Assembly (NCBI GenBank): GCA_965216875.1
Contig: OZ244207.1
Coordinates: 6,528,001-6,592,000, forward strand
Direction of reading: 5' to 3'
Length of the DNA stretch: 64,000 nucleotides
From: Rubripirellula sp.
Lineage (GTDB): Bacteria > Planctomycetota > Planctomycetia > Pirellulales > Pirellulaceae
In this document: one piece after another, positions 1 through 64,000 of the stretch
How positions within the stretch are numbered: position 1 is the stretch's first letter
How the letters are laid out: the number at the start of each line of letters is the position of its first letter
The notes under the pieces: generated by a model
What the model saw: the letters and a program-made list of their open reading frames with translations, nothing else
Databases searched by the model: none
Told to the model about the DNA's origin: nothing
Made by a program: the position numbers and the translations under genes

Positions 1-453
1 TACCTTGAAGCCAAGCGTGATCTTCCTGCCTTCCGCGGTGAAACTCCCGCCGAGTTCGCTGGATGGTTGCGCGGAATGCTCAAGAACAATGTGGCGACGG
101 CGGTGACGCGCCACGTTACCACACAAAAGCGTTCTCTCACGCGCGAAGTCGATGCTTCCCCACGACCCGGAAGCGATTCCGCAGGTGCTTGGATACAACA
201 GTTGCCCGGCAGCACGACCAGCCCAAGTGGCGTCGCGATTCGATCGGAGGCGGTGATGGCTTTGCTTGAATCGTTGCACGAACTTCCCGAGACCCAAGCG
301 GAAGCGATTCGATTGCGATACATGGAAGGACTTCCGCTAGCGGAGATTGTCGAGCGTATGGGAAAGAGCGATACCGCAGTCGCAGGACTGCTCAAACGCG
401 GACTGCAAAAGTTGCGAACGATCATGGACACCCAAAGCAGCCCCTGGCTCTAG
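1..453 (+). CDS. ECF sigma-70 factor, planctomycete kinase-associated type (5' truncated)
   Basis: Frame 1 is open from base 1 (YLEAKRDLPAFRGETPAEFAGWLRGML = region 2). It has a TTSPS linker and region 4 'LPETQAEAIRLRYMEGLPLAEIVERMGKSDTAVAGLLKRGLQKLR', and lies directly upstream of a Ser/Thr kinase. Confidence 0.9.
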   Translation, partial: YLEAKRDLPAFRGETPAEFAGWLRGMLKNNVATAVTRHVTTQKRSLTREVDASPRPGSDSAGAWIQQLPGSTTSPSGVAIRSEAVMALLESLHELPETQAEAIRLRYMEGLPLAEIVERMGKSDTAVAGLLKRGLQKLRTIMDTQSSPWL

Positions 454-648
454 CCAATCAGAGTGCTAGCTTTCGGATTGGACCAACATGCTGGCCAAAT
501 CATGACCCGGCTCAACCAACCCCAGCGCAGACACCGATCGCCAACGCATCAACGGAGCGCCTCACAATTTCGAGAATGAGGCCTTAAACGTACGGCCTGT
601 TCCTTTTCACTTTTCCTAGCCGGACTCGTTCAAGTCCCGAATGTATCG

Positions 649-2808
649 ATGGCTGAACCGCCCACCGACGATCCTCTCGACGAAGCTTTCGCAGCCTACT
701 TGCGATTGTGCGATACCGGTGAAGTCACCAGCCGGGAAGAGTTCCTTGCGCAGTTCCCGGAATTCGCAGACGAACTGAAAGAGTTAATGGAACAGGCCGA
801 CGTCATCGGTCGCGTGACATTGAGTGGTGCGCCGCAAGGATTGGGCGAAAACGCGGAAGTGGTTCCCGGTGCCGACACCATTTCATCTCACGCTGGTGAC
901 CCAGCCGATTCGGGAGGCGATCCGGCGGCGACCCTACCGATGGCCAATCGGCGCAAAGGGGATCCCGGTCCAACATTGCCATTCGACCTTGGCGATTATC
1001 AATTACTTGAAGTGATTGGTCGCGGCGGTATGGGTGTGGTCTATCTGGCCAAACAAAACCATCTCGACCGAATGGTCGCCGTGAAAATGATTCGGGGCGG
1101 CATGCTTGCCGACGAAGCGGATGTCCGTCGGTTCTATACCGAAGCTCAGGCGGCGGCACGCCTTCATCACGCAGGAATCGTCTCGGTTCATCAGTTCGGA
1201 CGCCGCGCGGGACACCACTTCTTTTCGATGGAATACATTCGCGGCACCGACCTGCAGCGAAAAATTGACAGCAGTGTGATGGAGCCCGAAGAAGCGGCTC
1301 GCTATGTACGCGATGTGGCGCGTGCCATTCACCACGCTCACCAAAACGGTGTGTTGCATCGCGATTTGAAGCCTGCCAACGTCCTGATTGACAAGCAGAA
1401 CCAGATCCACGTGACTGACTTTGGATTGGCCAAACACATGGATGCCGACAGTAGCGTCACCCATAGCGGTGCTGCTGTCGGAACGCCTCACTACATGGCT
1501 CCCGAGCAAGCTGGTGGGCATAGTGATCGCGCCAGTCGTCACAGCGACATCTACTCGCTCGGCGCTGTTCTTTTCGCGTGCCTTGCTGGTCGGCCGCCGA
1601 TCATTGCCGACACCGTCGTGCAAACGCTTGTCCAGGTCGTCCACAATCCAGCGCCGCCACTGCGTTCGGTTCGGGCTGACGCTCCAATGGATTTGGAAAC
1701 AATCGTCGCCAAATGTTTGGAAAAGAACCCCGCTAAGCGGTACGACACGGCCGAGCATTTGGCCGATGAACTTGACGCCTATCTTGAAGGACGCCCGATC
1801 GATGCCCGGCCTCGGTCGCGAGCGATGCGGGTTTGGCATTGGATCGAAGGGGTTCCGGTCGTCGGTGCCCTCACCGGGCGCCGCGTATTGAATGCATCGG
1901 AGAGTCATCGTCGCTTTCAAGCCGCGTTGCTCTTGTTCGCGTCGTTGTCTCCGTTCCTGTTGGTGGGGGCAATGGTGATTTGGAATCGCCACCTTCAATC
2001 GATGCCCGCCGACATTGCCATTGGCGGCGGATTGACCGGAGGCGTCTACAACGATTTCTCGGACGAGCTGGCGCAGCGAATTCAAGCCGCGTACGACGTG
2101 CCTGCTAAGGTCGTTCAAAGTGGTGGATCGGACGACAACCGCGAAAAGTTGCTCTCACGTGCGATTGATCTTGCGCCGATGCAGGCAACGGCGATCATTG
2201 GCGACGACCTTTGCGTGGTGGCACCCCTCTTCTATGAAGCCATTCACGTTTTAGTGCAAAAGGAATCGCAAATCACTTCGGTGCGTGAGCTTGGCGGACG
2301 AAGTGTTGCGGTGGGACCGGTCGGAAGCGGGTCGCGCGTCACGGCTGACCTCGTTTTTCAGTCGCTCGGGTTAAGTGACAACGTGGATCGAAAGTTGGTG
2401 CCGTGGACAACACTTGCCGAGCCCGACGCACCCGAGGCCGCGATCATCTGTATTGGCCGAGGCAGCCCTCTGGTGACCGAACTGCTGGGAAGTGGTGATT
2501 GGTCGCTGTTGTCGCTGCCGATGGCGAATCAGATTTCGGAACAGCATCCGACGTTACGAACCATCACCATTGCTCAGCGACACTACGAACAGGCTGCGTT
2601 ACCGGAACAAGGCATTGCGACGGTTGGCACAACCGCGTTCTTGGCGACGATTCAAGATGCGCCAAGCGAGCTTGTGACGGGAACCCTCGAGGCGCTTTAC
2701 CAAGACCCTCCGATTATCGGTTTGATCCCACGCGATCGAGCGGCCGAGTGGCATGGCCTCGATTTCCACCCGGCAGCGCGCGACTATTTCTTTCACAGCG
2801 ACCGATAG
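649..2808 (+). CDS. Hanks-type Ser/Thr protein kinase with TM helix and C-terminal TAXI-type (TRAP) solute-binding domain
   Basis: Kinase motifs GRGGMGVVY, VAVK, HRDLKPAN, DFG and GTPHYMAPE are present, then a TM segment (ALLLFASLSPFLLVGAMVIW). The C-terminus carries TAXI hallmarks: IGGGLTGGVY, SGGSDDN, VAPLFYEAIHVLV and VAVGPVGSGS. Confidence 0.9.
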   Translation: MAEPPTDDPLDEAFAAYLRLCDTGEVTSREEFLAQFPEFADELKELMEQADVIGRVTLSGAPQGLGENAEVVPGADTISSHAGDPADSGGDPAATLPMANRRKGDPGPTLPFDLGDYQLLEVIGRGGMGVVYLAKQNHLDRMVAVKMIRGGMLADEADVRRFYTEAQAAARLHHAGIVSVHQFGRRAGHHFFSMEYIRGTDLQRKIDSSVMEPEEAARYVRDVARAIHHAHQNGVLHRDLKPANVLIDKQNQIHVTDFGLAKHMDADSSVTHSGAAVGTPHYMAPEQAGGHSDRASRHSDIYSLGAVLFACLAGRPPIIADTVVQTLVQVVHNPAPPLRSVRADAPMDLETIVAKCLEKNPAKRYDTAEHLADELDAYLEGRPIDARPRSRAMRVWHWIEGVPVVGALTGRRVLNASESHRRFQAALLLFASLSPFLLVGAMVIWNRHLQSMPADIAIGGGLTGGVYNDFSDELAQRIQAAYDVPAKVVQSGGSDDNREKLLSRAIDLAPMQATAIIGDDLCVVAPLFYEAIHVLVQKESQITSVRELGGRSVAVGPVGSGSRVTADLVFQSLGLSDNVDRKLVPWTTLAEPDAPEAAIICIGRGSPLVTELLGSGDWSLLSLPMANQISEQHPTLRTITIAQRHYEQAALPEQGIATVGTTAFLATIQDAPSELVTGTLEALYQDPPIIGLIPRDRAAEWHGLDFHPAARDYFFHSDR

Positions 2809-2954
2809 AGTCTGCTCGTCATAATCGTCACAACTCCTCTCGTTGGAGATTCACATTGACGACATGGTGACCTTCTGTGCCCCTCGCTTCGTGGTGTGAG
2901 CCATCCGAAACCTAGAGTTTGGCAAACCACCTCGGTAGGTCCGACTGAAGGTCT

Positions 2955-4868
2955 ATGACGACAGAGAGCAGCGAAACGCAGTCCCCACGCACGGCTGAAA
3001 GACCGTCTGAGGACAACCTGCGCGATCACCACGGCTCGCTGCGCAGCAAGCTGGTGCTTTCTTTGGCTGCGATGTTCTTCGTCTTCCTTACGATTGACGA
3101 AATGGTTCGTCAGCAGGTGATCAAACCCGAATTCGCGGCACTTGAACGTGCGGGCGCGATTCGCGATGCAAATCGAGTGATGGCGGCGATCAACGCGAAC
3201 GTCGATCACCTCAGCGATTTGGCCGAACATTGGGCCGGTACGGCGGATCTCGAGCATCTGCGTGAAGACGTTGGCTTCAAAGAGCAACAACAACCCCACC
3301 TCGACCAAGAGAATATGGAGTGGGTTGCCGCGGTAATGAATGACGGGAGCTGGCGCTGGCTACAACGCAGTCGAGCCATCGAAGCTGCCGGAATCGCGGA
3401 CACTGACTTTCGCGAACTCGCTGGTCTTTGCCTGGAATCCGACACACGATTGTTGCGCGGAATGACTCGCATTGGCGGTCAGTCACTGATGATGTTCGCC
3501 GCTGTCGAATCACCATCGGCCGATGACCCAGGTCCGCAGTGCAGTCGGCTGGTCGTGGGCCGGGCGGTTGACCAGGCTTTGGTCGAAACGCTCCGCAAAC
3601 AAACACAAGTTGATTTCACGTTGCAATCACTTCGTGACGGATCACGCGAGAAGAAGCTTAGCGTTTGGGAAGCTGACGATTCGATCTTGGTCGTCGAATT
3701 CCAACTCGCTGGGCTCAACAACCAACAACTAGCAAACCTTTATGTGCAAGTGCCGCGCGACATCACGGCACACAGCAGCCATACGAACTCGGTCGCTCGC
3801 AACTCGTTTATCTTCGGAGCCGTTGGCGCACTGTTGCTGCTTCTGCTGTTGTTGCAGCGAATCGTCATTGGCCCACTGACATCGATCCGTGAACACTCCG
3901 ATCGAGTTGCCGAGCAGGGGTTGGAAACGGATCCCTTGGTTCTGCCTAGCAACGACGAGATCGGCGAACTCGCATCAGCATTCGACAACATGATGCTTCG
4001 GTTGCGAGACACCCAGACACAACTCGCCGAAGCCTCTCGGGCCGCAGGACGCAGTCAAGTCGCAAGCACCGTGATTCACAACGTTGGCAACGTTTTGACA
4101 AACGTCAACAGCTTGCTGGATGTTGCGGCTGGGCGTGTTGACGGACTTCGGATCGAACCGCTCAGCAAGCTCGCGGATTGTTTGCGAGGAGCCGAGGGTA
4201 CCGACGGAGGGTTGATTGATGCGACGCCAGATTACCTTCAAGGTCTCGCCGAGTCGCTCGATTCGGACCGCGAAACCATTTCACAGTTGATTTCGACGTT
4301 GCACGACAACGTCCGCCACATTCACGATGTGATTCGCGACCAACAACGACATACAGGCCACGAATTAAAGCGTCAGTCAATCCGCCTCCAGGATGTGGTG
4401 GACGAGGCGATCGGATGCTGCCGCGCTCGGCTGGACCAAGACAACGTGCAAGTGAGTGTCAATGGTGACATCGATGTCGACGTTCAAAGTGATCATTCGC
4501 TGCTGTTGCAGACCGTGATCAACGTGATCGGAAACGGACGTCACGCGACGCGTTTGGTTGACCAACCGCGCACGATCGACATCATCGGCAAAACGAACAA
4601 CGATTCGGTCAGCGTGTCGTTTCGCGATAACGGCATCGGAATGAATGAAGAGACGCTCGCACGTGTCTTTGACGCACACTTCACGACCAAGAAAACGGGA
4701 AGCGGACTCGGATTGCATTTCTGTGCGATTACGTTGAAACGACTCGGCGGATCGATCGAAGCAACCAGCGATGGACCGGGACAGGGCGCGACGTTCATCG
4801 TCACGCTGCCGTTAGCCGAGAGTAGCCAACGCTTGAATTCGACCCAGGCAGCGGGGGCGTTGGCATGA
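2955..4868 (+). CDS. Membrane sensor histidine kinase (CHASE4-like periplasmic region, HAMP, HisKA-like, HATPase)
   Basis: Two TM segments, HAMP (DEIGELASAFDNM), H-box VIHNVGN, N-box INVIGN, G1 DNGIGM, F/G2 FDAHFTTKKTGSGLGL. Confidence 0.9.
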   Translation: MTTESSETQSPRTAERPSEDNLRDHHGSLRSKLVLSLAAMFFVFLTIDEMVRQQVIKPEFAALERAGAIRDANRVMAAINANVDHLSDLAEHWAGTADLEHLREDVGFKEQQQPHLDQENMEWVAAVMNDGSWRWLQRSRAIEAAGIADTDFRELAGLCLESDTRLLRGMTRIGGQSLMMFAAVESPSADDPGPQCSRLVVGRAVDQALVETLRKQTQVDFTLQSLRDGSREKKLSVWEADDSILVVEFQLAGLNNQQLANLYVQVPRDITAHSSHTNSVARNSFIFGAVGALLLLLLLLQRIVIGPLTSIREHSDRVAEQGLETDPLVLPSNDEIGELASAFDNMMLRLRDTQTQLAEASRAAGRSQVASTVIHNVGNVLTNVNSLLDVAAGRVDGLRIEPLSKLADCLRGAEGTDGGLIDATPDYLQGLAESLDSDRETISQLISTLHDNVRHIHDVIRDQQRHTGHELKRQSIRLQDVVDEAIGCCRARLDQDNVQVSVNGDIDVDVQSDHSLLLQTVINVIGNGRHATRLVDQPRTIDIIGKTNNDSVSVSFRDNGIGMNEETLARVFDAHFTTKKTGSGLGLHFCAITLKRLGGSIEATSDGPGQGATFIVTLPLAESSQRLNSTQAAGALA

Positions 4869-6874
4869 CCCAAACATTTTCTGCCGTAAGACGCGTGTTG
4901 ATCGTCGACGACCAACAGGCGATTCACGACACATTCGAACGTGTTTTTGCCTCGAAAAAATCGGGCAACGATGCACTCGCCGAGTTTGAAGCCAAGTTCC
5001 TTTCGGGCTCGGGAAAACATGCCGAATCGCCGGCTCACAAAGGCGAACCCCAATACGATGTCGCGCATGCCACCAGCGGCGAACAGGCGTTGGAGCTCGC
5101 GCAGCAAGCCGAAGACCAAGACGATGGCTTTCTGGTTGCCTTCGTCGATATGCGCATGCCGGGCCTTGATGGACTCGAAACGACCGAAAAGCTCTGGGAG
5201 ATCACGCCGAATCTGCAGGTCGTGATTTGCACCGCCTATAGCGACCATATGTGGGACGACGTCCTAAAGAAGCTCGGCTACAACGATCGATTGCTGCTGT
5301 TGCGAAAGCCATTCGAATCGGATGAAGCACGCCAATTGGCGCTCGCACTGAGCGAAAAGAGCCGGCTGGCGATGATCCAGAAACAACGATTCGAGGATCT
5401 GGGTCGCGAAGTCGAATGTCGGCGCCGAGCCGAAGACAACATGCGGGACATGGCCCACCGCGATTCGTTGACCGCCCTTCCCAACCGACAGTTCTTGCTT
5501 GAAAAGCTGGACGAAATCGTCAATCGGCACCGCGATCACCGCGACCTGCCACAAGATGCCGTCCTGTTTCTTGACTTGGACAACTTCAAGATCATCAACG
5601 ACAGTTTGGGACACGACGCCGGCGACGATCTTCTTAATCAAGTCGCCTCGCGGCTGAAGGAATGCGTTCGCGAACACGACACCGCGACTCGCGTGGGTGA
5701 AAAAGAAGGCAAAACCGTTCGCCTGGGTGGCGACGAGTTCGTGATCCTGCTTGAACAGTTGAGCGATTCGAAGGATGCATTGGCGGTGGCCGAACGCATC
5801 GTCAAACGCATTAGCGATCCGTTTCAGCTCGGCGACCGATTGGTCACGATTGGAACAAGTGTTGGCGTCGCCTATATCGATCACAATATCAATGATGCTA
5901 GCGAGGCGTTACGCAACGCAGATACCGCGATGTATCGCGCGAAACACACGGGCAAAGGTCAGATTTCGATCTTCGATCAAACCATGCACGAAGCGGTTGT
6001 CGCACGCATGGAACTTGAGGACCGCCTCCGCCACGCCGTGCAACATGAAGCGTTTGAGTTGCACTACCAACCGATCGTCAATCTATCGTCAGCAACCATC
6101 CAGGGCGTTGAAGTTCTGCTGCGTTGGCGCGATGGCAGCGGCGAATATGTGCCGCCCGGTCACTTCATTCCGATCATTGAAGAGATCGGCTTGATTCGAC
6201 AGGTTGGAGAGTGGGTGCTCGAGACCGCGATGAACGAGTTTGGCGCGTTGCTCGGCAGATTGCCCGACCAATGTGGTGATGTCTACCTTGGCGTGAATGT
6301 CTCGCCCCGACAAATGGGCGACCTGTTTTTCCTTGAGCGTCTCAACAAAATCATCAAGACCGCGGGCTTTGACCGGCGTCTGTTGAAGTTGGAGATGAAC
6401 GAAGCGGGCGACACGCGGCACAGCCAGCTTTGTTTCGAAACAATGCAGGACCTGCATGCCTCGGGTGTTGGCATCCAAATTGATGACTTTGGCAAAGGCC
6501 ATTCGTCTTTGAATTGTTTCCAAGCCTATCCCATCGAAACGGTGAAGATCGATCGTAGCTTTACCGCTTCGATTGCCAGCGACCATAGTCACGCTGTGAT
6601 CACTCAGGCGATCGTGCAGTTGGCTCACCACCTAAACGCGAAAATCATTGCCGAAGGTGTCGAGTCGCAAGATCAACTCGAGTCGCTGCGGAAATGGGGA
6701 TGCGATGCGGCACAGGGATACCTGTTTGCTGCCCCGTTGACTCTAGGCGAACTCAACGAGTTGCTGCTCAATCAGAGTGCCAGCAAAGGCATTCAGATGC
6801 TTCGCAGTGGTGCAATGCCGTCGCTTGCGTTTGACGGCAATGCGACTCAACAGATCAACTTGACCACTAGATGA
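4865..6874 (+). CDS. Response regulator diguanylate cyclase/phosphodiesterase (REC-GGDEF-EAL)
   Basis: REC (VLIVDD, FVDMRMPG, RKP), GGDEF (DLDNFKIINDSLGHDAGD, RLGGDEF) and EAL (EVLLRW, NVS, DDFGKGHSS, KIDRSF, EGVE, QGY). ATGA overlap with the histidine kinase gene. Confidence 0.93.
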   Translation: MTQTFSAVRRVLIVDDQQAIHDTFERVFASKKSGNDALAEFEAKFLSGSGKHAESPAHKGEPQYDVAHATSGEQALELAQQAEDQDDGFLVAFVDMRMPGLDGLETTEKLWEITPNLQVVICTAYSDHMWDDVLKKLGYNDRLLLLRKPFESDEARQLALALSEKSRLAMIQKQRFEDLGREVECRRRAEDNMRDMAHRDSLTALPNRQFLLEKLDEIVNRHRDHRDLPQDAVLFLDLDNFKIINDSLGHDAGDDLLNQVASRLKECVREHDTATRVGEKEGKTVRLGGDEFVILLEQLSDSKDALAVAERIVKRISDPFQLGDRLVTIGTSVGVAYIDHNINDASEALRNADTAMYRAKHTGKGQISIFDQTMHEAVVARMELEDRLRHAVQHEAFELHYQPIVNLSSATIQGVEVLLRWRDGSGEYVPPGHFIPIIEEIGLIRQVGEWVLETAMNEFGALLGRLPDQCGDVYLGVNVSPRQMGDLFFLERLNKIIKTAGFDRRLLKLEMNEAGDTRHSQLCFETMQDLHASGVGIQIDDFGKGHSSLNCFQAYPIETVKIDRSFTASIASDHSHAVITQAIVQLAHHLNAKIIAEGVESQDQLESLRKWGCDAAQGYLFAAPLTLGELNELLLNQSASKGIQMLRSGAMPSLAFDGNATQQINLTTR

Positions 6875-9380
6875 TCGCCAACGGGTCCCGTTTGGATTCC
6901 AGTGTTCCGCGCGTCACGCCCACACTGTTGGTCGCCTTGAGCGTTCGCCAAACGTCTTGCGAACCAATCTCTTTACGCAGCAGACGCTGATAGATTTCGA
7001 TCGCTCTTTTCGTTTCGCTCGGGTTCTGCTGCAGCAATTCGATGCGAAACCAATTCACACCCATTTGCGTCAATTCGGTGACGGTTTCGGCGCCGCTCTG
7101 GGGCGTCGCGTTATAGAGAGTGTTTCGGCAAGCCACATCGGCCTGCAACGGATGTTCGGCACCCACGCGATCACGCAGTTCAACGACGTGATCATCACAT
7201 GGCCGACCGCAATTGGTTTTGTTGGTGCCAGGCGATAAGACGCTGCAAAACACACAGTGCTCCATATGGAACATTGGCATGTGCTGGTGAATCACGACTT
7301 CCATCCAGCTCGGCGGCAAACTTTCAATGAGCTCGGAGAGTTGGTCGCGATTGAGATCGTAGGACGCAGTGACCCGCTCGCAGCCGAGTTCACGTAGCCA
7401 TTGGGCTGATCGATGATTGGCGACGTTCAAAGAAAAGTCTGCGATCACGGGTATGCCCGCCTCGGTGCCAAAGCGAATCGCCGCAAGGTTGCGTGCCAAC
7501 AAGAAATCGGGCTTGCGTTTTGCGATTGCCTTGAGTAATCCCATCTCGGACGGTTTCTGGATTCGCACGCTCGCAAGCGCGATCGGCATTTGATTCGATC
7601 GGCAGACTTCGACAGCCGTTTGGTATTCACGAATGTCGTGAAAATCGGCGTAAAGCACTTCGGGGCGGTCGTGCGATTCGGCAGCCGATTTGACTTGATC
7701 AATGGTTCGGCAGAGCACCACCAGCTTTGGCGCGACATGATCGCGAACATCCGTTTCCGGCGTGATTCGGTCGAGCATGCGTTGCCCACCAACGACATCG
7801 ATGGTGCGCGCGGGCGGTTGGTCGAGTCGGGCGATCAGCTGTTCAACCAGGTCACGTCGCAACTGGTTCAACATGCCGACGGGAACCATTGGGTCGTGGT
7901 GGATTTCTGCGGTGAACGTGCCCAGGACAAAGGGTGTTCCGCCAAGTCGCTCGAGCTTTTCTTGCAGCATCGATCGCGTTGCGGGACGCGTCCGAGCCGC
8001 CTGCAAGGGATCCGGACCGTGGACGGTTTCACGGATACCTGCGACCGATCCGGTTAACGCAATCGGTTTTCCCGTTTCAGCTTTGACGGCCAAATCAAGC
8101 GTTTGTCGACGCGTCGGATCTTCAGATGAAAAGGTTTGACGTAGCTTTCGATTCAGTTGTGGGTCGTCATTCTTGAACACCTTGGCGTCGAGCTGAATTC
8201 GATTCCAATCGATCTCGCCGCGGCCAAATCCAATCCATGCGTTCTGACCCGCTTCGAGCTTTTTGCAACGCTCGCCGACATCGTTGTGCAACGAGTAGAT
8301 GCGCCCACCTTGGTCTTCGTTGCCGTCGTAGCCGACGATCGCAAGTCCGTCACCAAGGGCAACCGGAGCATCAAGCCAAAGTTTGATTTGTTCGGAATCC
8401 TCTTCAATGATCGTGCCAAGTTCGATTCCACGCTTGGCCGATTGAAGTCCGGGGACAAGCCGTTTGTGGTCATTGCCCTCGAGCCAACCTGGCGTGAAGC
8501 CACGTGAAAACGATAACTCCATTTCCCGCCGATCGTCGTGATCGATTTTGACCGTTCCATCGCGGTAGGCTTGATCGATCGCTTGGCGGTAGTGTTTGGT
8601 GATGTTTGCAACGTATTCGGGGGTCTTCAGTCGGCCTTCGATCTTGATCGATGCGACGCCCGCATCAATCAAGTCGGGGATCGCTGCATAGCCGGCGAGA
8701 TCCTGTGGCGAAAGCAGGTACTTCACGTCACCCAAGTCGCGGTCACGACCATCGCAGATAAGTTCGTAAGGCAAACGACAGGCTTGCGCGCATTGCCCGC
8801 GATTGGCACTGCGTCCACCGAGTGATTCGCTGGTCAAGCATTGCCCCGAATAGGCAACGCAAAGTGCGCCGTGGATGAACACCTCAAGCGGCATGTCGGT
8901 GTTCGCTGCGATCTTGCGAATTTCGGCAAGCGAAAGTTCACGAGCCAGAACCACACGTGCGAGATGAAGCTCTCGTGCCACCGCAATCGTCTCGGCGCTG
9001 GTCAAACTCATTTGCGTCGATGCATGGATCTCGAGCTCGGGGCAGATCGCACGAACGAGCTTCGCGACGCCAAAATCTTGGACCAACACCGCATCGATTC
9101 CCGACGTCGCTACCGCTTCAACCACTTTGACGAGCCGCTCGAGTTCCGAGGGGAACACGAGCGTGTTCATCGTCACGTATCCACGCACGCCACGCCGCCT
9201 CAGCAGCTTTGCCAGCTCGGGAAGGTCAGGGATGCCAAAGTTTTTCGCGCGGTAGCGCGCGTTGAACCCACAGTCCAAACCGAAATAAATCGCGTCGGCA
9301 CCGTTCTCGATCGCGGCGCGCACGCAATCCCAGTCACCGGCGGGGGCGAGAAGTTCGACAGGAGGTTGGTTGGCGGACAT
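6867..9380 (-). CDS. U32 family peptidase-like protein with DUF3656, probable RlhA-type 23S rRNA hydroxylation protein
   Basis: ELLAPAG, GADAIYFG, HASTQMS, CVAYSGQC, NRGQCAQACR and KIEGRLK motifs, plus a long C-terminal half with a second Cys cluster. Start taken at MSANQ (9380). Confidence 0.85.
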   Translation of the reverse strand: MSANQPPVELLAPAGDWDCVRAAIENGADAIYFGLDCGFNARYRAKNFGIPDLPELAKLLRRRGVRGYVTMNTLVFPSELERLVKVVEAVATSGIDAVLVQDFGVAKLVRAICPELEIHASTQMSLTSAETIAVARELHLARVVLARELSLAEIRKIAANTDMPLEVFIHGALCVAYSGQCLTSESLGGRSANRGQCAQACRLPYELICDGRDRDLGDVKYLLSPQDLAGYAAIPDLIDAGVASIKIEGRLKTPEYVANITKHYRQAIDQAYRDGTVKIDHDDRREMELSFSRGFTPGWLEGNDHKRLVPGLQSAKRGIELGTIIEEDSEQIKLWLDAPVALGDGLAIVGYDGNEDQGGRIYSLHNDVGERCKKLEAGQNAWIGFGRGEIDWNRIQLDAKVFKNDDPQLNRKLRQTFSSEDPTRRQTLDLAVKAETGKPIALTGSVAGIRETVHGPDPLQAARTRPATRSMLQEKLERLGGTPFVLGTFTAEIHHDPMVPVGMLNQLRRDLVEQLIARLDQPPARTIDVVGGQRMLDRITPETDVRDHVAPKLVVLCRTIDQVKSAAESHDRPEVLYADFHDIREYQTAVEVCRSNQMPIALASVRIQKPSEMGLLKAIAKRKPDFLLARNLAAIRFGTEAGIPVIADFSLNVANHRSAQWLRELGCERVTASYDLNRDQLSELIESLPPSWMEVVIHQHMPMFHMEHCVFCSVLSPGTNKTNCGRPCDDHVVELRDRVGAEHPLQADVACRNTLYNATPQSGAETVTELTQMGVNWFRIELLQQNPSETKRAIEIYQRLLRKEIGSQDVWRTLKATNSVGVTRGTLESKRDPLAII

Positions 9381-9541
9381 GCGCTCAGTATGACCGCTCG
9401 TTTCGTTGACGCTATCCGTGATTTCCGAAATGGACGACTCCGCGTCCCCTCGATCGACCCGTCTTTCGAACGACGAGCGGCAAGACCCGGCGACTTCGCA
9501 CGGGAGATTTCGTCCAGTCGCGGTTGTCGCAACAATGGGGC

Positions 9542-11356
9542 ATGGCAACTTCCATTGATGCAATCCTGAACCTTGTCGAGCACGACGCCCAATCGGCACG
9601 TTTTCTGATCAAGGCCGCGCGACTCAAAATGCGAGACGCCCCCGATCAGTTGGCCGAGCTGACCGATGAACGTACCGAGGCCTTTGTTGATCTCGCCAAG
9701 CACTATTTGCCAGAGTTGTCTCACCAATCGTTGGCCAACGCGTGGGCGGAAGTGCGGCACAAGATCCGCGATGTGCTGCTGGTGCGCGACGATCTTGCTC
9801 GGCAACATCGCCGGCGGATCGACGCACTCGAGGCTCGTAAAGACGATCGAGTTTGCCAGCGCGAAGCGATCGCGAAAGACCTCGAAAAGGCCCGCTTGGA
9901 TTTGATGTCCAAGACTGGGAACGCAGAAAAGGTGCTGAGGGAGAATCCCAGGGTCGCAGCGTGTATCGAAGCGATCGAAGACGTCGATGCCGAAATCGAA
10001 CAGGCGATCACGGCACTCGAATATGCCCAGTCCGACGCCGCAAAGAAGTTACCCGACTACGAAGCCTCGTCCCTCTTCGGCTACCTACGAGAGCGGCACT
10101 TCGGCACGCCGGAATATGACGGTCGAGGATTGGAGCGTCGCTACGATCGTTGGTTGGCAAAGTTGATCAACTACCGCGAGGCCAAAGCTTCCTACGATCA
10201 TTTGACGACCGTTCCCAAGGAACTGCAAAGACTCGTTGAAGAGAAGCGTGCGCGGTATCAAGACTTGCTTGAACAGCTTTCGGACGTGCGGCGGGCCGCG
10301 ATGCACAAGTTCTCCGTTGGTACACAAGAGCTCCTGTGGGAGCAGCTTGCCAAAGACCTTCAAGCCAACACCGCCCAAATCGAAACGATCGAGCACGAGA
10401 TCCATGTGCTCGAGAATGAGTTGGCGACGATCGAACACGTTACTGGTGAGCATTACCAGACGGCCCTCGAAATCTATCGCGAGTTTTTGACGACGCTCGA
10501 TGCTGACATCTTGAAAGTCTACGCTGCCTGCACATCTTCGCCGGTCGATGACGAGATCTGCGCTCGGTTGCGTGGGATTGAAGATGAAATCGCATCGGTG
10601 GACAACGACACCCAGTGGTTGCGGGACGAAGTCGCCGGTCATCAAAAACAACTCGCGGGACTCGCCGAACTGGCTGGCCGCCTGCGTCGGCACCAACAAG
10701 AAAGCAATCATCTGATCGAATGTGTCGATGAGGCTTCGGTACGAGCTTGGCTCGACCAGTTGCGTGATCGACGAATGACACCCGCGCAGATCTGGCAAGG
10801 TCTGCGTGGCGCATGTGTCAAACCGCTGCGCCGTCGTCTCGGTTTGAACGATCCGGAACGAGATCAATCGGAGACGCTAGGTTCGGATGTCGTCCCCTCG
10901 GAGGCTGAGTTGGGGCCGGTCGAAGCAACTTTTCTCGCGGCGTCAGGTTTCGCTGCTCAACCCAAGGGTCACCGACCAACTGATCCCTTGGACATCGTTC
11001 TGGTTGATGAAGATGCGGCTCCCACTCAGGTGAGCGGGTTTCGTATGTTTGCCTTTTGTCGCACTCGGCACGATGCATTCGCAGTCACGCGATTGTTAGA
11101 TGCGCACGGAATTCGAGCCTTTTTGCACAATCACGAATTTGGGCGTTCGCCATCCTCCGCTGGCATTCATGGGCTCGAGGAAATCGTTGTGATGGTCGAT
11201 CCCCGGCGCTACAGCGACGCCGTTGAGGTGATTCGTTCGCTGCAAGCATCGCATTTGTCGAGTTGGGTCTGCTCGCAATGCAATGCCGATGTGGATGCTG
11301 GCTATCAAGTCTGTTGGCAATGCGAACTGCATCGAGTCACCGCGTTTGCGCGATGA
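9542..11356 (+). CDS. Hypothetical coiled-coil protein with C-terminal DUF2007-like domain and zinc ribbon
   Basis: About 400 aa of heptad-rich helical sequence, then 'DAFAVTRLLDAHGIRAF...VMVDPRRYSDAVEVI' and WVCSQC-x10-CWQC. Confidence 0.7.
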   Translation: MATSIDAILNLVEHDAQSARFLIKAARLKMRDAPDQLAELTDERTEAFVDLAKHYLPELSHQSLANAWAEVRHKIRDVLLVRDDLARQHRRRIDALEARKDDRVCQREAIAKDLEKARLDLMSKTGNAEKVLRENPRVAACIEAIEDVDAEIEQAITALEYAQSDAAKKLPDYEASSLFGYLRERHFGTPEYDGRGLERRYDRWLAKLINYREAKASYDHLTTVPKELQRLVEEKRARYQDLLEQLSDVRRAAMHKFSVGTQELLWEQLAKDLQANTAQIETIEHEIHVLENELATIEHVTGEHYQTALEIYREFLTTLDADILKVYAACTSSPVDDEICARLRGIEDEIASVDNDTQWLRDEVAGHQKQLAGLAELAGRLRRHQQESNHLIECVDEASVRAWLDQLRDRRMTPAQIWQGLRGACVKPLRRRLGLNDPERDQSETLGSDVVPSEAELGPVEATFLAASGFAAQPKGHRPTDPLDIVLVDEDAAPTQVSGFRMFAFCRTRHDAFAVTRLLDAHGIRAFLHNHEFGRSPSSAGIHGLEEIVVMVDPRRYSDAVEVIRSLQASHLSSWVCSQCNADVDAGYQVCWQCELHRVTAFAR

Positions 11357-11407
11357 TCGCGAGAGAATTGGGCGGCCCAAGGATTGGCCCTTTAACGAAT
11401 ACGGCCG

Positions 11408-12574
11408 TTAAAGAATTGGGCCAACGTAATAGTTGTGGTCCTTCTCTTCGGCGCTGCCCGGCCACTGACGATTAAGCAAGTGGGTGGCTTGTTGCTTTTC
11501 GAGATCGGAAAACCATCTCCATGGGATCATGAAGACCAAGCGTTCGCGGTGATTGTGCACTTTGATTCCTCGCTCGGAGCAGCGGAAGTGTTTCAGGGCG
11601 ACACCTGAGTAGCCAACGGCGTAAAAGGCATTCCCAAGCACGATCATGTTTGGTGTCACCATCACATCAAATTCGCCCACCACGCCGCGCGTTCGCCACA
11701 ACTGAATCAAACCGACCACCAGAACGACAAGGGACAATCCGACAACGATGAATGGCATCACGTAGGCCATCGATTCATCGCCGGTGAGATGGTAGTGCGG
11801 CGGCGGATCGATGACCCAGGGCTTGAGACTGCGGCGCAAGTAATACGCGTAGAGACAACCTGCGACAGCGACAAGAGAAATCGTGGTCCCGCTGGCAAAC
11901 CAAATCCACCAGCGCATCGTCCCGATCAAGTCCTTACCGGTGAGTTCACCCTGGATGCGAAACGCGTCGGTTTCACCTGTCAACTCGGTGATTTGATTGA
12001 ACATGGGACGCGCATCTTCCGGTGGGTCGACCGGGGCATGGGTCGACCACGTTTTCTTGATGTCCGATTCGATGATTGGCAACGACTCGGTGATCATCGG
12101 TGGCCGAATGACCGCGTTTTCCTTCAGGAACAGTTGATGATGAAATTGGTCCGTGGGCATCGACAGGCACATCGACGGTCCAGCCACTGCAAAGATGCGC
12201 TGATCGACGCGGCCTCGGACGTCACCACATAGCCCGCGACACGCTTTCACAAAGCCTCTGCCACTTCGATGAATGATTGACGACGGCCAAAGAGCACCGG
12301 CGATGAAGACGATCGGCGTCAATAGGCAAACGAAACTGCCACCAATATCCCCAAGCCATGTCGCAACGATCGACAGAAACCAGACGACAAGCAGCAAGGC
12401 CATGGCTAGATTGATCAGATGACTTGAACGCGTGTTTCGACGAACCTGAATGCCCTCGAGCGACCAATCCGATTCAAACTCCAGACCAAGCGACGGCTTG
12501 TGTTCGCCCTCGCTGAAAGGGGCACCCGCTTCGTTGGTTTCTGGCGGAGACTGATAGGGATTGGGCGAGTCCAT
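11408..12574 (-). CDS. Planctomycete-type membrane protein (NPYQSP N-terminus, about 4 TM)
   Basis: MDSPNPYQSP start and two pairs of hydrophobic helices. Starts just downstream of the nth stop on the same strand. Confidence 0.75.
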   Translation of the reverse strand: MDSPNPYQSPPETNEAGAPFSEGEHKPSLGLEFESDWSLEGIQVRRNTRSSHLINLAMALLLVVWFLSIVATWLGDIGGSFVCLLTPIVFIAGALWPSSIIHRSGRGFVKACRGLCGDVRGRVDQRIFAVAGPSMCLSMPTDQFHHQLFLKENAVIRPPMITESLPIIESDIKKTWSTHAPVDPPEDARPMFNQITELTGETDAFRIQGELTGKDLIGTMRWWIWFASGTTISLVAVAGCLYAYYLRRSLKPWVIDPPPHYHLTGDESMAYVMPFIVVGLSLVVLVVGLIQLWRTRGVVGEFDVMVTPNMIVLGNAFYAVGYSGVALKHFRCSERGIKVHNHRERLVFMIPWRWFSDLEKQQATHLLNRQWPGSAEEKDHNYYVGPIL

Positions 12575-12590
12575 GTTGGAATTGCCCTCG

Positions 12591-13244
12591 TTAAGGTTTG
12601 TTCCAGATGACCGGTTTCTTGCGCCGTGGGTAGAGTTCACAACATAGGTCGCATTTTGTTCCGTCACATCCTCGAGCCGTGCAGTACTCGCGGCCATAGA
12701 AAATGATCTGCAAATGCAATTTGTTCCAAGCCGACTCGGGAAAGAGTTTCTTTAGGTCGCGCTCTGTCTGCACCACACTCTTTCCGCTTGAAAGTCCCCA
12801 GCGCTGAGCCAAACGATGGATATGCGTGTCGACCGGAAAGGCCGGCACATGAAACGCCTGAGCCATCACAACGCTTGCCGTCTTGTGGCCCACACCAGGC
12901 AGTGCTTCCAGCTCTTCAAAGGTACGCGGAACTTCGCTGTTGTGTTCGTCAACGACGATAGCGGCCAGCTTTGCCAAACTTTTTGCTTTTTGTTTGGAAA
13001 GCCCCAATGGTCGAATGATTTCTAGGATTTTCGCTTCACCAAGTGCCTTCATTTTTGCGGGGGTTCCCGCCACTTCGAACAACGCCGGAGTGATTTCGTT
13101 TACCTTTTTGTCGGTACACTGAGCGCTCAAGAGTACGGCAACCAATAAGGTGAACTCATCATGGTGATCCAAGGGGATCGGAGGCTCGGGATACAGCTCC
13201 GAAAGCCGTTCCATCACCACTTCCGCTCGTTCCTGCTTCTTCAC
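12591..13244 (-). CDS. nth: Endonuclease III
   Basis: LLVAVLLSAQCTD, HhH motif LPGVGHKTA, VDTHIHR and a C-terminal Cys cluster. GTG start inferred at 13244. Confidence 0.93.
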   Translation of the reverse strand: MKKQERAEVVMERLSELYPEPPIPLDHHDEFTLLVAVLLSAQCTDKKVNEITPALFEVAGTPAKMKALGEAKILEIIRPLGLSKQKAKSLAKLAAIVVDEHNSEVPRTFEELEALPGVGHKTASVVMAQAFHVPAFPVDTHIHRLAQRWGLSSGKSVVQTERDLKKLFPESAWNKLHLQIIFYGREYCTARGCDGTKCDLCCELYPRRKKPVIWNKP

Positions 13245-13265
13245 GCCGCAATTATCCTGAATGCA

Positions 13266-15338
13266 ATGAGGCCAAAACCAATCAATCGTTTTCTGCTTGC
13301 CGCGGCAGCCACCTTCGCCATTGCGATTGCGTGGATCGGGACGCTGCCATCTGCATCGGCGAAACAGTGGCATCTTCTACCCGGTGCTATCCACGATGTC
13401 GAGCTGACCGAGCAAAACGAGACATTTCAGATACGCACGACAGGATCGGATCCCTATCTGACTGGGCGACTTGCGGAACCGCCAAAGAAGAACGATCGGA
13501 TTCTCGAATTCGAGTATTTTTGTCCCTCCGGAATCAAAGGGGCGACAGCTTATCTCGGCCCGCCAATCTCCGAGGCCTCGCGCGTCGACCTGCCCGACCT
13601 TCCCATTGCCGAAGGTTGGCAAACTTACACGGCTGACTTGCAAGAGAGGCTCGGCAAACCCATTCCCCAACACGTTCGCTTGCTGCGGCTCGATCTTGGA
13701 GTTCAATCCGATCGTCGGATTCAAATACGCGGCCTCCATCTGCGCGCGATGAACGCACGAGAAATCGAAGCTCTCAAGAATCGCGAAGCACGCGACCAAG
13801 CCAAACGCGACGACGCCGAGCGGATCGCAAACTACCTCGCCGACTCGCAATCGGATTCGTTTACAGTGGACGTCACCGGGGATGAAATCGTTTTCGAATT
13901 TCTTCATGGCATTGAGGATGCTGAATCTTGCGAGCTCGAGGAATTCAAACCGAACCAATCCATCGCCGATCAGAATGCCGAGGCGTTGGTGCGCGTTGAA
14001 TTGACTCAAAAAGGCAGCTCCTGGGTCGGGCGGTTGCCGCGAGTCGTTGGCAACTACGATCGAGTTTGCAGTGGTTGGAGGCTGGCGCGAATTGGCGAAA
14101 ACAGGGCAACGTCACCACGTCGTTATCCGCGCCGCATTGCTTCGGCCGTCGAAAGCGCCTCAAAGCAAGAGCTGGTTCCTCTGTCGCAAAAAGGTTTGAG
14201 CGGCTTCAGCCCACGCGGTCCGAAACAGGATTTGATCGATCTCGGAATCCGGGGCGTCACCATCAACTTGGTCCTGAATCGGTTTGTCACCCGACAGGCA
14301 GGTCCCGGGCGCGAGAAGATCGATGTCGCAGGTGAACCTGTCTACTTCGACGCACGCATCTTTGATCACTACGATCGGATGATCGATTTTGCGCGAATGC
14401 ATGACATTGTGGTGTCGGCGATCGTGCTTATCCCCCGATCGAAGAATGCTGCATCACGCTCGCCACTTGTGCATCCCGAAGCGGAAGGCGGCGTCTACGC
14501 GATGCCTGATTTGAAAACGTCACGTGGCGCTTCCATTTATCGGCACGTCCTCGAACGCATCGCGCAGCGGTACAACAACCACGAAGCTTCACCGGGCGAG
14601 ATCACAAATTGGATCGTTCACAACGAAGTCGATTTTCACCCGGTTTGGACCAACATGGGGCGTCAGCCGCGCGAGGTTTACACCGAAGCCTACTACCGCT
14701 CGATGCGGCTGATTCACAATGTCGCCCGCAAACACAATCCGCACGCTCGCGTCTTCGTTTCTTTGACTCATCATTGGGTCGTTCCTGATGATGGAAAATG
14801 GAAACAGCTCGCGCCGCGAGAGGTGATCGAAACGTTGCAGCGATACAGTGAAATCGAGGGGGATTTTGCTTGGGGCGTTGCCTACCATCCTTACCCACAG
14901 AGTCTGTTCGCAAAAGTTGCCTGGCAAGACAAGAACATCAGTGGCGATTTTGAGACGCCTCTGATCACGATCCAAAATCTTGAGGTGCTGGGCAAATTCT
15001 TGAGCCAGCGGTCAATGCGCAATGCGGATGGCAACCTCCGACCGGTCATCTTGAGCGAGCAAGGTTTTCACTCGCACGGCTACGAAGCCGACGCGTTGGC
15101 CGACCAAGCCGGTTCGCTCGCCTACACGATGAAGCGGATCGCCAAAATGCCGTGGATCGAAACGTTCCACTACCACCGCTGGATTGATCATCCCGACGAG
15201 GGTGGATTGTTGGTTGGCCTGCGTACCCTGCCAACGCCAGAGCATCGATTTGGCAAACCCAAGCAAGCCTGGCACGTCTACCGCGCGATCGGCACAGCTG
15301 ACGAAGACAAAGCAACCAAAGGGCTGCCCTCGCCGTAA
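13266..15338 (+). CDS. Secreted DUF5722-like putative glycoside hydrolase (clan GH-A-like)
   Basis: Signal peptide, WIVHNEVD (acid/base), AYHPYP and ILSEQG (nucleophile-like). Confidence 0.7.
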   Translation: MRPKPINRFLLAAAATFAIAIAWIGTLPSASAKQWHLLPGAIHDVELTEQNETFQIRTTGSDPYLTGRLAEPPKKNDRILEFEYFCPSGIKGATAYLGPPISEASRVDLPDLPIAEGWQTYTADLQERLGKPIPQHVRLLRLDLGVQSDRRIQIRGLHLRAMNAREIEALKNREARDQAKRDDAERIANYLADSQSDSFTVDVTGDEIVFEFLHGIEDAESCELEEFKPNQSIADQNAEALVRVELTQKGSSWVGRLPRVVGNYDRVCSGWRLARIGENRATSPRRYPRRIASAVESASKQELVPLSQKGLSGFSPRGPKQDLIDLGIRGVTINLVLNRFVTRQAGPGREKIDVAGEPVYFDARIFDHYDRMIDFARMHDIVVSAIVLIPRSKNAASRSPLVHPEAEGGVYAMPDLKTSRGASIYRHVLERIAQRYNNHEASPGEITNWIVHNEVDFHPVWTNMGRQPREVYTEAYYRSMRLIHNVARKHNPHARVFVSLTHHWVVPDDGKWKQLAPREVIETLQRYSEIEGDFAWGVAYHPYPQSLFAKVAWQDKNISGDFETPLITIQNLEVLGKFLSQRSMRNADGNLRPVILSEQGFHSHGYEADALADQAGSLAYTMKRIAKMPWIETFHYHRWIDHPDEGGLLVGLRTLPTPEHRFGKPKQAWHVYRAIGTADEDKATKGLPSP

Positions 15339-15360
15339 CGAGTTGCGACCCCGATGGGTT

Positions 15361-17160
15361 TTAGAACTTTGCCGCTCCATGCATTTCGGCCAATTCTTCG
15401 GCCGTCATCTTGGCGACCTCGCGGTCATAGGTCAGCAGGCCGTTGACTTCGCCTTCGACATCGGTCGTCTGTGTGTAGACGCCGCCTGCAACGCCGCGTC
15501 GTCGCAGGTCCATCAGCGTTTCGAACGATTTCTTGTAGCGCGACGTGTACTCTTGCTTGGTTTGAGGAAGCCCGCCGTAGCCCCAGTTGCGCATTTCGAT
15601 GTTCCATTGGTGACCTTTGACGACCAACCCGTGACCGCCGAATTCGCCGACCACTTTCACATAATCATTCAGTCGGCGGTCTTCGAATGGAAACATCGGC
15701 TCGGGATAGTTGTGTCGGTCTGCCACGTCGCCGACCGGAAAGAAGTTTCCGCCGCTGGCGATGTTGACTAACCGCGTGATGTCGAGGTTCTCCATCGTTT
15801 GGCCGATCCGTACCGTTTCGTGTTGTCCCCAGCGTTCGTTGAAAGGGACCCACATGACGATTGATGGGTTGTTTCGCAAATTGCTGACCATGGCTTTCAG
15901 TTCGGCCATGAATTGATCGTGTTGGTCTTTGGGCCAAACATCTTCCACGGGGTTGGGGGCGAGTTTGCTCCAGAAAGGTCGTCCCCCTGTGCTGGGCATG
16001 TCCTGCCAAACGAGCATTCCTACACGATCACAGTAGCTATAGAAACGTCGCGGTTCGATCTTGATGTGTTTACGGATCATGTTGAATCCGGATCGTTTCA
16101 GATAGTCGACGTCGAACCGCATCGCTTCGTCACTGGGTGGCGTTAGCAACCCATCAGGCCACCAGCCTTGATCGAGTGGCCCATAGTGAAAGATGACGTT
16201 GCCATTGAGCGTCATGCGAACGTGACCAGCGGGCCCGCGTTTGACCCCCACTTCTCGCATCGCGGCGTACGATTCCACTCGATCAATCACGCGTCCATCA
16301 CCACCAAGAAGTTCAATCGTGATGTCGTAAAGGTGGGGCGTGTCGGGAGTCCAGTGTTTTGCATTCGGAATCCGAACACTTAGCGAAGCGTCAGCCATAC
16401 CGACAACCCGATCGCCGTCACGAACGGTAATCCGCAACTCTTCGCCGTCGACAGGATCACCACCGAGTGTTGGCAAGACACGCAAGGTTCCTTCGCCCAA
16501 TCGCGGCTTCATCTTGACACTCTTGATGCGACGATCCGGAATCTGTTCGAGCCAAACCGTCTGCCAGATTCCCGAGACACGTGTGTAATAAATGCCACGT
16601 GGCTTGAGCGTTTGTTTGCCGAGTGTTTGAAGGGGCGCCGTTTTGTCGATGACGCGAACGACAAGCTCGTTGTCACCTTGTTCCACGGCGTCGGTGATGT
16701 CGAAGGAAAACGGATCGCTGCTGCCAACGTGTTTGCCGACACTCTTGCCATTGACGAAGACTTCGCAGTCGTAGTCGACCGCTTCAAAGTTCAATCGCGT
16801 GCGATGTCCGGGCCGTGGCTTGTGCGAAAAACTGCGTCGATACCAAAGCACTTCCTTCGGATCGAGCAAATGGCCTACGCCACTTAGCGCTGACTCGATC
16901 GCGTACGGTACCAAGATCTTGCCGTCGAAAGTTTTTGGCGCAGCCTTGTTGGCTTCGCTAGTAACCTTGTAATCCCAAAGCCCGTTGAGGTTCGTCCATG
17001 ACTCGCGAACAAACTGCGGTCGCGGGTATTCCTGCCAAGCGTTCTCGGGTGTGACCTCTTTTCCCCAACGGGTCAGCATGGTGTTCTCGACCGGCGACCA
17101 TTGGGCAAAGCCAGGAGCGCAAACGAGCAAGAAGGCGGCGATGAAAAGGTGACGAACCAT
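15361..17160 (-). CDS. Glycoside hydrolase family 2 protein, secreted
   Basis: Signal peptide, EYPRPQF, NLNGLW, FEAVDY, SGIWQTVWLE, LDQGWWPDG, FNMIRKHIK, WVPFNERWGQ and GEFGG. Confidence 0.9.
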   Translation of the reverse strand: MVRHLFIAAFLLVCAPGFAQWSPVENTMLTRWGKEVTPENAWQEYPRPQFVRESWTNLNGLWDYKVTSEANKAAPKTFDGKILVPYAIESALSGVGHLLDPKEVLWYRRSFSHKPRPGHRTRLNFEAVDYDCEVFVNGKSVGKHVGSSDPFSFDITDAVEQGDNELVVRVIDKTAPLQTLGKQTLKPRGIYYTRVSGIWQTVWLEQIPDRRIKSVKMKPRLGEGTLRVLPTLGGDPVDGEELRITVRDGDRVVGMADASLSVRIPNAKHWTPDTPHLYDITIELLGGDGRVIDRVESYAAMREVGVKRGPAGHVRMTLNGNVIFHYGPLDQGWWPDGLLTPPSDEAMRFDVDYLKRSGFNMIRKHIKIEPRRFYSYCDRVGMLVWQDMPSTGGRPFWSKLAPNPVEDVWPKDQHDQFMAELKAMVSNLRNNPSIVMWVPFNERWGQHETVRIGQTMENLDITRLVNIASGGNFFPVGDVADRHNYPEPMFPFEDRRLNDYVKVVGEFGGHGLVVKGHQWNIEMRNWGYGGLPQTKQEYTSRYKKSFETLMDLRRRGVAGGVYTQTTDVEGEVNGLLTYDREVAKMTAEELAEMHGAAKF

Positions 17161-17240
17161 AGCCAAGGTGTCCGGCGTAGAATGGAAGGAAGCGCTGCGA
17201 GGTGACAGTCTATTTGATCCGCTCGGTGAATGAGAGGAAG

Positions 17241-17400
17241 GAACCACGGATAGCACGGATGATTGCCGAGTGAGCGGCTTTGGCGTGAGGCCTCGGGCCC
17301 TGACCGCGCGCAGGTAGCGTGCAATGCCCGGCCGCTTACGCGATCACGGCTCAATTGAGTGGACTTGGGACGAACCACGGATAAAACGAATCACACGAAT
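17241..17400. repeat. REP-like hairpin element (family A, 17270-17369, minus orientation) flanked by GAACCACGGATA direct repeats and 9-mer CACG(G/A)AT units
   Basis: The reverse complement of 17270-17369 matches the elements at about 27807-27912 and 28039-28144. GAACCACGGATA occurs at 17241-17252 and 17372-17383. Confidence 0.85.
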
Positions 17401-17424
17401 GTTGGAAACGGGGATAGGAGCGGC

Positions 17425-18708
17425 ATGAACCGAAGGGACGACGACATCACCGCGCCACTGCTTGATCGCTTGCGCAAACTTGAGTGTCCGACCTCGTTTG
17501 CAGATGTGATTGGTGCGATGGAGGCGACCGATGCCATTTCTCCGATGCGCTCGTTCGAACGACTGGAGGAGGCACTGGAGCGTTTCCCAAGATTCATCGG
17601 CGAGTGTGTCCCACGGATTTGGCACTGGGCCGTCGAGGCGTCTTCGGAACTACCGGCCATCCCTTTGCTAGACGAGACAGGCGTCGTGACGTTGACGCAG
17701 CGCGAGTGTTTGATCGTCTTGTCGAACGCTTTTCTTTGTACCTATGCCGGCCGAGTGAGCGACGATTGTCTCAGCGGTGATCGTTTGCCGTCGATCAACT
17801 TCGACGAGCTTTACGGCGGTCATGGTTGGGGGAATGTCGAAGTTGAAAAGCTCATGATGTTGCTTTCGTACTTTGAACAGATGTGCCAGCGCGACGAAGC
17901 TGGTGACGCGCTGGATCGACGAATAGGATTCCATCGGCGACGTGCATCGGAATCGTCTACCGAGAATTGGGGCCAGTGCGAGCAATTGCTGAGACCCGTG
18001 AGCGTTGCCGAGCTTGGTGAATCGCTTGATGACGCCAAGTCGATGTATCGCGTCGATTTCGCGAATCGCATCATCGGTGGAGCGGCGATCGCGTTTGGCA
18101 ACGTGCAAGAAGAAATCATGTTCTGTGAATGCCCAGAAATGATCGTCGCACGATTGTTCTGCCCGGCGATGCGAGACGATGAAGCCATCGTGATCGTAGG
18201 CGCCGAACAATTCACTCAGCATTCAGGCTACGCCGGTTCATTGCGCTACGAAGGGCGTTATCGCGATCAATCCGAAATTTCTGACGGACAGCTTCAGTCT
18301 TACGTTGTCGCGCTCGATGCGCTCGATTTGCGAGGCCGAAATCCACAGAGCCAATACGACTCGTCACTTATCCAGCGGGATCTAACCAAAGCCTGGGCAG
18401 GTTTCGACGAACCGGGCACGCCAGAAGTGGTCGCGACAGGCAACTGGGGATGTGGCGTTTTCGGTGGCGATGCAGAGCTGAAGACTTTGATTCAATGGCT
18501 CGCGTGTAGTCGCGTCGGAAAAGCGATGGCCTACTTTCCGTATGATCATCGTGGCTTGGCTAAACGTCTCGGCCCACTTGCAAACGCACTGATCGAGCAA
18601 AGGGTGACGGTTGGCCAGTTGGCAAGGTTTCTGTTCCAAACGCTCGAGCCAAATGACGTCTTTGATCAAGTCGCCAGAGAATTTGGTATGCAGAATCTTA
18701 ATGGTTGA
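17425..18708 (+). CDS. Poly(ADP-ribose) glycohydrolase, canonical (eukaryote-like) PARG catalytic domain
   Basis: VDFANRIIGGAAIAFGNVQEEIMF, SGYA (tyrosine clasp), VALDAL and VATGNWGCGVFGGDAELK. The upstream helical subdomain has SNAFLCT, PSINF and EKLMMLLSYF. AGGAG RBS before ATG 17425. Confidence 0.9.
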   Translation: MNRRDDDITAPLLDRLRKLECPTSFADVIGAMEATDAISPMRSFERLEEALERFPRFIGECVPRIWHWAVEASSELPAIPLLDETGVVTLTQRECLIVLSNAFLCTYAGRVSDDCLSGDRLPSINFDELYGGHGWGNVEVEKLMMLLSYFEQMCQRDEAGDALDRRIGFHRRRASESSTENWGQCEQLLRPVSVAELGESLDDAKSMYRVDFANRIIGGAAIAFGNVQEEIMFCECPEMIVARLFCPAMRDDEAIVIVGAEQFTQHSGYAGSLRYEGRYRDQSEISDGQLQSYVVALDALDLRGRNPQSQYDSSLIQRDLTKAWAGFDEPGTPEVVATGNWGCGVFGGDAELKTLIQWLACSRVGKAMAYFPYDHRGLAKRLGPLANALIEQRVTVGQLARFLFQTLEPNDVFDQVAREFGMQNLNG

Positions 18709-18746
18709 TCTAGCTCTAAATGTCACGCACTGTTTCAACAGAAACT

Positions 18747-18846
18747 ACCCTCCCACTTGTGGGAGGGTCGGGCGCTAAAGCCCGGGGAGGGCCGTTTGAG
18801 GTGCCCCTCACCGGGCCTGAGAGCCCGACTCTCCCAAGGGAGAGTG
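18747..18846. repeat. REP-like multi-hairpin element (family B)
   Basis: ACCCTCCCAC-TT-GTGGGAGGGT hairpin followed by CGGGGAGGG...CCCGACTCTCCC..GGGAGAGTG. A close copy lies at 27465-27555. It sits between the convergent PARG and proB genes. Confidence 0.85.
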
Positions 18847-18877
18847 CCAGTCGGATTCATGGCATTTTGAGCATGAC

Positions 18878-20041
18878 CTACGCGTTTTCGATGAGTGTCA
18901 GGTTGTCTCGGTGGACGACGCTCTCGTAGGGTCGATGACCGAGGATGTCGGCGATCTTGTCACTTGGTTGTCCCAGGATCCGCTCGACTTCCGATGAAGG
19001 GTAGTTGCACAGACCACGGGCGAACTCCTGGCCGCTGGGTCCGCGAAGTGAAACCACACTGCCCTGTTGGAATTGGCCTTCGACGTTGGTGATGCCGATG
19101 GCTAACAGGCTTGAACCCTTTTCGCAGACCGCTTTGGTGGCACCGGCGTCGAGTGTCAAGTTGCCAGCGACTCTTGCGGCACTGCCGATCCAGCGGCGGC
19201 GACCACGAATTGATTTTTCGGGCGCAAGAAAGAGTGTGCCGACATCTTGGCAATCAAAAACTTTGTCGAGGACTTGGTCATCATGTCCCGGCGCGATGAT
19301 CGTCGGATGTCCATGTGAGGTCGCCACGCGGGCTGCCTCCAGTTTGCTTGCCATTCCCCCTTTGCTCATCCCTGACTTTTTGTCGATCGCCAGCGCGGTG
19401 ATGGAATCGTCAATCGATTCGACCAGAGGGATTCGTTTGCTTTGCGGTAATTCGGGTGATCCGTCGTACAACCCGTCAACATCGGAGAGGATGATCAACA
19501 ACGCTCCGCCAAGAAGCCCTGCGACTTGAGCGGCCAGGCGATCGTTGTCGCCAAAGGTGGTCATCAATTCTGAGACGGCGACGGAATCGTTTTCGTTGAC
19601 GATCGCTATTGAGTTGTAGGCGTGGATTTGCGTCAACGCGTTGCGAACGTTCAGGTAGCCGCTGCGTCGCCTCAGGTCTGAAGCGGTCAACAAGACTTGC
19701 GCGGCGTGTCGGCTATGTTTGGCAAAGGCCGTTTCGTAGGCTTGGATCAGATCGGTCTGGCCGACGGCCGCAACCGCTTGCAGTTGGGCGAGTCCCCCCG
19801 GGCGTCGATTGAGTCCTAGTTTGCCCATGCCGGCACCAACAGCACCGCTGCTGACCATCACCGTTTGCCGCCCCGAGTCGGCGATCCGACAAAGTTGGGC
19901 GGCCAGCAAGTCGACGCGCGCGCGATCAAGTTTGCCTTCCGGAGTGGTCAGGACACGCGTGCCCACTTTGACGACGACGCTTTGGGCGTTGTCGATCACC
20001 AAGCGGCGGGGATCGTCACTGGAGGGGGCAGACGCGTTCAT
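18878..20041 (-). CDS. proB: Glutamate 5-kinase with PUA domain
   Basis: VVVKVGT, VSSGAV, AAVGQ, IVNENDSV, FGDND, GGMASK and a C-terminal PUA domain (VVHRDNL). Confidence 0.95.
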   Translation of the reverse strand: MNASAPSSDDPRRLVIDNAQSVVVKVGTRVLTTPEGKLDRARVDLLAAQLCRIADSGRQTVMVSSGAVGAGMGKLGLNRRPGGLAQLQAVAAVGQTDLIQAYETAFAKHSRHAAQVLLTASDLRRRSGYLNVRNALTQIHAYNSIAIVNENDSVAVSELMTTFGDNDRLAAQVAGLLGGALLIILSDVDGLYDGSPELPQSKRIPLVESIDDSITALAIDKKSGMSKGGMASKLEAARVATSHGHPTIIAPGHDDQVLDKVFDCQDVGTLFLAPEKSIRGRRRWIGSAARVAGNLTLDAGATKAVCEKGSSLLAIGITNVEGQFQQGSVVSLRGPSGQEFARGLCNYPSSEVERILGQPSDKIADILGHRPYESVVHRDNLTLIENA

Positions 20042-20376
20042 TTCGATGCTGGCGCGCTCGATTCGAGGTGGTTTACAAAAAAGTTTTTTCAATCTTTTGC
20101 GGCACGATTGCGTTGTCGAGCCGATCAGATTGTCATGGGGAATCGACGAACCTGGAAGGCCATCGTAAATTCAGATACAAGAGAGCAACGCCTGCTCAAA
20201 CGAGTTCGCCCCACTTTGGCGAGGTCGCAAAACCGTCAGTCACGGCTTTCTAGCCTAATTCCCGTGTTTCGGGCAACGTCCTGGAACGACAAAAAGCCGT
20301 CACTCATCGTTTTGCGACTGCACCAAGTACTGCCCCAACCGGCGCAGCAACGACCCCCGAAAATGAATCACTCGTT

Positions 20377-21993
20377 ATGAGCGAAATACATCACGAATGT
20401 GGTGTCGCCGCGATCTACCATCTCTCAGGTCGCGGCCGAAGTCCTATGTGTACCGAGGATGGTCCGCGACAAATCTCGCGGTTGCTTCCCCGCATGCTGC
20501 TGGACATCCAAAACCGCGGACAACTCGCTGCGGGGATGACGACCTACGACCCGGACCGCCCCACCCTGTTGCGCACACGCAAGGACGTTGGCACGGTGAC
20601 CGAAGTCTTTCGGCTCAACCATCGCGCCAAAGCCGAAAACTTGATGCGGCACCTCGCCGGTCGTGCTGCGATCGGACATGTGCGCTATGCAACCTGCGGC
20701 CAAGATGATCGCAGCTACGCACAACCGTTCGAACGCGAACACATTCACAAACGCAAGTGGTTTAGCTTCTGTTTTAACGGCCAGCTTTCCAACTACAGTT
20801 TGTTGAAAGAACGGTTGTTGGCTGATGGCGATCATCACCTTTCGCTCGACACAGATACCGAAATCATCATGCATGAGATCGGTCGTGTGCTTAGCAAAGC
20901 GCCGCGTCGAATGGATTGGATCGAAGTTCTCAAGCAAACCTGCGCCAACTTTGACGGCGCCTACAGCCTTGCCGTGTTGACCGCCGAAGGCGAAATGGTC
21001 GTCGCTCGCGATCCGCTTGGAATGAAGCCGATGTGTTACGTACACGAAGGCCCGCTCTTTGCCGCCGCAAGCGAAAGCGTCGCCCTGTTGAATCTTGGCT
21101 TCGACAACGACCAAATCAAATCGCTTCCTCCCGGGCACGCGATTTTGATCGATCCCAAGAATGGATTGCGCATCGAACGCTTTGCCGAGCCCCAAGATCC
21201 TGCTCACTGCTTTTTCGAGTGGATCTACTTTGCGAACGTCGCCAGTACTTTGGACGATCGCAGCGTCTATCTCAGTCGCACGGCGCTCGGCGTCGAGTTG
21301 GCTCAGGCGGAACGCGAATTCGGACAAGTCGATATCGATCGAGACGACACGATCATCGTGCCTGTTCCCGACACCAGTAAAGCGGCTGCCGACTCGATGG
21401 CTTTCGAGTTGTCGATTCCCTGCCAAGAAGGATTGATCCGCAATCGCTACGCCGGTCGTACATTTATCGAAGGTGGCCGCGCACGCAAAGCCAAGGCAGC
21501 GTCCAAGTACACGCCGCTTCGCGAAGTGCTCGAAGGGAAACGAGTCATCTTGGTCGAGGACTCGATTGTGCGAAGCACAACGATGAATGTGCTTCTCGAT
21601 CGTATTCGTGATGTGGGAGGCGCCAAAGAGATTCACGTTCGCGTTGCCTGTCCCCCGATCATCGCTCCCTGTTTTTACGGGATCGATATGAGCACCATCG
21701 ACCAGTTGATCGCGCCAAAGTACTTCTCGGTACGAGGTGAGCTGACCCCCGAGGCTCAACAGCGACTCGCCGACGATTTGGGCGCCGACACCTTGCGCTA
21801 CCTTCCGGTCGAGGCGATTGCACGCGCGATCGGCAAACCGAGCGAACACTTGTGCCAAGCATGTGTGACCGGAAAGTACCCGACCCAATGCGGCCAGCAT
21901 CTGTATCAGATCGCATTGGACAACCGTGGTTCCAAGGTCGACAGCAAGCGAACGTACGAGCAGCTCGCCGCCGCGATGGCAGGTGAGACCTAG
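20377..21993 (+). CDS. purF: Amidophosphoribosyltransferase
   Basis: N-terminal ECG (propeptide/Cys1), [41 protein letters not shown] and CQAC. Confidence 0.95.
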
Positions 21994-22490
21994 TCATCGC
22001 CGAGAGCATGGTCGGCGAGTTCAGACAACGCTTCAAGGATCATGCGTTCGCAAATCGATTCCGCCTCGTCGCGAGTGTGTTTTCCGCGCTCTAAGTTCTC
22101 AGACCAAGCCGTTTGCAGTCCCTTTCCGTTGACGCAAACGTGAATCTGGTCCTGATGCGATCTCGGTGGGTCCGTTGGTAAAGCGGCAACCAGCGCCAAG
22201 CCATACCAGGCATCGATCTTGCGGTCGTCACTCAGTTTTCGGCACCGGTGGTAGGCAACACTGGCGAGCTGTTTTGCTGTTGGTAATGATGCACTTGGTC
22301 CGGCCGGCGCGCTGCCAAGGTAGTCGTGCATCGATGCACGCGAGTAAGGAACGACGGCTTCAACGAATGTCCGCGATGCACCGGCTTGGGAAAAACAGCG
22401 GCCGATTGCGTTGCAGCCGCCGCCGGACATCACCATCGCAACGGCACAGGGCGATTGACGCAGTTTGTTGTGTAGCGTGTTCCAATCCAT
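21990..22490 (-). CDS. CinA C-terminal-like (PncC fold) hypothetical protein
   Basis: 'MSGGGCNAI...[15 protein letters not shown]...[11 protein letters not shown]...GLAL' resembles the CinA_C family. Confidence 0.5.
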
Positions 22491-22583
22491 GTCGATTGAT
22501 TCTAGTGAACGCGGCCGTGATGGAGGCAATCCAATGGATGCAAATTGCCGTCGCATAGGCAGTAGGCATTCTCGGCCAAGGTC

Positions 22584-23891
22584 CTAGGGCGACGGGATTC
22601 GGCGTAGCGAGCCACGCACGAACCGCATCGGCGTTGCGTCAGCGAGACTTGCGGGCGGATCGGCGACCAATTCGCCAAGTTGTCGGATTTGCAAGTGACC
22701 ATCAACACGGATGTCACGCGCGATCAGGCTGCCGGTCAGAATCAGATGATGGTTGTCGACAAGCGGGTCGAGTCGAAAGTCGTTCGTCGTATAAATCAGT
22801 CCGGTGAGCGACGTCGCATAAACATCGGTCTGGTCGCTATCGGAGTCTGTACCGGCATAGGGCATGATCGGGGGATTGAAGTTCACGCCGCGATCGTCTT
22901 CATCAAGAGTTGCTTCGATGTCGTACAGGTGGATGTTGGAGTCGGTTACCAAGATCGCGTCGGCCGCGCCTGGGTGACGCCAAACAATACCGCCACGAAT
23001 CTCGATATCTGCGGCATTGTAAATCGCAAGGGTGGCTTCGATTCGGGAGTTCTGGATTCGAATATCGAACCCGCCCGCATTGATCCAATAGATTCCGTTG
23101 GGGTCAACACTGCCGTAGGGATTCACGGTCTTTGAAAGTACAACGTCGCGGATGGCGCGGTCGCCGCCCGACCAACCGAGTGCGCCGCGTGGAATTCGCG
23201 TACCTTTCGAAATGTATTCACTGACGATGTCGCTCGTCGGCATGCTGACGGCACTGGTCGCGCGGTCGCCTCGCAGATAGACATAGGATTCGATATTGCC
23301 TGCGCACTCGAGTCGGGGTGCCGTGATGATGCCCCATGAGTTGGTCTTGCAATCATCATGGACTTGAATGCTGCCTTCGGCCGCAATGGTCCCGCCATCT
23401 TCCACTCGAATGTCGTCCGATGCCGTGACGCTGTAGTGCAAGATTTGGAATGGATTGGGGTCCGATTCCAGCGTTGCCACAATCGCAGCTTCGGCACGTC
23501 CCACCGAGGCATGAATGGTGAGGTCGACAGCGTCGGAAAGGTCATCGGCCAAGTTCCCATCGACGTCGACAAATCGATGACGCACCGTGCCTTCGTTCAC
23601 GGAGACACCATCGACCGTGGTGCCGTACCAATTAGTGAACGCGTTGTTGGTTGAATTGTCTCGCCATAGAGAACTCGTTCTCATGCCAGATGCGATTCGA
23701 TGAAGCTCGTTTTCGGCAAGCCGGAGCGCAGATTGCCGCGAGAGTCGATCGTTTTCCGCTCGCAGGTTCGACGTCGACATGGCAAGTGCACCAGCGACCG
23801 CCGTCATGATGATCAACGACGTGAAAAGAACGGCCAAGTAGATGAAGCCGTTGCGGCGCGACGCGTTTGGAGAGGTTCGCAGCGTTCTCAT
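22584..23891 (-). CDS. PilX/GspK-like pseudopilin-associated protein
   Basis: Prepilin-like leader RRNG|FIYLAVL lacking Glu5, a TM helix and a beta-rich C-terminus. Coupled to the upstream pilin genes. Confidence 0.7.
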   Translation of the reverse strand: MRTLRTSPNASRRNGFIYLAVLFTSLIIMTAVAGALAMSTSNLRAENDRLSRQSALRLAENELHRIASGMRTSSLWRDNSTNNAFTNWYGTTVDGVSVNEGTVRHRFVDVDGNLADDLSDAVDLTIHASVGRAEAAIVATLESDPNPFQILHYSVTASDDIRVEDGGTIAAEGSIQVHDDCKTNSWGIITAPRLECAGNIESYVYLRGDRATSAVSMPTSDIVSEYISKGTRIPRGALGWSGGDRAIRDVVLSKTVNPYGSVDPNGIYWINAGGFDIRIQNSRIEATLAIYNAADIEIRGGIVWRHPGAADAILVTDSNIHLYDIEATLDEDDRGVNFNPPIMPYAGTDSDSDQTDVYATSLTGLIYTTNDFRLDPLVDNHHLILTGSLIARDIRVDGHLQIRQLGELVADPPASLADATPMRFVRGSLRRIPSP

Positions 23892-24502
23892 CAGTCGGCA
23901 TCCGGGTGATTGCGAAGCGGAGCACTAATCGACATCTGTCGCTGTGAATAACGCAGATCCACTTGCCGCCAACGTTCATAGGAAATCGACTCCGGCAAAT
24001 TGGTCGGGACGTTCGACACAATCGCATCGGCCGAGGCTCGCGTTCCGTCTGGGGCGTCGCAATTGACCACGATTCGGCGGAGAGGATCGGAGTCGTCGTT
24101 GCTGGTGACGATCCCGGTGGCGTCGCCGATCGCAGGGGTCACCGTCACCGAGATTGTCCAACCGTCAAAGCCGTCCATCGCTACGCCGTTGCGAAACGTC
24201 GGTGGACTCTGCGTGAAGTTGTGATAGTCGTCGACATCGTCGTACGTGTTGCGATCGGCCGCATCTTCGTCGGATTCAATTCCATAGACGGGCGATTCTC
24301 GGTCCTGGAATTCTGCTGCCGAGATTTCGTCCAGCATCCAGCCAACGATCCACTGTGCATCGCTTGCGGTTCGGTTTTCGGCATCGTTTCGCATCAGGTT
24401 GGCCGAGGCGGTTAGCGAAACCAACAGCACCGTCGAAACCAAGACAAGCGAAACCATGATTTCAATCAACGTGACGCCATCACGCATTTTTGAAGGGATC
24501 AT
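23891..24502 (-). CDS. Prepilin-type N-terminal cleavage/methylation protein (PilV/GspI-like)
   Basis: RDG|VTLIEIMVSL leader. ATGA overlap with the upstream gene. Confidence 0.85.
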   Translation of the reverse strand: MIPSKMRDGVTLIEIMVSLVLVSTVLLVSLTASANLMRNDAENRTASDAQWIVGWMLDEISAAEFQDRESPVYGIESDEDAADRNTYDDVDDYHNFTQSPPTFRNGVAMDGFDGWTISVTVTPAIGDATGIVTSNDDSDPLRRIVVNCDAPDGTRASADAIVSNVPTNLPESISYERWRQVDLRYSQRQMSISAPLRNHPDAD

Positions 24503-25566
24503 TGTTCGACTCCGACGCGGATCCCTGTGTGCAACACATAGCCGTAGTCGTACGCCTGCCACAGGCGCGGCGTTGTTGTGATTTCTGGCGACGGTCCCGT
24601 ACGAACCGCCACTCCCACCGATGTCTGTGAGCTGCCATTGCCACCGGTGACGCGAACAACATCGGTAAAGGATGCGACTCCGAGCGTACCGTTGGGCCAA
24701 GGGTCCCCATCGCCGGCAAAGACTTGCACGTTTAGTTGCCCGGCCAAAAAGCCATCGCGGTCTTCAAGGATGGTTGGATTGAATTGGGGCAGGACGGGCC
24801 AAGCATACGGCGTCGCTGTGTCTCGCCAATCGATCGGTGACGAAGTGTTTGCGTTTTCGATTGCCAGGATCGCCGCTGCGATCGAGGAGGCGGGCGAGAT
24901 ATTGAGCGTTAGCGTTTCGGGGATCGAGCTGTTGTGGATTTGGTAATAGTTGAAGGCTCGCGAGTTAGAGACCGAAAGCGTGCTAATGGTTTGCCAGCCC
25001 GGCGAGTCGACGTCGACTCGGTCGGGTGTTCGAGCGGAAATGCACAGCAAGAGCAAGTCGCCTTCCTGGCAGCTCGGCGGAAGGTCAATGTCGATGGACG
25101 TCGTGATTCCATTGGTCGCCGCGGTGTTGGTTGAGCGAACCCGCGCGAATTGGCTGGACTGTATCAGTGTGGGCGCGGTGTAGCCGTCGACTTGAAACTG
25201 AGACGCTGGGGCCTCGGTGTCGTAGGGAACTGCTGGTCCACTTTCAACTTGACGCGTCAGGCCGTCCGCCGAGGTCTGGTACCAAATGCGTTCGAGCGTA
25301 CCGCTTTCGGGATTGGCTCGCGTGATCTGAAAACCATTGCCGCTGTTTTCATCGACATCCGTTGCATAGCGGAGGTCCGAGGCAAGGCGGTCCGTGATCG
25401 CGCGATCGTGCCAAACCGACGCGTTGTCCGGAGGTGTTTCAAGCAGCCGTGTGCTGATCATGATGGTCGCCGCAAGCGAAGCGACCAGGATTGACGCTGA
25501 AATCAATGCGACGATCAGCTCAATCAGAGTGAATCCATGTCGTGGTTGTTTGCGGAGTCGGTCCAT
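24499..25566 (-). CDS. Prepilin-type protein (PilW/GspJ-like) with C-terminal beta domain
   Basis: RHG|FTLIELIVAL leader. Confidence 0.85.
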   Translation of the reverse strand: MDRLRKQPRHGFTLIELIVALISASILVASLAATIMISTRLLETPPDNASVWHDRAITDRLASDLRYATDVDENSGNGFQITRANPESGTLERIWYQTSADGLTRQVESGPAVPYDTEAPASQFQVDGYTAPTLIQSSQFARVRSTNTAATNGITTSIDIDLPPSCQEGDLLLLCISARTPDRVDVDSPGWQTISTLSVSNSRAFNYYQIHNSSIPETLTLNISPASSIAAAILAIENANTSSPIDWRDTATPYAWPVLPQFNPTILEDRDGFLAGQLNVQVFAGDGDPWPNGTLGVASFTDVVRVTGGNGSSQTSVGVAVRTGPSPEITTTPRLWQAYDYGYVLHTGIRVGVEQ

Positions 25567-26126
25567 TACAGGCTTGCTCCAAAATCAACTTCGACTTCGC
25601 GCGCTTGCCCAACGCCAACGCCATTGCCTTGGTCTTGGATGATCAATCTGCGCACCGTCGTCGCGCCCGTGCCAGGCGTGATTTCAATTTCGAATGCCGT
25701 CCCGTCAAACGCGAGCACAAGGGATCCGTCAGCCAATGGGGTCGAACCGACGTAGGGGACGCCTTCGAAATTGAACGAAAGCGAAGTGTTCGAATCGAAG
25801 TCTGCGGTGAGCGTGAATGCGGGGTCGTATTCGTCGCGGATCGAAATGTAGATCAGTTCGCCGTGTCGTTCTGGGAAGTCGACTTCGCCACTGCCATAGC
25901 GATGCGACGTGTTGCTGCAGTGAAACGTTGTTGTGCGTGCTTCGTTGACGGCGACGCGACGGATATAGTCGATGTGGGCTGCCGTCTGGCGTGCGGCCAC
26001 TTGCAATTTGGTGCGCCGGATCGAGTCGGTGAAGCGTGGCGCAGCAAGCGCAGCCATCAGCCCAAGAATCAAGATCACGATCGTGACGTCGACCATGGTC
26101 AGGGCGCGGTGGCGGCGAGGCGACAT
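25566..26126 (-). CDS. Prepilin-type protein (FimT/GspH-like)
   Basis: RHRA|LTMVDVTIVILILGLMAALAAPRF...AARQTAAHIDYIRRVAV pattern, with Asp at position 5. Confidence 0.8.
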   Translation of the reverse strand: MSPRRHRALTMVDVTIVILILGLMAALAAPRFTDSIRRTKLQVAARQTAAHIDYIRRVAVNEARTTTFHCSNTSHRYGSGEVDFPERHGELIYISIRDEYDPAFTLTADFDSNTSLSFNFEGVPYVGSTPLADGSLVLAFDGTAFEIEITPGTGATTVRRLIIQDQGNGVGVGQAREVEVDFGASL

Positions 26127-26308
26127 GCGTGCGGGCTCGAGAGCGGTGATGGCATCGCAAAACACGCGTTTTGCGTTACCAAAACCTACGTCATTGCCTT
26201 GTTGCAAACGCAGCACAAGCACGGCGAAGATCGCCGCGATCGAGAGCCTAATCGTTGCAGAGGTTAGGTCTGCTACAACCCGAACTCAATCGCAATGCCA
26301 ATGATTGC

Positions 26309-27271
26309 CTACCATCCCAGGACATAGGCAAAAACCAGCGGCGCCACGATGGAGGCATCGCTTTGGATCATGAATTTGGGGGCTTCTGCCGAGAGTTTCT
26401 GCCAGGTGATTTTCTCGTTGGGGACCGCTCCGCTATAGCCGCCGTAGCTGGTGACCGCATCGCTGACTTGGCAAAAGTAGCTCCAGAGCGGAATCTCTTC
26501 TTTCAGGTCTTGGATCAACATCGGAACGACACAAACAGGAAAGTCGCCCGCGATCCCGCCGCCAATCTGGAAAAAACCGATTGGGTGATCGCTGCTCGTT
26601 TCGCGGTACCAAGAGGCCAAACGCTCCATCTGTTGCGTGCCCGTTGCGATCGCAGAATGGTTGGCGACAGTGCCGTCAATCACGCGCGCGGTAAAGATGT
26701 TTCCGAGCGTCGAATCTTCGAAACCAGGGACAAAGACAGGCACGCCAGCATCTTTGGCGGCGGCAACCCAGCTGTGCTCGCGTGGGATCTGGAAATGCGT
26801 GGCGAGGTCTTCGTCATCGAGAAGGTCGAACATGAAATCCGATGGCATTCGCTGCGATGAGCTGCTCGCGGCTTCCTGCCACAGCTTGGTGACGCGGTGC
26901 TCGATGTGGCGCATCACGGTTTCAGGTATGCAGGTGTCGGTGACTCGATTGAACCCTTGGTCGAGAAGAGCGACTTCATCTTCGGCTGACAGAGCACGCC
27001 AGTTTTCGACGATTCTGTATTCGTCGTGAGCAACCAGATTGAAGAGGTCCTCTTCCAGGTTGGCAGCAGTGCATGTGATCGCGTGGACTTTGCCCGCTCG
27101 GATCATTTCAGCCAGCGAAATGCCGAGCTCGCCGGTACTCATTGCCCCAGCGAGGGTGACCATCATCTTTCCCCCACCCTCAACAAGATCACGGTAGCTA
27201 CGAGCCGCAGCAACCAATTCGCGGGCATTGAAATGTCGAAAGTGAGTATCGAGGAATTCAGAGACGTTCAT
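26309..27271 (-). CDS. Deoxyhypusine synthase family protein (bacterial DHS-like; possible homospermidine synthase)
   Basis: TLAGAMST, TAANLEED, NRVTD, DSTLG, IGGG and YGGYSGAVPNEKITWQK (catalytic Lys retained). Confidence 0.88.
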   Translation of the reverse strand: MNVSEFLDTHFRHFNARELVAAARSYRDLVEGGGKMMVTLAGAMSTGELGISLAEMIRAGKVHAITCTAANLEEDLFNLVAHDEYRIVENWRALSAEDEVALLDQGFNRVTDTCIPETVMRHIEHRVTKLWQEAASSSSQRMPSDFMFDLLDDEDLATHFQIPREHSWVAAAKDAGVPVFVPGFEDSTLGNIFTARVIDGTVANHSAIATGTQQMERLASWYRETSSDHPIGFFQIGGGIAGDFPVCVVPMLIQDLKEEIPLWSYFCQVSDAVTSYGGYSGAVPNEKITWQKLSAEAPKFMIQSDASIVAPLVFAYVLGW

Positions 27272-27386
27272 CGTTTCGCGGCCAAAGAGGATCGGGAGGC
27301 CCAAAATGCTAGCGGATTCCCAGAAAAGGTGTGCAAGACTCATTTTCTCGCCAAGCACTTGCTGAGAATTTCAGCGTCCTTCGACA

Positions 27387-28345
27387 GGGGACAGGCACCT
27401 AGTGCTGGAGTTACCGTGCCATGAGGTGAAGTGTTTGCCCAGGTTCACGCGTGCTCCAACAATCACCCTCCCGCTTGCGGGAGGGTCGGACGCAAAGTCC
27501 GGGGAGGGAATAGCCCTCTCCGGGCCGTGGAGCCCGACTCTCCCAGGGGAGAGTGTTGAAATGCGCAGTTTCGAAGCCTAGTGGAAGCGAAATTGCAATC
27601 CGCAGCACTAGCAAGGGGACAGGCGGATCAACCCAGGGGACAGGCGCTTGGCATGAACCGGGCATGAACCGGGGACAGGCACCTGTTTACAGCCAGGTCC
27701 ACTTTCGACTTGCCATGGGGACAGGGACTTGCCATGGGGACAGGCACTCATCTAGGGGACAGGCATTTGTGCTACGAATTGCGTTTTCAGCAGCAGAAGT
27801 CTTTGCCCAAGTTCACACAACTGAGCCGCGATCGCGTAAGCGGCCGGGCCTTAGTCGCCTTCACACTCGCTGCGCGTCGGCAAGGGCCCGAGCCCTGACG
27901 GCCAGCGGCTCACGAGATGCTCTGTCCCCGCTCGGATCGTTTGGTGCCTGTCCCCCGCGCGGTCCGCTTCAACATCTCCGGATTCTGCTAGTGCTCTGTC
28001 CCCGTCAAAGGTGCACTTCCAGCAGCAGAAGTCTTTGCCCAAGTTCACACAATTGAGCCGCGATCGCGTAAGTGGCCGGGCCTTAGTCGCCTTCAAACTC
28101 GCTGCGCGTCGGCAAGGGCCCGAGGCCTGACAGCCAGCGGCTCACGAGATGCTCTGTCCCCGCTTGGATCGTTTGGTGCCTGTCCCCTGCGCGGTCCGCT
28201 TCAACATCTCCGGGTTCTGCCAGTGCTGTGTCCCCGCCAAAGGTGGCCCGATTGCCTTGCGCGGTGCCTGTCCCCTGTTTCCATCAGGTGCCTGTCCCCT
28301 GTTTGCGCCCTGTTTGCGCAGGTCTCGCGCTAGTGCTCTGTCCCC
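27387..28345. repeat. Composite intergenic repeat mosaic: about 16 GGGGACAG-type units, REP-like families A and B, and a 232-bp tandem duplication
   Basis: Forward GGGGACAG at 27387, 27615, 27636, 27671, 27717, 27736 and 27755. Nine reverse (T)GTCCCC-type copies between about 27920 and 28345. 27788-28013 is nearly identical to 28020-28245. Confidence 0.92.
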
Positions 28346-28778
28346 GTGTTTGGGGGAATCCCTGCGGGTGGGGGGATGGGTTTTGGAAAAAAAGATTTCG
28401 TGCATCGATGCACGAGCTCGATCGGTGAACCGTTGTCGCCTGATAGGTGTCGGAAATGCTATCGACGGCTGGAGTTACGGCACGATCCTCCGTGCCTGCA
28501 CAATTCGGGCCAGATTATCTCAGTTGCCCTTTTCGTCATTTGCCGGATCTGATAGGTTCTCAGAGTGATCACCGGCCCAGTTGAAGCGTTCTACCTCCAC
28601 CTTTGCCCATTTTTCACCGCCTCGGCATCCGCAATCGCCGCGACGGCATGGCAATTCTTTTACCTAGCTCGTCTTTCCCAGCGAGCTAACGGTTTGCGCT
28701 GAACGTCTCGACTGACGCCACAAAACATTTCAACGGGCCGATAAACCTATTTGGCTTTCGAAGGAGCTTTCACCAACG

Positions 28779-31700
28779 ATGGCAACCACGACCAAGCGTC
28801 GCCTTGAGCCCACTAGTGTTCGTCATTTCGGAACGGGACTCGGATCGTTCGAGCTACCCGACCTGACTGCGCTGCAAACTGTTTCTTATTCCGCTTTCCT
28901 TCAGGAAGAAGCCGATCCGAAAAAACGTAAGGATCATGGCTTGGAAAGCGTTCTCCGCGAGATTTTCCCGATCAGCAGCTATGACGGGAACACCACGCTT
29001 GAGTACCTGTACTACGAACTCGGCAAACCTCGCTATACCAGTCAAGAGTGCCGTCAGTTGCGTCTGACCTACGGTCGGCCACTGCGCATTTGGTTGCGAC
29101 TGAATCGCGAAGAACCACGCGAGGAAGAAGTCTATCTGGGTGACCTGCCGATCATGATGGGTGGCGGTGAGTTCATCATCAACGGTGCCGAGCGCGTCGT
29201 GGTGAGCCAGTTGCACCGAAGCCCCGGTGTCGACTTTGTTCTCGAGCAAGACACCACGACCGATCGCAAGCTGCCAAGTTGCCGCGTGATCCCAGAGCGT
29301 GGTTCGTGGATCGAAGTCAACGTCACCAAGAAAGACGCGCTGACCGTCCGCATCGACCAAAGCGGCAAGTTCGCAGCGACGACGTTGCTGCGGGCAATGG
29401 ATCCAAAGTTCTCGACCGACGCCGATCTGCTCAACGCGTTCTACGAAACCGAAACGCTCAAGATCAGTGGCGGTCGCAGCGCTGCGAAAATCGAAGGCAA
29501 GATCGCAGTCGATGACGTCGTTTACCCAAGTGACAGCGATCGCGCCGGCGAAATCATCGTCGAAGCAGGTCACAAGATCACCAAGGAGGTCGCCGAAACG
29601 ATCTGCACCGCTGGTGTCAAATCGATCGACGCAATGGAATCGCCAAAGATTCCTTTGATCTTCAACACGTTGGCTGAAGACAACACCGCCAGTCACGAAG
29701 AGGCTTTGCTGCGTATCTACCAACGCCTGCGTCCCGGTAACCCGCCGCAGCTTGAAAAAGCACGCACGCTGTTCACTGAAAAGTTCTACGACGAAAACCG
29801 TTACCGCCTCGGCAAGGTGGGTCGTTTCCGCTTGAACCGCAAACTCGATCTTGGCGTCAGCGAGTCCGAAATGACTCTGCGCCCCGACGACATGATCGCG
29901 GCGATTCGCTACTTGATCGATCTGTTCGACACCGAAAGTGGTGCCGAGATCGACGACATTGACCACTTGGGTAATCGTCGTCTGCGAACGATTGACGAAC
30001 TGGCTTGCGAAGAACTACGCAAAGGCTTCCTGAAGCTTCGTCGTACTGTCCAGGAACGAATGAGCATCAAAGATGCCCAGGACATGTCGCCTCGTACGCT
30101 CATCAACCCCAAGAGTGTTTCAGCAGCGATCGACTACTTCTTTGGTCGCGGTGAACTCTCGCAAGTGGTTGACCAAACGAACCCGCTTAGCCAGTTGACT
30201 CACGAGCGACGCCTGTCGGCTCTTGGTCCTGGTGGTTTGAACCGAAAGCGTGCGGGCTTTGAAGTTCGTGACGTTCACATTTCGCACTACGGTCGTATCT
30301 GTCCAATTGAGACGCCTGAAGGTACGAACATTGGTCTGATCAGTTCGCTGGCGATTTACGCCGGTGTTGATGATTACGGATTCTTGGTCACGCCCTACCG
30401 CAAAATCAAAGAAGGTAAGGTGACTGAAGAAACCGTGTGGCTGCGGGCCGACGAAGAGAGTGAGTCGTACGTCGCTCCGGCCGATACCGAAGTCAACAGC
30501 GGTGCACTGGTTGCCGGGCCAAACATGATCGCCCGTTTCCGCAGTGACTTCGAAATCGTTCAGCCAACCCAGGTCGACTACATGGACGTTGCTCCATCGC
30601 AAATGGTCGGCGTCTCGGCTGGTTTGATTCCGTTCCTCGAGCACGATGATGCCAACCGTGCGTTGATGGGATCGAACATGCAGCGGCAAGCTGTGCCACT
30701 GTTGGTTGCTGAACCACCGATCGTCGGCACCGGTATGGAACGCGAAGTTGCACGCAACAGTGCGATGGTCGTTCGTGCTCGCCGCGCTGGCAAAGTGACT
30801 TACTGTGACTCGACTCGCATCGAGATCGGCAGCGATCACTACGACCTGAAGAAGTACCAAGGTTTGAACGAGCGAACTTGTTTGAACCAGCGTCCGATCG
30901 TCAACGTTGGCGACAAGGTCGAAAAGAATCAAATCATCGCCGACGGTGCCGCAACGCAAAACGGTGAACTCGCACTCGGTCGAAACGTGTTGGTCGGCTT
31001 CATGTCGTTCGACGGTTTCAACTACGAGGATGCGATCATCATCAGCGAAGAGTTGGTTCGCAACGACACTTACACTTCGATTCACATCGAAGACTTTGAC
31101 GTCGAAATTCGCGAAACCAAACTCGGCCGCGAAGAGTTCACTCGCGACATTCCGAACGTTTCCGAAAAGGCTCTTCGTAACCTCGACGAGTCAGGGATCG
31201 TTCAAGTCGGTACCTACGTCAAGCCAGGCGATATCCTTGTTGGTAAGGTCAGCCCGAAGAGCAAGACTGAACTGACACCGGAAGAAAAACTGTTGCACGC
31301 GATCTTTGGTCGTGCCGGTGAAGACGTCAAAAACGATTCGCTTGAAGTGCCCTCGGGCATCGAAGGGATCGTCATCGACACCCAGAAGTTCTCTCGCCGC
31401 TTGAGCTTGTCCGAAGACGAGCGAAAGATCTTCGAGAAAGAACTCAAGGACATGGAGACCGAGGGCAACGCCGAAATCGCAAGCTGCTTCGAAGCACTTG
31501 TTCGCGATCTCGAAGCTGCTGCTGGAAGCAAGCTGAAGGACGCAACCGGCACTCCTCTGGCCGACGGCCAAGATCCTAAGTTCGTTGCCGAACGAGCGAC
31601 CGCTTTCCGACTTGATCACGTCCTTGACCAAATCAAGAGCGAAGACAAGAAGAAAGAGGTCGAGAAGGTTTACCAACAGCAATGGGGTAACGTCGAAACC

Positions 31701-32501
31701 GCAATCGATGTTCGCGACCGCAAGCTCAACAGCATGAAGCGTGGTGACGAGCTACGCAGCGGCGTGCTTCAAATGGTCAAGGTTTACATCGCTACCAAGC
31801 GTGTGATCAGCGTCGGTGACAAGATGGCTGGTCGTCACGGTAATAAGGGTGTGATCGCAAAGATTTTGCCGATCGAAGACATGCCCTTCCTGCCTGATGG
31901 CACGCCAATCCAAATCATGCTCAACCCACTTGGTGTTCCTAGCCGAATGAACGTGGGTCAGATTCTCGAGACTCACCTCGGTTGGGCCGGTGCGAAGCTT
32001 GGTTTCCAAGCACTCACCCCCGTCTTTGACGGTGCGAGCGAGTCGGACATCAACGCGGCATTGGCCGAAGCTGGTCTGCCATCGCACGGAAAGATCCGTC
32101 TGCGTGACGGACGCACCGGCGAGCCGATGGAGCAAGAAACAACGGTTGGTTACATCTACATGCTCAAGCTGCACCACCTCGTCGACGACAAGGTGCACGC
32201 ACGAAGCACTGGGCCTTACTCGTTGATCACCCAACAACCTCTTGGCGGTAAGGCTCGCTTCGGCGGCCAACGCTTCGGAGAGATGGAAGTTTGGGCACTC
32301 GAAGCATACGGTGCCGCTTACATCTTGCAGGAGCTGTTGACGGTCAAGAGCGACGACGTCGAAGGCCGAACCAAGATCTACGAGTCGATGGTCAAGGGAG
32401 AAAACACTCTCGAGGCCGGCACACCTGCCAGCTTCGACGTGTTGACCAACGAGATTCGTGGTCTGGCTTTGAACATGCAATTGGAAAAGCGACCGATCTA
32501 G
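28779..32501 (+). CDS. rpoB: DNA-directed RNA polymerase subunit beta
   Basis: [42 protein letters not shown] and [26 protein letters not shown]. Confidence 0.99.
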
Positions 32502-32516
32502 GTCGCCGACTCAAGA

Positions 32517-32547
32517 TGCGAGCCGAAAAATCATCATTCGGCTCGCA
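32517..32547. other. Perfect 11-bp stem-loop in the rpoB-rpoC spacer
   Basis: TGCGAGCCGAA-N9-TTCGGCTCGCA with no adjacent U-tract. Confidence 0.55.
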
Positions 32548-32729
32548 CCAAGCCTCGGCCATCCAAAGCCCGGGACGCGACTCGCCTCCCAAACCAACAT
32601 CAACCAAATCACTTCATTTCGAATGACCTCGACAAACGCCCTGGTCGTTCTTTTTTAACACGCCAAATAAAGTCTCAATCTCGGAATTGGTTCCTCAAAG
32701 GGACCTGACCGCTTAGGAGCATTCATAAC

Positions 32730-37160
<4,431 letters not shown>

Positions 37161-37190
37161 GTCGGAACACCGAACGGTTGATCAAAACAC

Positions 37191-37229
37191 AAAGCGTTAC
37201 CTCGTCCTTCGATGAGGTAACGCTTTTTT
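37191..37229 (+). terminator. Rho-independent terminator of rpoBC
   Basis: AAAGCGTTACCTCGTC-CTTC-GATGAGGTAACGCTTTTTT hairpin with T-tract. The A-rich 5' side may make it bidirectional. Confidence 0.9.
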
Positions 37230-37269
37230 GTTGTTGCGGTGCGTGCGAGCACGCACCCTACGTTGACTC

Positions 37270-38538
37270 TCAGCCTTTGTCTCGCGTCATTGCGGCGAGG
37301 GCGGCGATGGTTGGGTCGGTGACCGCTCGGCTCGCTTCGTAGGCGGTGGTTTCGCCGCGGTAGACTCGAAGGGCGGCTGCTTCATTCAGTGTCAGCATGC
37401 CATGCTCCACCGCGATGTCTTGGATCTCGCCGGCCGATGCGTGACTCGCGATCGCAATGCTTAGCTCGCGATTCATGGTCATGATCTCAGGCAGACACGT
37501 CAGTGTTGTGAACCCGTCGGAGAAGCAGGTTTCGCACGCGTCGCTTTGGCAAAGCTGAGGCTTCTTGTCCCCCAATCGTTCCTTGATGCGATCGCTTACC
37601 GAAAGCTCTTCGCCAGTATCGATTGGCTTGTGGCATTCGGTGCAGAGATGGCGAATCAAACGTTGGTTGATCACGCCGATCAGCGAGCTAGCCAGGAACT
37701 TGGGATTCGTTCCGTACTGCATCATCGAATCGACTGCCTCGGCAGCCGTCTTTGCGTGCAAGGTCGCGAGCACAAGTTGGCCGCTCGCTCCCGCACGAAC
37801 TGCCGTGGACGCGGTGCGAGCATCGCGAATTTCGCCGATCATGATCACGTCGGGGCTGTGCCGCAGGACGGCCGCCAGCAGGTCGGCAAAGTCGAGGCCT
37901 GCGCGCAGATTGACTTGGGATTGCATGATGCCCGAAAGCGAATGCTCGATGGGGTCCTCAAGCGTGTGGATCTTGCGGGTCCCGTCATTGAGGTGATCGA
38001 TCGCGGCGTAGAGCGTGCTTGATTTACCACTGGCGACCGGTCCGGCGACCAGGATCAAACCGCTCGGCTGATCAAGCAGTTCCATCACCTGGGCGTATTC
38101 GCTTTCGTCCAATCCAAGGTGTGATAGCGAACGGGCACCACGCACCGGGTCAAACAAGCGGATCGCGACGTCTTGCCCATAAAGTGTCGGCATGCAACTC
38201 AGTCTCAGGTCGACAGTGCCTCCGTTAGGCGTCACGACAACACCGCGACCATCTGTAGGCCGAATCGTTTCGCCTGCGTCCGCGCCAGCAAGCACCTTTA
38301 GGTGTCCCTGCAGCTTATGACCGTAGTCGCGTGCGAGACGGCGAACGATTTCGATTTTGCCCAGGCGGCGAACGGAAACAACGACACTTCGTTCGGTGTC
38401 CGACACGAACAGATCGCTTGAATGCCGGTCGACCGCCCATTCAATCAGGTTGGATGCATAAATCTCGGGTGGGGTCAGTTCGATTTCACCTTCAAGACTA
38501 TCCATCTCGGTGAAATCGATTGCTTCGTCTTTGGACAC
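37270..38538 (-). CDS. GspE/PulE/PilB family secretion/pilus ATPase (short, no N1 domain)
   Basis: SSDLFV, DLRLS, Walker A GPVASGKSST, TLEDPIE, LRHSPDVIMIGEIRD, ATLHA and tetracysteine CTEC/CETC. Confidence 0.9.
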   Translation of the reverse strand: MSKDEAIDFTEMDSLEGEIELTPPEIYASNLIEWAVDRHSSDLFVSDTERSVVVSVRRLGKIEIVRRLARDYGHKLQGHLKVLAGADAGETIRPTDGRGVVVTPNGGTVDLRLSCMPTLYGQDVAIRLFDPVRGARSLSHLGLDESEYAQVMELLDQPSGLILVAGPVASGKSSTLYAAIDHLNDGTRKIHTLEDPIEHSLSGIMQSQVNLRAGLDFADLLAAVLRHSPDVIMIGEIRDARTASTAVRAGASGQLVLATLHAKTAAEAVDSMMQYGTNPKFLASSLIGVINQRLIRHLCTECHKPIDTGEELSVSDRIKERLGDKKPQLCQSDACETCFSDGFTTLTCLPEIMTMNRELSIAIASHASAGEIQDIAVEHGMLTLNEAAALRVYRGETTAYEASRAVTDPTIAALAAMTRDKG

Positions 38539-38846
38539 GGATAAGAGGTCCCCGGCAAAAAGTGGACAAGAATGGCGCGATGAATGTGGGATACAAAAAT
38601 GAGATCGCAGCAAGACTATGGACGATCGGCGCCCAGAATGCAAAGAAAACCCCGTTCCTGCGATCAATCGAATGTCTCAAAACGAAGCGCGGGCAGGGAG
38701 TCATCGGTCCCCCTTTGGGCGGAGTGTGGAGGCGCAGAATTGAATGCCCGATTGACGAATCGGCTTGATGTGGGCCAATCTTGGCCATGATCTTTGCGCA
38801 AACGCGCGAAGATGAAGATGAACCACTTCACATTTGTCCACAGCGC

Positions 38847-40301
38847 ATGCTCAGTTCCGACAACAAACTGATACGAACTTGCTCGGCCGACCCCGCCGGT
38901 CTGTTGAAGGAATTTTTTGGCTACGACTCGTTTCGCAAGTCGCAGGCCGATGTGATCGAGCATGTCATGGCGGGGAATCACGCGATGGTCGTGATGCCAA
39001 CGGGGATGGGCAAATCGATCTGTTACCAAATCCCCGCGCTGACTTGCGCTGGCGATGAATTGGTTCTCGTCCTTTCGCCACTCATCGCCTTGATGCAGGA
39101 CCAAGTCGACTCATTAACGCGTCGCGGGATCGATGCAACGTTCATCAATTCATCGCTTGGCCGCCAGCAGCGCGAGCAGCGCTACGCAGGGATCGCAGAA
39201 GGTAAATACAAGCTCGTCTATGTCACCCCCGAGCGTTTTCGCAAACCGGAATTCCTCGAAGTCCTCGCGCAACGCAAGATCTGGTTGTTGGCCGTGGATG
39301 AAGCGCACTGCGTGAGTCAGTGGGGTCACGACTTTAGGCCGGACTATTCGCGGCTTAAAGAAATCCGCGAGCGATTGGGTAATCCGACCACGATCGCGTT
39401 GACCGCAACCGCCACAGCCGAGTGCCGTGAAGACATCTATCATCAGATGGGAATCGCCCGAGATGAGATCAAGCTGTTTCATGAAGGGATCGATCGTCCC
39501 AACTTGTCGCTCGAAGTGACCGATGTGTGGGACGATGACAGCAAGCTCGAGGCGATCTGCAAATCGCTGGACGACGAGGCCTATAAAGAAGGTAGCGTGA
39601 TCGTCTATTTCTCGTTGATCAAGACCCTGCAGCGATTCAGTGATTTGTTGTTGGCCAAAAACTACGATCACGTCTGCTACCACGGCGATCTGCCCCGCAA
39701 TCACAGGCGTCAGATCCAGGACGAGTTCATGAACGGTAATGCCGATGTGGTGCTTGCGACCAACGCGTTTGGCATGGGGGTCGACAAGCAAGACATCCGC
39801 ATCGTGATTCATGCCGAGACGCCAGGTTCGATCGAATCGTACTACCAGGAAATCGGTCGCGCCGGCCGCGATGATCTGCCTAGTCTGTGCCAGTGGTTGT
39901 ACGACCAAAACGACCTGATGACGCAGATGCAGTTCATCGAGTGGTCCAACCCCGAGGCCGATTTCTACTCGCGTCTTTGGACTCGGTTGACCGAAGACAA
40001 CGAGAAATGCCGAGCGTTTGGTTTGGATTGGCTCAACGAGCGGCTGCAGAAAGTCAGCAAGCACGACCATCGATTGTCGACCTCGATCGCGATGCTCGAC
40101 CGCCAGGGTGTGGTCGCGGGACCTCGGCCGCCGGAGTGTTTCGAGGTGATCGGTGAGCTGCCCCCCGAATTCCTGGACGACGAATACCTTGCTGAAAAGA
40201 AACGCCGAGACCAACAGCGGCTCTACGCGATGGTCCAGTTGGCTGGCGAAATGGGAGATCGGAAAGAGTTTCTGAACCGATACTTCCTCGGAGAGGGCTG
40301 A
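38847..40301 (+). CDS. RecQ family ATP-dependent DNA helicase (short form, no HRDC)
   Basis: [50 protein letters not shown] and [11 protein letters not shown]. Confidence 0.93.
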
Positions 40302-40386
40302 AAAGGCCGCAAATGACTGCAAATCGGGGCGTTTCGGCCGTGAACAAGCCTACCCGTTATTGGGTCCTGATGGGTATCCTGTGGCG

Positions 40387-40554
40387 ATGCCATTTCACTC
40401 GAGCGAAACGATTTTCACGACCCAAACCTTGCTTTGGTTGGCAGCCAGCTTGGTCGCGGCGACTTTGTTGTTTGGATCGATCAACCGTCGACGTTCCAAG
40501 CTGACCGATGTGCTGCGTGATTTTGTCAACCGAAACAAGGATGGCAAGGATTAG
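40387..40554 (+). CDS. Small single-pass membrane protein
   Basis: 55 aa with one hydrophobic helix (LLWLAASLVAATLLFGSI) followed by a basic RRR cluster. Fills the recQ-miaB gap. Confidence 0.5.
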   Translation: MPFHSSETIFTTQTLLWLAASLVAATLLFGSINRRRSKLTDVLRDFVNRNKDGKD

Positions 40555-40648
40555 GTGGCTCGAATCCAAGCCACCTGAACTTTTTGATTCAACCTACAAT
40601 CCGCTGTCTTCTCTGCCATAAGCCGGAATCGGACCACACCATACAACG

Positions 40649-42061
40649 ATGAGCAAACGCGTTTACATCAAAACCGTTGGCTGCCAAATGAATGTTTTGG
40701 ACAGCGAGATGGTCATCGCCGACCTCAAACGCCACGGTTATACCGTTGTCGAGACGCCGGCCGAGGCTGATTGCGTTCTTTACAACACTTGCAGTGTGCG
40801 CGAGAACGCCGAAGAAAAGATCTACAGCGCGCTCGGCACGGTGCGTCTTGAAAAGGAACGTCACCCCGAAAAGACCATCGGCGTGATGGGTTGCATGGCG
40901 CAAAAGGACCAGCAGCTGATCTTTGACCGCGCGCCTTATGTCGACATGGTGGTCGGTCCAGGTCAGCTTCACACCATTCCTGACTTGCTTGACAAAGTGC
41001 AGCGTGGTGAGGGACGCCAGATGGCCGTCTCCCTTTCACGCACCAGCGGAAAGCAATCGTTGATCGCTCGCAGCCACGAGACGTTTGATCCGCTGCGTGA
41101 CCCAACGATGCGACCGACTCCGTTCCAGGCTTACTTGCGCATCCAGATCGGTTGCGATAAGTTCTGTACCTACTGCGTTGTGCCCAACACGCGTGGTCCG
41201 GAACAGGGACGCCCTCCACAGCAGATCGTTTCCGAAGCCCGTACGCTTGCCGATCAAGGCTGTCGCGAAATCACACTGCTTGGCCAAACGGTCAACAGTT
41301 ACAAGTTCAAAGACGACGACCACACCACCGATCTCGCCGGATTGCTCGAGCAACTGCATGAGATTGACGGGATCGAGCGAATCAAATTTGTCACCAGTTA
41401 TCCCAAGGATATGACCGAGCGGTTGTTGGTGACGGTGCGAGACCTTCCGAAGTGTTCGCCCTATTTACACGTCCCCGCGCAAAGTGGGTCGGACGAAGTC
41501 CTTAAACGGATGAAACGTGGTTACACCGTCGCGCAGTACATGGAGATGTTCGAACGCATCGAGCGAGTGATGCCCGAGGCGGCAGTCAGCAGCGACTTTA
41601 TCGTTGGTTTCTGTGGCGAAACCGAAGACGATTTTCAAAAGACCGTCAAGTTGGTCGAACGTTGCCGATTCAAGAACAGCTTCATCTTCCAATACAGCGT
41701 TCGGGCAGGCACAAAAGCATCCGAGCGATTGGAAGACGACATTCCGCGCGAGGTCAAAGCGCGACGTAACAATGAGCTTCTTGAGATCCAGAATGCGATT
41801 TCGAAGGAAGATAACTCCAAACTGGTCGGCAGCGACGTCGGAGTGCTCGTTGAAGGACCAAGCAAGAAGGGGCAGAAGGCAGATGGTTCAAGCGAGATCG
41901 TGCAGATGACCGGACGCACCCACTGTGACCGGATTGTCGTCTTCGACGGAAATCGCCGCCAAGCTGGCCAACTGCTTACGATCCATGTTGACGATGCGAG
42001 TAGTCACACTTTGATCGGTCGCGTGAACACTGTGGAAGTTGTCACGATCGGAAATCTCTAG
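40649..42061 (+). CDS. miaB: tRNA-2-methylthio-N6-dimethylallyladenosine synthase
   Basis: TVGCQMNVLDS, NTCSVRENAE, radical SAM CDKFCTYC, SDFIVGF and a TRAM domain. Confidence 0.96.
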   Translation: MSKRVYIKTVGCQMNVLDSEMVIADLKRHGYTVVETPAEADCVLYNTCSVRENAEEKIYSALGTVRLEKERHPEKTIGVMGCMAQKDQQLIFDRAPYVDMVVGPGQLHTIPDLLDKVQRGEGRQMAVSLSRTSGKQSLIARSHETFDPLRDPTMRPTPFQAYLRIQIGCDKFCTYCVVPNTRGPEQGRPPQQIVSEARTLADQGCREITLLGQTVNSYKFKDDDHTTDLAGLLEQLHEIDGIERIKFVTSYPKDMTERLLVTVRDLPKCSPYLHVPAQSGSDEVLKRMKRGYTVAQYMEMFERIERVMPEAAVSSDFIVGFCGETEDDFQKTVKLVERCRFKNSFIFQYSVRAGTKASERLEDDIPREVKARRNNELLEIQNAISKEDNSKLVGSDVGVLVEGPSKKGQKADGSSEIVQMTGRTHCDRIVVFDGNRRQAGQLLTIHVDDASSHTLIGRVNTVEVVTIGNL

Positions 42062-42224
42062 CAAACTCTCGGCCGAGTGAGTCCAGCGGGCGACTCCATC
42101 GGTTCAGCCTCGTCTGCTAATGCACCGCAACGAATTTGAACCGGCGTCGACGGAGCCGTGTACGCGCTCATCGATTCCTCAACTTTTTGATTCCCAACCA
42201 TTCGTTTGCCCGAGGCGGGCTGCC

Positions 42225-43463
42225 GTGACCAGCGAAATCATCTCTGAAACTTTGGATAACGGACTGACGGTATTGGTACAGCCGATGCCGTGGCAACGCA
42301 CCGCTGCGCTATCACTTTCGATACGAGCGGGTGTCCAGCTTGAAGAGGATAAACGTCGCGGGCTAAGTGGCTTGGTCTGTGAGATGGTTCAGCGCGGCGC
42401 CGGCCAATACAGCAGTCGCGATCTGGTCGCCGTTCAGGATAACTTGGGGATTGATCGCCACTCGGGCGTGTCGACAGCGATGGTTTCCTTTGGTGCGGCG
42501 ATGCCTGCGGAGTCGTTTTCACAAGCACTTGCGCTCTATGCGGAAATTGTTCGTCGGCCGCACCTGCCCGAAGATCAGCTCGACGACGCTCGCATGATGT
42601 CGATGCAGGAGCTGCGAGCGATCGAAGACGAACCGACGCATCGTGTCATGCGACGCCTTCGCGAAATGCAGTATGGTCAACGACTTGGCCGATCGATCTT
42701 CGGAACGACCGACGGATTGGCTCATATTGAACAACAAGATGTTCAGGGCTTTTTCGAGCGGAACTACAACGCGGGCGACGCGATCCTTGCCGTTGCTGGT
42801 AACGTGCAAGCTGCTGATGTGGTCAAGTTGGTGGAGGACGCGTTTGGGGATTGGCACAGCGGACCATCAGCACCGCCAGACGAACCCACCGGCGGGAAGG
42901 CTTATGAGCACATCACGGCGCCATCGAGTCAAACGCATATCGGGGTTTCTTTTGAATCGATTCCGTACGGCCATGAAGACTACTTTCGAATGCGCGCCGG
43001 AATTGGCATCCTTTCCGATGGGATGAGCAGCCGGTTGTTTGACCGCGTGCGAGAGAAGCAGGGTCTGTGTTACACCGTTAGCGCGAGTTGCCATTCACTC
43101 AAGAATGTCGGCGGCGTCTTCTGTTACGCAGGCACGACACCCGAACGAGCTCAACGCACTCTCGACACGACGCTTGGCGAAATCGAGCACTTGATGGATG
43201 ACATGACTGAAAGCGAGCTCGATCGCTGGAAGGTCCGCATCCAAAGCAGTTTGATCATGGAGCAAGAATCGAGCGCCTCGCGCGCGGCGTCACTTGCGTC
43301 CGACCACTATCAACTTGGTCGCACGATGCCAACCGAGGAACTCGAGTCGAAGATCGAGTCGCTAACGCTTGAGTGCATTCGTGACTATTGGTTGTCACAT
43401 CGCCCCTGTGATTACCGCGCCGTCACCTTGGGGCCCGATCCGCTAACCGTCCCGGGTCAATAG
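42225..43463 (+). CDS. M16 (pitrilysin) family peptidase, non-catalytic subunit
   Basis: M16 fold lacking HxxEH, with SSRLFDRVREKQGLCY (R/Y pair). Confidence 0.88.
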   Translation: MTSEIISETLDNGLTVLVQPMPWQRTAALSLSIRAGVQLEEDKRRGLSGLVCEMVQRGAGQYSSRDLVAVQDNLGIDRHSGVSTAMVSFGAAMPAESFSQALALYAEIVRRPHLPEDQLDDARMMSMQELRAIEDEPTHRVMRRLREMQYGQRLGRSIFGTTDGLAHIEQQDVQGFFERNYNAGDAILAVAGNVQAADVVKLVEDAFGDWHSGPSAPPDEPTGGKAYEHITAPSSQTHIGVSFESIPYGHEDYFRMRAGIGILSDGMSSRLFDRVREKQGLCYTVSASCHSLKNVGGVFCYAGTTPERAQRTLDTTLGEIEHLMDDMTESELDRWKVRIQSSLIMEQESSASRAASLASDHYQLGRTMPTEELESKIESLTLECIRDYWLSHRPCDYRAVTLGPDPLTVPGQ

Positions 43464-43517
43464 TCCGGAAGCGGAAGCGAAAAACGAACAAACCAACACT
43501 TCAACATACGTTTCATC

Positions 43518-44753
43518 ATGCCCGAATTTCGCGAGACCACCCTACCCAGCGGCCTGCGTGTTGTTGCCGAGATCGACAAGCGTGGGTATTCGGCAGCGTT
43601 TGGTTACTTTGTTCAGGCGGGCTCGCGAAATGAGGTCGACATCGAGTCGGGGCTGAGCCACTTCCTCGAACACATGATGTTCAAAGGAACCGCGCGTCGA
43701 TCGGCCGAGGACGTCAACCGTGAACTCGACGAACTTGGCGGTCAAAGCAACGCTTACACGACTGAGGAACAAACTGTCTATTACGCAACGGTGCTGCCAA
43801 AGTTCCAGGATCGGATCATCGATCTGTTGACGGACATGCTAAGCCCGTCCCTCGAAGATCACGAGTTTGACACCGAACGAAACGTGATTCTTGAAGAGAT
43901 CGCAAAGTACGAAGATCAACCACCGTTCGGTGCATTCGAACGGGCGATGGAGATTCACTTTGGCCCGAGAGGAATCGGACGCCGCGTGCTGGGGACTTCG
44001 GAATCGATCGAGGTGATGACCGCCGACGCAATGCGCGACTACTTCAATCGTCGTTACCGTCCCGAGAACATTGTGCTGGCCGCCAGTGGCAATGTCGACT
44101 TTGACGGACTTTGCGAATCGGTCGAGCAGCAAACCAAGGCGTGGTCATCACGAACGGTTGCTACGCAACTCGATCAAGATGATGCATCGACGCTTCCCGA
44201 TGGCATTCAACTTGATCCAAAGCTGACCGTCGCCGAAGCGAACCAGGCCTACCAAGTCCGCATGCGACCAGGCCCAAGTTTGGCGAGTCACGACCGGTTC
44301 GCGGTTCGCATTCTCGCATCGATCCTTGGCGACGAGGGTGGCAGCCGTTTGTTTTGGGAACTGATTGACACCGGACGCGCCGAAGTCGCAACCGTTTGGC
44401 CGCAAGAGTTCACCGACACCGGGGCGTGGTTCAGCTACATGATTTGCTCGCCAGAAGACGTGGCCGAGAATCAAAGCGTTGTCGATGAAGTGATTCGAAC
44501 TGCAGCAAGTGATGGCATCCAAGCGGAAGAGCTCGAGCAGGCTGTCAACAAAGCGAGCGCGGCATGCATCATGCAATCGGAACGGCCAAGCAATCGGTTG
44601 TTTGGTTTGGGAAGTCGTTGGCTGACTTGCAACGAATACTTCAGCACCGATGACTTGCTTGATCGTTTCAAGAAGCTCGATGTTGACGAAGTGTCGACGG
44701 CTGCAAAGACCTATCTCGGCGCGACAACAACCGACGTGGTCGCCGCACCGTAA
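43518..44753 (+). CDS. M16 (pitrilysin) family zinc peptidase, catalytic subunit
   Basis: GLSHFLEHMMFKGT (HxxEH), NAYT and ERNVILEE. Confidence 0.93.
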   Translation: MPEFRETTLPSGLRVVAEIDKRGYSAAFGYFVQAGSRNEVDIESGLSHFLEHMMFKGTARRSAEDVNRELDELGGQSNAYTTEEQTVYYATVLPKFQDRIIDLLTDMLSPSLEDHEFDTERNVILEEIAKYEDQPPFGAFERAMEIHFGPRGIGRRVLGTSESIEVMTADAMRDYFNRRYRPENIVLAASGNVDFDGLCESVEQQTKAWSSRTVATQLDQDDASTLPDGIQLDPKLTVAEANQAYQVRMRPGPSLASHDRFAVRILASILGDEGGSRLFWELIDTGRAEVATVWPQEFTDTGAWFSYMICSPEDVAENQSVVDEVIRTAASDGIQAEELEQAVNKASAACIMQSERPSNRLFGLGSRWLTCNEYFSTDDLLDRFKKLDVDEVSTAAKTYLGATTTDVVAAP

Positions 44754-45072
44754 TCGTGACGTCCGGGCTTTTGGCTTCCGCTGTAGGGTGTGTGCTTGCA
44801 CGCACCCGGCAAAACATCAATTCTCACCAACCCTTCAAGCAAAAAAAGAACGCAGACATCAATTGACGTCTGCGTCCGTAAAATAACCCGGGTTGAAAAT
44901 ATGATTCAGGAAGAAGGTGGAGATCGAAAAGATGAGATGGAGTGGGCACACCAGATGAGTGTTTCGACCCGCTTGGCAATCGCCACGGCGGATGGTGTTA
45001 GCGACAACCGTCGCTCTCCTGAATGCGTAAGAATATAGACAGGACCTACCGGTTGTAAAAGGGTGATTCAGC

Positions 45073-47049
45073 ATGACTTTTTCGCAGTCATCCATCCCAC
45101 CGTTACTTCAAATTGGCTCACGGATCGCCGTGTTGCCTGTCATACATGGCAGCGGCCAATTCGCGCTCACCGTGCGGCAATGGATGCTGGAGCACGATTT
45201 TGACTGCGTCGCCGTGCCATTACCTCCTTCGTTTCGTGAGCCGGTTGAGAGTGCGGTAATCGAACTGCCGCGGCCATCCATTGTGATTCAGCCGTCCTCG
45301 CCACGTTTTTCGTCGTTGAATGACGAATCGAGTTGGGGCAAGACGTGGACGGGAGATGACGCGGAAGAGGACGACGAGGCTGAAGTCGCCCCGGCCAGTT
45401 ACGTGCCGGTTGATCCCTGCCAACCTGTCATCATGTCGATACGCGCGGCGATGGGTGAGCATGTTCAACGTGAATACATCGACTTGGAAACGGATCCCTT
45501 TCTCCCCTACTCCGCCGTCATGCCAGACCCATTTGCGGTTCGGCACGTCACCCCCGATAAGTTCGCCGCCGCTGTCTTGCCCGGCATCACTCGGCCTCCC
45601 GACCAACAAACTCAATCGCGAATCCTACACATGGCTTGGCGATTGGCTGAGTTGGAAGATCGCTACCAGCGGATTCTGCTTGTCGCGAGCGTCCTGCATT
45701 GGCCATGGATCCGCGAAGCCTACACGACCCTGTTTGCGTCCAACACGGCGGAGGAAGAACCCGATAGCGAAGCATTGCAGCCGCCAGAGGATGATGAGGT
45801 TCAGCCAGCGACCAGGTATGCGGTCAATCCAAAAACGTTGATGTTCTTGTATGGCGAGTTGCCGTTCATCACGGCACTCTACGAACGGGCTCGATCTGAA
45901 CTTGAAGAGGACGCCGACATTCAAATCGACGGTGTGAAAGAGTTGTTGATTGCAGCTCGAACAGCCTATCGCGAAGAACTTGGCAATCGCGCACGGCGCA
46001 TCACGCCTCTGCTGTTGTCCAAGTGCCTGCAGTACATCCGTAACCTGTCGCTCATTCACCGACGGATGACCCCCGACTTGATCACGATCGTGGTTGCGTG
46101 CAAACAAATCTTGGGCGATCAATTCGCGTTGCACGTCGCCGAACTTGCGAACGAATATGCCTATGCTGACTCGCCTGAAGAGTCAGAGTCGTTGCAGTCG
46201 GTCAAGCTTGGAATTGATCAGGCGACGCTGCCAGACGGCGAAACAATCGAGCTGGTCAATCGTTTGCCCGGACCACCGATCACATGGCGAACCTGTGAAC
46301 TCAAACGTCGACCCGATCAATCCGAAAAGGAACGCTGGCAGTATCGCTGGAACCCGTACAGCCAATGTAGCTATCCGCCGGAAGACGATCGCATCGAAAA
46401 CTTTCGCACGCGCGTTTTTGATCGTGCGAAAGCAATCATCGGAAACGATCTTGCGAGGACCGAGAAGTTCACGACAAGCGTGAAGGATGGCATCGACATT
46501 CGAGACACCCTTCGTCATTGGTACGAGAAACAGATCTATGTCAAAGTCGTCCCGCCAAGTCGCGGGGCGCTCGATGCGTGCGTGATGCTTTTCGATTCGC
46601 CAGCCGATCCGCGCGACTACCCTTGGCGGACGACTTGGTTTGCCGAACACGAAAACGAGTCGACGCTTGCGTTTTACGCGACCAATTTTCAGGAAGAGAT
46701 GGTTGGGCCAGGGATCGGGTTGGGCGTCTACGGTGGAGCGATGTTCTTGTACCCGCCTGTGATGGTCCCCGATGTTTGGCGCGACGGACGCCTCGACTTT
46801 GCCGAGACCCTCGAAGAACGCCTGATTGCTGCGGCTTGCGTGCATTCACGAAGCCCACAAATCGCACTCTTGTCGAGCTTGCCGCCGGGCGCAGGGTGGC
46901 GACGGCTTGCGCGGCGCCACAAGAAACATTTGATTCACGTACCGCTCAGTTCGTTTAGCGACGAACAGGTGCAGCAACTGCGAATGGTGCACGTTCTAAA
47001 CGGCAGCGAAGTGCGCAGCTATGCCGAGGACTTCATTCGCCGCGTCTAG
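45073..47049 (+). CDS. Conserved hypothetical protein (N-terminus reminiscent of the DUF5682/TraB-like fold)
   Basis: 658-aa ORF with native codon style. Motifs PVIHGS, DCVAVPLP, YIDLE and HMAWRL...ILLVASVLHW, plus C-terminal GIDIRDTLRH. Confidence 0.6.
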   Translation: MTFSQSSIPPLLQIGSRIAVLPVIHGSGQFALTVRQWMLEHDFDCVAVPLPPSFREPVESAVIELPRPSIVIQPSSPRFSSLNDESSWGKTWTGDDAEEDDEAEVAPASYVPVDPCQPVIMSIRAAMGEHVQREYIDLETDPFLPYSAVMPDPFAVRHVTPDKFAAAVLPGITRPPDQQTQSRILHMAWRLAELEDRYQRILLVASVLHWPWIREAYTTLFASNTAEEEPDSEALQPPEDDEVQPATRYAVNPKTLMFLYGELPFITALYERARSELEEDADIQIDGVKELLIAARTAYREELGNRARRITPLLLSKCLQYIRNLSLIHRRMTPDLITIVVACKQILGDQFALHVAELANEYAYADSPEESESLQSVKLGIDQATLPDGETIELVNRLPGPPITWRTCELKRRPDQSEKERWQYRWNPYSQCSYPPEDDRIENFRTRVFDRAKAIIGNDLARTEKFTTSVKDGIDIRDTLRHWYEKQIYVKVVPPSRGALDACVMLFDSPADPRDYPWRTTWFAEHENESTLAFYATNFQEEMVGPGIGLGVYGGAMFLYPPVMVPDVWRDGRLDFAETLEERLIAAACVHSRSPQIALLSSLPPGAGWRRLARRHKKHLIHVPLSSFSDEQVQQLRMVHVLNGSEVRSYAEDFIRRV

Positions 47050-48109
47050 CGTTGAGGGCGCGCTGTTGAGCTTCCAGCACTGCTTGCTCAAGCGGATCGC
47101 CACTTCCTGGGACAGGTTTCTCTGACGCGAGAATCGGCGCGACGGTAAAGCCATTGCCGCGACTGAGCGCCGTTCGGTAAACGTCGATTGGTCCTGGTTG
47201 CAGCGCGTCGCCCGGCGGAAGAGCAAACCGGCCAATGCCGCGACCGTGATAGTTGGCGTCTTCGATAGGGTTGGGACTTTTCCCCGTACGATCGATGGCA
47301 ACCGACTGTAGCTCTCGCGTGCGGACGACGATCTCGTAAAGCACTTTGGGTGGAATATGGCGCGTCAGGTCGCGCGTGATCGGTTCGCCATAGATGTCAT
47401 AGGTTTGATACGTTTCGATCAACGTCCCGCCAGCGCTTCTGGCAAACTCGGCGTTGACGGATTGGCCGCTCCTCAATCGCAATGAACGATCGTTGGACGG
47501 ATTATTCAGATCAAGGATCTCCATTTGGATTTCGCCCGGCCCGCCGTTATGCAGTTTCACTGGCACGCTCGTTAGCGGTGTGTCAGGTATCAGTTTTGAT
47601 TCGACCAGGACCGATTGCGGGTATCGATAGGGGCTGTAGAGTCGCTCGGACCCTACCGAGTACATGCCTAAGTTTTGGCCGCCGAAACGCTGGGGCGGTC
47701 CATTAAATCGATCGTCGTAAGGTTGGGACTGACGCTGATCCCAAAGTGAAGGCGACTGCGATCGAGGTCGCAAGCTTTCGCGCGTCCGTCGAAACTGCGG
47801 GGACGGATCATTGAGGTCTGCCCGCAAGATTTCTCCTTGGCCGGATGCTGGCAGTCGAAGTACCGAGCCGGAGACTTGGTTGAGGTAGCCAAGGAAGTTG
47901 CCATCACGCGAATCGTAACGTCGCTCGCGCAAGTATTTGTCCGTTCGACCCGTAATCGTGTCGGTCAACCAAATGTCGTTGCGTTCGAACCGAAGGGTTG
48001 CTGTCGTGTTGGCGCGTGAATCGACAATTTCGAACGATTCGGCGTCGGAAGAGGACAAACCTGTTGTCGTCAAAATGAGCAGTGATGCCAGGACGAGTGG
48101 CCAGCGCAT
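47033..48109 (-). CDS. Secreted hypothetical protein
   Basis: N-terminal signal peptide MRWPLVLASLLILTTTGLS and a hydrophilic beta-rich body. Confidence 0.7.
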   Translation of the reverse strand: MRWPLVLASLLILTTTGLSSSDAESFEIVDSRANTTATLRFERNDIWLTDTITGRTDKYLRERRYDSRDGNFLGYLNQVSGSVLRLPASGQGEILRADLNDPSPQFRRTRESLRPRSQSPSLWDQRQSQPYDDRFNGPPQRFGGQNLGMYSVGSERLYSPYRYPQSVLVESKLIPDTPLTSVPVKLHNGGPGEIQMEILDLNNPSNDRSLRLRSGQSVNAEFARSAGGTLIETYQTYDIYGEPITRDLTRHIPPKVLYEIVVRTRELQSVAIDRTGKSPNPIEDANYHGRGIGRFALPPGDALQPGPIDVYRTALSRGNGFTVAPILASEKPVPGSGDPLEQAVLEAQQRALNARRGE

Positions 48110-48297
48110 GAGCTGTACTCACAAACGGATTGCGGGGAGAAATCAATCGGAGGCACCGGCTCGATTATACCCGAGTGAGCGATTCAGAAGAAACGAATCA
48201 GGGGCAAGCTCGCATCACAGGAATAAGCGAGCGTTGGCAAATACCGCGGTTCCAAGAGGGATCCAGCAGCAGCGCGAGAATTCGAGTGCCTGGCGAA

Positions 48298-48951
48298 TTA
48301 CTCGTTCGACACTTTCGCCGCGTCACGGCGTTCGGCGCGTCGCGAGAGCGTGCCAACGCAAGCGGAGCTGCAAATCAGACCGACCAATCCCAAGAAGACG
48401 GTCGCCCCCAAGGCGCCAAGTCGCTCACTCACTTCGAGGTTCTTGAGCGATCCGAGAAACAGGTCGCGCGCCTCTTCGTCGAACTGAAGCTCTGCGGCAT
48501 GTTCGAATTGGGTCAAGCCTTCTTTGGTGACTTTGCCATCGTAGCGTCGCGTGACCAAGTGTTTTTCAATCCACTTGTCCGAGATGGGATGGTAGTCAGA
48601 GCGGCCAAGTGCTCCTGGCAAACCGGCCAAGTAAGTTTCGACGGCGCCGCGAATCTTGATCTTCAATTCTTCGCCACTTTCCTCGGGTGTATCCCAAGGC
48701 ATCGACACAACGACGATCTTGTGAGGCAAGTCGGCAAGTTCCGGCGGTGCGCTGACCCACTCGGGACGATCTTCGGGATAGTCGACGTGATCAAGCAGCG
48801 GAACTGACAGAGACTTAACATCGCCTTCGATTTTGGCGGGCGTCTTTTTCTCGGGCGTGTCCTTGTCTTGTCCAAGCGTTGTGGTTGCTGGGACTAGCAG
48901 AAGCAGTGCCAAGCATGCGCTACTGGTCGTTGCGATTTTCTTCTTGCTCAT
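48298..48951 (-). CDS. Hypothetical protein with signal peptide and C-terminal TM anchor
   Basis: Signal peptide and C-terminal TM (LGALGATVFLGLVGLI). ATGA overlap with the kinase gene. Confidence 0.75.
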   Translation of the reverse strand: MSKKKIATTSSACLALLLLVPATTTLGQDKDTPEKKTPAKIEGDVKSLSVPLLDHVDYPEDRPEWVSAPPELADLPHKIVVVSMPWDTPEESGEELKIKIRGAVETYLAGLPGALGRSDYHPISDKWIEKHLVTRRYDGKVTKEGLTQFEHAAELQFDEEARDLFLGSLKNLEVSERLGALGATVFLGLVGLICSSACVGTLSRRAERRDAAKVSNE

Positions 48952-51335
48952 GCCACGCTCCTTGCGTCGACTGCAGTCCCGTCAACGGGTGCGGGGGTGA
49001 GGTTTCTTCGTGACGAAGCTCGTGGGTTGATCCAAGGCGAAGCCATTTGCACGGCGACTGCGATACCGCCAGCCATCAACATGCCAGCTGGTTGTGGAAT
49101 GGGAAGGACTTGGTGAACGCCCCATTCGGCGACCACGGCTACCGCGACTGACCAAAGACTCAATCGAGTTCGGCGAAGCGGATCGACAGGTTTCCACCAA
49201 CGCAGTGCAGCGAACAGCAACGCGAAGTGGGCCATCAATGCTGACGCCATCGGCGACCCGTCCGGACTGTAAAGTGCCTGCGGAAGTGCCGTCGTGGTGA
49301 CATCGCGAGCAACTTGGGTTTCCGAAAGTGGGATCATCAAGAAGTCACCGATGCTGTAGGCCGCCAAGCCAACTCCAGCACCGACGCCGGCGAGCACAAG
49401 GCGACGTGGCAAACCTTCGCCCTCATCACGCTCCCAAAGCTTGCCCATCCCCAGCAGACTGATCGAGGCGACAAGCACGACGATGGCCATCCAGCCGTAA
49501 GGTGCGATGGCAACGGCATCGACTGTGCCGGTTCGCAGTCCGATGACACCTGCCCCAAGCGCCATGCCGAGTGCGGTAAAGGTCGCTGCGATCCACGAGG
49601 TATTCAGTTCGGCGACGCGATGGATCGAACGCTTGGCTCGCAAGCTCGTTCGCATGTTGTCACGCCACTGCTTGCGTGAAATTGGACGTTGCGGCACGCC
49701 GGCCGCAGTGGCGATCCGTTGTGCCTGGGCATACGTCGGTTGCTGGCGCACATGAAGCACCATCTGCCGAACGATGTAGTAGGGAACGTAAAAGAACGCG
49801 ACGAGCGACAAGAGCGGCAACAGCCAATGGGTGTTGACGATCAAAACGAACGCACCAACGATCAAGAGGAACGCTTTCGCACCGGGTGATCGGTCGAGCG
49901 TTGCCCACCAGCGGTTCAAGTCCGAGATGCTGTGTCGAATGGCTCGAGCGAACGGTTCGTCCGCCGTGGGTGATTTGTAATTGGGGCGTTCGTTGTTTCG
50001 GCAGCGACCGTACTTATGGTTTTGACGCGGTCCTGCGACTTCCTCGGCAAGGATTGGCAACTCTTCTTGCGTTGTCGCTTCGGCTGGCTCAGGAACCTGT
50101 TCTGCCAGGACGACAGGTGAGCCGTGGTCGGTTTCGCCCATGCCGATTGAGTTCATCATTTCGGCAACGGTCGAAAATCGTTTGGCAGGGTCTTTTTCCA
50201 AGCATCGCGAGATCGTCGATCGGTATGGTTCTGCAATGCCGGAAAGGTTTGGCGCGGCGGTCAAGTGTTTGACGATGATCTCGTGACAGCTTTCGCCGTC
50301 GAACGGGACTTCACCAGTCAACAACTCGTACAGCATGATGCCGAGTGCGTAGATATCGATCTCGCGTCCGTATTGGCCACGGCCGATTTCAGGCGCCATG
50401 TAGTGGAACGTGCCAACGCTTTCGGTGTGGCCACCACGGTGCGATGCCGAGATAAACTTGCTCAAGCCGTAGTCGCCAACTTTGATGATGCCCAAGTCAT
50501 CAAAGACGTTGCCTGGTTTCAAGTCTCGGTGAACCAAGCCCGCCGAATGCAGATGATTGACGCCGGCTGCGATCGCGCCGAACCAGCGGCGTGCTTCACT
50601 TTCGCCGAGGCCATCGGGTGATCGGTCAAGGACTTCGCGGAGGTTGGGACCCGCGACGTATTCCATCACAACCCAAGATTCGTTGTTGGGGTCGCGACAG
50701 ATGTCGAACAACGAAACCAGGTTAGGGTGTTTTAGGTTCAGGCAGTGCGAAACGCCTCGCAGTTCAACCTCGAGGTTGCGTTGAATTCGTTTGAGGGCGA
50801 CTTCTTTTCCAGCTTCGCTGACGGCAAAGTAAACTTCACCGAAACCACCGATGCCGATCCCGCGTCGAATGGTGTAGCGCGGCAAGGGCTCCGAACCCGG
50901 AGCGAAGGTGAACGCATTTGGCTTTAGGCCAGCGTCACTCGCTTGGGTGTCGTCGAGAGCTTGTTGCCGCGAAGAGTGGTTCATCGGATCGGATGAAGTG
51001 AAAGTGCCTTCATGAGGCTCAGCTTGCGAGTCGGATGGGCTGGCATCGTCACCTTCTCCTGCCGCCGCAACCTGCTGGCCGTTCGGTCTTATTTTATCGA
51101 GAAGAGCGGACATGAAACCGGTTTTCCGGGGAGAATCGTCGTTGCCAGCAGCCACCTGCCGGCCGTTTTGTGCCGCATTTTCCAGCTGCGACGGTTGGTG
51201 GCCCGCCGCGTTGGGCTGGTCACCGGAATCTTTCCATAAAGCCTGGGCACCATCGCTGGCGTTTTCGGGCGCATCGGTTGTCGCCGCCCCGTTGGTCGTG
51301 CCCGTCGTCGCTGCGGGAGTTTTTGGCTGGTTCAT
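48948..51335 (-). CDS. Hanks-type Ser/Thr protein kinase with polytopic C-terminal membrane domain
   Basis: GIGGFGEVY, VALK, HRDLKPGN, DYG and GTFHYMAPE. Disordered N-terminus and about 7-8 TM helices at the C-terminus. Start at MNQPK by ATGA overlap. Confidence 0.9.
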   Translation of the reverse strand: MNQPKTPAATTGTTNGAATTDAPENASDGAQALWKDSGDQPNAAGHQPSQLENAAQNGRQVAAGNDDSPRKTGFMSALLDKIRPNGQQVAAAGEGDDASPSDSQAEPHEGTFTSSDPMNHSSRQQALDDTQASDAGLKPNAFTFAPGSEPLPRYTIRRGIGIGGFGEVYFAVSEAGKEVALKRIQRNLEVELRGVSHCLNLKHPNLVSLFDICRDPNNESWVVMEYVAGPNLREVLDRSPDGLGESEARRWFGAIAAGVNHLHSAGLVHRDLKPGNVFDDLGIIKVGDYGLSKFISASHRGGHTESVGTFHYMAPEIGRGQYGREIDIYALGIMLYELLTGEVPFDGESCHEIIVKHLTAAPNLSGIAEPYRSTISRCLEKDPAKRFSTVAEMMNSIGMGETDHGSPVVLAEQVPEPAEATTQEELPILAEEVAGPRQNHKYGRCRNNERPNYKSPTADEPFARAIRHSISDLNRWWATLDRSPGAKAFLLIVGAFVLIVNTHWLLPLLSLVAFFYVPYYIVRQMVLHVRQQPTYAQAQRIATAAGVPQRPISRKQWRDNMRTSLRAKRSIHRVAELNTSWIAATFTALGMALGAGVIGLRTGTVDAVAIAPYGWMAIVVLVASISLLGMGKLWERDEGEGLPRRLVLAGVGAGVGLAAYSIGDFLMIPLSETQVARDVTTTALPQALYSPDGSPMASALMAHFALLFAALRWWKPVDPLRRTRLSLWSVAVAVVAEWGVHQVLPIPQPAGMLMAGGIAVAVQMASPWINPRASSRRNLTPAPVDGTAVDARSVA

Positions 51336-51943
51336 GCCTTCTCCAACGTCATCGCAAGGGACTGCAGCGTGACCCGGTTGCCCGGAACAAGTTCTTCGAA
51401 ATCGGCGGCCAGTCCTACTTTGCCCATCCACGTGTCGCCGCGGCATGTCAGCACAATGCGGTCGTCCAGTTGGTGGCATCGAATGTGGCAATCAGGTTGC
51501 GGGCCGATCAACAACGTTTGGTCAACCAACACCACTCCATCAACGTGATCAGCGAATCGATGCGGAGCTGTAAGTGTCAAGGTTGCCGAACTACTAAGTG
51601 GACTTGGTGTTTGCAGTGTCACGCAGGCCGATCCAGGAATCGGTAGCGGACGACCGCTCGTTATCAATGCTCTTGGAATGCTGTTCGCAATGGAGTGACC
51701 GTGTTCAACGGGGCTGCCATTGTCGTTGGCTCGCCAAAAATAGTCGCCGCTGTTCCGCTCGATTGTTCCAGCGTTGCGCGGCCAGTCGGCTCGGACACAA
51801 ATGTCGGCCAGTTGTTGGCTGCTCGGTCCCCCTACACTCCAGCGATCGCCAGTCAGCAGTAGGAATCCGCCACATCCGTCAATCCAAAGCCTCCAGCGAA
51901 GCGCTGGAGGCAGGTCGTTCGATGAGGTCGAGTTTGCTGACAC
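51332..51943 (-). CDS. Degenerate tandem FHA-like protein
   Basis: 'DRWSVGG...ADICVRADWPRNAGTIER' and 'TLLIGPQPDCHI' resemble two FHA beta-sandwiches without the GR/SxxH residues. Confidence 0.55.
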   Translation of the reverse strand: MSANSTSSNDLPPALRWRLWIDGCGGFLLLTGDRWSVGGPSSQQLADICVRADWPRNAGTIERNSGDYFWRANDNGSPVEHGHSIANSIPRALITSGRPLPIPGSACVTLQTPSPLSSSATLTLTAPHRFADHVDGVVLVDQTLLIGPQPDCHIRCHQLDDRIVLTCRGDTWMGKVGLAADFEELVPGNRVTLQSLAMTLEKA

Positions 51944-51990
51944 GAATCAGCCTACGGTGTCAGGGAAAACTTACGGCCAATCCGCTTTGC

Positions 51991-52797
51991 TCAGTCAAGC
52001 TGAACGGATACCAATGCACCTTGAGGAACGTTTGGCTCGCTGAAGTACGTGGTGATCTCGTTCAGCAAGTCCTCATCGCTCGGTTGGTCCAAGTCGATTT
52101 CGCCATAGTAGTCGACATCGACAGCCATGGTTTCCTCTTCAACATCGATACGGGTCGCGATCGTGTCGAGCAGTTCGCGGGTCTGCGACAAGTGACTGTC
52201 GTCCAGGTTCAGCTTGCTGCTGGTCTGTGCGACTCGCAGGGCTGCCACGCGGGCTTGCAGGTTCTCGACTTCGACCTCGAGTTGCCGCTTGCTGCTAAGC
52301 ATCACTTCCATTCGGTCGTGACCAGCTTGCAACGAAGCGCGACGTGCCGAAACCATCTGCTCGAGTTTGTCGGCAGTGGCTTTGCGCGTCTTGAATCGCT
52401 TGAAACGATTCGACAGGTCGTTCTTGACCTGAACCGAAGTGTAAGTTCGGTCACCGTAAGTGTAGTAGTCGTTGTCGCTACGAAGGTCGTCGGTCAATCG
52501 CTCGATGTCCGACTGGGTTTTTGCGAGACGCTCGTCGGTCTCTTTGAGTTGCTCTTCGAGTTTGGCAACTTCGATCTTTTCGCGTGCAATCCGCTTGGCG
52601 TTGATTTCGATCTCAGGCTTCAGATCGGCGATCATCTGGCGAGCTCGCTTGAGCTCCCATTCCAGAGGCATCGAGTCGCTTGCGGAATCTTGCAGGTAGC
52701 TGACGCCACAACGAGCGTAGCTGAACAGGGGGACGCCCAAAGTGACGGACGAAAGCAATGCCAACGCGCCGCCGGCGAGGACTAATTTCTTGACCAT
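51991..52797 (-). CDS. PspA/IM30-like coiled-coil protein with N-terminal signal/TM segment
   Basis: Hydrophobic N-terminus, then 'SMPLEWELKRARQMIADL...' and long heptad helices matching the PspA helix layout. GGAGAG RBS. Confidence 0.6.
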   Translation of the reverse strand: MVKKLVLAGGALALLSSVTLGVPLFSYARCGVSYLQDSASDSMPLEWELKRARQMIADLKPEIEINAKRIAREKIEVAKLEEQLKETDERLAKTQSDIERLTDDLRSDNDYYTYGDRTYTSVQVKNDLSNRFKRFKTRKATADKLEQMVSARRASLQAGHDRMEVMLSSKRQLEVEVENLQARVAALRVAQTSSKLNLDDSHLSQTRELLDTIATRIDVEEETMAVDVDYYGEIDLDQPSDEDLLNEITTYFSEPNVPQGALVSVQLD

Positions 52798-53048
52798 GGA
52801 TACTCTCCCAACTTGGCTGATTTGGTTGCGGCAACTGCCGCGTCACAACCAAGGATTCGCAGGCCTGCGGCCGATCTTGGGTCCGCAGCGAAAAATTGCC
52901 GGTTTTGCAGGTTTTTTCAATGCTGCGGGGCTGGGAAGAACTCCGTTGCCCAGGTCCGCAGGGGGCCACGAAAAGGTTGCCGCGACCGACAGAATTGGCG
53001 GGTGAGAGCCCCGAATTGGCCATTAAAGGAAATCAGGGCACCTTAAGT

Positions 53049-53084
53049 TGCCATTTAGTGGCATATGATTACACTAAAGTGGCA
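53049..53084. promoter_or_regulatory. Imperfect inverted repeat (possible activator/operator site)
   Basis: TGCCATTTAGTG-N11-CACTAAAGTGGCA (one-base bulge) in a 620-bp divergent intergenic region. Confidence 0.45.
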
Positions 53085-53249
53085 GGAATGACCGATGACT
53101 TATCACGGGGCGACTGTCGTGTTGGCAAGATGCGACAGCAGTGTTGCGAGGATGCAACAGATTCTGGAACAGAGCCAATTGGCTTTCTGATCCATAAGTA
53201 AAGCGTCAGTAACGATTTGCGTCGATTTCTGGCGGTCGGCAATGGTGCT

Positions 53250-53266
53250 TCGGCACGTTGCTTGCA
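53250..53266 (+). promoter_or_regulatory. sigma54 (-24/-12) promoter
   Basis: TCGGCACGTTGCTTGCA has exact GG-N10-GC spacing and matches TGGCACG-N4-TTGCA except for one base. Confidence 0.6.
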
Positions 53267-53416
53267 ACTGAACCTCCTTCGCCTGACAAGGCTCCTACTA
53301 GCAACGGACCTGTCAGCAATTGCACCGACGAATTCATTGTCGCGAATCACTCGCATGGTGGATTCGTTTGTTCCACAAAGACGGCAACGGAGTGCTCAGA
53401 ATCGGAGGCCACACCC

Positions 53417-53635
53417 ATGACGACCTCAACCGAAAAACGCCAACCATCACTTTCGACCCATGGCGACCATTGGTTGGAAATGACGGCAACCCTTTCACGC
53501 GAATCGACCGACGAGTTCGGCGATTGGCTAGGCGATGAATTAGCAAAGCTCGAGAAGGAACTCTACACCTTCATCACTCCCCGGTCACTGACCAAGGGGA
53601 GTCAGCGACAGCCCTCGTCCACACCCGTCGCCTAG
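53417..53635 (+). CDS. Small hypothetical protein (72 aa)
   Basis: GGAGG RBS at 53404-53408, amphipathic acidic helix EFGDWLGDELAKLEKELY, downstream of the sigma54 motif. Confidence 0.55.
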   Translation: MTTSTEKRQPSLSTHGDHWLEMTATLSRESTDEFGDWLGDELAKLEKELYTFITPRSLTKGSQRQPSSTPVA

Positions 53636-53793
53636 GTCGATTCTTGCGAGTAGGCCGGATCACGGAGCAACAGCGAGACTGATCCGGCATGGCCCTCGAG
53701 AATGCGCTGGGCTGCTCCCGATCTCTATCGCCGTATTCAAGCCGTGTAGAATTGAGGCTTCCTGCCTCAAAACTTCCCACCACGGCTTTCTTG

Positions 53794-55908
53794 ATGCGCT
53801 CGTTCTTTTTAACTGCCGTTTTTGGTCTGCTCTCGATTCTCGTCAGCAATCAGGCAACGCTTGCTCAGGGCGTGATCCAAACGCTCGATCAGACTCCAGA
53901 AACGAATTGGCATCGCGCCGGGTTTTGGGAAACGATCGACGGTCAACCGATTGAAAGTAGTTGGGAGTTCGAGAACGACGAAGTGCGATTGATCAAGCCG
54001 CGCGGTGGTCGCGGCAGTTTGGTCAGCCGACCGTTACCGCCAAACTTTGAGTTGTCGTGGGATTGGAAGATCGACACCAAAACCAACACGGGACTGAAGT
54101 ATCGCGTCCGCAAATTTGGTGGCCGCTACCTGGGTGTCGAGTACCAAATCATTGACGAAACACCTGGCAAAGGAAAAGGCAAGGGTTCGACTGCCTCGAT
54201 CTATGACCTCGTAGCGCCCTTCGACGACAAACCTCTTATGCCAGCGGGTCATTGGAACCATGCCAAGGTTGTTGCGATCGGTCATCGGCTCGAGCACTAC
54301 CTCAATGGAAAACTAGTGGCAACGACTCAGACGGTCGGACCGCATTGGGATCAGCACGTTGCGCTGAGCAAGTTCTATGGTCTCGAGGACTTCGGGCGTC
54401 CACGCGATGGCGACCGCATCATGTTGACCGATCATGGCGGCACGGCGGTGTATCGGAACTTTCAATTTGTGACGCGGCAACCCGAGGAGCAATCAGAGCC
54501 GACGGTTTTAAACGCACCCCAGCTCGGCAACGGGATGCGAAATAGCTGGGCCGATCAAGACTCAATCGTGCTGTGGACGCGCACCACGGCGCGGCCTGAA
54601 ATGATTTCGGATGGCCCAAGATTTCACTCGTTAAGCAAAGCGGATGCCGGGCGTCTGGCAAAGAGCGAATCCGAAAGCGACATTCATCGTCAGCAGATTC
54701 CAAGTGGCTCGGAGCTTTCCGAAATTTTCGGAGCGATGCCGGGTGCGTCAGGCGAAGTGCGGCTTACCTACTTTCCAAAGCTCAATCGCAATTCCACAAA
54801 GTCGACCGATTGGGTGAAGACAACGGCGGCGAACGACTTCACCACTCAGTGGCGGCTCGACGGTTTGCAACCCGGGAAAAACTACGCCGCTGTTATCGAG
54901 TCGCGTGATCCCGAGTCGGGTGAACTGACCTGTGTCTTGCGAGGGCACTTCCAAACCGCACCGCCGGCGAAGAAGCGACAGGACCTTTCGTTCTGTGTGA
55001 CGACCTGCCATGACTTTATCCGTCGTGATGACGGCGCAGCCGGACACAAGATCTACCCTGTGATGTCCTCCATGCAGCCAGATTTCGTCGTCCACGCAGG
55101 TGACATCGAATACTACGACAAGCCGGATCCTTGGGCGATGACCCTCCCGCTAATGCGGTTCAAGTGGGGACGCATCTTTGCACTGCCCAGCAACCGTGCG
55201 TTCTACAACGACACGACAAGTTACTTCCTCAAGGATGACCACGACACACTCAAGAACGATTGTTGGGTCGGTCAACGCTACGGAAGCGTGACGTTTGAAG
55301 AGGGTGTCAAGCTTTTCAACGAGGAGCAGTTTCCTTCACACTCGCCGCGATACAAAACCGTGCGTTGGGGCAAGGACTTGCAGGTTTGGTTTTTGGAAGG
55401 ACGCGACTATCGCAGCCCCAACAACATCGCGGACGGACCGGAGAAAACGATCCTTGGGAAAGAACAGCGAGATTGGTTGTTTGAAACACTTGCGAAATCG
55501 GATGCGAAGTTCAAATTGATCTTTAGCCCAACGCCGATTGTCGGACCCGACCGGGCGAACAAAAAAGACAATCACGCCAATGAGAATTTTGTCCATGAAG
55601 GAAACCTCTTGCGTGATGAGTTCGCCCGACACGACGGAGTGATCGTCTTGTGCGGTGATCGACATTGGCAATACGCCTCGGTCGACGAGGAAACAAACCT
55701 GTGGGAGTTTGGCTGTGGACCAGGCAGCGAGAAGCATCAGCTAGGCTGGAAGCAAGGGGACGAGCGGCCGAAGCACCGATTTTTGCGGGTTGCGGGTGGG
55801 TTCCTTTCGGGCGAACTTCAATACGAACAAGGTGACTCGCAACTCACGTTGCGGCACCACAAAGTGACCGGCGAGCCGGTGAGTGAATTCGTTTTTCCAA
55901 CCGAGTGA
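53794..55908 (+). CDS. Secreted DUF1080 (3-keto-glycoside hydrolase-like) + PhoD alkaline phosphatase fusion
   Basis: Signal peptide. N-terminal NFELSWDWK, NTGLKY, EYQIID, GHWNH, HYLNG and LTDHG..YRN. C-terminal HAGDIEYYD, KDDHD, EGRDYRS and CGDRH. Confidence 0.8.
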   Translation: MRSFFLTAVFGLLSILVSNQATLAQGVIQTLDQTPETNWHRAGFWETIDGQPIESSWEFENDEVRLIKPRGGRGSLVSRPLPPNFELSWDWKIDTKTNTGLKYRVRKFGGRYLGVEYQIIDETPGKGKGKGSTASIYDLVAPFDDKPLMPAGHWNHAKVVAIGHRLEHYLNGKLVATTQTVGPHWDQHVALSKFYGLEDFGRPRDGDRIMLTDHGGTAVYRNFQFVTRQPEEQSEPTVLNAPQLGNGMRNSWADQDSIVLWTRTTARPEMISDGPRFHSLSKADAGRLAKSESESDIHRQQIPSGSELSEIFGAMPGASGEVRLTYFPKLNRNSTKSTDWVKTTAANDFTTQWRLDGLQPGKNYAAVIESRDPESGELTCVLRGHFQTAPPAKKRQDLSFCVTTCHDFIRRDDGAAGHKIYPVMSSMQPDFVVHAGDIEYYDKPDPWAMTLPLMRFKWGRIFALPSNRAFYNDTTSYFLKDDHDTLKNDCWVGQRYGSVTFEEGVKLFNEEQFPSHSPRYKTVRWGKDLQVWFLEGRDYRSPNNIADGPEKTILGKEQRDWLFETLAKSDAKFKLIFSPTPIVGPDRANKKDNHANENFVHEGNLLRDEFARHDGVIVLCGDRHWQYASVDEETNLWEFGCGPGSEKHQLGWKQGDERPKHRFLRVAGGFLSGELQYEQGDSQLTLRHHKVTGEPVSEFVFPTE

Positions 55909-55989
55909 CCGTTTTTCGGCTAATGGACCAACCGTTGAATCGTAATCGTGGTGGTGGAGCTGTTGAATGCGAGGACAGGGGTTAGGAAG

Positions 55990-57366
55990 TTGAGCGATTT
56001 TTACAAAACGATCGCGAGTGTTTCATTCTTGCTGGCGATGGCTGGATCGGTCGTTAGCCAAGAGCCGGATCTGACCAAGACCGAGTTTGTGGTTGCCGCG
56101 CGCGTCGTAGATGATGCAACGGGAGAGCCCATACCGCTGTTTCGCACCATACCCGGAACAGCCCATCGATCTTGGCGCAGCGATGACGAAGAACTCGCGA
56201 TTTGGCAGCCGCATCTTGTTCGCGAAATGGAAGGCGGTGTCCTGTCGTGGCCAAGAAAGCGTGGGTATGACAAGTTTCGACTGCGAATCGAAGCCGAAGG
56301 CTATGAACCGACCTTTACCGAGTGGACCGGGCGAAAACTGAAGCAGATCACTCCCGAGATTCGGATGCGCCGCGCGAATCTGTTGCGCGGCAAGGTCGTG
56401 AATGCGGAGGGTGACCCAGCGGCTGGAGCTGCAATTTCGGTCTCTCTTCCCAATGCAACCGTTCGCCTTGACGGTTGCAAGTTTCAAAGGGGCGACAAGA
56501 CGCCAGAAAAGTTGAGCGATTGGTGGCGGTTGCCAAGGATGTTCAAGTGTGACGAGAACGGCGAGTTTGAAGTGCCTGCGGAGCCAGACGTTTCAGCAGT
56601 CGTCTGTATTGTTCACCCGGACGGCTATTTCGACCAGCTCGCAACCGATTTTGCCATGCATGTGCGAGACAAGGAAGAGCAACCGATTCAATTAAAGCGG
56701 TGGGCTCGCGTTGAAGGCCAAGTGAAATGGCTGGACATGATCGGTGATGGCGAACGTATTTCGCTGACGCTGCACAAAGATTTCAAATACCCCGGCATGA
56801 TTGCAGCCTATCCCAACGTTGTTTCCGATGCGAAGGGGCGGTTTGTGTTTGAACACGTTCCGCCCGAAAGTGTCACGACAAACCTTGTGGTGAAGCTACC
56901 AGAGGGGACGAAGCTTAGTCAGATGCAAGTGCGTTTTGACTACCCAACCTTCCGGGAACGGCTTGAGCCAGGAGAAACCTGGGAAGTCGATTTCGGTGGT
57001 CGTGGCGCTGTGGTCACGGGGCAGCTCGATGGCCTTGATACGTATGAAGGGGTGACGCTCAGCATTCGGCCACCCGCCCCCGAGACCTTTAGCTGGTTCA
57101 AAATGGGAATGCCTGCGGGTGGCGACGACTTGATGAAGGGATATCAGGCGCTGTCGAAATCACGCTACGCGAAGTACTACTTTCGCGATGGCTTGCCAGT
57201 TAACTCTGACGGCTCGTTTCGCATCGAAGAGGTGATGACGGGCAAGTATCAATTGATTGTCTCTGGAAATGCTGCTGGCATGAGCCAGTTCGATGTCCTT
57301 CCACAAGGTGATGGTGACTCGCCGGTCAACCTTGGAACGATCAAGGTTCGAGGCAGCAAACCCTAA
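55990..57366 (+). CDS. Secreted carboxypeptidase-regulatory-like (beta-sandwich repeat) protein
   Basis: Signal peptide and repeated RVVDDATGEPI / GKVVNAEGDPAAGA / SDAKGRFVFEHVP / DGSFRIEEV motifs. TTG start inferred. Confidence 0.65.
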   Translation: MSDFYKTIASVSFLLAMAGSVVSQEPDLTKTEFVVAARVVDDATGEPIPLFRTIPGTAHRSWRSDDEELAIWQPHLVREMEGGVLSWPRKRGYDKFRLRIEAEGYEPTFTEWTGRKLKQITPEIRMRRANLLRGKVVNAEGDPAAGAAISVSLPNATVRLDGCKFQRGDKTPEKLSDWWRLPRMFKCDENGEFEVPAEPDVSAVVCIVHPDGYFDQLATDFAMHVRDKEEQPIQLKRWARVEGQVKWLDMIGDGERISLTLHKDFKYPGMIAAYPNVVSDAKGRFVFEHVPPESVTTNLVVKLPEGTKLSQMQVRFDYPTFRERLEPGETWEVDFGGRGAVVTGQLDGLDTYEGVTLSIRPPAPETFSWFKMGMPAGGDDLMKGYQALSKSRYAKYYFRDGLPVNSDGSFRIEEVMTGKYQLIVSGNAAGMSQFDVLPQGDGDSPVNLGTIKVRGSKP

Positions 57367-57390
57367 GTCGCAGCGAAAGACTGCCGGTCG

Positions 57391-58845
57391 TTAAGCGATG
57401 ACGGGATGCATCAACTCGCCGTGGATGTCGGTCAACCTGAAGTCACGACCTTGGTACTTGTAGGTAAGTCGTTCGTGATCGATTCCCATCAGGTGCAGGA
57501 TTGTCGCGTTGAGGTCATGCACGTGATAGGGATCGGAAACGATGTTGTAGCAATAGTCGTCGGTTTCGCCGATGGTTTGACCACCTTTGACACCAGCGCC
57601 GGCCATCAGCATCGTGAAGCAACGCGGATGGTGATCGCGACCGTAGTTTGTTTCTGTCAGCGATCCTTGTGAATAGATCGTGCGTCCAAACTCACCGCCC
57701 CAAACGATAAGCGTGTCTTCGAGAAGCCCGCGTTGTTTGAGGTCTTTGAGGAGTGCTGCGGTTGCTTGGTCGGTGTCGTTGCACTGGCCCTTGAGCGCCT
57801 TGGGCAGTCCGGCATGGTGGTCCCAGCCCATGTGGAAAAGTTGCACGAAGCGGACATCGCGTTCGGCGAGTCGTCGGGCAAGCAAGCAGTTCGACGCATA
57901 ACTGCCAGTTCGCGTCACGTCGGGACCGTAAGCATCGAGCACATGTTGTGGCTCGTCCGAAACATCAAGCAAGTCAGGAACGCTCGACTGCATTCGGAAG
58001 GCCATTTCGTATTGGGCGATTCGAGCTTGGATTTCGGGGTCGCCGACTTCTTGCATTCGTTGATTGTTCAGCGCCGCAAGTCGATCGAGTGTGCTGCGAC
58101 GAAGTTCTGACGAGATGCCGGCTGGATTCGAAAGATAAAGAACGGCATCGCCCGTGTTTCGAAACTTCACACCTTGGTGTTTGGAAGGGACGAAACCGGA
58201 TCCCCACAGTCGGTCATAAAGCGGTTGGTCATTGGGACGGCCACTGCCAAACGATGTCAGCACGATGTAGGCAGGAAGGTCTTGATTCTCGCTGCCCAAT
58301 CCGTAGCTGACCCATGATCCTATGCTGGGGCGACCTGCGAGTTGGGAACCGGTTTGGAAGAAGGTGATCGCCGGGTCATGGTTGATCGCTTCGGTGTGCA
58401 GCGAACGGATCATGCACCATTCATCCGCAGTCGATGCAATGTTGGGAAGGAGTTCGCTGAACCACATTCCCGATTCGCCATGTTGATCAAAATTGAAGAT
58501 CGATGGAGCGACCGGAAACGATTTCTGCCCCGACGTCATCGTCGTTAGACGCTGACCTTGGCGAATCGAATCGGGAAGGTTCTCGCCGTGGCGATCCTTC
58601 ATCATCGGTTTGGGGTCAAACAAATCCATCTGCGACGGCGCACCCGATTGGAACAGATAGATGATGCGTTTGGCCTTAGGCGCATGATGTGGCAAGCCCG
58701 CCAGGACGTTCGATTCCGTGGCACCCGCGCTCTCGCCTCCGATCAAGGAGGCAAGTGCCGCAGCGCCGATGGCAGACGTGCCGCGTCGCATGAACAGACG
58801 ACGGTTGATGGCGTCTTGAAGAGCCAGTGTTTGGTTGGGATTCAT
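57391..58845 (-). CDS. DUF1501 domain protein (Tat-like leader)
   Basis: NRRLFMR leader, [45 protein letters not shown] and RLTDIHG. Confidence 0.92.
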
Positions 58846-58858
58846 TTTCTGGTTTCAA

Positions 58859-61800
58859 TCAATCTCGAGTCACAAACTCATCAAGGTTTAGCAATACGTT
58901 TGCCGTCACGGTGTACGCGGCCCACTCAGTCGGATCGAGTTTTTCGCTTGGCTGCCACTTTCCGATTTCGAGCAGCGTTTTCGCAGCGTCTGGGTTGGCC
59001 GTGAAGTGTTTTTGGTCGTCTTTGAGTCCGTGCTCGAGAAGCAACAGTTCATCGGCAGTAGGGTTTCGCGCGAGTACGGTTTGGAATGCAAACTTCAGTC
59101 GGTCGGTTGGCGTGTTGCCACCGTCGGTGAGCATTTTGGCGGCCAATCCACGTGCGGCTTCGACAAAGGTGATCTCATTAAGAAGTGACAGCGCCTGCAG
59201 CGGTGTGTTGGTTCGCGATCGCTTTACCGTACAAACCTCGCGGTTGGGGGCGTCAAACAGCAGCATCGTTGGTGGCGCCGCAGTTCGTTTCCAGATCGTG
59301 TACATGGTGCGGCGATAAAGTCCGTCGCCGGTATCCGCTTTGTAGTTTCGCAGGTTGCCGTAGACGCTGGTTTCATCCCAGACACCTTCGGGCATGTAGG
59401 GACGAACGCTCGGACCGCCAATTCTGTCGATCAAGAGTCCACTGGCAGCCAACGCCGAATCGCGAATCATTTCGCCAGATAATCGGAAGCGTGAGCCACG
59501 AGCGTGCAGCCGGTTGGCCGGATCTTTCTCGAGCAATTGTGGGGTGACGCTGGACGCTTGTTGGTATGTCGCACTCATCACCATCATTTTGTGCATCGCT
59601 TTCATGTCCCAGGCGGTTGCCGGTTTGCCTGCGACATCGGGCAGCGTGCTCGGCTCCATGAACTCAACGGCGAGCCAATCAAGAAGTTCGGGATGGCTGG
59701 GGAATTCCGCTTGCGATCCAAAGTTCTCGGAGGTCTTGACGATGCCAACGCCAAAGAAGTGTTCCCAGGCACGGTTGACCCAAACACGCGCGGTCAGCGG
59801 GTTGGACGGATCCACAATCCATCGCGCCAAGCCAAGTCGGTTCATCGGTTGCCCTTCGGGCATCGGTGGCAAGACTTGAGGGAGGGCGCGTCCGACCTTA
59901 TCGGCAGGCTTGTCGTATTCACCACGGGTTAGGACAAAGGCATCGCGAACCTTGCCCTCTTTCATCACCATGGTTGTGACGATGGTTTTGTCGATGTCAC
60001 TGATTTGTTTTTCGAGCTTCTCGACCGCAGCGCCTGCTTCGCGCAAAGGCTTGTCGACATTCTCACGATAGTAGCTGGCGAGTTGTTTGGTCTCTTCGTC
60101 GCTTCGCTCGGACGAGGGTTTGGCCAGGACCTGTTCGATGTCCCCGGGGAAACGCTTGCCGTCAAGATGGAGCGCGTCGGGTTCGGCGCCGCTGACCGCA
60201 AGACGAAAACGACCGATGTTGTGTCCCGAATAAGGTGATCGGTGCTTCATCGTGATCTGAATGGAAGCACCGCTGGGAAGCTCCATCGGTTCTTTGCATT
60301 TGAGCATCAACCGCCGAGGCGTCCGTTTGTCTTTGATATGGCCATCGATGGCCCAGCCCTGACGTTTCTGGTTGGATGGCTTTCCGGTGCGGAGTGATTC
60401 GGCTGTCCAGCCAGCTTGTTCGTAGTTGGCTTGAGCCGCGATGAAGTCGACTTGTTTTGATGCGTCGCCATCGGTGCCACGAATTTCAGCAGTGAGGCTC
60501 GTCAACACAACGTTGCCGTTTCCCGCTCGGCCGTAGCCTTTGTTTGCAAGGCGATCGTCGGGCAACAATTCAAGCATCACGCCGCTCAAGGTGCTCATGC
60601 CAAGCGGCGCGGTGACGGTGTAGTCATCGAACGCAGGATTCTTGCCTTTGACAAGTAGCGATCCGTCGTCGAGGACTTGAAAATCCGCGCCGCCGGTCGA
60701 CTTGGCAACGACTTTGCTCAGGTCTTGCCACGGCGTTGATTTCGATGGCGAGTCGGCAAGCACCTTCTTTTCCCAAGCAGCGAGTCGCTCAGGCAAATCA
60801 CTCGCCGTTTTCTTTTTGTCGTTCTTGGCGACCTTCAACAGGTCGCGAAGCTTGGTGAGCTTTTCGGTTTGCTCGAGCGTTGGCAGGTCGAGGACCGGTG
60901 GCGTGTTCTGCCCGTTCTTGCCATTGGGCGCGAGCACACCCGATTCTTCGACCGAGTTGAAAAAGGCAAAGAGTTGGTAGAACTCCTTTTGACTAATCGG
61001 GTCGTACTTGTGATCGTGACAGCGACAGCAGTTCAGCGTGAGACCGAGCCAAGTCAATCCCGTCGTTTCCACACGGTCGATCACCGTCTCGACAAACCAC
61101 TCATCGACAATCCGCCCCCCTTCTCCGTTGAGTCGATGATTGCGATTGAACCCGGTAGCAATGAGTTGATCCTGCGATGGGTTGTCGAGCATATCGCCGG
61201 CCAGTTGTTCAATGGTGAATTGATCAAAAGGGACGTTGCGATTGAGTGCTTCGATCAACCATTGCCGCCAAGCCCAAAGTTCTCGGCTGCCATCGCTTTG
61301 GAAGCCATTGCTGTCGGCGTACCTGGCCAGGTCGAGCCAGCGGTGCGCCATCTGTTCGCCGTACCGTGGGGACATCAGCAAACGATCGACCAGTTTTTCG
61401 TAGGCGTCTTCGGACGTGTCGTCCAAGAACTGTTGCACTTCATCGGGCGTTGGAGGAACACCGGTCAAGTCGAGCGTGACGCGGCGGATCAACGTTTGAC
61501 GATCTGCTTTGCCGGATGGTCTGAGTCCTTCGCGTTTGAGTCGGTCGTGAATGAAACGATCGATCGCACGATCGGACCAATGGGTTTCTTCAGGAAGGTT
61601 GGGACGAACCGGAGCGGCGAAAGCCCAGTGGCCATCGTAGGGTGCACCTTCAGCGATCCAACGTTTGAGCAACTCGATCTGCGCTTTCGTCAGTTGTTTT
61701 CCTGAGTCTTGCGGTGGCATCCGCTCAAACTCGTCGTCGGTGATCACACGAGCGATCAGCAGGCTGGCTTCGACATCGCCCGGGACGATCGCCGGTTCGC

Positions 61801-62014
61801 CCGAATCGGCTTCGGCAATCGCACGATCGCGCTCGTCCAGGCGCAAGCCTCCCTCTCGGTGCTCTTCATCGGGACCGTGACAGACGAAACAATTCTCTGA
61901 AAGGATCGGACGAATGTCGCGATTGAACGAAACGGGATCGTCGGCAGAGGCAATCGAGGCCAGCATCGCGACGGCAAGGCTTGCGCAAACCGAAGGAAAA
62001 CGTCGGTGTGACAT
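58859..62014 (-). CDS. Planctomycete cytochrome c / DUF1549 / DUF1553 protein
   Basis: FNRDIRPILSENCFVCHG, RRVTLDLTG, WLDLARYADSNG, CCRCHDHKYDP, HPELLDWLA, TNTPLQAL and NLDEF. Confidence 0.93.
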   Translation of the reverse strand: MSHRRFPSVCASLAVAMLASIASADDPVSFNRDIRPILSENCFVCHGPDEEHREGGLRLDERDRAIAEADSGEPAIVPGDVEASLLIARVITDDEFERMPPQDSGKQLTKAQIELLKRWIAEGAPYDGHWAFAAPVRPNLPEETHWSDRAIDRFIHDRLKREGLRPSGKADRQTLIRRVTLDLTGVPPTPDEVQQFLDDTSEDAYEKLVDRLLMSPRYGEQMAHRWLDLARYADSNGFQSDGSRELWAWRQWLIEALNRNVPFDQFTIEQLAGDMLDNPSQDQLIATGFNRNHRLNGEGGRIVDEWFVETVIDRVETTGLTWLGLTLNCCRCHDHKYDPISQKEFYQLFAFFNSVEESGVLAPNGKNGQNTPPVLDLPTLEQTEKLTKLRDLLKVAKNDKKKTASDLPERLAAWEKKVLADSPSKSTPWQDLSKVVAKSTGGADFQVLDDGSLLVKGKNPAFDDYTVTAPLGMSTLSGVMLELLPDDRLANKGYGRAGNGNVVLTSLTAEIRGTDGDASKQVDFIAAQANYEQAGWTAESLRTGKPSNQKRQGWAIDGHIKDKRTPRRLMLKCKEPMELPSGASIQITMKHRSPYSGHNIGRFRLAVSGAEPDALHLDGKRFPGDIEQVLAKPSSERSDEETKQLASYYRENVDKPLREAGAAVEKLEKQISDIDKTIVTTMVMKEGKVRDAFVLTRGEYDKPADKVGRALPQVLPPMPEGQPMNRLGLARWIVDPSNPLTARVWVNRAWEHFFGVGIVKTSENFGSQAEFPSHPELLDWLAVEFMEPSTLPDVAGKPATAWDMKAMHKMMVMSATYQQASSVTPQLLEKDPANRLHARGSRFRLSGEMIRDSALAASGLLIDRIGGPSVRPYMPEGVWDETSVYGNLRNYKADTGDGLYRRTMYTIWKRTAAPPTMLLFDAPNREVCTVKRSRTNTPLQALSLLNEITFVEAARGLAAKMLTDGGNTPTDRLKFAFQTVLARNPTADELLLLEHGLKDDQKHFTANPDAAKTLLEIGKWQPSEKLDPTEWAAYTVTANVLLNLDEFVTRD

Positions 62015-62344
62015 TTGCGAGGCAATCAGGAGGAAGGGAGGGGAGGCGAGTTTCGCAGCACGCTCGCGGAGTGGAAAGGATTGATTCCGGCTCAAGCGGG
62101 TGCTGCAGACGTGTACAGACCGGAACCGCATTTTAGTCGCTTCCGCCGATCCTGCCTGCCCTGGTTTGCTTGCACCCGGGGAGGATCGCTGCGTTCGATT
62201 CAATCGTCACAGCCGGAGGCATTCGGAGCGGATTGGCCCCCACTCACATAGGCCATTTCTCGGTGCGCGCGTTCGACCCGGGATTCATGAGCTAAACAAA
62301 AAGTAGGAAGTCTTTTCTACAAATATCTGAATCCAGATTCATTC

Positions 62345-63187
62345 ATGATGCACCGACGCTACGCGCTTTCTGCGTTCGCTGTGGGCTTGGTAACGGTATG
62401 CGGTTGCAATCCGGCGAACCAACCCCAACCCAATCACTTTGCGGCAACACCGGTTGTTCATTCCTCTCGTGATGCCGAGCGATCAACCGACCCGGCCACC
62501 TTGGGGCAACCGTCGATCGAGCGGGAACTGCGCCCGAACCGGTCCCTTGGCCCATCCGGCCGGTACAAGCCGGAGCCTACCTTGCAGTCCGATTCGCTGC
62601 GGCAGAAGTGCATCGATGAACTCCGCCAACAGCGCTCCTATCGTTTCGACTTTGGGGTTCAGACGATCGATGGAAAGAGAATCTCGAAACGCGACTTCAA
62701 CGGTCGGCTCTTGATCGTCGATCTATGGGCGACTTGGTGCGGGCCTTGCAAACGCGAGATACCCCACTTCATCGCCCTACAACGAAAGTACAAAGATGCC
62801 GGGCTGTCGATTGTCGGATTCAACTTCGAACGCGAGTCGGGCTATTTGGCCAACGTTCGCAAAGTGCAATCGTTTGCCGATTCGGCAAGGATCAATTACC
62901 CGTTGGTCATTGGATCCGAAAAGATCTCAAAGCAAGTGCCGGACTTTCGCGCTTATCCCACGACGCTTTTTATCGATGGTAACGGCAAGGTGCGGCTAAC
63001 GATTGTTGGCGCTCGATCGAGGGCCGAGCTCGAAACGTTCGTGCAAATCCTTTTGCAAGATCCGTCCATCGACCCCGATGGCGTGACGTTGCCAACGCCG
63101 ATGGCGGATTCTGCGGGTGCGCAACCGGAGGGTCCGCCCCCCGTGAGGCTCAACCCATTCTTAACGGGCGACAAAGAAGTGCCGTAA
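62345..63187 (+). CDS. TlpA-like thiol-disulfide oxidoreductase lipoprotein
   Basis: Lipobox-like VCGC, DLWATWCGPCKREIP and YPTTLFID. Confidence 0.88.
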   Translation: MMHRRYALSAFAVGLVTVCGCNPANQPQPNHFAATPVVHSSRDAERSTDPATLGQPSIERELRPNRSLGPSGRYKPEPTLQSDSLRQKCIDELRQQRSYRFDFGVQTIDGKRISKRDFNGRLLIVDLWATWCGPCKREIPHFIALQRKYKDAGLSIVGFNFERESGYLANVRKVQSFADSARINYPLVIGSEKISKQVPDFRAYPTTLFIDGNGKVRLTIVGARSRAELETFVQILLQDPSIDPDGVTLPTPMADSAGAQPEGPPPVRLNPFLTGDKEVP

Positions 63188-63351
63188 CAATCGGAACTTT
63201 CTGAATATCTAGCCCTTGTTAACTTGACTCCGCAAAGTCGTGACACATGTTTCCGTTGGATACATCTAGCCCATCCGGGGCAAGTTGCGTCCATCGGTCG
63301 ACCAATTCAATCCTCAAGCTGACCTGATTGTCAGCGGGACTCTGAACGGGT

Positions 63352-63428
63352 TATCCGAAAAAGGCAAACCGATCGCGAGGTCGGGACGCAAAGTCACGGG
63401 TCTCTCCGAGACGGCCGGACTGCCGAAG
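63352..63428 (+). ncRNA. c-di-GMP-I (GEMM) riboswitch
   Basis: AAAGGCAAACC-GATC-GCGA-GGTC-GGGACGCAAAG-TCACGGGTCTCTCCGAGACGGCCGGAC-TGCCGAA matches the GEMM consensus and lies about 70 nt upstream of a start codon. Confidence 0.9.
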
Positions 63429-63495
63429 CAAAACCCGCCCCAACACCAAAATGCGATTCGCCCGTTTTGCGGCAGGCGATTCGTGGGAGAGTCCC

Positions 63496-63885
63496 ATGCA
63501 ACAAGCCAAGATTCTAGTCGCCGACGACAGTCGGACGATTCGAGCGCTGGTCTGCCGCACTCTGACCCAAGCAGGCTTTGACGTCATGTTGGCTGCTGAT
63601 GGCTTGGAAGCTGTCCAGCTTGCTCGACGCGATCATCCCGATTTGGTGATTCTGGATATCCAAATGCCAGAGATGGACGGCTACACCGCGTGTGAGCAAA
63701 TCTTGGCGTTGGAAGATCGTCAATCTGAATTGCCCATCGTGTTTCTGACCAAAGACTCAGCCAAACACCTCAACGCGCTGGGCGCCCAACTGGGGGCCTA
63801 CCTGCCAAAGCCAGTTGAAGAAGAAACGCTGCTGTCGACCGTTCGCACGTTGCTCCATAAACGAGCAACCTCACAACTCTGCTAA
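63496..63885 (+). CDS. Single-domain response regulator (CheY-like)
   Basis: ILVADDS, LVILDIQMPEMDG, FLT and YLPKP. GGGAGAG RBS. Confidence 0.92.
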   Translation: MQQAKILVADDSRTIRALVCRTLTQAGFDVMLAADGLEAVQLARRDHPDLVILDIQMPEMDGYTACEQILALEDRQSELPIVFLTKDSAKHLNALGAQLGAYLPKPVEEETLLSTVRTLLHKRATSQLC

Positions 63886-63898
63886 CGGGATTTGGCAC

Positions 63899-64000
63899 AT
63901 GCTGATTAATGAAACACGACCAACACCCGAACAACTCGACGCAAAGAAGTTGCGCAGCGAGCTCGATGAATTCGTTGCACAAATCCAATCTCGTTTGGAT
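63899..64000 (+). CDS. Hypothetical protein, 3' truncated
   Basis: ATG 13 nt after the REC stop, open to the window end (MLINETRPTPEQLDAKKLRSELDEFVAQIQSRLD). Confidence 0.45.
   Translation, partial: MLINETRPTPEQLDAKKLRSELDEFVAQIQSRLD

Follow-up and report, generated by a model that had tools for sequence, protein, structure and literature searches.

What does a planctomycete do with a PARG of the kind found in animals, and how did it come by the gene? This question is raised by a stand-alone gene in Rubripirellula sp., located in the window analysed here (64,000 nucleotides, positions 6,528,001 to 6,592,000 of contig OZ244207.1), which a preliminary description had assigned to the canonical eukaryote-type PARGs. 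In the reviews, as far as the passages available go, canonical PARG is treated as the eukaryotic form, and bacterial PARPs are listed for six phyla, Planctomycetes not included. The features of the locus are as follows, in window coordinates.

17257–17424, no strand: divergent intergenic region between a GH2-like gene (− strand) and the PARG gene (ORF layout)
17425–18708, + strand: PARG coding sequence, 427 aa from ATG, with a TGA stop at 18706–18708 and an in-frame GTG at 17359 as alternative start
17590–17901, + strand: PARG_cat_N helical accessory domain, residues 56–159 (PF20811, 2.5e-16, 60.4 bits, cut-off 25.6; helical in the model and inside the ~435-column overlay on human PARG)
17962–18558, + strand: PARG_cat_C macrodomain-fold catalytic domain, residues 180–378 (PF05028, 1.1e-64; identical span in the whole-genome search)
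18076–18114, + strand: catalytic loop GGA-x7-QEE, G218–E230, with both glutamates (translation; aligned with the GG...QEE of fly and mouse PARG)
18229–18231, + strand: Tyr269, at the tyrosine-clasp position (invariant in 34/34; aligned with the GY-motif Tyr of fly and mouse PARG)
18436–18468, + strand: diphosphate-binding loop TGNWGCGVFGG, T338–G348, including Phe346 (translation)
18741–18860, no strand: copy of an interspersed genome repeat of ~110 bp, between the PARG stop and the convergent proB gene (169 blastn HSPs in the same genome)

The open reading frame encodes 449 aa if read from the GTG (17359–18708, + strand). A GGAG lies 6 nt 5' of the ATG at 17425, and the starts of 33 aligned bacterial relatives cluster near this ATG. 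Domain, sequence and fold evidence concur that the product is a canonical eukaryote-type PARG with a helical accessory domain, as the preliminary description had claimed. The Pfam matches are well above chance level: PF05028 scores 218.3 bits (cut-off 26.3) over profile positions 2–205 of 207. The bacterial-type model PF10021 (DUF2263) has no match at E-values up to 1, and the NCBIfam models have none. All 15 sequence matches in the PDB are PARGs, the best solved relatives being those of fly, mouse, rat and human (1e-57 to 1e-52). An AlphaFold model (pLDDT 94, pTM 0.93) overlays on human, mouse and rat PARG with a TMq of 0.85–0.86 over ~435 columns and on Tetrahymena PARG with 0.76, but on the bacterial-type PARGs 3SIH and 5ZDC with just 0.31–0.34.

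The motifs on which the assignment had been based (SNAFLCT, PSINF, EKLMMLLSYF, DFAN, SGY and TGNWGCGVFGG) are all present in the translation; the catalytic loop and its two glutamates are as described, except that the spacing is x7 rather than the x6 given previously. Across 34 aligned bacterial relatives, G218, G219, Q228, E229 and E230 are invariant, as are W341, G342, C343, G344, F346 and G348, and all catalytic positions are kept (34/34) by relatives as divergent as 38% identity. Loop position 220 is Ala in 30 of the 34 and Gly in the other 4. Y269 and F346 align with the corresponding residues of fly and mouse PARG; the position of the former is what we take to be the "tyrosine clasp". 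Compared to the PARG signature, the protein has the spacing and both glutamates, with Ala in place of the third Gly. The signature is GGG-X6-8-QEE, with variants such as GGA described as of uncertain function in the part of the source consulted (PMC4245714), and Phe346 is the counterpart of the conserved Phe that available review passages place beside the distal ribose.

The enzyme shares the helical accessory domain and macrodomain with animal PARGs (human 4B1H/4A0D, mouse 4FC2, rat 3UEK, Drosophila 8ADJ; TMq 0.83–0.86), together with the DFAN, GG..QEE, GY clasp and GNWGCG-FGG motifs. However, BLAST identity to the animal enzymes is just 32–37% (28–30% in structural alignments), the protein is ~70–100 residues shorter than the crystallised animal catalytic domains and has no counterpart to the long regulatory N-terminal region found in the animal PARGs, which are 500–750 aa in length, and the third loop residue is Ala where the animal PARGs have Gly (GGG), a difference that counts against an activity on PAR. 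In size and architecture it resembles the canonical PARGs of protists (Tetrahymena 4EPP, Entosiphon, Ploeotia, Willaertia), although the Tetrahymena enzyme is more distant in sequence (4e-31) as well as in fold. Bacterial-type PARGs (T. curvata 3SIH, D. radiodurans 5ZDC) have the macrodomain core, QEE chemistry and PAR substrate in common with it; in contrast, they are single-domain proteins of ~280 aa without the helical accessory domain, and a ribose cap limits them to exo-activity according to the review passages available. The PARG protein looks cytoplasmic, judging from the absence of a hydrophobic N-terminus: no signal peptide is evident, as noted in the preliminary description, and no membrane segment either (hydrophilic N-terminus, maximum 19-residue Kyte-Doolittle mean 1.3).

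The PARG gene is monocistronic and lies at a synteny break, with GH2-like, proB and purF genes as neighbors on opposite strands. No sigma-70-like sites were found in 17200–18900 (0, against a shuffle mean of 0.6), and scans for promoters and terminators around the gene yielded no more than expected from shuffled sequence. The repeat copy 3' of the gene contains a hairpin (18747–18768), and the ~110-bp repeat also has many copies in a congener (G002). A PSCyt1/PSCyt2/PSD1 + DUF1501 gene pair lies elsewhere in the window and agrees with a planctomycete origin of the DNA, as does the Planctomycetia affiliation of the nearest named PARG holder. None of the public runs listed is an RNA dataset containing the PARG gene; one public DNA run, labelled 'algae metagenome', contains half of the sampled sequence words. 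The gene has a GC content of 0.548 (genome 0.563) and a codon-usage distance at the 69th percentile of the genome background, and has probably since adapted to the codon usage of its host.

The distribution of the gene is patchy. It was not found in the two same-genus genomes searched, and the only full-length match among 401 sampled genomes of the phylum was in the genome of the window itself. Bacterial canonical-type PARGs form ~40 clusters with 40–61% identity and a length of ~415 aa. A scan of genome contigs with a close-relative profile, keyed on two exact motifs, gave 29 PARG loci, a number that is therefore a lower bound; the holders were metagenome-assembled genomes (MAGs) of Planctomycetia, Verrucomicrobia, Riflebacteria and Myxococcota, the nearest named one being a Planctomycetia MAG. 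While 29 of 29 scan loci are on MAG contigs, the gene described here is part of a closed, single-contig genome of 8.26 Mb. Searches of 50,697 phage records and 72,556 plasmids by tblastn gave no PARG match, and the sole homologues in IMG/VR are those of giant-virus MAGs, at 27–35% identity. No neighbor gene family is repeated in three or more loci of the clade to which this PARG belongs, with the proviso that ORF calls are unreliable in the GC-rich Myxococcota loci.

In phylogenetic trees, the clade containing this PARG is bacterial, mixes four phyla and is nested among PARGs of euglenids and heteroloboseans (Discoba). The nearest named eukaryotes are the euglenids Entosiphon and Ploeotia, whose sequences come from transcriptomes and could reflect prey contamination, and Willaertia, which fell outside the 69-row clan in a 264-row FastTree and inside it in two later trees. 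A homologue search seeded from the middle tree group returned only unnamed metagenome proteins, plus EukProt and Willaertia rows. In the trees, the bacterial canonical PARGs fall into two or more distinct lineages, and the lineage to which this gene belongs has probably spread between bacterial phyla. The preliminary description had left open whether the gene was acquired horizontally or is ancient. Because the congeners searched lack the gene, which is rare in the phylum and belongs to a four-phylum clade nested among Discoba PARGs, horizontal acquisition is favored over an ancient origin on this comparative evidence; the direction of transfer is read from the nesting, since the trees have no outgroup. 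The novelty implied earlier was too high: canonical-type PARGs in bacteria are already known, their occurrence being noted in one sentence of the part consulted of a 2025 paper (PMC11833690), and relatives are annotated as PARG publicly. None of the other bacterial canonical-type PARGs has been characterised, as far as literature searches show.

If the enzyme is active, its substrate could be made by the same cell. The whole-genome search identified two WGR-PARP genes (PF00644), both outside the window, consistent with the earlier statement that the window contains none; only three of 60 relatives of this genome have a PF00644 match. PARP-A consists of WGR, PARP_reg and PARP domains, and PARP-B of WGR and PARP domains. 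Both have His, Tyr and Glu at sites aligned to PARP4 and PARP2, positions that we take to be those of the H-Y-E triad, although this triad alone does not imply polymer synthesis. The closest solved relative of PARP-A is PARP4, which its depositors labelled a mono-ADP-ribosyltransferase and which counts against a polymer as the product. A macrodomain gene (Macro) begins 75 bp after PARP-A. The genome also encodes a bacterial-type PARG (PF10021), four macrodomains, two ARHs and a Tpt1/KptA-type protein; given the bacterial-type PARG, the canonical enzyme is not the sole candidate eraser. Bacterial WGR-PARP and PARG pairs comparable to this set are found in Herpetosiphon aurantiacus and Clostridioides difficile, where both pairs were shown to be active in vitro (PMC8120803, in the part consulted). 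Those pairs use the bacterial-type PARG, as far as that source describes them, while the PARG here would be canonical; in addition, the PARP-A catalytic domain, unlike those pairs, is nearest to PARP4.

PARP-A and Macro form a conserved module that recurs at 60–68% identity in other bacteria with canonical PARG and in some cases is fused with the gene set of a type XIII retron. Of the 29 other canonical-PARG genomes, at least 10 contained orthologues of the two (60–65% and 54–69% identity), among them the Planctomycetia MAG that has the nearest named PARG. Among 301 sampled Myxococcota, three contained both a full-length PARG and PARP-A, one contained PARG only, two PARP-A only, and 295 neither, a strong association within this sample; in reading all of these counts, it is important to note that the genomes are related to one another and were partly ascertained from PARG holders. 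Seven other holders in or near the clade of this PARG (G061–G067), MAGs for which completeness is not given, yielded a PARP match solely in G061. Conversely, PARP-A orthologues occur without a detectable canonical PARG in G215 (84% complete), G706 and G726, which counts against a functional pairing. The preliminary description had proposed that the PARG partners a bacterial PARP elsewhere in the genome, and of the roles suggested this one was strengthened most, by the two PARPs and by the co-occurrence with PARP-A. Genomic linkage did not emerge: PARP-A and PARP-B lie 1.87 Mb and 6.3 Mb away from the PARG gene, no PARG was found within ~9 kb of 20 PARP loci in other holders, and around the 29 PARG loci tblastn found no PARP or Macro at distances of up to 8 kb.

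The explanation that best accommodates these observations, to which we assign a probability of roughly 55%, is that the gene encodes a predicted catalytically competent, cytoplasmic canonical PARG whose most likely task would be to erase PAR made by the bacterium's own PARPs. One or both PARPs would automodify or modify their targets with ADP-ribose chains; the macrodomain cleft of PARG would bind the chain end, and the QEE glutamates would cut the ribose-ribose O-glycosidic bonds to release ADP-ribose. The protein-proximal ADP-ribose might then be taken off by an ARH or by the Macro protein whose gene directly follows PARP-A. The gene itself would have been gained horizontally, within a bacterial clade nested among Discoba PARGs that spread across bacterial phyla.

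There are several potential alternatives. It is possible, though unlikely, that the PARG protects the cell from foreign ADP-ribosyltransferase (ART) toxins, as an immunity or repair enzyme that takes away ADP-ribose attached by the ARTs of competitors or phages to RNA 2'-OH groups or phosphorylated nucleic-acid ends, without the involvement of host PARPs. The part consulted of Lu et al. 2025 (PMC11833690) reports that 2'-OH RNA ADP-ribosylation made by RhsP2 is reversed by both bacterial-type and human canonical PARG, and proposes that PARGs defend against toxic ARTs. Such a role would fit the isolated position, patchy occurrence and horizontal spread of the gene, the lack of a PARP match in six of the seven other holders and the Tpt1/KptA-type gene. 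However, no cognate toxin, T6SS effector or immunity island surrounds the gene, PADLOC does not match it, and the association with the PARP-A–Macro module would be left unexplained. The DarT (PF14487) and ADPrib_exo_Tox (PF03496) families are likewise unmatched in the genome, which is weak evidence as control genomes were silent too. Two further explanations are both very improbable. Scavenging of poly(ADP-ribose) from eukaryotic (e.g., algal) debris as a nutrient, suggested in the preliminary description, would suit the glycoside-hydrolase-like neighbor genes, but is disfavored by the apparently cytoplasmic protein, by neighbors on opposite strands that provide no transporter or operon context, and by 33 relatives that are similar in length and rarely have N-terminal extensions. 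The gene might otherwise be what is left of an earlier transfer, decaying or retained for binding only and devoid of hydrolase activity. Such a relic could account for the Ala at the third glycine and the absence from the congeners searched; against this stand the intact ORF, the invariant catalytic positions, the host-like codon usage and a confident model that superposes on active PARGs.

A distinctly unlikely role is that of a reset enzyme in a PARP-based anti-phage system, in which PARP-A–Macro would work together with the type XIII retron genes next to it, and PARG would keep the resulting ADP-ribosylation in check or undo it. The gene order in this genome is PARP-A, Macro, HEAT/ARM, SWIM and RT, and the last three match the PADLOC type XIII retron models (HEAT-ARM_XIII 3e-64, SWIM_XIII 4e-190, RT_XIII 9e-167). 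The same order, or its beginning up to the end of the contig or locus, is found in G061, G215, G081 and G069, and in one relative SWIM, RT and PARP-B are adjacent. On the other hand, seven of 12 PARP-A–Macro loci have no HEAT, SWIM or RT genes in the range examined, Rfam detects no RNA family and no retron ncRNA over the PARP-A/retron locus, the PARG gene is unlinked to that locus, and the system has no known defence phenotype, with PARP mentioned 0 times in the retron survey paper. PADLOC also gave no match for PARP-A, PARP-B, ARH or the bacterial-type PARG. A broader and speculative scenario, which we consider rather unlikely, is that a eukaryote-like PAR signalling set (PARP4-like WGR-PARP, macrodomain and canonical PARG) serves bacterial immunity. 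PARP-A–Macro would be an add-on effector or sensor of the type XIII retron, with WGR sensing msDNA or phage DNA, and the unlinked PARG would be a chromosomal reset enzyme; the set may have moved jointly between Myxococcota and Planctomycetota after a protist origin or exchange.

With erasure of the bacterium's own PAR as the preferred reading, the intact PARG and the matching polymerase genes in one genome indicate that ADP-ribose signalling in this bacterium probably relies on a borrowed system. The role of PAR metabolism in bacteria is still unsettled, and this closed planctomycete genome has an unusually full toolkit, with two H-Y-E PARPs, both PARG types, four macrodomains and two ARHs; the presence of both PARG types in one cell makes a direct comparison possible. 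The trees add a probable case of gene exchange between protists and bacteria. In addition, the PARP-A–Macro module, its recurrent junction with the type XIII retron and its co-occurrence with canonical PARG provide a concrete, testable hypothesis.

The gene at window 17425-18708 encodes a canonical, eukaryote-type poly(ADP-ribose) glycohydrolase (PARG) rather than the DUF2263 type, as the preliminary description had recognised. A Pfam search matched PARG_cat_C (1.1e-64) and the helical PARG_cat_N (2.5e-16) and gave no match to PF10021 (the DUF2263 profile), an NCBIfam search was likewise empty, and all 15 PDB sequence matches were PARGs (fly, 1.4e-57; mouse, rat and human, ~1e-53; Tetrahymena, 4e-31). 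The AlphaFold model built from a 34-sequence alignment (pLDDT 94, pTM 0.93) has an animal-like fold, with Foldseek TMq values of 0.85-0.86 against the human, mouse and rat catalytic domains over ~435 columns and 0.76 against Tetrahymena, but only 0.31-0.34 against the bacterial-type enzymes of Deinococcus and Thermomonospora. The active site is intact: D211-F212-A213, G218-G219, Q228-E229-E230, Y269, W341-G342-C343-G344, F346 and G348 are invariant in the alignment, while position 220 is Ala in 30 of 34 sequences and Gly in four. Every motif originally listed was found in the translation, with the catalytic loop spacing corrected from x6 to GGA-x7-QEE. The N-terminus of the protein is hydrophilic and no 19-residue Kyte-Doolittle mean exceeds 1.3, which agrees with the reported absence of a signal peptide, and on these properties the enzyme looks cytoplasmic. 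The gene and its surroundings are as follows.

17359 (GTG) to 18708, + strand: longest PARG ORF in the ORF list
17425-18708, + strand: PARG from the preferred ATG, 427 aa, GGAG 6 bases upstream
From 17256, - strand: GH2-like gene upstream of PARG (ORF layout)
18741-18860: ~110-bp interspersed intergenic repeat with internal hairpin, in the 169-bp gap between the PARG stop and proB (blastn)
20092 to 18878, - strand: proB (glutamate 5-kinase family), downstream and convergent with PARG (ORF layout and domain search)
Beyond proB: purF
26309-27358, - strand: ORF matching deoxyhypusine synthase (PF01916, 5e-40), an enzyme known chiefly from eukaryotes and archaea
27465-27555: second window copy of the repeat
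28779-37160, + strand: rpoB and rpoC
57391-62203, - strand: PSCyt1/PSCyt2/PSD1 protein and DUF1501 partner, fitting the planctomycete assignment

The start at 17425 was kept, since it has this upstream GGAG and coincides with the start region of 33 aligned relatives, and the gene indeed stands alone, both flanking genes lying on the opposite strand. The repeat gave 169 HSPs across the genome and dozens in the congener G002. As rpoB and rpoC lie 10 kb downstream, the PARG region belongs to the core chromosome. Because proB-purF is kept in both congeners (76% nucleotide identity) and the DNA past proB differs in all three genomes, PARG lies at a break in synteny. In GC content (0.548 versus 0.563 for the genome) and in codon usage (distance at the 69th percentile of the background) the gene resembles its host, so that the transfer is probably old, or came from a donor of similar composition.

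The host genome (G000) is a single 8.26-Mb contig at 99% completeness. Full-length PARG_cat_C was found in neither of the two same-genus genomes, and the only two further matches among 60 relatives were a divergent 378-aa PARG-like ORF and an actual bacterial-type PARG. Across a phylum sample of 401 genomes, the full-length domain occurred in the window's genome only, and four genomes matched the profile just in its C-terminal half. A search of 5.8 billion proteins returned ~40 clusters of ~415-aa relatives (40-61% identity), ranked above the first named eukaryote, Drosophila (36%); 889 relatives at E <= 1e-30 were present in a representative protein library, and a motif-seeded scan of genomes from 185,579 species yielded at least 29 loci. 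These 29 are MAGs throughout, labelled Planctomycetia, Verrucomicrobia, Riflebacteria and, in many cases, Myxococcota; one relative at 54% identity sits on a 5.4-Mb contig. A family of shorter PARG-like ORFs (310-383 aa; L004, G018:C749, 456-1592; also L083-L086) aligns to PARG_cat_C over the C-terminal half of the profile alone (E ~1e-8 to 1e-12). The G018 member contains HTGNWGCGAYGG, with QDE replacing QEE; among the genomes sampled, 4 of 401 planctomycetes and 6 of 301 Myxococcota have such ORFs, two of the six also having full-length PARG.

Four unrooted trees were built (FastTree, 264 and 88 rows; IQ-TREE quick, LG+C20 with 76 rows and a further run with 59), with SH-aLRT as the only support value. 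The window PARG shares a 12-row group (97) with sequences from Planctomycetia, Myxococcales, Riflebacteria and Verrucomicrobia; this group is nested within a 16-row bacterial clade (94) that forms one clan with the euglenids Ploeotia and Entosiphon, whose rows are transcriptome-derived, and an unnamed environmental group (99). Willaertia (Heterolobosea) joins next (94), a placement that is unstable between the 264-row FastTree and the 88-row FastTree and 59-row IQ-TREE. A second bacterial group, of Myxococcota-type MAGs throughout (99), lies on the opposite side of the tree beside Geminigera, Pelagodinium and a giant-virus MAG (98). The canonical PARGs of bacteria thus do not form a single clade, and the two groups have different eukaryotes as their closest neighbours, a pattern that speaks for transfer between domains rather than for a gene ancient in bacteria; of the two origins first proposed, horizontal acquisition is hence preferred. 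Giant-virus MAGs (IMG/VR contigs L091-L100) also carry canonical homologues (27-35% identity). One of them, L091, clusters with cryptophyte and dinoflagellate sequences adjoining the Myxococcota group, and giant viruses could thus be vehicles of exchange.

The genome contains two PARP-domain genes, four macrodomain (Macro) matches, two ADP-ribosylhydrolase-type (ARH) genes and one Tpt1/KptA homologue. It also has a bacterial-type PARG (PF10021, 2e-46; G000:C1:4459573-4460409, L026 4574-5410) beside a Ser/Thr protein kinase gene, so that both PARG types occur in one organism. PARP-A (500 aa; WGR, PARP_reg and PARP) is nearest in its catalytic half to PARP4 (6.8e-53), then PARP2; PARP-B (577 aa; WGR and PARP) is weakly nearest to PARP2 and PARP1. 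In both, the alignments place His, Tyr and Glu at the motif positions that we take to be the catalytic triad. The PARP-A locus, outside the window, is arranged as follows.

G000:C1:4670116-4679425 (L025 10117-19426): PARP-A, Macro, HEAT/ARM, SWIM and reverse transcriptase (RT) genes on the same strand, ARH on the opposite strand
Macro, after PARP-A: weak DarG match only in PADLOC (6.6e-4, 17 bits)
HEAT/ARM protein: HEAT-ARM_XIII (3e-64) and WGR_XIII (8.5e-92) in PADLOC
SWIM protein: SWIM_XIII (4e-190) in PADLOC
RT: RT_XIII (9e-167) in PADLOC

By these profile matches, the HEAT/ARM, SWIM and RT genes are identified as the type XIII retron set described by Mestre et al. 2020 (PMC7736814), a paper on retron classification in which PARP is nowhere mentioned. 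The PARP-A-Macro-HEAT(-SWIM-RT) order is present, in full or in part, at 5 of 12 PARP-A loci (G000, G061, G215, G081, G069), and where partial it runs up to the contig or locus end. In G016, a same-family genome in which canonical PARG was not found, a PARP-B orthologue (56%) lies directly 3' of SWIM (38%) and RT (51%) homologues (L060, G016:C77, 4692-9937), which makes PARP-B the second PARP kind seen next to type XIII retron genes. No retron-type neighbours were found within 10 kb of PARP-B in G000.

PARP domains (PF00644) were found in 13 of 29 other PARG-holding genomes, compared to 3 of 60 relatives and none of 14 controls. Orthologues of PARP-A and Macro (60-65% and 54-69% identity) occur in nine Myxococcota holders and the Planctomycetia MAG G061. 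In a Myxococcota sample of 301 genomes centred on G081, searched for both genes with identical parameters, three had full-length PARG and PARP-A together (G081, G072, G074), one PARG only (G070), two PARP-A only (G706, G726) and 295 neither. Physical linkage of PARG and PARP was absent at all 29 PARG loci (within 8 kb) and 20 PARP loci (within about 9 kb) checked, PARP was present in one (G061) of the seven holders of the window's PARG type (G061-G067), and G215 (84% completeness) has PARP-A, Macro, HEAT and PARP-B with no detectable PARG.

There are several potential explanations for the role of the enzyme. The presence of writers, and their co-occurrence with PARG in counts that include related genomes, favour partnership with a PARP elsewhere in the genome over the other roles first suggested, and we give a probability of about 55% to PARG erasing the chains in an endogenous PAR system that was assembled by horizontal transfer. 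The main rival, proposed in passages of Lu et al. 2025 (PMC11833690), is immunity against ADP-ribosylating toxins; human canonical and bacterial-type PARGs are shown there to strip toxin-made ADP-ribosylation from RNA. We consider this role rather unlikely here. Its bolder sub-case, a retron-linked defence role, is more doubtful still.

Relevant sections of reviews (PMC4245714, PMC8120803, PMC6445106) assign canonical PARG to eukaryotes and describe the bacterial PARGs characterised so far as minimal, and place bacterial PARPs in six phyla, Planctomycetes not among them. The part of Lu et al. 2025 concerned notes that canonical-type PARGs occur in bacteria, and relatives of the window PARG are already labelled PARG in public annotations; the window PARG thus belongs to a known, uncharacterised bacterial kind, and its novelty is less than first implied. 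Full-text literature searches on PARG with PARP in Planctomycetes, or on PARG and ADP-ribose in myxobacteria, gave nothing on topic. The observation itself is confirmed and its interpretation supported overall by domain matches, fold, motifs, trees and PARP genes in the genome; the less expected part of the find is the PARP-A-Macro module and its type XIII retron link. For the proposed PAR system, we infer polymer synthesis, PARG activity and a physiological trigger: PARP-A and/or PARP-B would write PAR chains, canonical PARG would degrade them, and the Macro protein or an ARH would take off the last ADP-ribose unit.

Follow-up and report, generated by a model that had tools for sequence, protein, structure and literature searches.

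A conserved four-gene module of the Planctomycetia, probably for envelope signalling, that joins a membrane-anchored coiled-coil protein to a tandem FHA-fold protein and a Ser/Thr kinase

The genes described here lie in a window of 64,000 nucleotides (the whole stretch of DNA that was analysed) from the genome of a Rubripirellula sp., where the ORF list contains four co-oriented minus-strand ORFs, as the initial annotation of the locus had stated. We refer to their products as CC268, FHA203, STK795 and MEM217. The genes and their principal features are the following:

51991..52797, minus strand: CC268, ORF of 268 aa; bitopic membrane protein of a planctomycetal family without a name
52729..52785, minus strand: CC268 residues 5-23, the hydrophobic anchor at the N-terminus, with MVKK before it; Kyte-Doolittle peak 1.88
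52672..52731, minus strand: CC268 helix 23-42, which follows the anchor, precedes Pro44 and aligns with Vipp1 helix alpha0
52216..52665, minus strand: antiparallel helical hairpin of CC268 in the AF2 model (helix 45-106, beta-hairpin tip 111-120, helix 121-194)
52039..52194, minus strand: C-terminal helices 202-224 and 244-253 of CC268 in the AF2 model, at lower confidence (pLDDT 38-68)
51332..51943, minus strand: FHA203, ORF of 203 aa with a GTG start; cytoplasmic tandem FHA-fold protein
48948..51335, minus strand: STK795, Hanks-type Ser/Thr kinase; the ORF spans 48948-51491 and an ATG at 51335 gives 795 aa
50154..50876, minus strand: kinase domain of STK795 (residues 154-394, Pkinase match)
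48298..48951, minus strand: MEM217, ORF of 217 aa; fast-evolving membrane protein

The last three genes are joined by ATGA overlaps, of which the one at 51332-51335 is seen directly in the sequence and the one at 48948-48951 follows from the ORF coordinates. The features that had been read in CC268, namely SMPLEWEL with Pro44, LQARVAALRVAQ, and a basic-hydrophobic start (MVKK followed by a hydrophobic stretch whose Kyte-Doolittle peak covers residues 5-23), are all present in the protein. Its description as all-helical holds almost but not entirely, since the AF2 model (mean pLDDT 81.8) has six helices (2-19, 23-42, 45-106, 121-194, 202-224 and 244-253) and also the short beta-hairpin at 111-120. 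The layout is that of a signal-anchor, an amphipathic helix, a long hairpin (pLDDT 91-98) with a beta-hairpin at its tip, and two C-terminal helices. The motif at the hairpin tip and an S/T helix cap are conserved in the alignment of the CC family (A1), and the moderately amphipathic helix 23-42, which lies before the conserved Pro, aligns with Vipp1 residues 2-22. No Pfam family was matched by CC268 itself (family members were examined as well, see below). The CC family is large, unnamed and restricted to the phylum, with 513 matches and 1093 representatives at 50% identity, and it is the most conserved component of the module, the protein being 69-84% identical among the 120 best matches, which span several genera. 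Over 107 family members, the ~4 residues that precede the anchor hold on average 1.9 K/R, compared with a net charge of +0.9 in the 15 residues that follow it. The positive-inside rule is only mildly decisive for topology; the coiled coil is probably periplasmic. Fused forms that bear on the topology of CC268 also occur and may be gene-call artefacts.

FHA203 is predicted to fold into two beta-sandwich domains (pLDDT 90.9), and its structural matches are almost exclusively FHA domains, as expected for the FHA beta-sandwich fold. The best of them is the tandem FHA of EssC; YscD, PrgH, MxiG and CT664, as well as FhaA (3poa, 3oun) and GarA/OdhI complexes, are also among the matches. The protein matches no Pfam family and does not reach the gathering score of PF00498, and two syntenic orthologues (L032 and L034) pass that model, whose cut-off is 20.7 bits, with 26.4 and 27.1. 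The canonical phosphothreonine-binding residues of FHA domains are Gly-Arg, Ser-x-x-His and Asn-Gly. In alignment A3, relatives outside the window clade keep S-R-R-H-A, whereas the window clade has P-R-x-A-G, and Gly-Arg is absent from both. Judged from this alignment, the binding motif is degenerate or lost in the window clade, and because SxxH is missing there, it is doubtful that FHA203 reads phosphothreonine in this clade.

STK795 matches Pkinase (PF00069) with E 9.8e-51 over residues 154-394. All of the catalytic motifs of a Hanks-type kinase are present (GIGGFGEV, of the form GxGxFGxV, at 161; VALK at 179; HRDLKPGN at 269; DYG at 288; APE at 314), and the enzyme is predicted to be catalytically intact. 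Its N-terminus (1-150) is a Thr-rich, low-complexity region, and its hydrophobicity profile has at least four strong hydrophobic segments, with more within the last 300 residues, giving a C-terminal polytopic membrane domain at about 488-780. NCBIfam PknB_PASTA is matched within the kinase part alone, at 188 bits where the cut-off is 450. MEM217 has an N-terminal signal or TM segment (6-24), a domain of ~150 aa with a conserved RPxW motif that is predicted to be periplasmic, and a C-terminal TM segment (181-199) followed by a basic tail. Only two homologues besides itself, at 57% and 51% identity, were found in a large database. A chain of homology (phmmer; alignment A4) nevertheless joins it to the gene that follows the kinase in related loci. 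Homologues of this fourth gene recur across loci, and two loci have one after the CC gene even without the FHA and kinase genes.

Co-conservation of the four genes across the Planctomycetota, which the initial annotation had held decisive, is borne out both at individual loci and in phylum-wide counts. Within the sample, the CC family is present in the genome studied here, in 2/2 others of the same family, 1/1 of the same order and 20/20 of the same class, and in 70/401 genomes of the phylum overall. Of 19 foreign 10-kb loci, 13 keep the order CC, FHA, kinase, as does a second module of the same genome that is paralogous to the first; among 29 short loci, the gene directly downstream of CC is FHA in 23 and the kinase in 3 more. 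Identity to the closest genome decreases from 84% for CC to 68% for FHA and 57% for MEM. Related genomes are not independent, and conservation within the class partly represents shared ancestry. A stronger argument for a module comes from a second gene order outside the class. Across the phylum, 55 genomes carry both the CC and FHA families, and 44 of the 64 FHA-family matches are found on the same strand within 10 kb of a CC gene, either directly downstream of it (27) or 2.7-5.7 kb upstream (17). The components thus travel together in two different arrangements, and the counts exclude chance adjacency of the four genes. Taken as a unit, they constitute one conserved functional module of the Planctomycetia, which is kept across planctomycetes and probably serves envelope signalling. 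We did not find a description of it in the literature searched.

The module of many relatives has an ECF sigma factor and a small Cys-rich protein attached to it, an association that was missing from the initial annotation. Sigma genes with Sigma70_r2 matches above the cut-off occur in eight of the neighbourhoods examined (L032, L034, L040, L043, L048, L049, L050 and L082), and another lies at the end of the paralogous module of the same genome. Several related loci have the order kinase, sigma, small Cys-rich protein, CC, with no classical anti-sigma gene. In the window itself, the ORFs surrounding the module include no sigma gene; the closest homologue in this genome of the in-cluster sigma factor (59% identity), which we take as the orthologue, is ~785 kb away. 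Regulation of ECF sigma factors by Ser/Thr kinases is described as a known mechanism that includes planctomycetal groups (PMC7826278), and the model put forward in these sources is that the sigma factor is directly phosphorylated (PMC7826278, PMC7671368). Several related loci resemble such systems (ECF43, for example V. parahaemolyticus VP0055, and the planctomycetal ECF59-62) in placing a membrane Ser/Thr kinase beside an ECF sigma gene, and the module in the window differs from them in having no adjacent sigma gene. Coiled-coil, FHA or MEM partners are not mentioned in the literature searched on kinase-linked ECF sigma factors.

The cytoplasmic membranes of planctomycetes are heavily invaginated, and these bacteria divide without FtsZ and encode very many Ser/Thr kinases and ECF sigma factors; to our knowledge, the inputs and outputs of these regulators are largely unknown. 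The reading that we favor, with a probability of roughly 0.55, is that the module is a signalling-and-response unit of the Planctomycetia for the state of the cell envelope. CC268 and MEM217 would reside on the periplasmic face of the cytoplasmic membrane and might buffer the membrane or envelope state or convey it to the kinase by way of the many-pass membrane domain. The kinase would signal in the cytoplasm with the double-FHA protein as its scaffold, and the likely output would be phosphorylation of a cognate ECF sigma factor, whose putative orthologue in this genome is unlinked. CC268 might itself be a structural effector that self-assembles on the membrane. Control of the module by phosphorylation, as proposed in the initial annotation, is something that we only infer. 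The pairing of a Hanks kinase with a small FHA-fold protein recalls actinobacterial PknB with FhaA/MviN and GarA/OdhI, but here two FHA folds share one protein of 203 aa, the phosphothreonine-binding motif is lost in the window clade, and the sensor of STK795 is a polytopic membrane domain rather than PASTA repeats. The module gives one planctomycete Ser/Thr kinase a defined and conserved set of partners. One of them is a membrane-anchored structural protein that belongs to no known family, is conserved to a very high degree and occurs in every sampled genome of the class.

The initial annotation regarded CC268 as a candidate PspA/ESCRT-III-like protein, and this view is supported in its helix layout and in the co-conservation of the genes, but not by sequence homology, which was sought with Pfam, a PDB profile search and hhalign and was not found. 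In the AF2 model the long hairpin and its flanking helices follow the PspA/Vipp1 order that had been anticipated (a short helix, the conserved Pro, a helix of 62 aa, a return helix of 74 aa and two shorter helices, compared with ~60 and ~70 aa for the long helices of PspA/Vipp1). Ranks 1-7 of the Foldseek matches in the PDB are all Vipp1 (E 6.0e-3 to 4.9e-2; TM 0.44-0.49 by query and 0.51-0.64 by target), with PspA rods also among the matches, and Vipp1 7o3w_A (chain 2-157) superimposes on model residues 22-197, with 155 residues aligned at 3.1 A. These matches to Vipp1 are sub-threshold, however, and in VIA-align unrelated hairpins tie with Vipp1; the order and lengths of the hairpin and of helices alpha4/alpha5 in the model are as required but not diagnostic, as unrelated proteins match equally well. 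A global hhalign alignment of 107 CC sequences (A1) with 16 planctomycete PspA sequences (A2) pairs A1 21-273 colinearly with PspA 1-231 and has a score of 16.4 (P 0.0036), where reversed controls reach 5.3 and 6.9, but the local alignment reaches a probability of 3.2% and a score of 23.6 against 21.4 and 22.1 for such controls; A2 is shallow, and a deeper search might give another result. With a PspA HMM, forward sequences outscore reversed ones in 177/243 cases, with a mean gain of ~2.6 bits. The paralogue G330 matches PF04012 (E 5.8e-7, 29.8 bits), yet this is under the Pfam cut-off of 33.9, and an independent planctomycete PspA HMM gives it -0.3 bits forward and 7.2 reversed. CC268 itself has no match to PF04012 (up to E 0.1) or to Snf7, and a PDB profile search with it, up to E 10, returned no PspA/Vipp1. 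At E<=0.01, PF04012 is matched by only 3/107 CC members (best 0.0013, none above cut-off) and by 0/10 distant members, while unrelated coiled-coil families match the 107 as well or better (ADIP 7, Snapin 7, YscO-like 5). Canonical PspA is found alongside the CC family in 20/20 genomes of family f3. High sequence conservation would fit a polymer, but the probable periplasmic location is unlike that of all known PspA/ESCRT-III members, and we know of none with a true hydrophobic anchor; the conserved beta-hairpin at the tip is a further difference from PspA/Vipp1. We consider it possible, though rather doubtful, that CC268 is a true and highly diverged PspA/Vipp1/ESCRT-III member, in which a TM anchor exists besides or instead of helix alpha0, and which polymerises as rings or rods and remodels or repairs the membrane under kinase control. 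What CC268 shares with PspA/Vipp1 is a helix layout and a system logic (an effector, a membrane partner and a stress regulator), with membership in the family unproven. As in the Psp and Lia systems (described in PMC11237479), a membrane partner is encoded next to the CC gene, joined in relatives by a stress-type regulator; CC268, though, is partnered by an FHA protein, a Ser/Thr kinase and an ECF sigma, not by PspBC/PspF (whose absence from the module had been noted correctly), LiaIFSR or ClgR. In that survey more than 98% of the PspA homologues carry the PspA_IM30 domain only, and its main text contains neither "planctomycet" nor "FHA" (PMC11237479).

A relationship to PspA/ESCRT-III would extend this ancient superfamily to an anchored, probably periplasmic form. 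It is unlikely that CC268 founds a TM-anchored, periplasm-facing branch that polymerises on the outer face of the cytoplasmic membrane and shapes or stabilises its deep invaginations or acts in FtsZ-less budding, with assembly sensed and tuned through the polytopic kinase, a pseudo-FHA scaffold and the ECF sigma factor; such a system would be the first ESCRT-III-like one to act from the non-cytoplasmic side and to be wired to eukaryote-type kinase signalling. Were CC268 not a PspA relative, it would still offer a tractable candidate factor for envelope integrity or membrane shaping, and the module a test case for kinase-to-sigma signalling.

In Actinobacteria, FHA-kinase pairs act in the growth of the cell envelope, and CC268 might be imagined as a morphogenetic or division scaffold of FtsZ-less budding bacteria that is positioned or regulated by the kinase, with FHA203 as the adaptor, by the logic of DivIVA/Wag31-PknA/B, MapZ-StkP and FhaA-MviN-PknB. 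The presence of the CC family in all 24 sampled genomes of the class, its very high conservation, the resemblance of the tandem FHA fold to mycobacterial FhaA and GarA, and the membrane-embedded kinase would agree with such a role. We judge it quite improbable, as no cell-wall or division genes adjoin the module in the window or at the mapped loci, an ECF sigma factor keeps recurring as the partner, which speaks for a stress or adaptive response, and the genome has two paralogous modules; moreover, a coiled coil that is probably periplasmic could not be a substrate of the kinase. Far less probable still is that the module is part or a remnant of a transport apparatus, with a degenerate FHA of the EssC/YscD/MxiG type and a YscO/FliJ/HrpB7-like hairpin, or, as a variant, an anti-phage defence system. 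The EssC match of FHA203 and the 5/107 CC members that touch Pfam YscO-like (best E 2.6e-5) recall secretion, but no ATPase, secretin, export-gate or other secretion genes are present in any mapped locus, CC268 is membrane-anchored, unlike the soluble stalk proteins, and FHA203 is free-standing, neither the N-terminus of an ATPase as in EssC nor a ring component as in YscD/MxiG/PrgH. As to defence, the kinase matches the PADLOC models mad6 and PD-T4-6, but only within residues 149-425, its generic kinase domain; neither the FHA nor the MEM protein has a PADLOC match, those of CC are SMC-like coiled-coil noise, and the locus, unlike a defence island, is conserved and present in every sampled genome of the class.

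Four co-oriented ORFs, with ATGA overlaps at both of the junctions where the initial annotation had noted them, were confirmed in the cluster:

51991-52797, minus strand: CC268, ORF for a membrane-anchored protein of the helical-hairpin/coiled-coil kind
51332-51943, minus strand: FHA203, ORF with a GTG start, whose position is the same in the homologues
48948-51335, minus strand: STK795, kinase ORF, read from the ATG at 51335
48298-48951, minus strand: MEM217, membrane-protein ORF

The overlap between FHA203 and the kinase gene is seen directly in the sequence, that between the kinase gene and MEM217 follows from the ORF coordinates, and a gap of 47 nt separates CC268 from FHA203. STK795 is the sole protein of the four with a Pfam match (Pkinase, E 9.8e-51, residues 154-394), no Pfam family having been matched by CC268, FHA203 or MEM217. 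All of its catalytic motifs are intact, and they stand between a Thr-rich, low-complexity N-terminus and a polytopic membrane domain at the C-terminal end, for which a search of the ESM Atlas returned no usable match. A scan for promoters and terminators found sites no more numerous than in shuffles. The gene that lies 188 nt downstream of MEM217 (47033-48109, minus strand) encodes SEC358, a protein of 358 aa that has a signal-peptide-like N-terminus and belongs to no Pfam or NCBIfam family; it was considered as a module gene and dropped because no counterpart was present in 20 related loci, and it probably lies outside the module. The surroundings also include a divergent gene (53689-55908, plus strand) for a 739-aa protein with 3-keto-disaccharide hydrolase (DUF1080-type) and PhoD-like phosphatase domains, and a 658-aa ORF (45073-47049, plus strand) without a Pfam family at E<=0.1.

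We read the four genes as an envelope signalling-and-response module, in which CC268 and MEM217 would lie on the outer side of the cytoplasmic membrane, transduction would fall to the polytopic kinase, the double-FHA protein would serve as a cytoplasmic scaffold and CC268 would be the conserved structural effector, with an ECF sigma factor (unlinked in the own genome) as the likely output. Gene content, folds, the intact kinase and co-conservation are established here; the contacts among the module proteins and every phosphorylation step we infer. Our literature searches found no paper on the module, which is undescribed as far as these searches reach. The main text of a survey of PSP systems (PMC11237479) mentions neither planctomycetes nor FHA, a 2025 review of ESCRT-III mentions no planctomycetes, transmembrane or periplasmic forms or kinases in its main text, and neither text describes this gene context.

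The module is real and conserved. Of twenty 10-kb loci that were mapped, 19 are foreign, and 13 of these keep the order CC (the CC268 family), FHA, kinase; FHA and kinase genes also follow the CC paralogue of the own genome:

G000:C1:4877825-4885446 (locus L031 of the own genome, outside the window), minus strand: paralogous module with genes for a CC paralogue, FHA protein, kinase, MEM-like proteins and ECF sigma factor

The FHA gene of this second module encodes a 543-aa protein with TPR-like and tandem-FHA parts, its kinase is a membrane protein of 587 aa, and its MEM-like genes are two in tandem, with products of 475 and 424 aa. In the 29 best short loci the gene directly downstream of CC is FHA in 23 cases and the kinase in 3, while in another 3 neither was found within 1.5 kb of CC. 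Three genomes of the same class (G003, G255 and G396; loci L017, L012 and L010) have the kinase gene directly after CC and no FHA gene at that place, and the phylum-wide search with the FHA alignment gave no match anywhere in these whole genomes.

Across the phylum, both families occur in 55 genomes, CC only in 15 and FHA only in 8. Matches to the FHA family number 64, of which 47 are on the same contig as a CC match and 44 are within 10 kb of it on the same strand. These 44 are divided between two gene orders: 27 are directly downstream of CC, and the other 17, found 2.7-5.7 kb upstream of CC, belong to a second arrangement, which runs from a long protein whose C-terminal part is FHA-like through a kinase, an ECF sigma factor and a small Cys-rich protein to CC. 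An FHA-kinase fusion in the second order was rejected, since the two genes are distinct both in the ORF maps and by Pfam. That the same families are joined in two gene orders argues for a functional linkage, beyond inherited synteny alone. Identities to the closest genome are 84% for CC, 68% for FHA and 57% for MEM. A third arrangement, without a kinase, was seen at a 12-kb locus of another genome (L082, G330:C1:1784000-1796000), which carries a CC paralogue and genes for a MEM-like membrane protein of 223 aa, a 452-aa protein with TPR-like and FHA parts and an ECF sigma factor.

CC268 itself has 513 relatives in a word-indexed search, the best 120 of which align over their full length at 69-84% identity and represent several genera of the Pirellulaceae; the only names that these relatives bear are automatic ones such as "Smc" and "EnvC". 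When the 50%-identity representatives were searched exhaustively, 1093 of them matched at E<=0.001, with 145 reaching E<=1e-30; almost all are 260-280 aa long and matched full-length. The family is present in 70 of the 401 sampled genomes of the phylum, including the own genome, 2/2 of the same family, 1/1 of the same order and 20/20 of the same class, and the second copy in the own genome is 28% identical to CC268. The ESM Atlas returned only the protein's own unnamed planctomycetal clusters, NCBIfam only far sub-threshold matches of the SMC/Rad50 coiled-coil type, and a single-sequence search of the PDB only coiled-coil noise. In these sequence comparisons the CC268 family is large, unnamed and strongly conserved. 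One homologue (P0082) carries the precomputed Pfam label PF28019.1, and a newer release of Pfam may already define a family for proteins of its type.

The initial annotation had likened CC268 to the PspA/ESCRT-III proteins, and the comparison has held for the layout of the helices but not for sequence homology. The AF2 model (pLDDT 81.8 overall, above 90 over the hairpin) has helices at residues 2-19, 23-42, 45-106, 121-194, 202-224 and 244-253 and a beta-hairpin tip at 111-120, and this helix set with its hairpin counts in favour of true membership in the superfamily. Foldseek against the PDB placed Vipp1 at ranks 1-7 and also listed PspA rods, but no E-value came down to 0.001. A second look with VIA-align superposed Vipp1 on CC268 over 155 residues at 3.1 A, the sole family whose alignment also covered the helix at 23-42, yet no family was singled out and PspA/Vipp1 were tied with many other hairpins. 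A global profile alignment between the CC family and PspA is colinear and scores 16.4, against 5.3 and 6.9 for reversed controls, whereas local hhalign gave a probability of 3.2% and a score no better than that of its reversed controls. In 177 of 243 cases a PspA HMM preferred the forward to the reversed sequence, the mean difference being about 2.6 bits, although these sequences are kin and the test overstates.

Direct profile searches weigh further against membership. PF04012 (PspA_IM30) does not match the window's CC268; at E<=0.01 it detects 3 of the 107 aligned CC members, unrelated coiled-coil families doing no worse, and none of 10 distant members, and a PDB profile search listed no PspA or Vipp1 up to E 10. 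A paralogue in G330 was dropped as a bridge to PspA, its PF04012 score of 29.8 bits being below Pfam's cut-off, and with an independent PspA HMM its reversed sequence scored higher than the forward one. Moreover, canonical PspA_IM30 and the CC family coexist in all 20 genomes of the family f3. On this evidence CC268 is not assigned to PspA/ESCRT-III; true membership seems to us rather unlikely, and as a likeness of shape the ESCRT-III label is plausible, though unproven. Canonical PspA_IM30 was found in 105 of the 401 genomes, and the PF04012 search detected it neither in the own genome nor in G190 and G370, the two genomes of the same family; the best match in the own genome (17.6 bits) is inside an 818-aa ORF. 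The PspA_IM30 proteins of family f3 are often of a short form of ~190 aa that matches only profile positions 3-138.

In the 107 members of the CC family, the ~4 residues before the anchor contain a mean of 1.9 Lys/Arg and almost no acidic residue, and a net charge of about +0.9 is spread over the 15 residues that follow the anchor, a pattern of flanking charges that mildly favours an N-in/C-out orientation. Four fused forms, all of them metagenomic gene calls and possibly artefacts, point in the same direction: in three a long N-terminal extension without a signal peptide is followed by a single strong TM, and in one a pilin-like TM at the N-terminus and a large domain precede the coiled coil. 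The CC domain is probably periplasmic. The MEM217 domain is preceded by a signal or TM segment at the N-terminus and followed by a C-terminal TM with a basic tail; longer orthologues have two TMs ahead of the domain, joined by a basic loop. Both arrangements would put the MEM domain in the periplasm.

MEM217 is a fast-evolving gene, with only two homologues besides itself in a large database (57% and 51% identity). A chain of pairwise phmmer matches nevertheless joins it to the gene that follows the kinase in related loci, and members of the MEM217-related group are directly after CC in two loci without FHA and kinase.

The description of FHA203 as a tandem FHA-like protein is borne out by its AF2 model (pLDDT 90.9, pTM 0.86), which consists of two beta-sandwiches. 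In Foldseek the tandem FHA of EssC takes the first two places, with weak E-values, and many single FHA domains come after it at probabilities above 0.9; a single-sequence PDB search gave no match, and orthologues in the same-family genomes pass the Pfam FHA threshold. In the FHA alignment the S-R-R-H-A stretch is replaced by P-R-x-A-G in the window's clade, and binding of phosphothreonine by the window's FHA203 is doubtful.

Two surveys describe how Ser/Thr kinases regulate ECF sigma factors, with planctomycetal groups included (PMC7826278, PMC7671368), and the portions of these surveys that were searched mention no FHA or coiled-coil partner. Eight of the neighbourhoods examined encode Sigma70_r2 domains that score above the cut-off, and the paralogous module of the own genome is closed by an ECF sigma gene whose product shares 29% identity with the in-cluster sigma of G190. 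The window contains no ECF sigma gene. When the in-cluster sigma of a same-family genome is compared with the own genome, its best match lies about 785 kb from the module:

G000:C1:7364755-7365384 (locus L089:1483-2136): closest sigma homologue, 59% identity, other module genes absent

This homologue is encoded between a carbamoyltransferase-like gene and the gene for a 444-aa polytopic protein. In one same-family locus (L034) the in-cluster sigma gene is followed by an AIM24-family gene (E 1.1e-39), and a similar ORF occupies the same position in another (L032).
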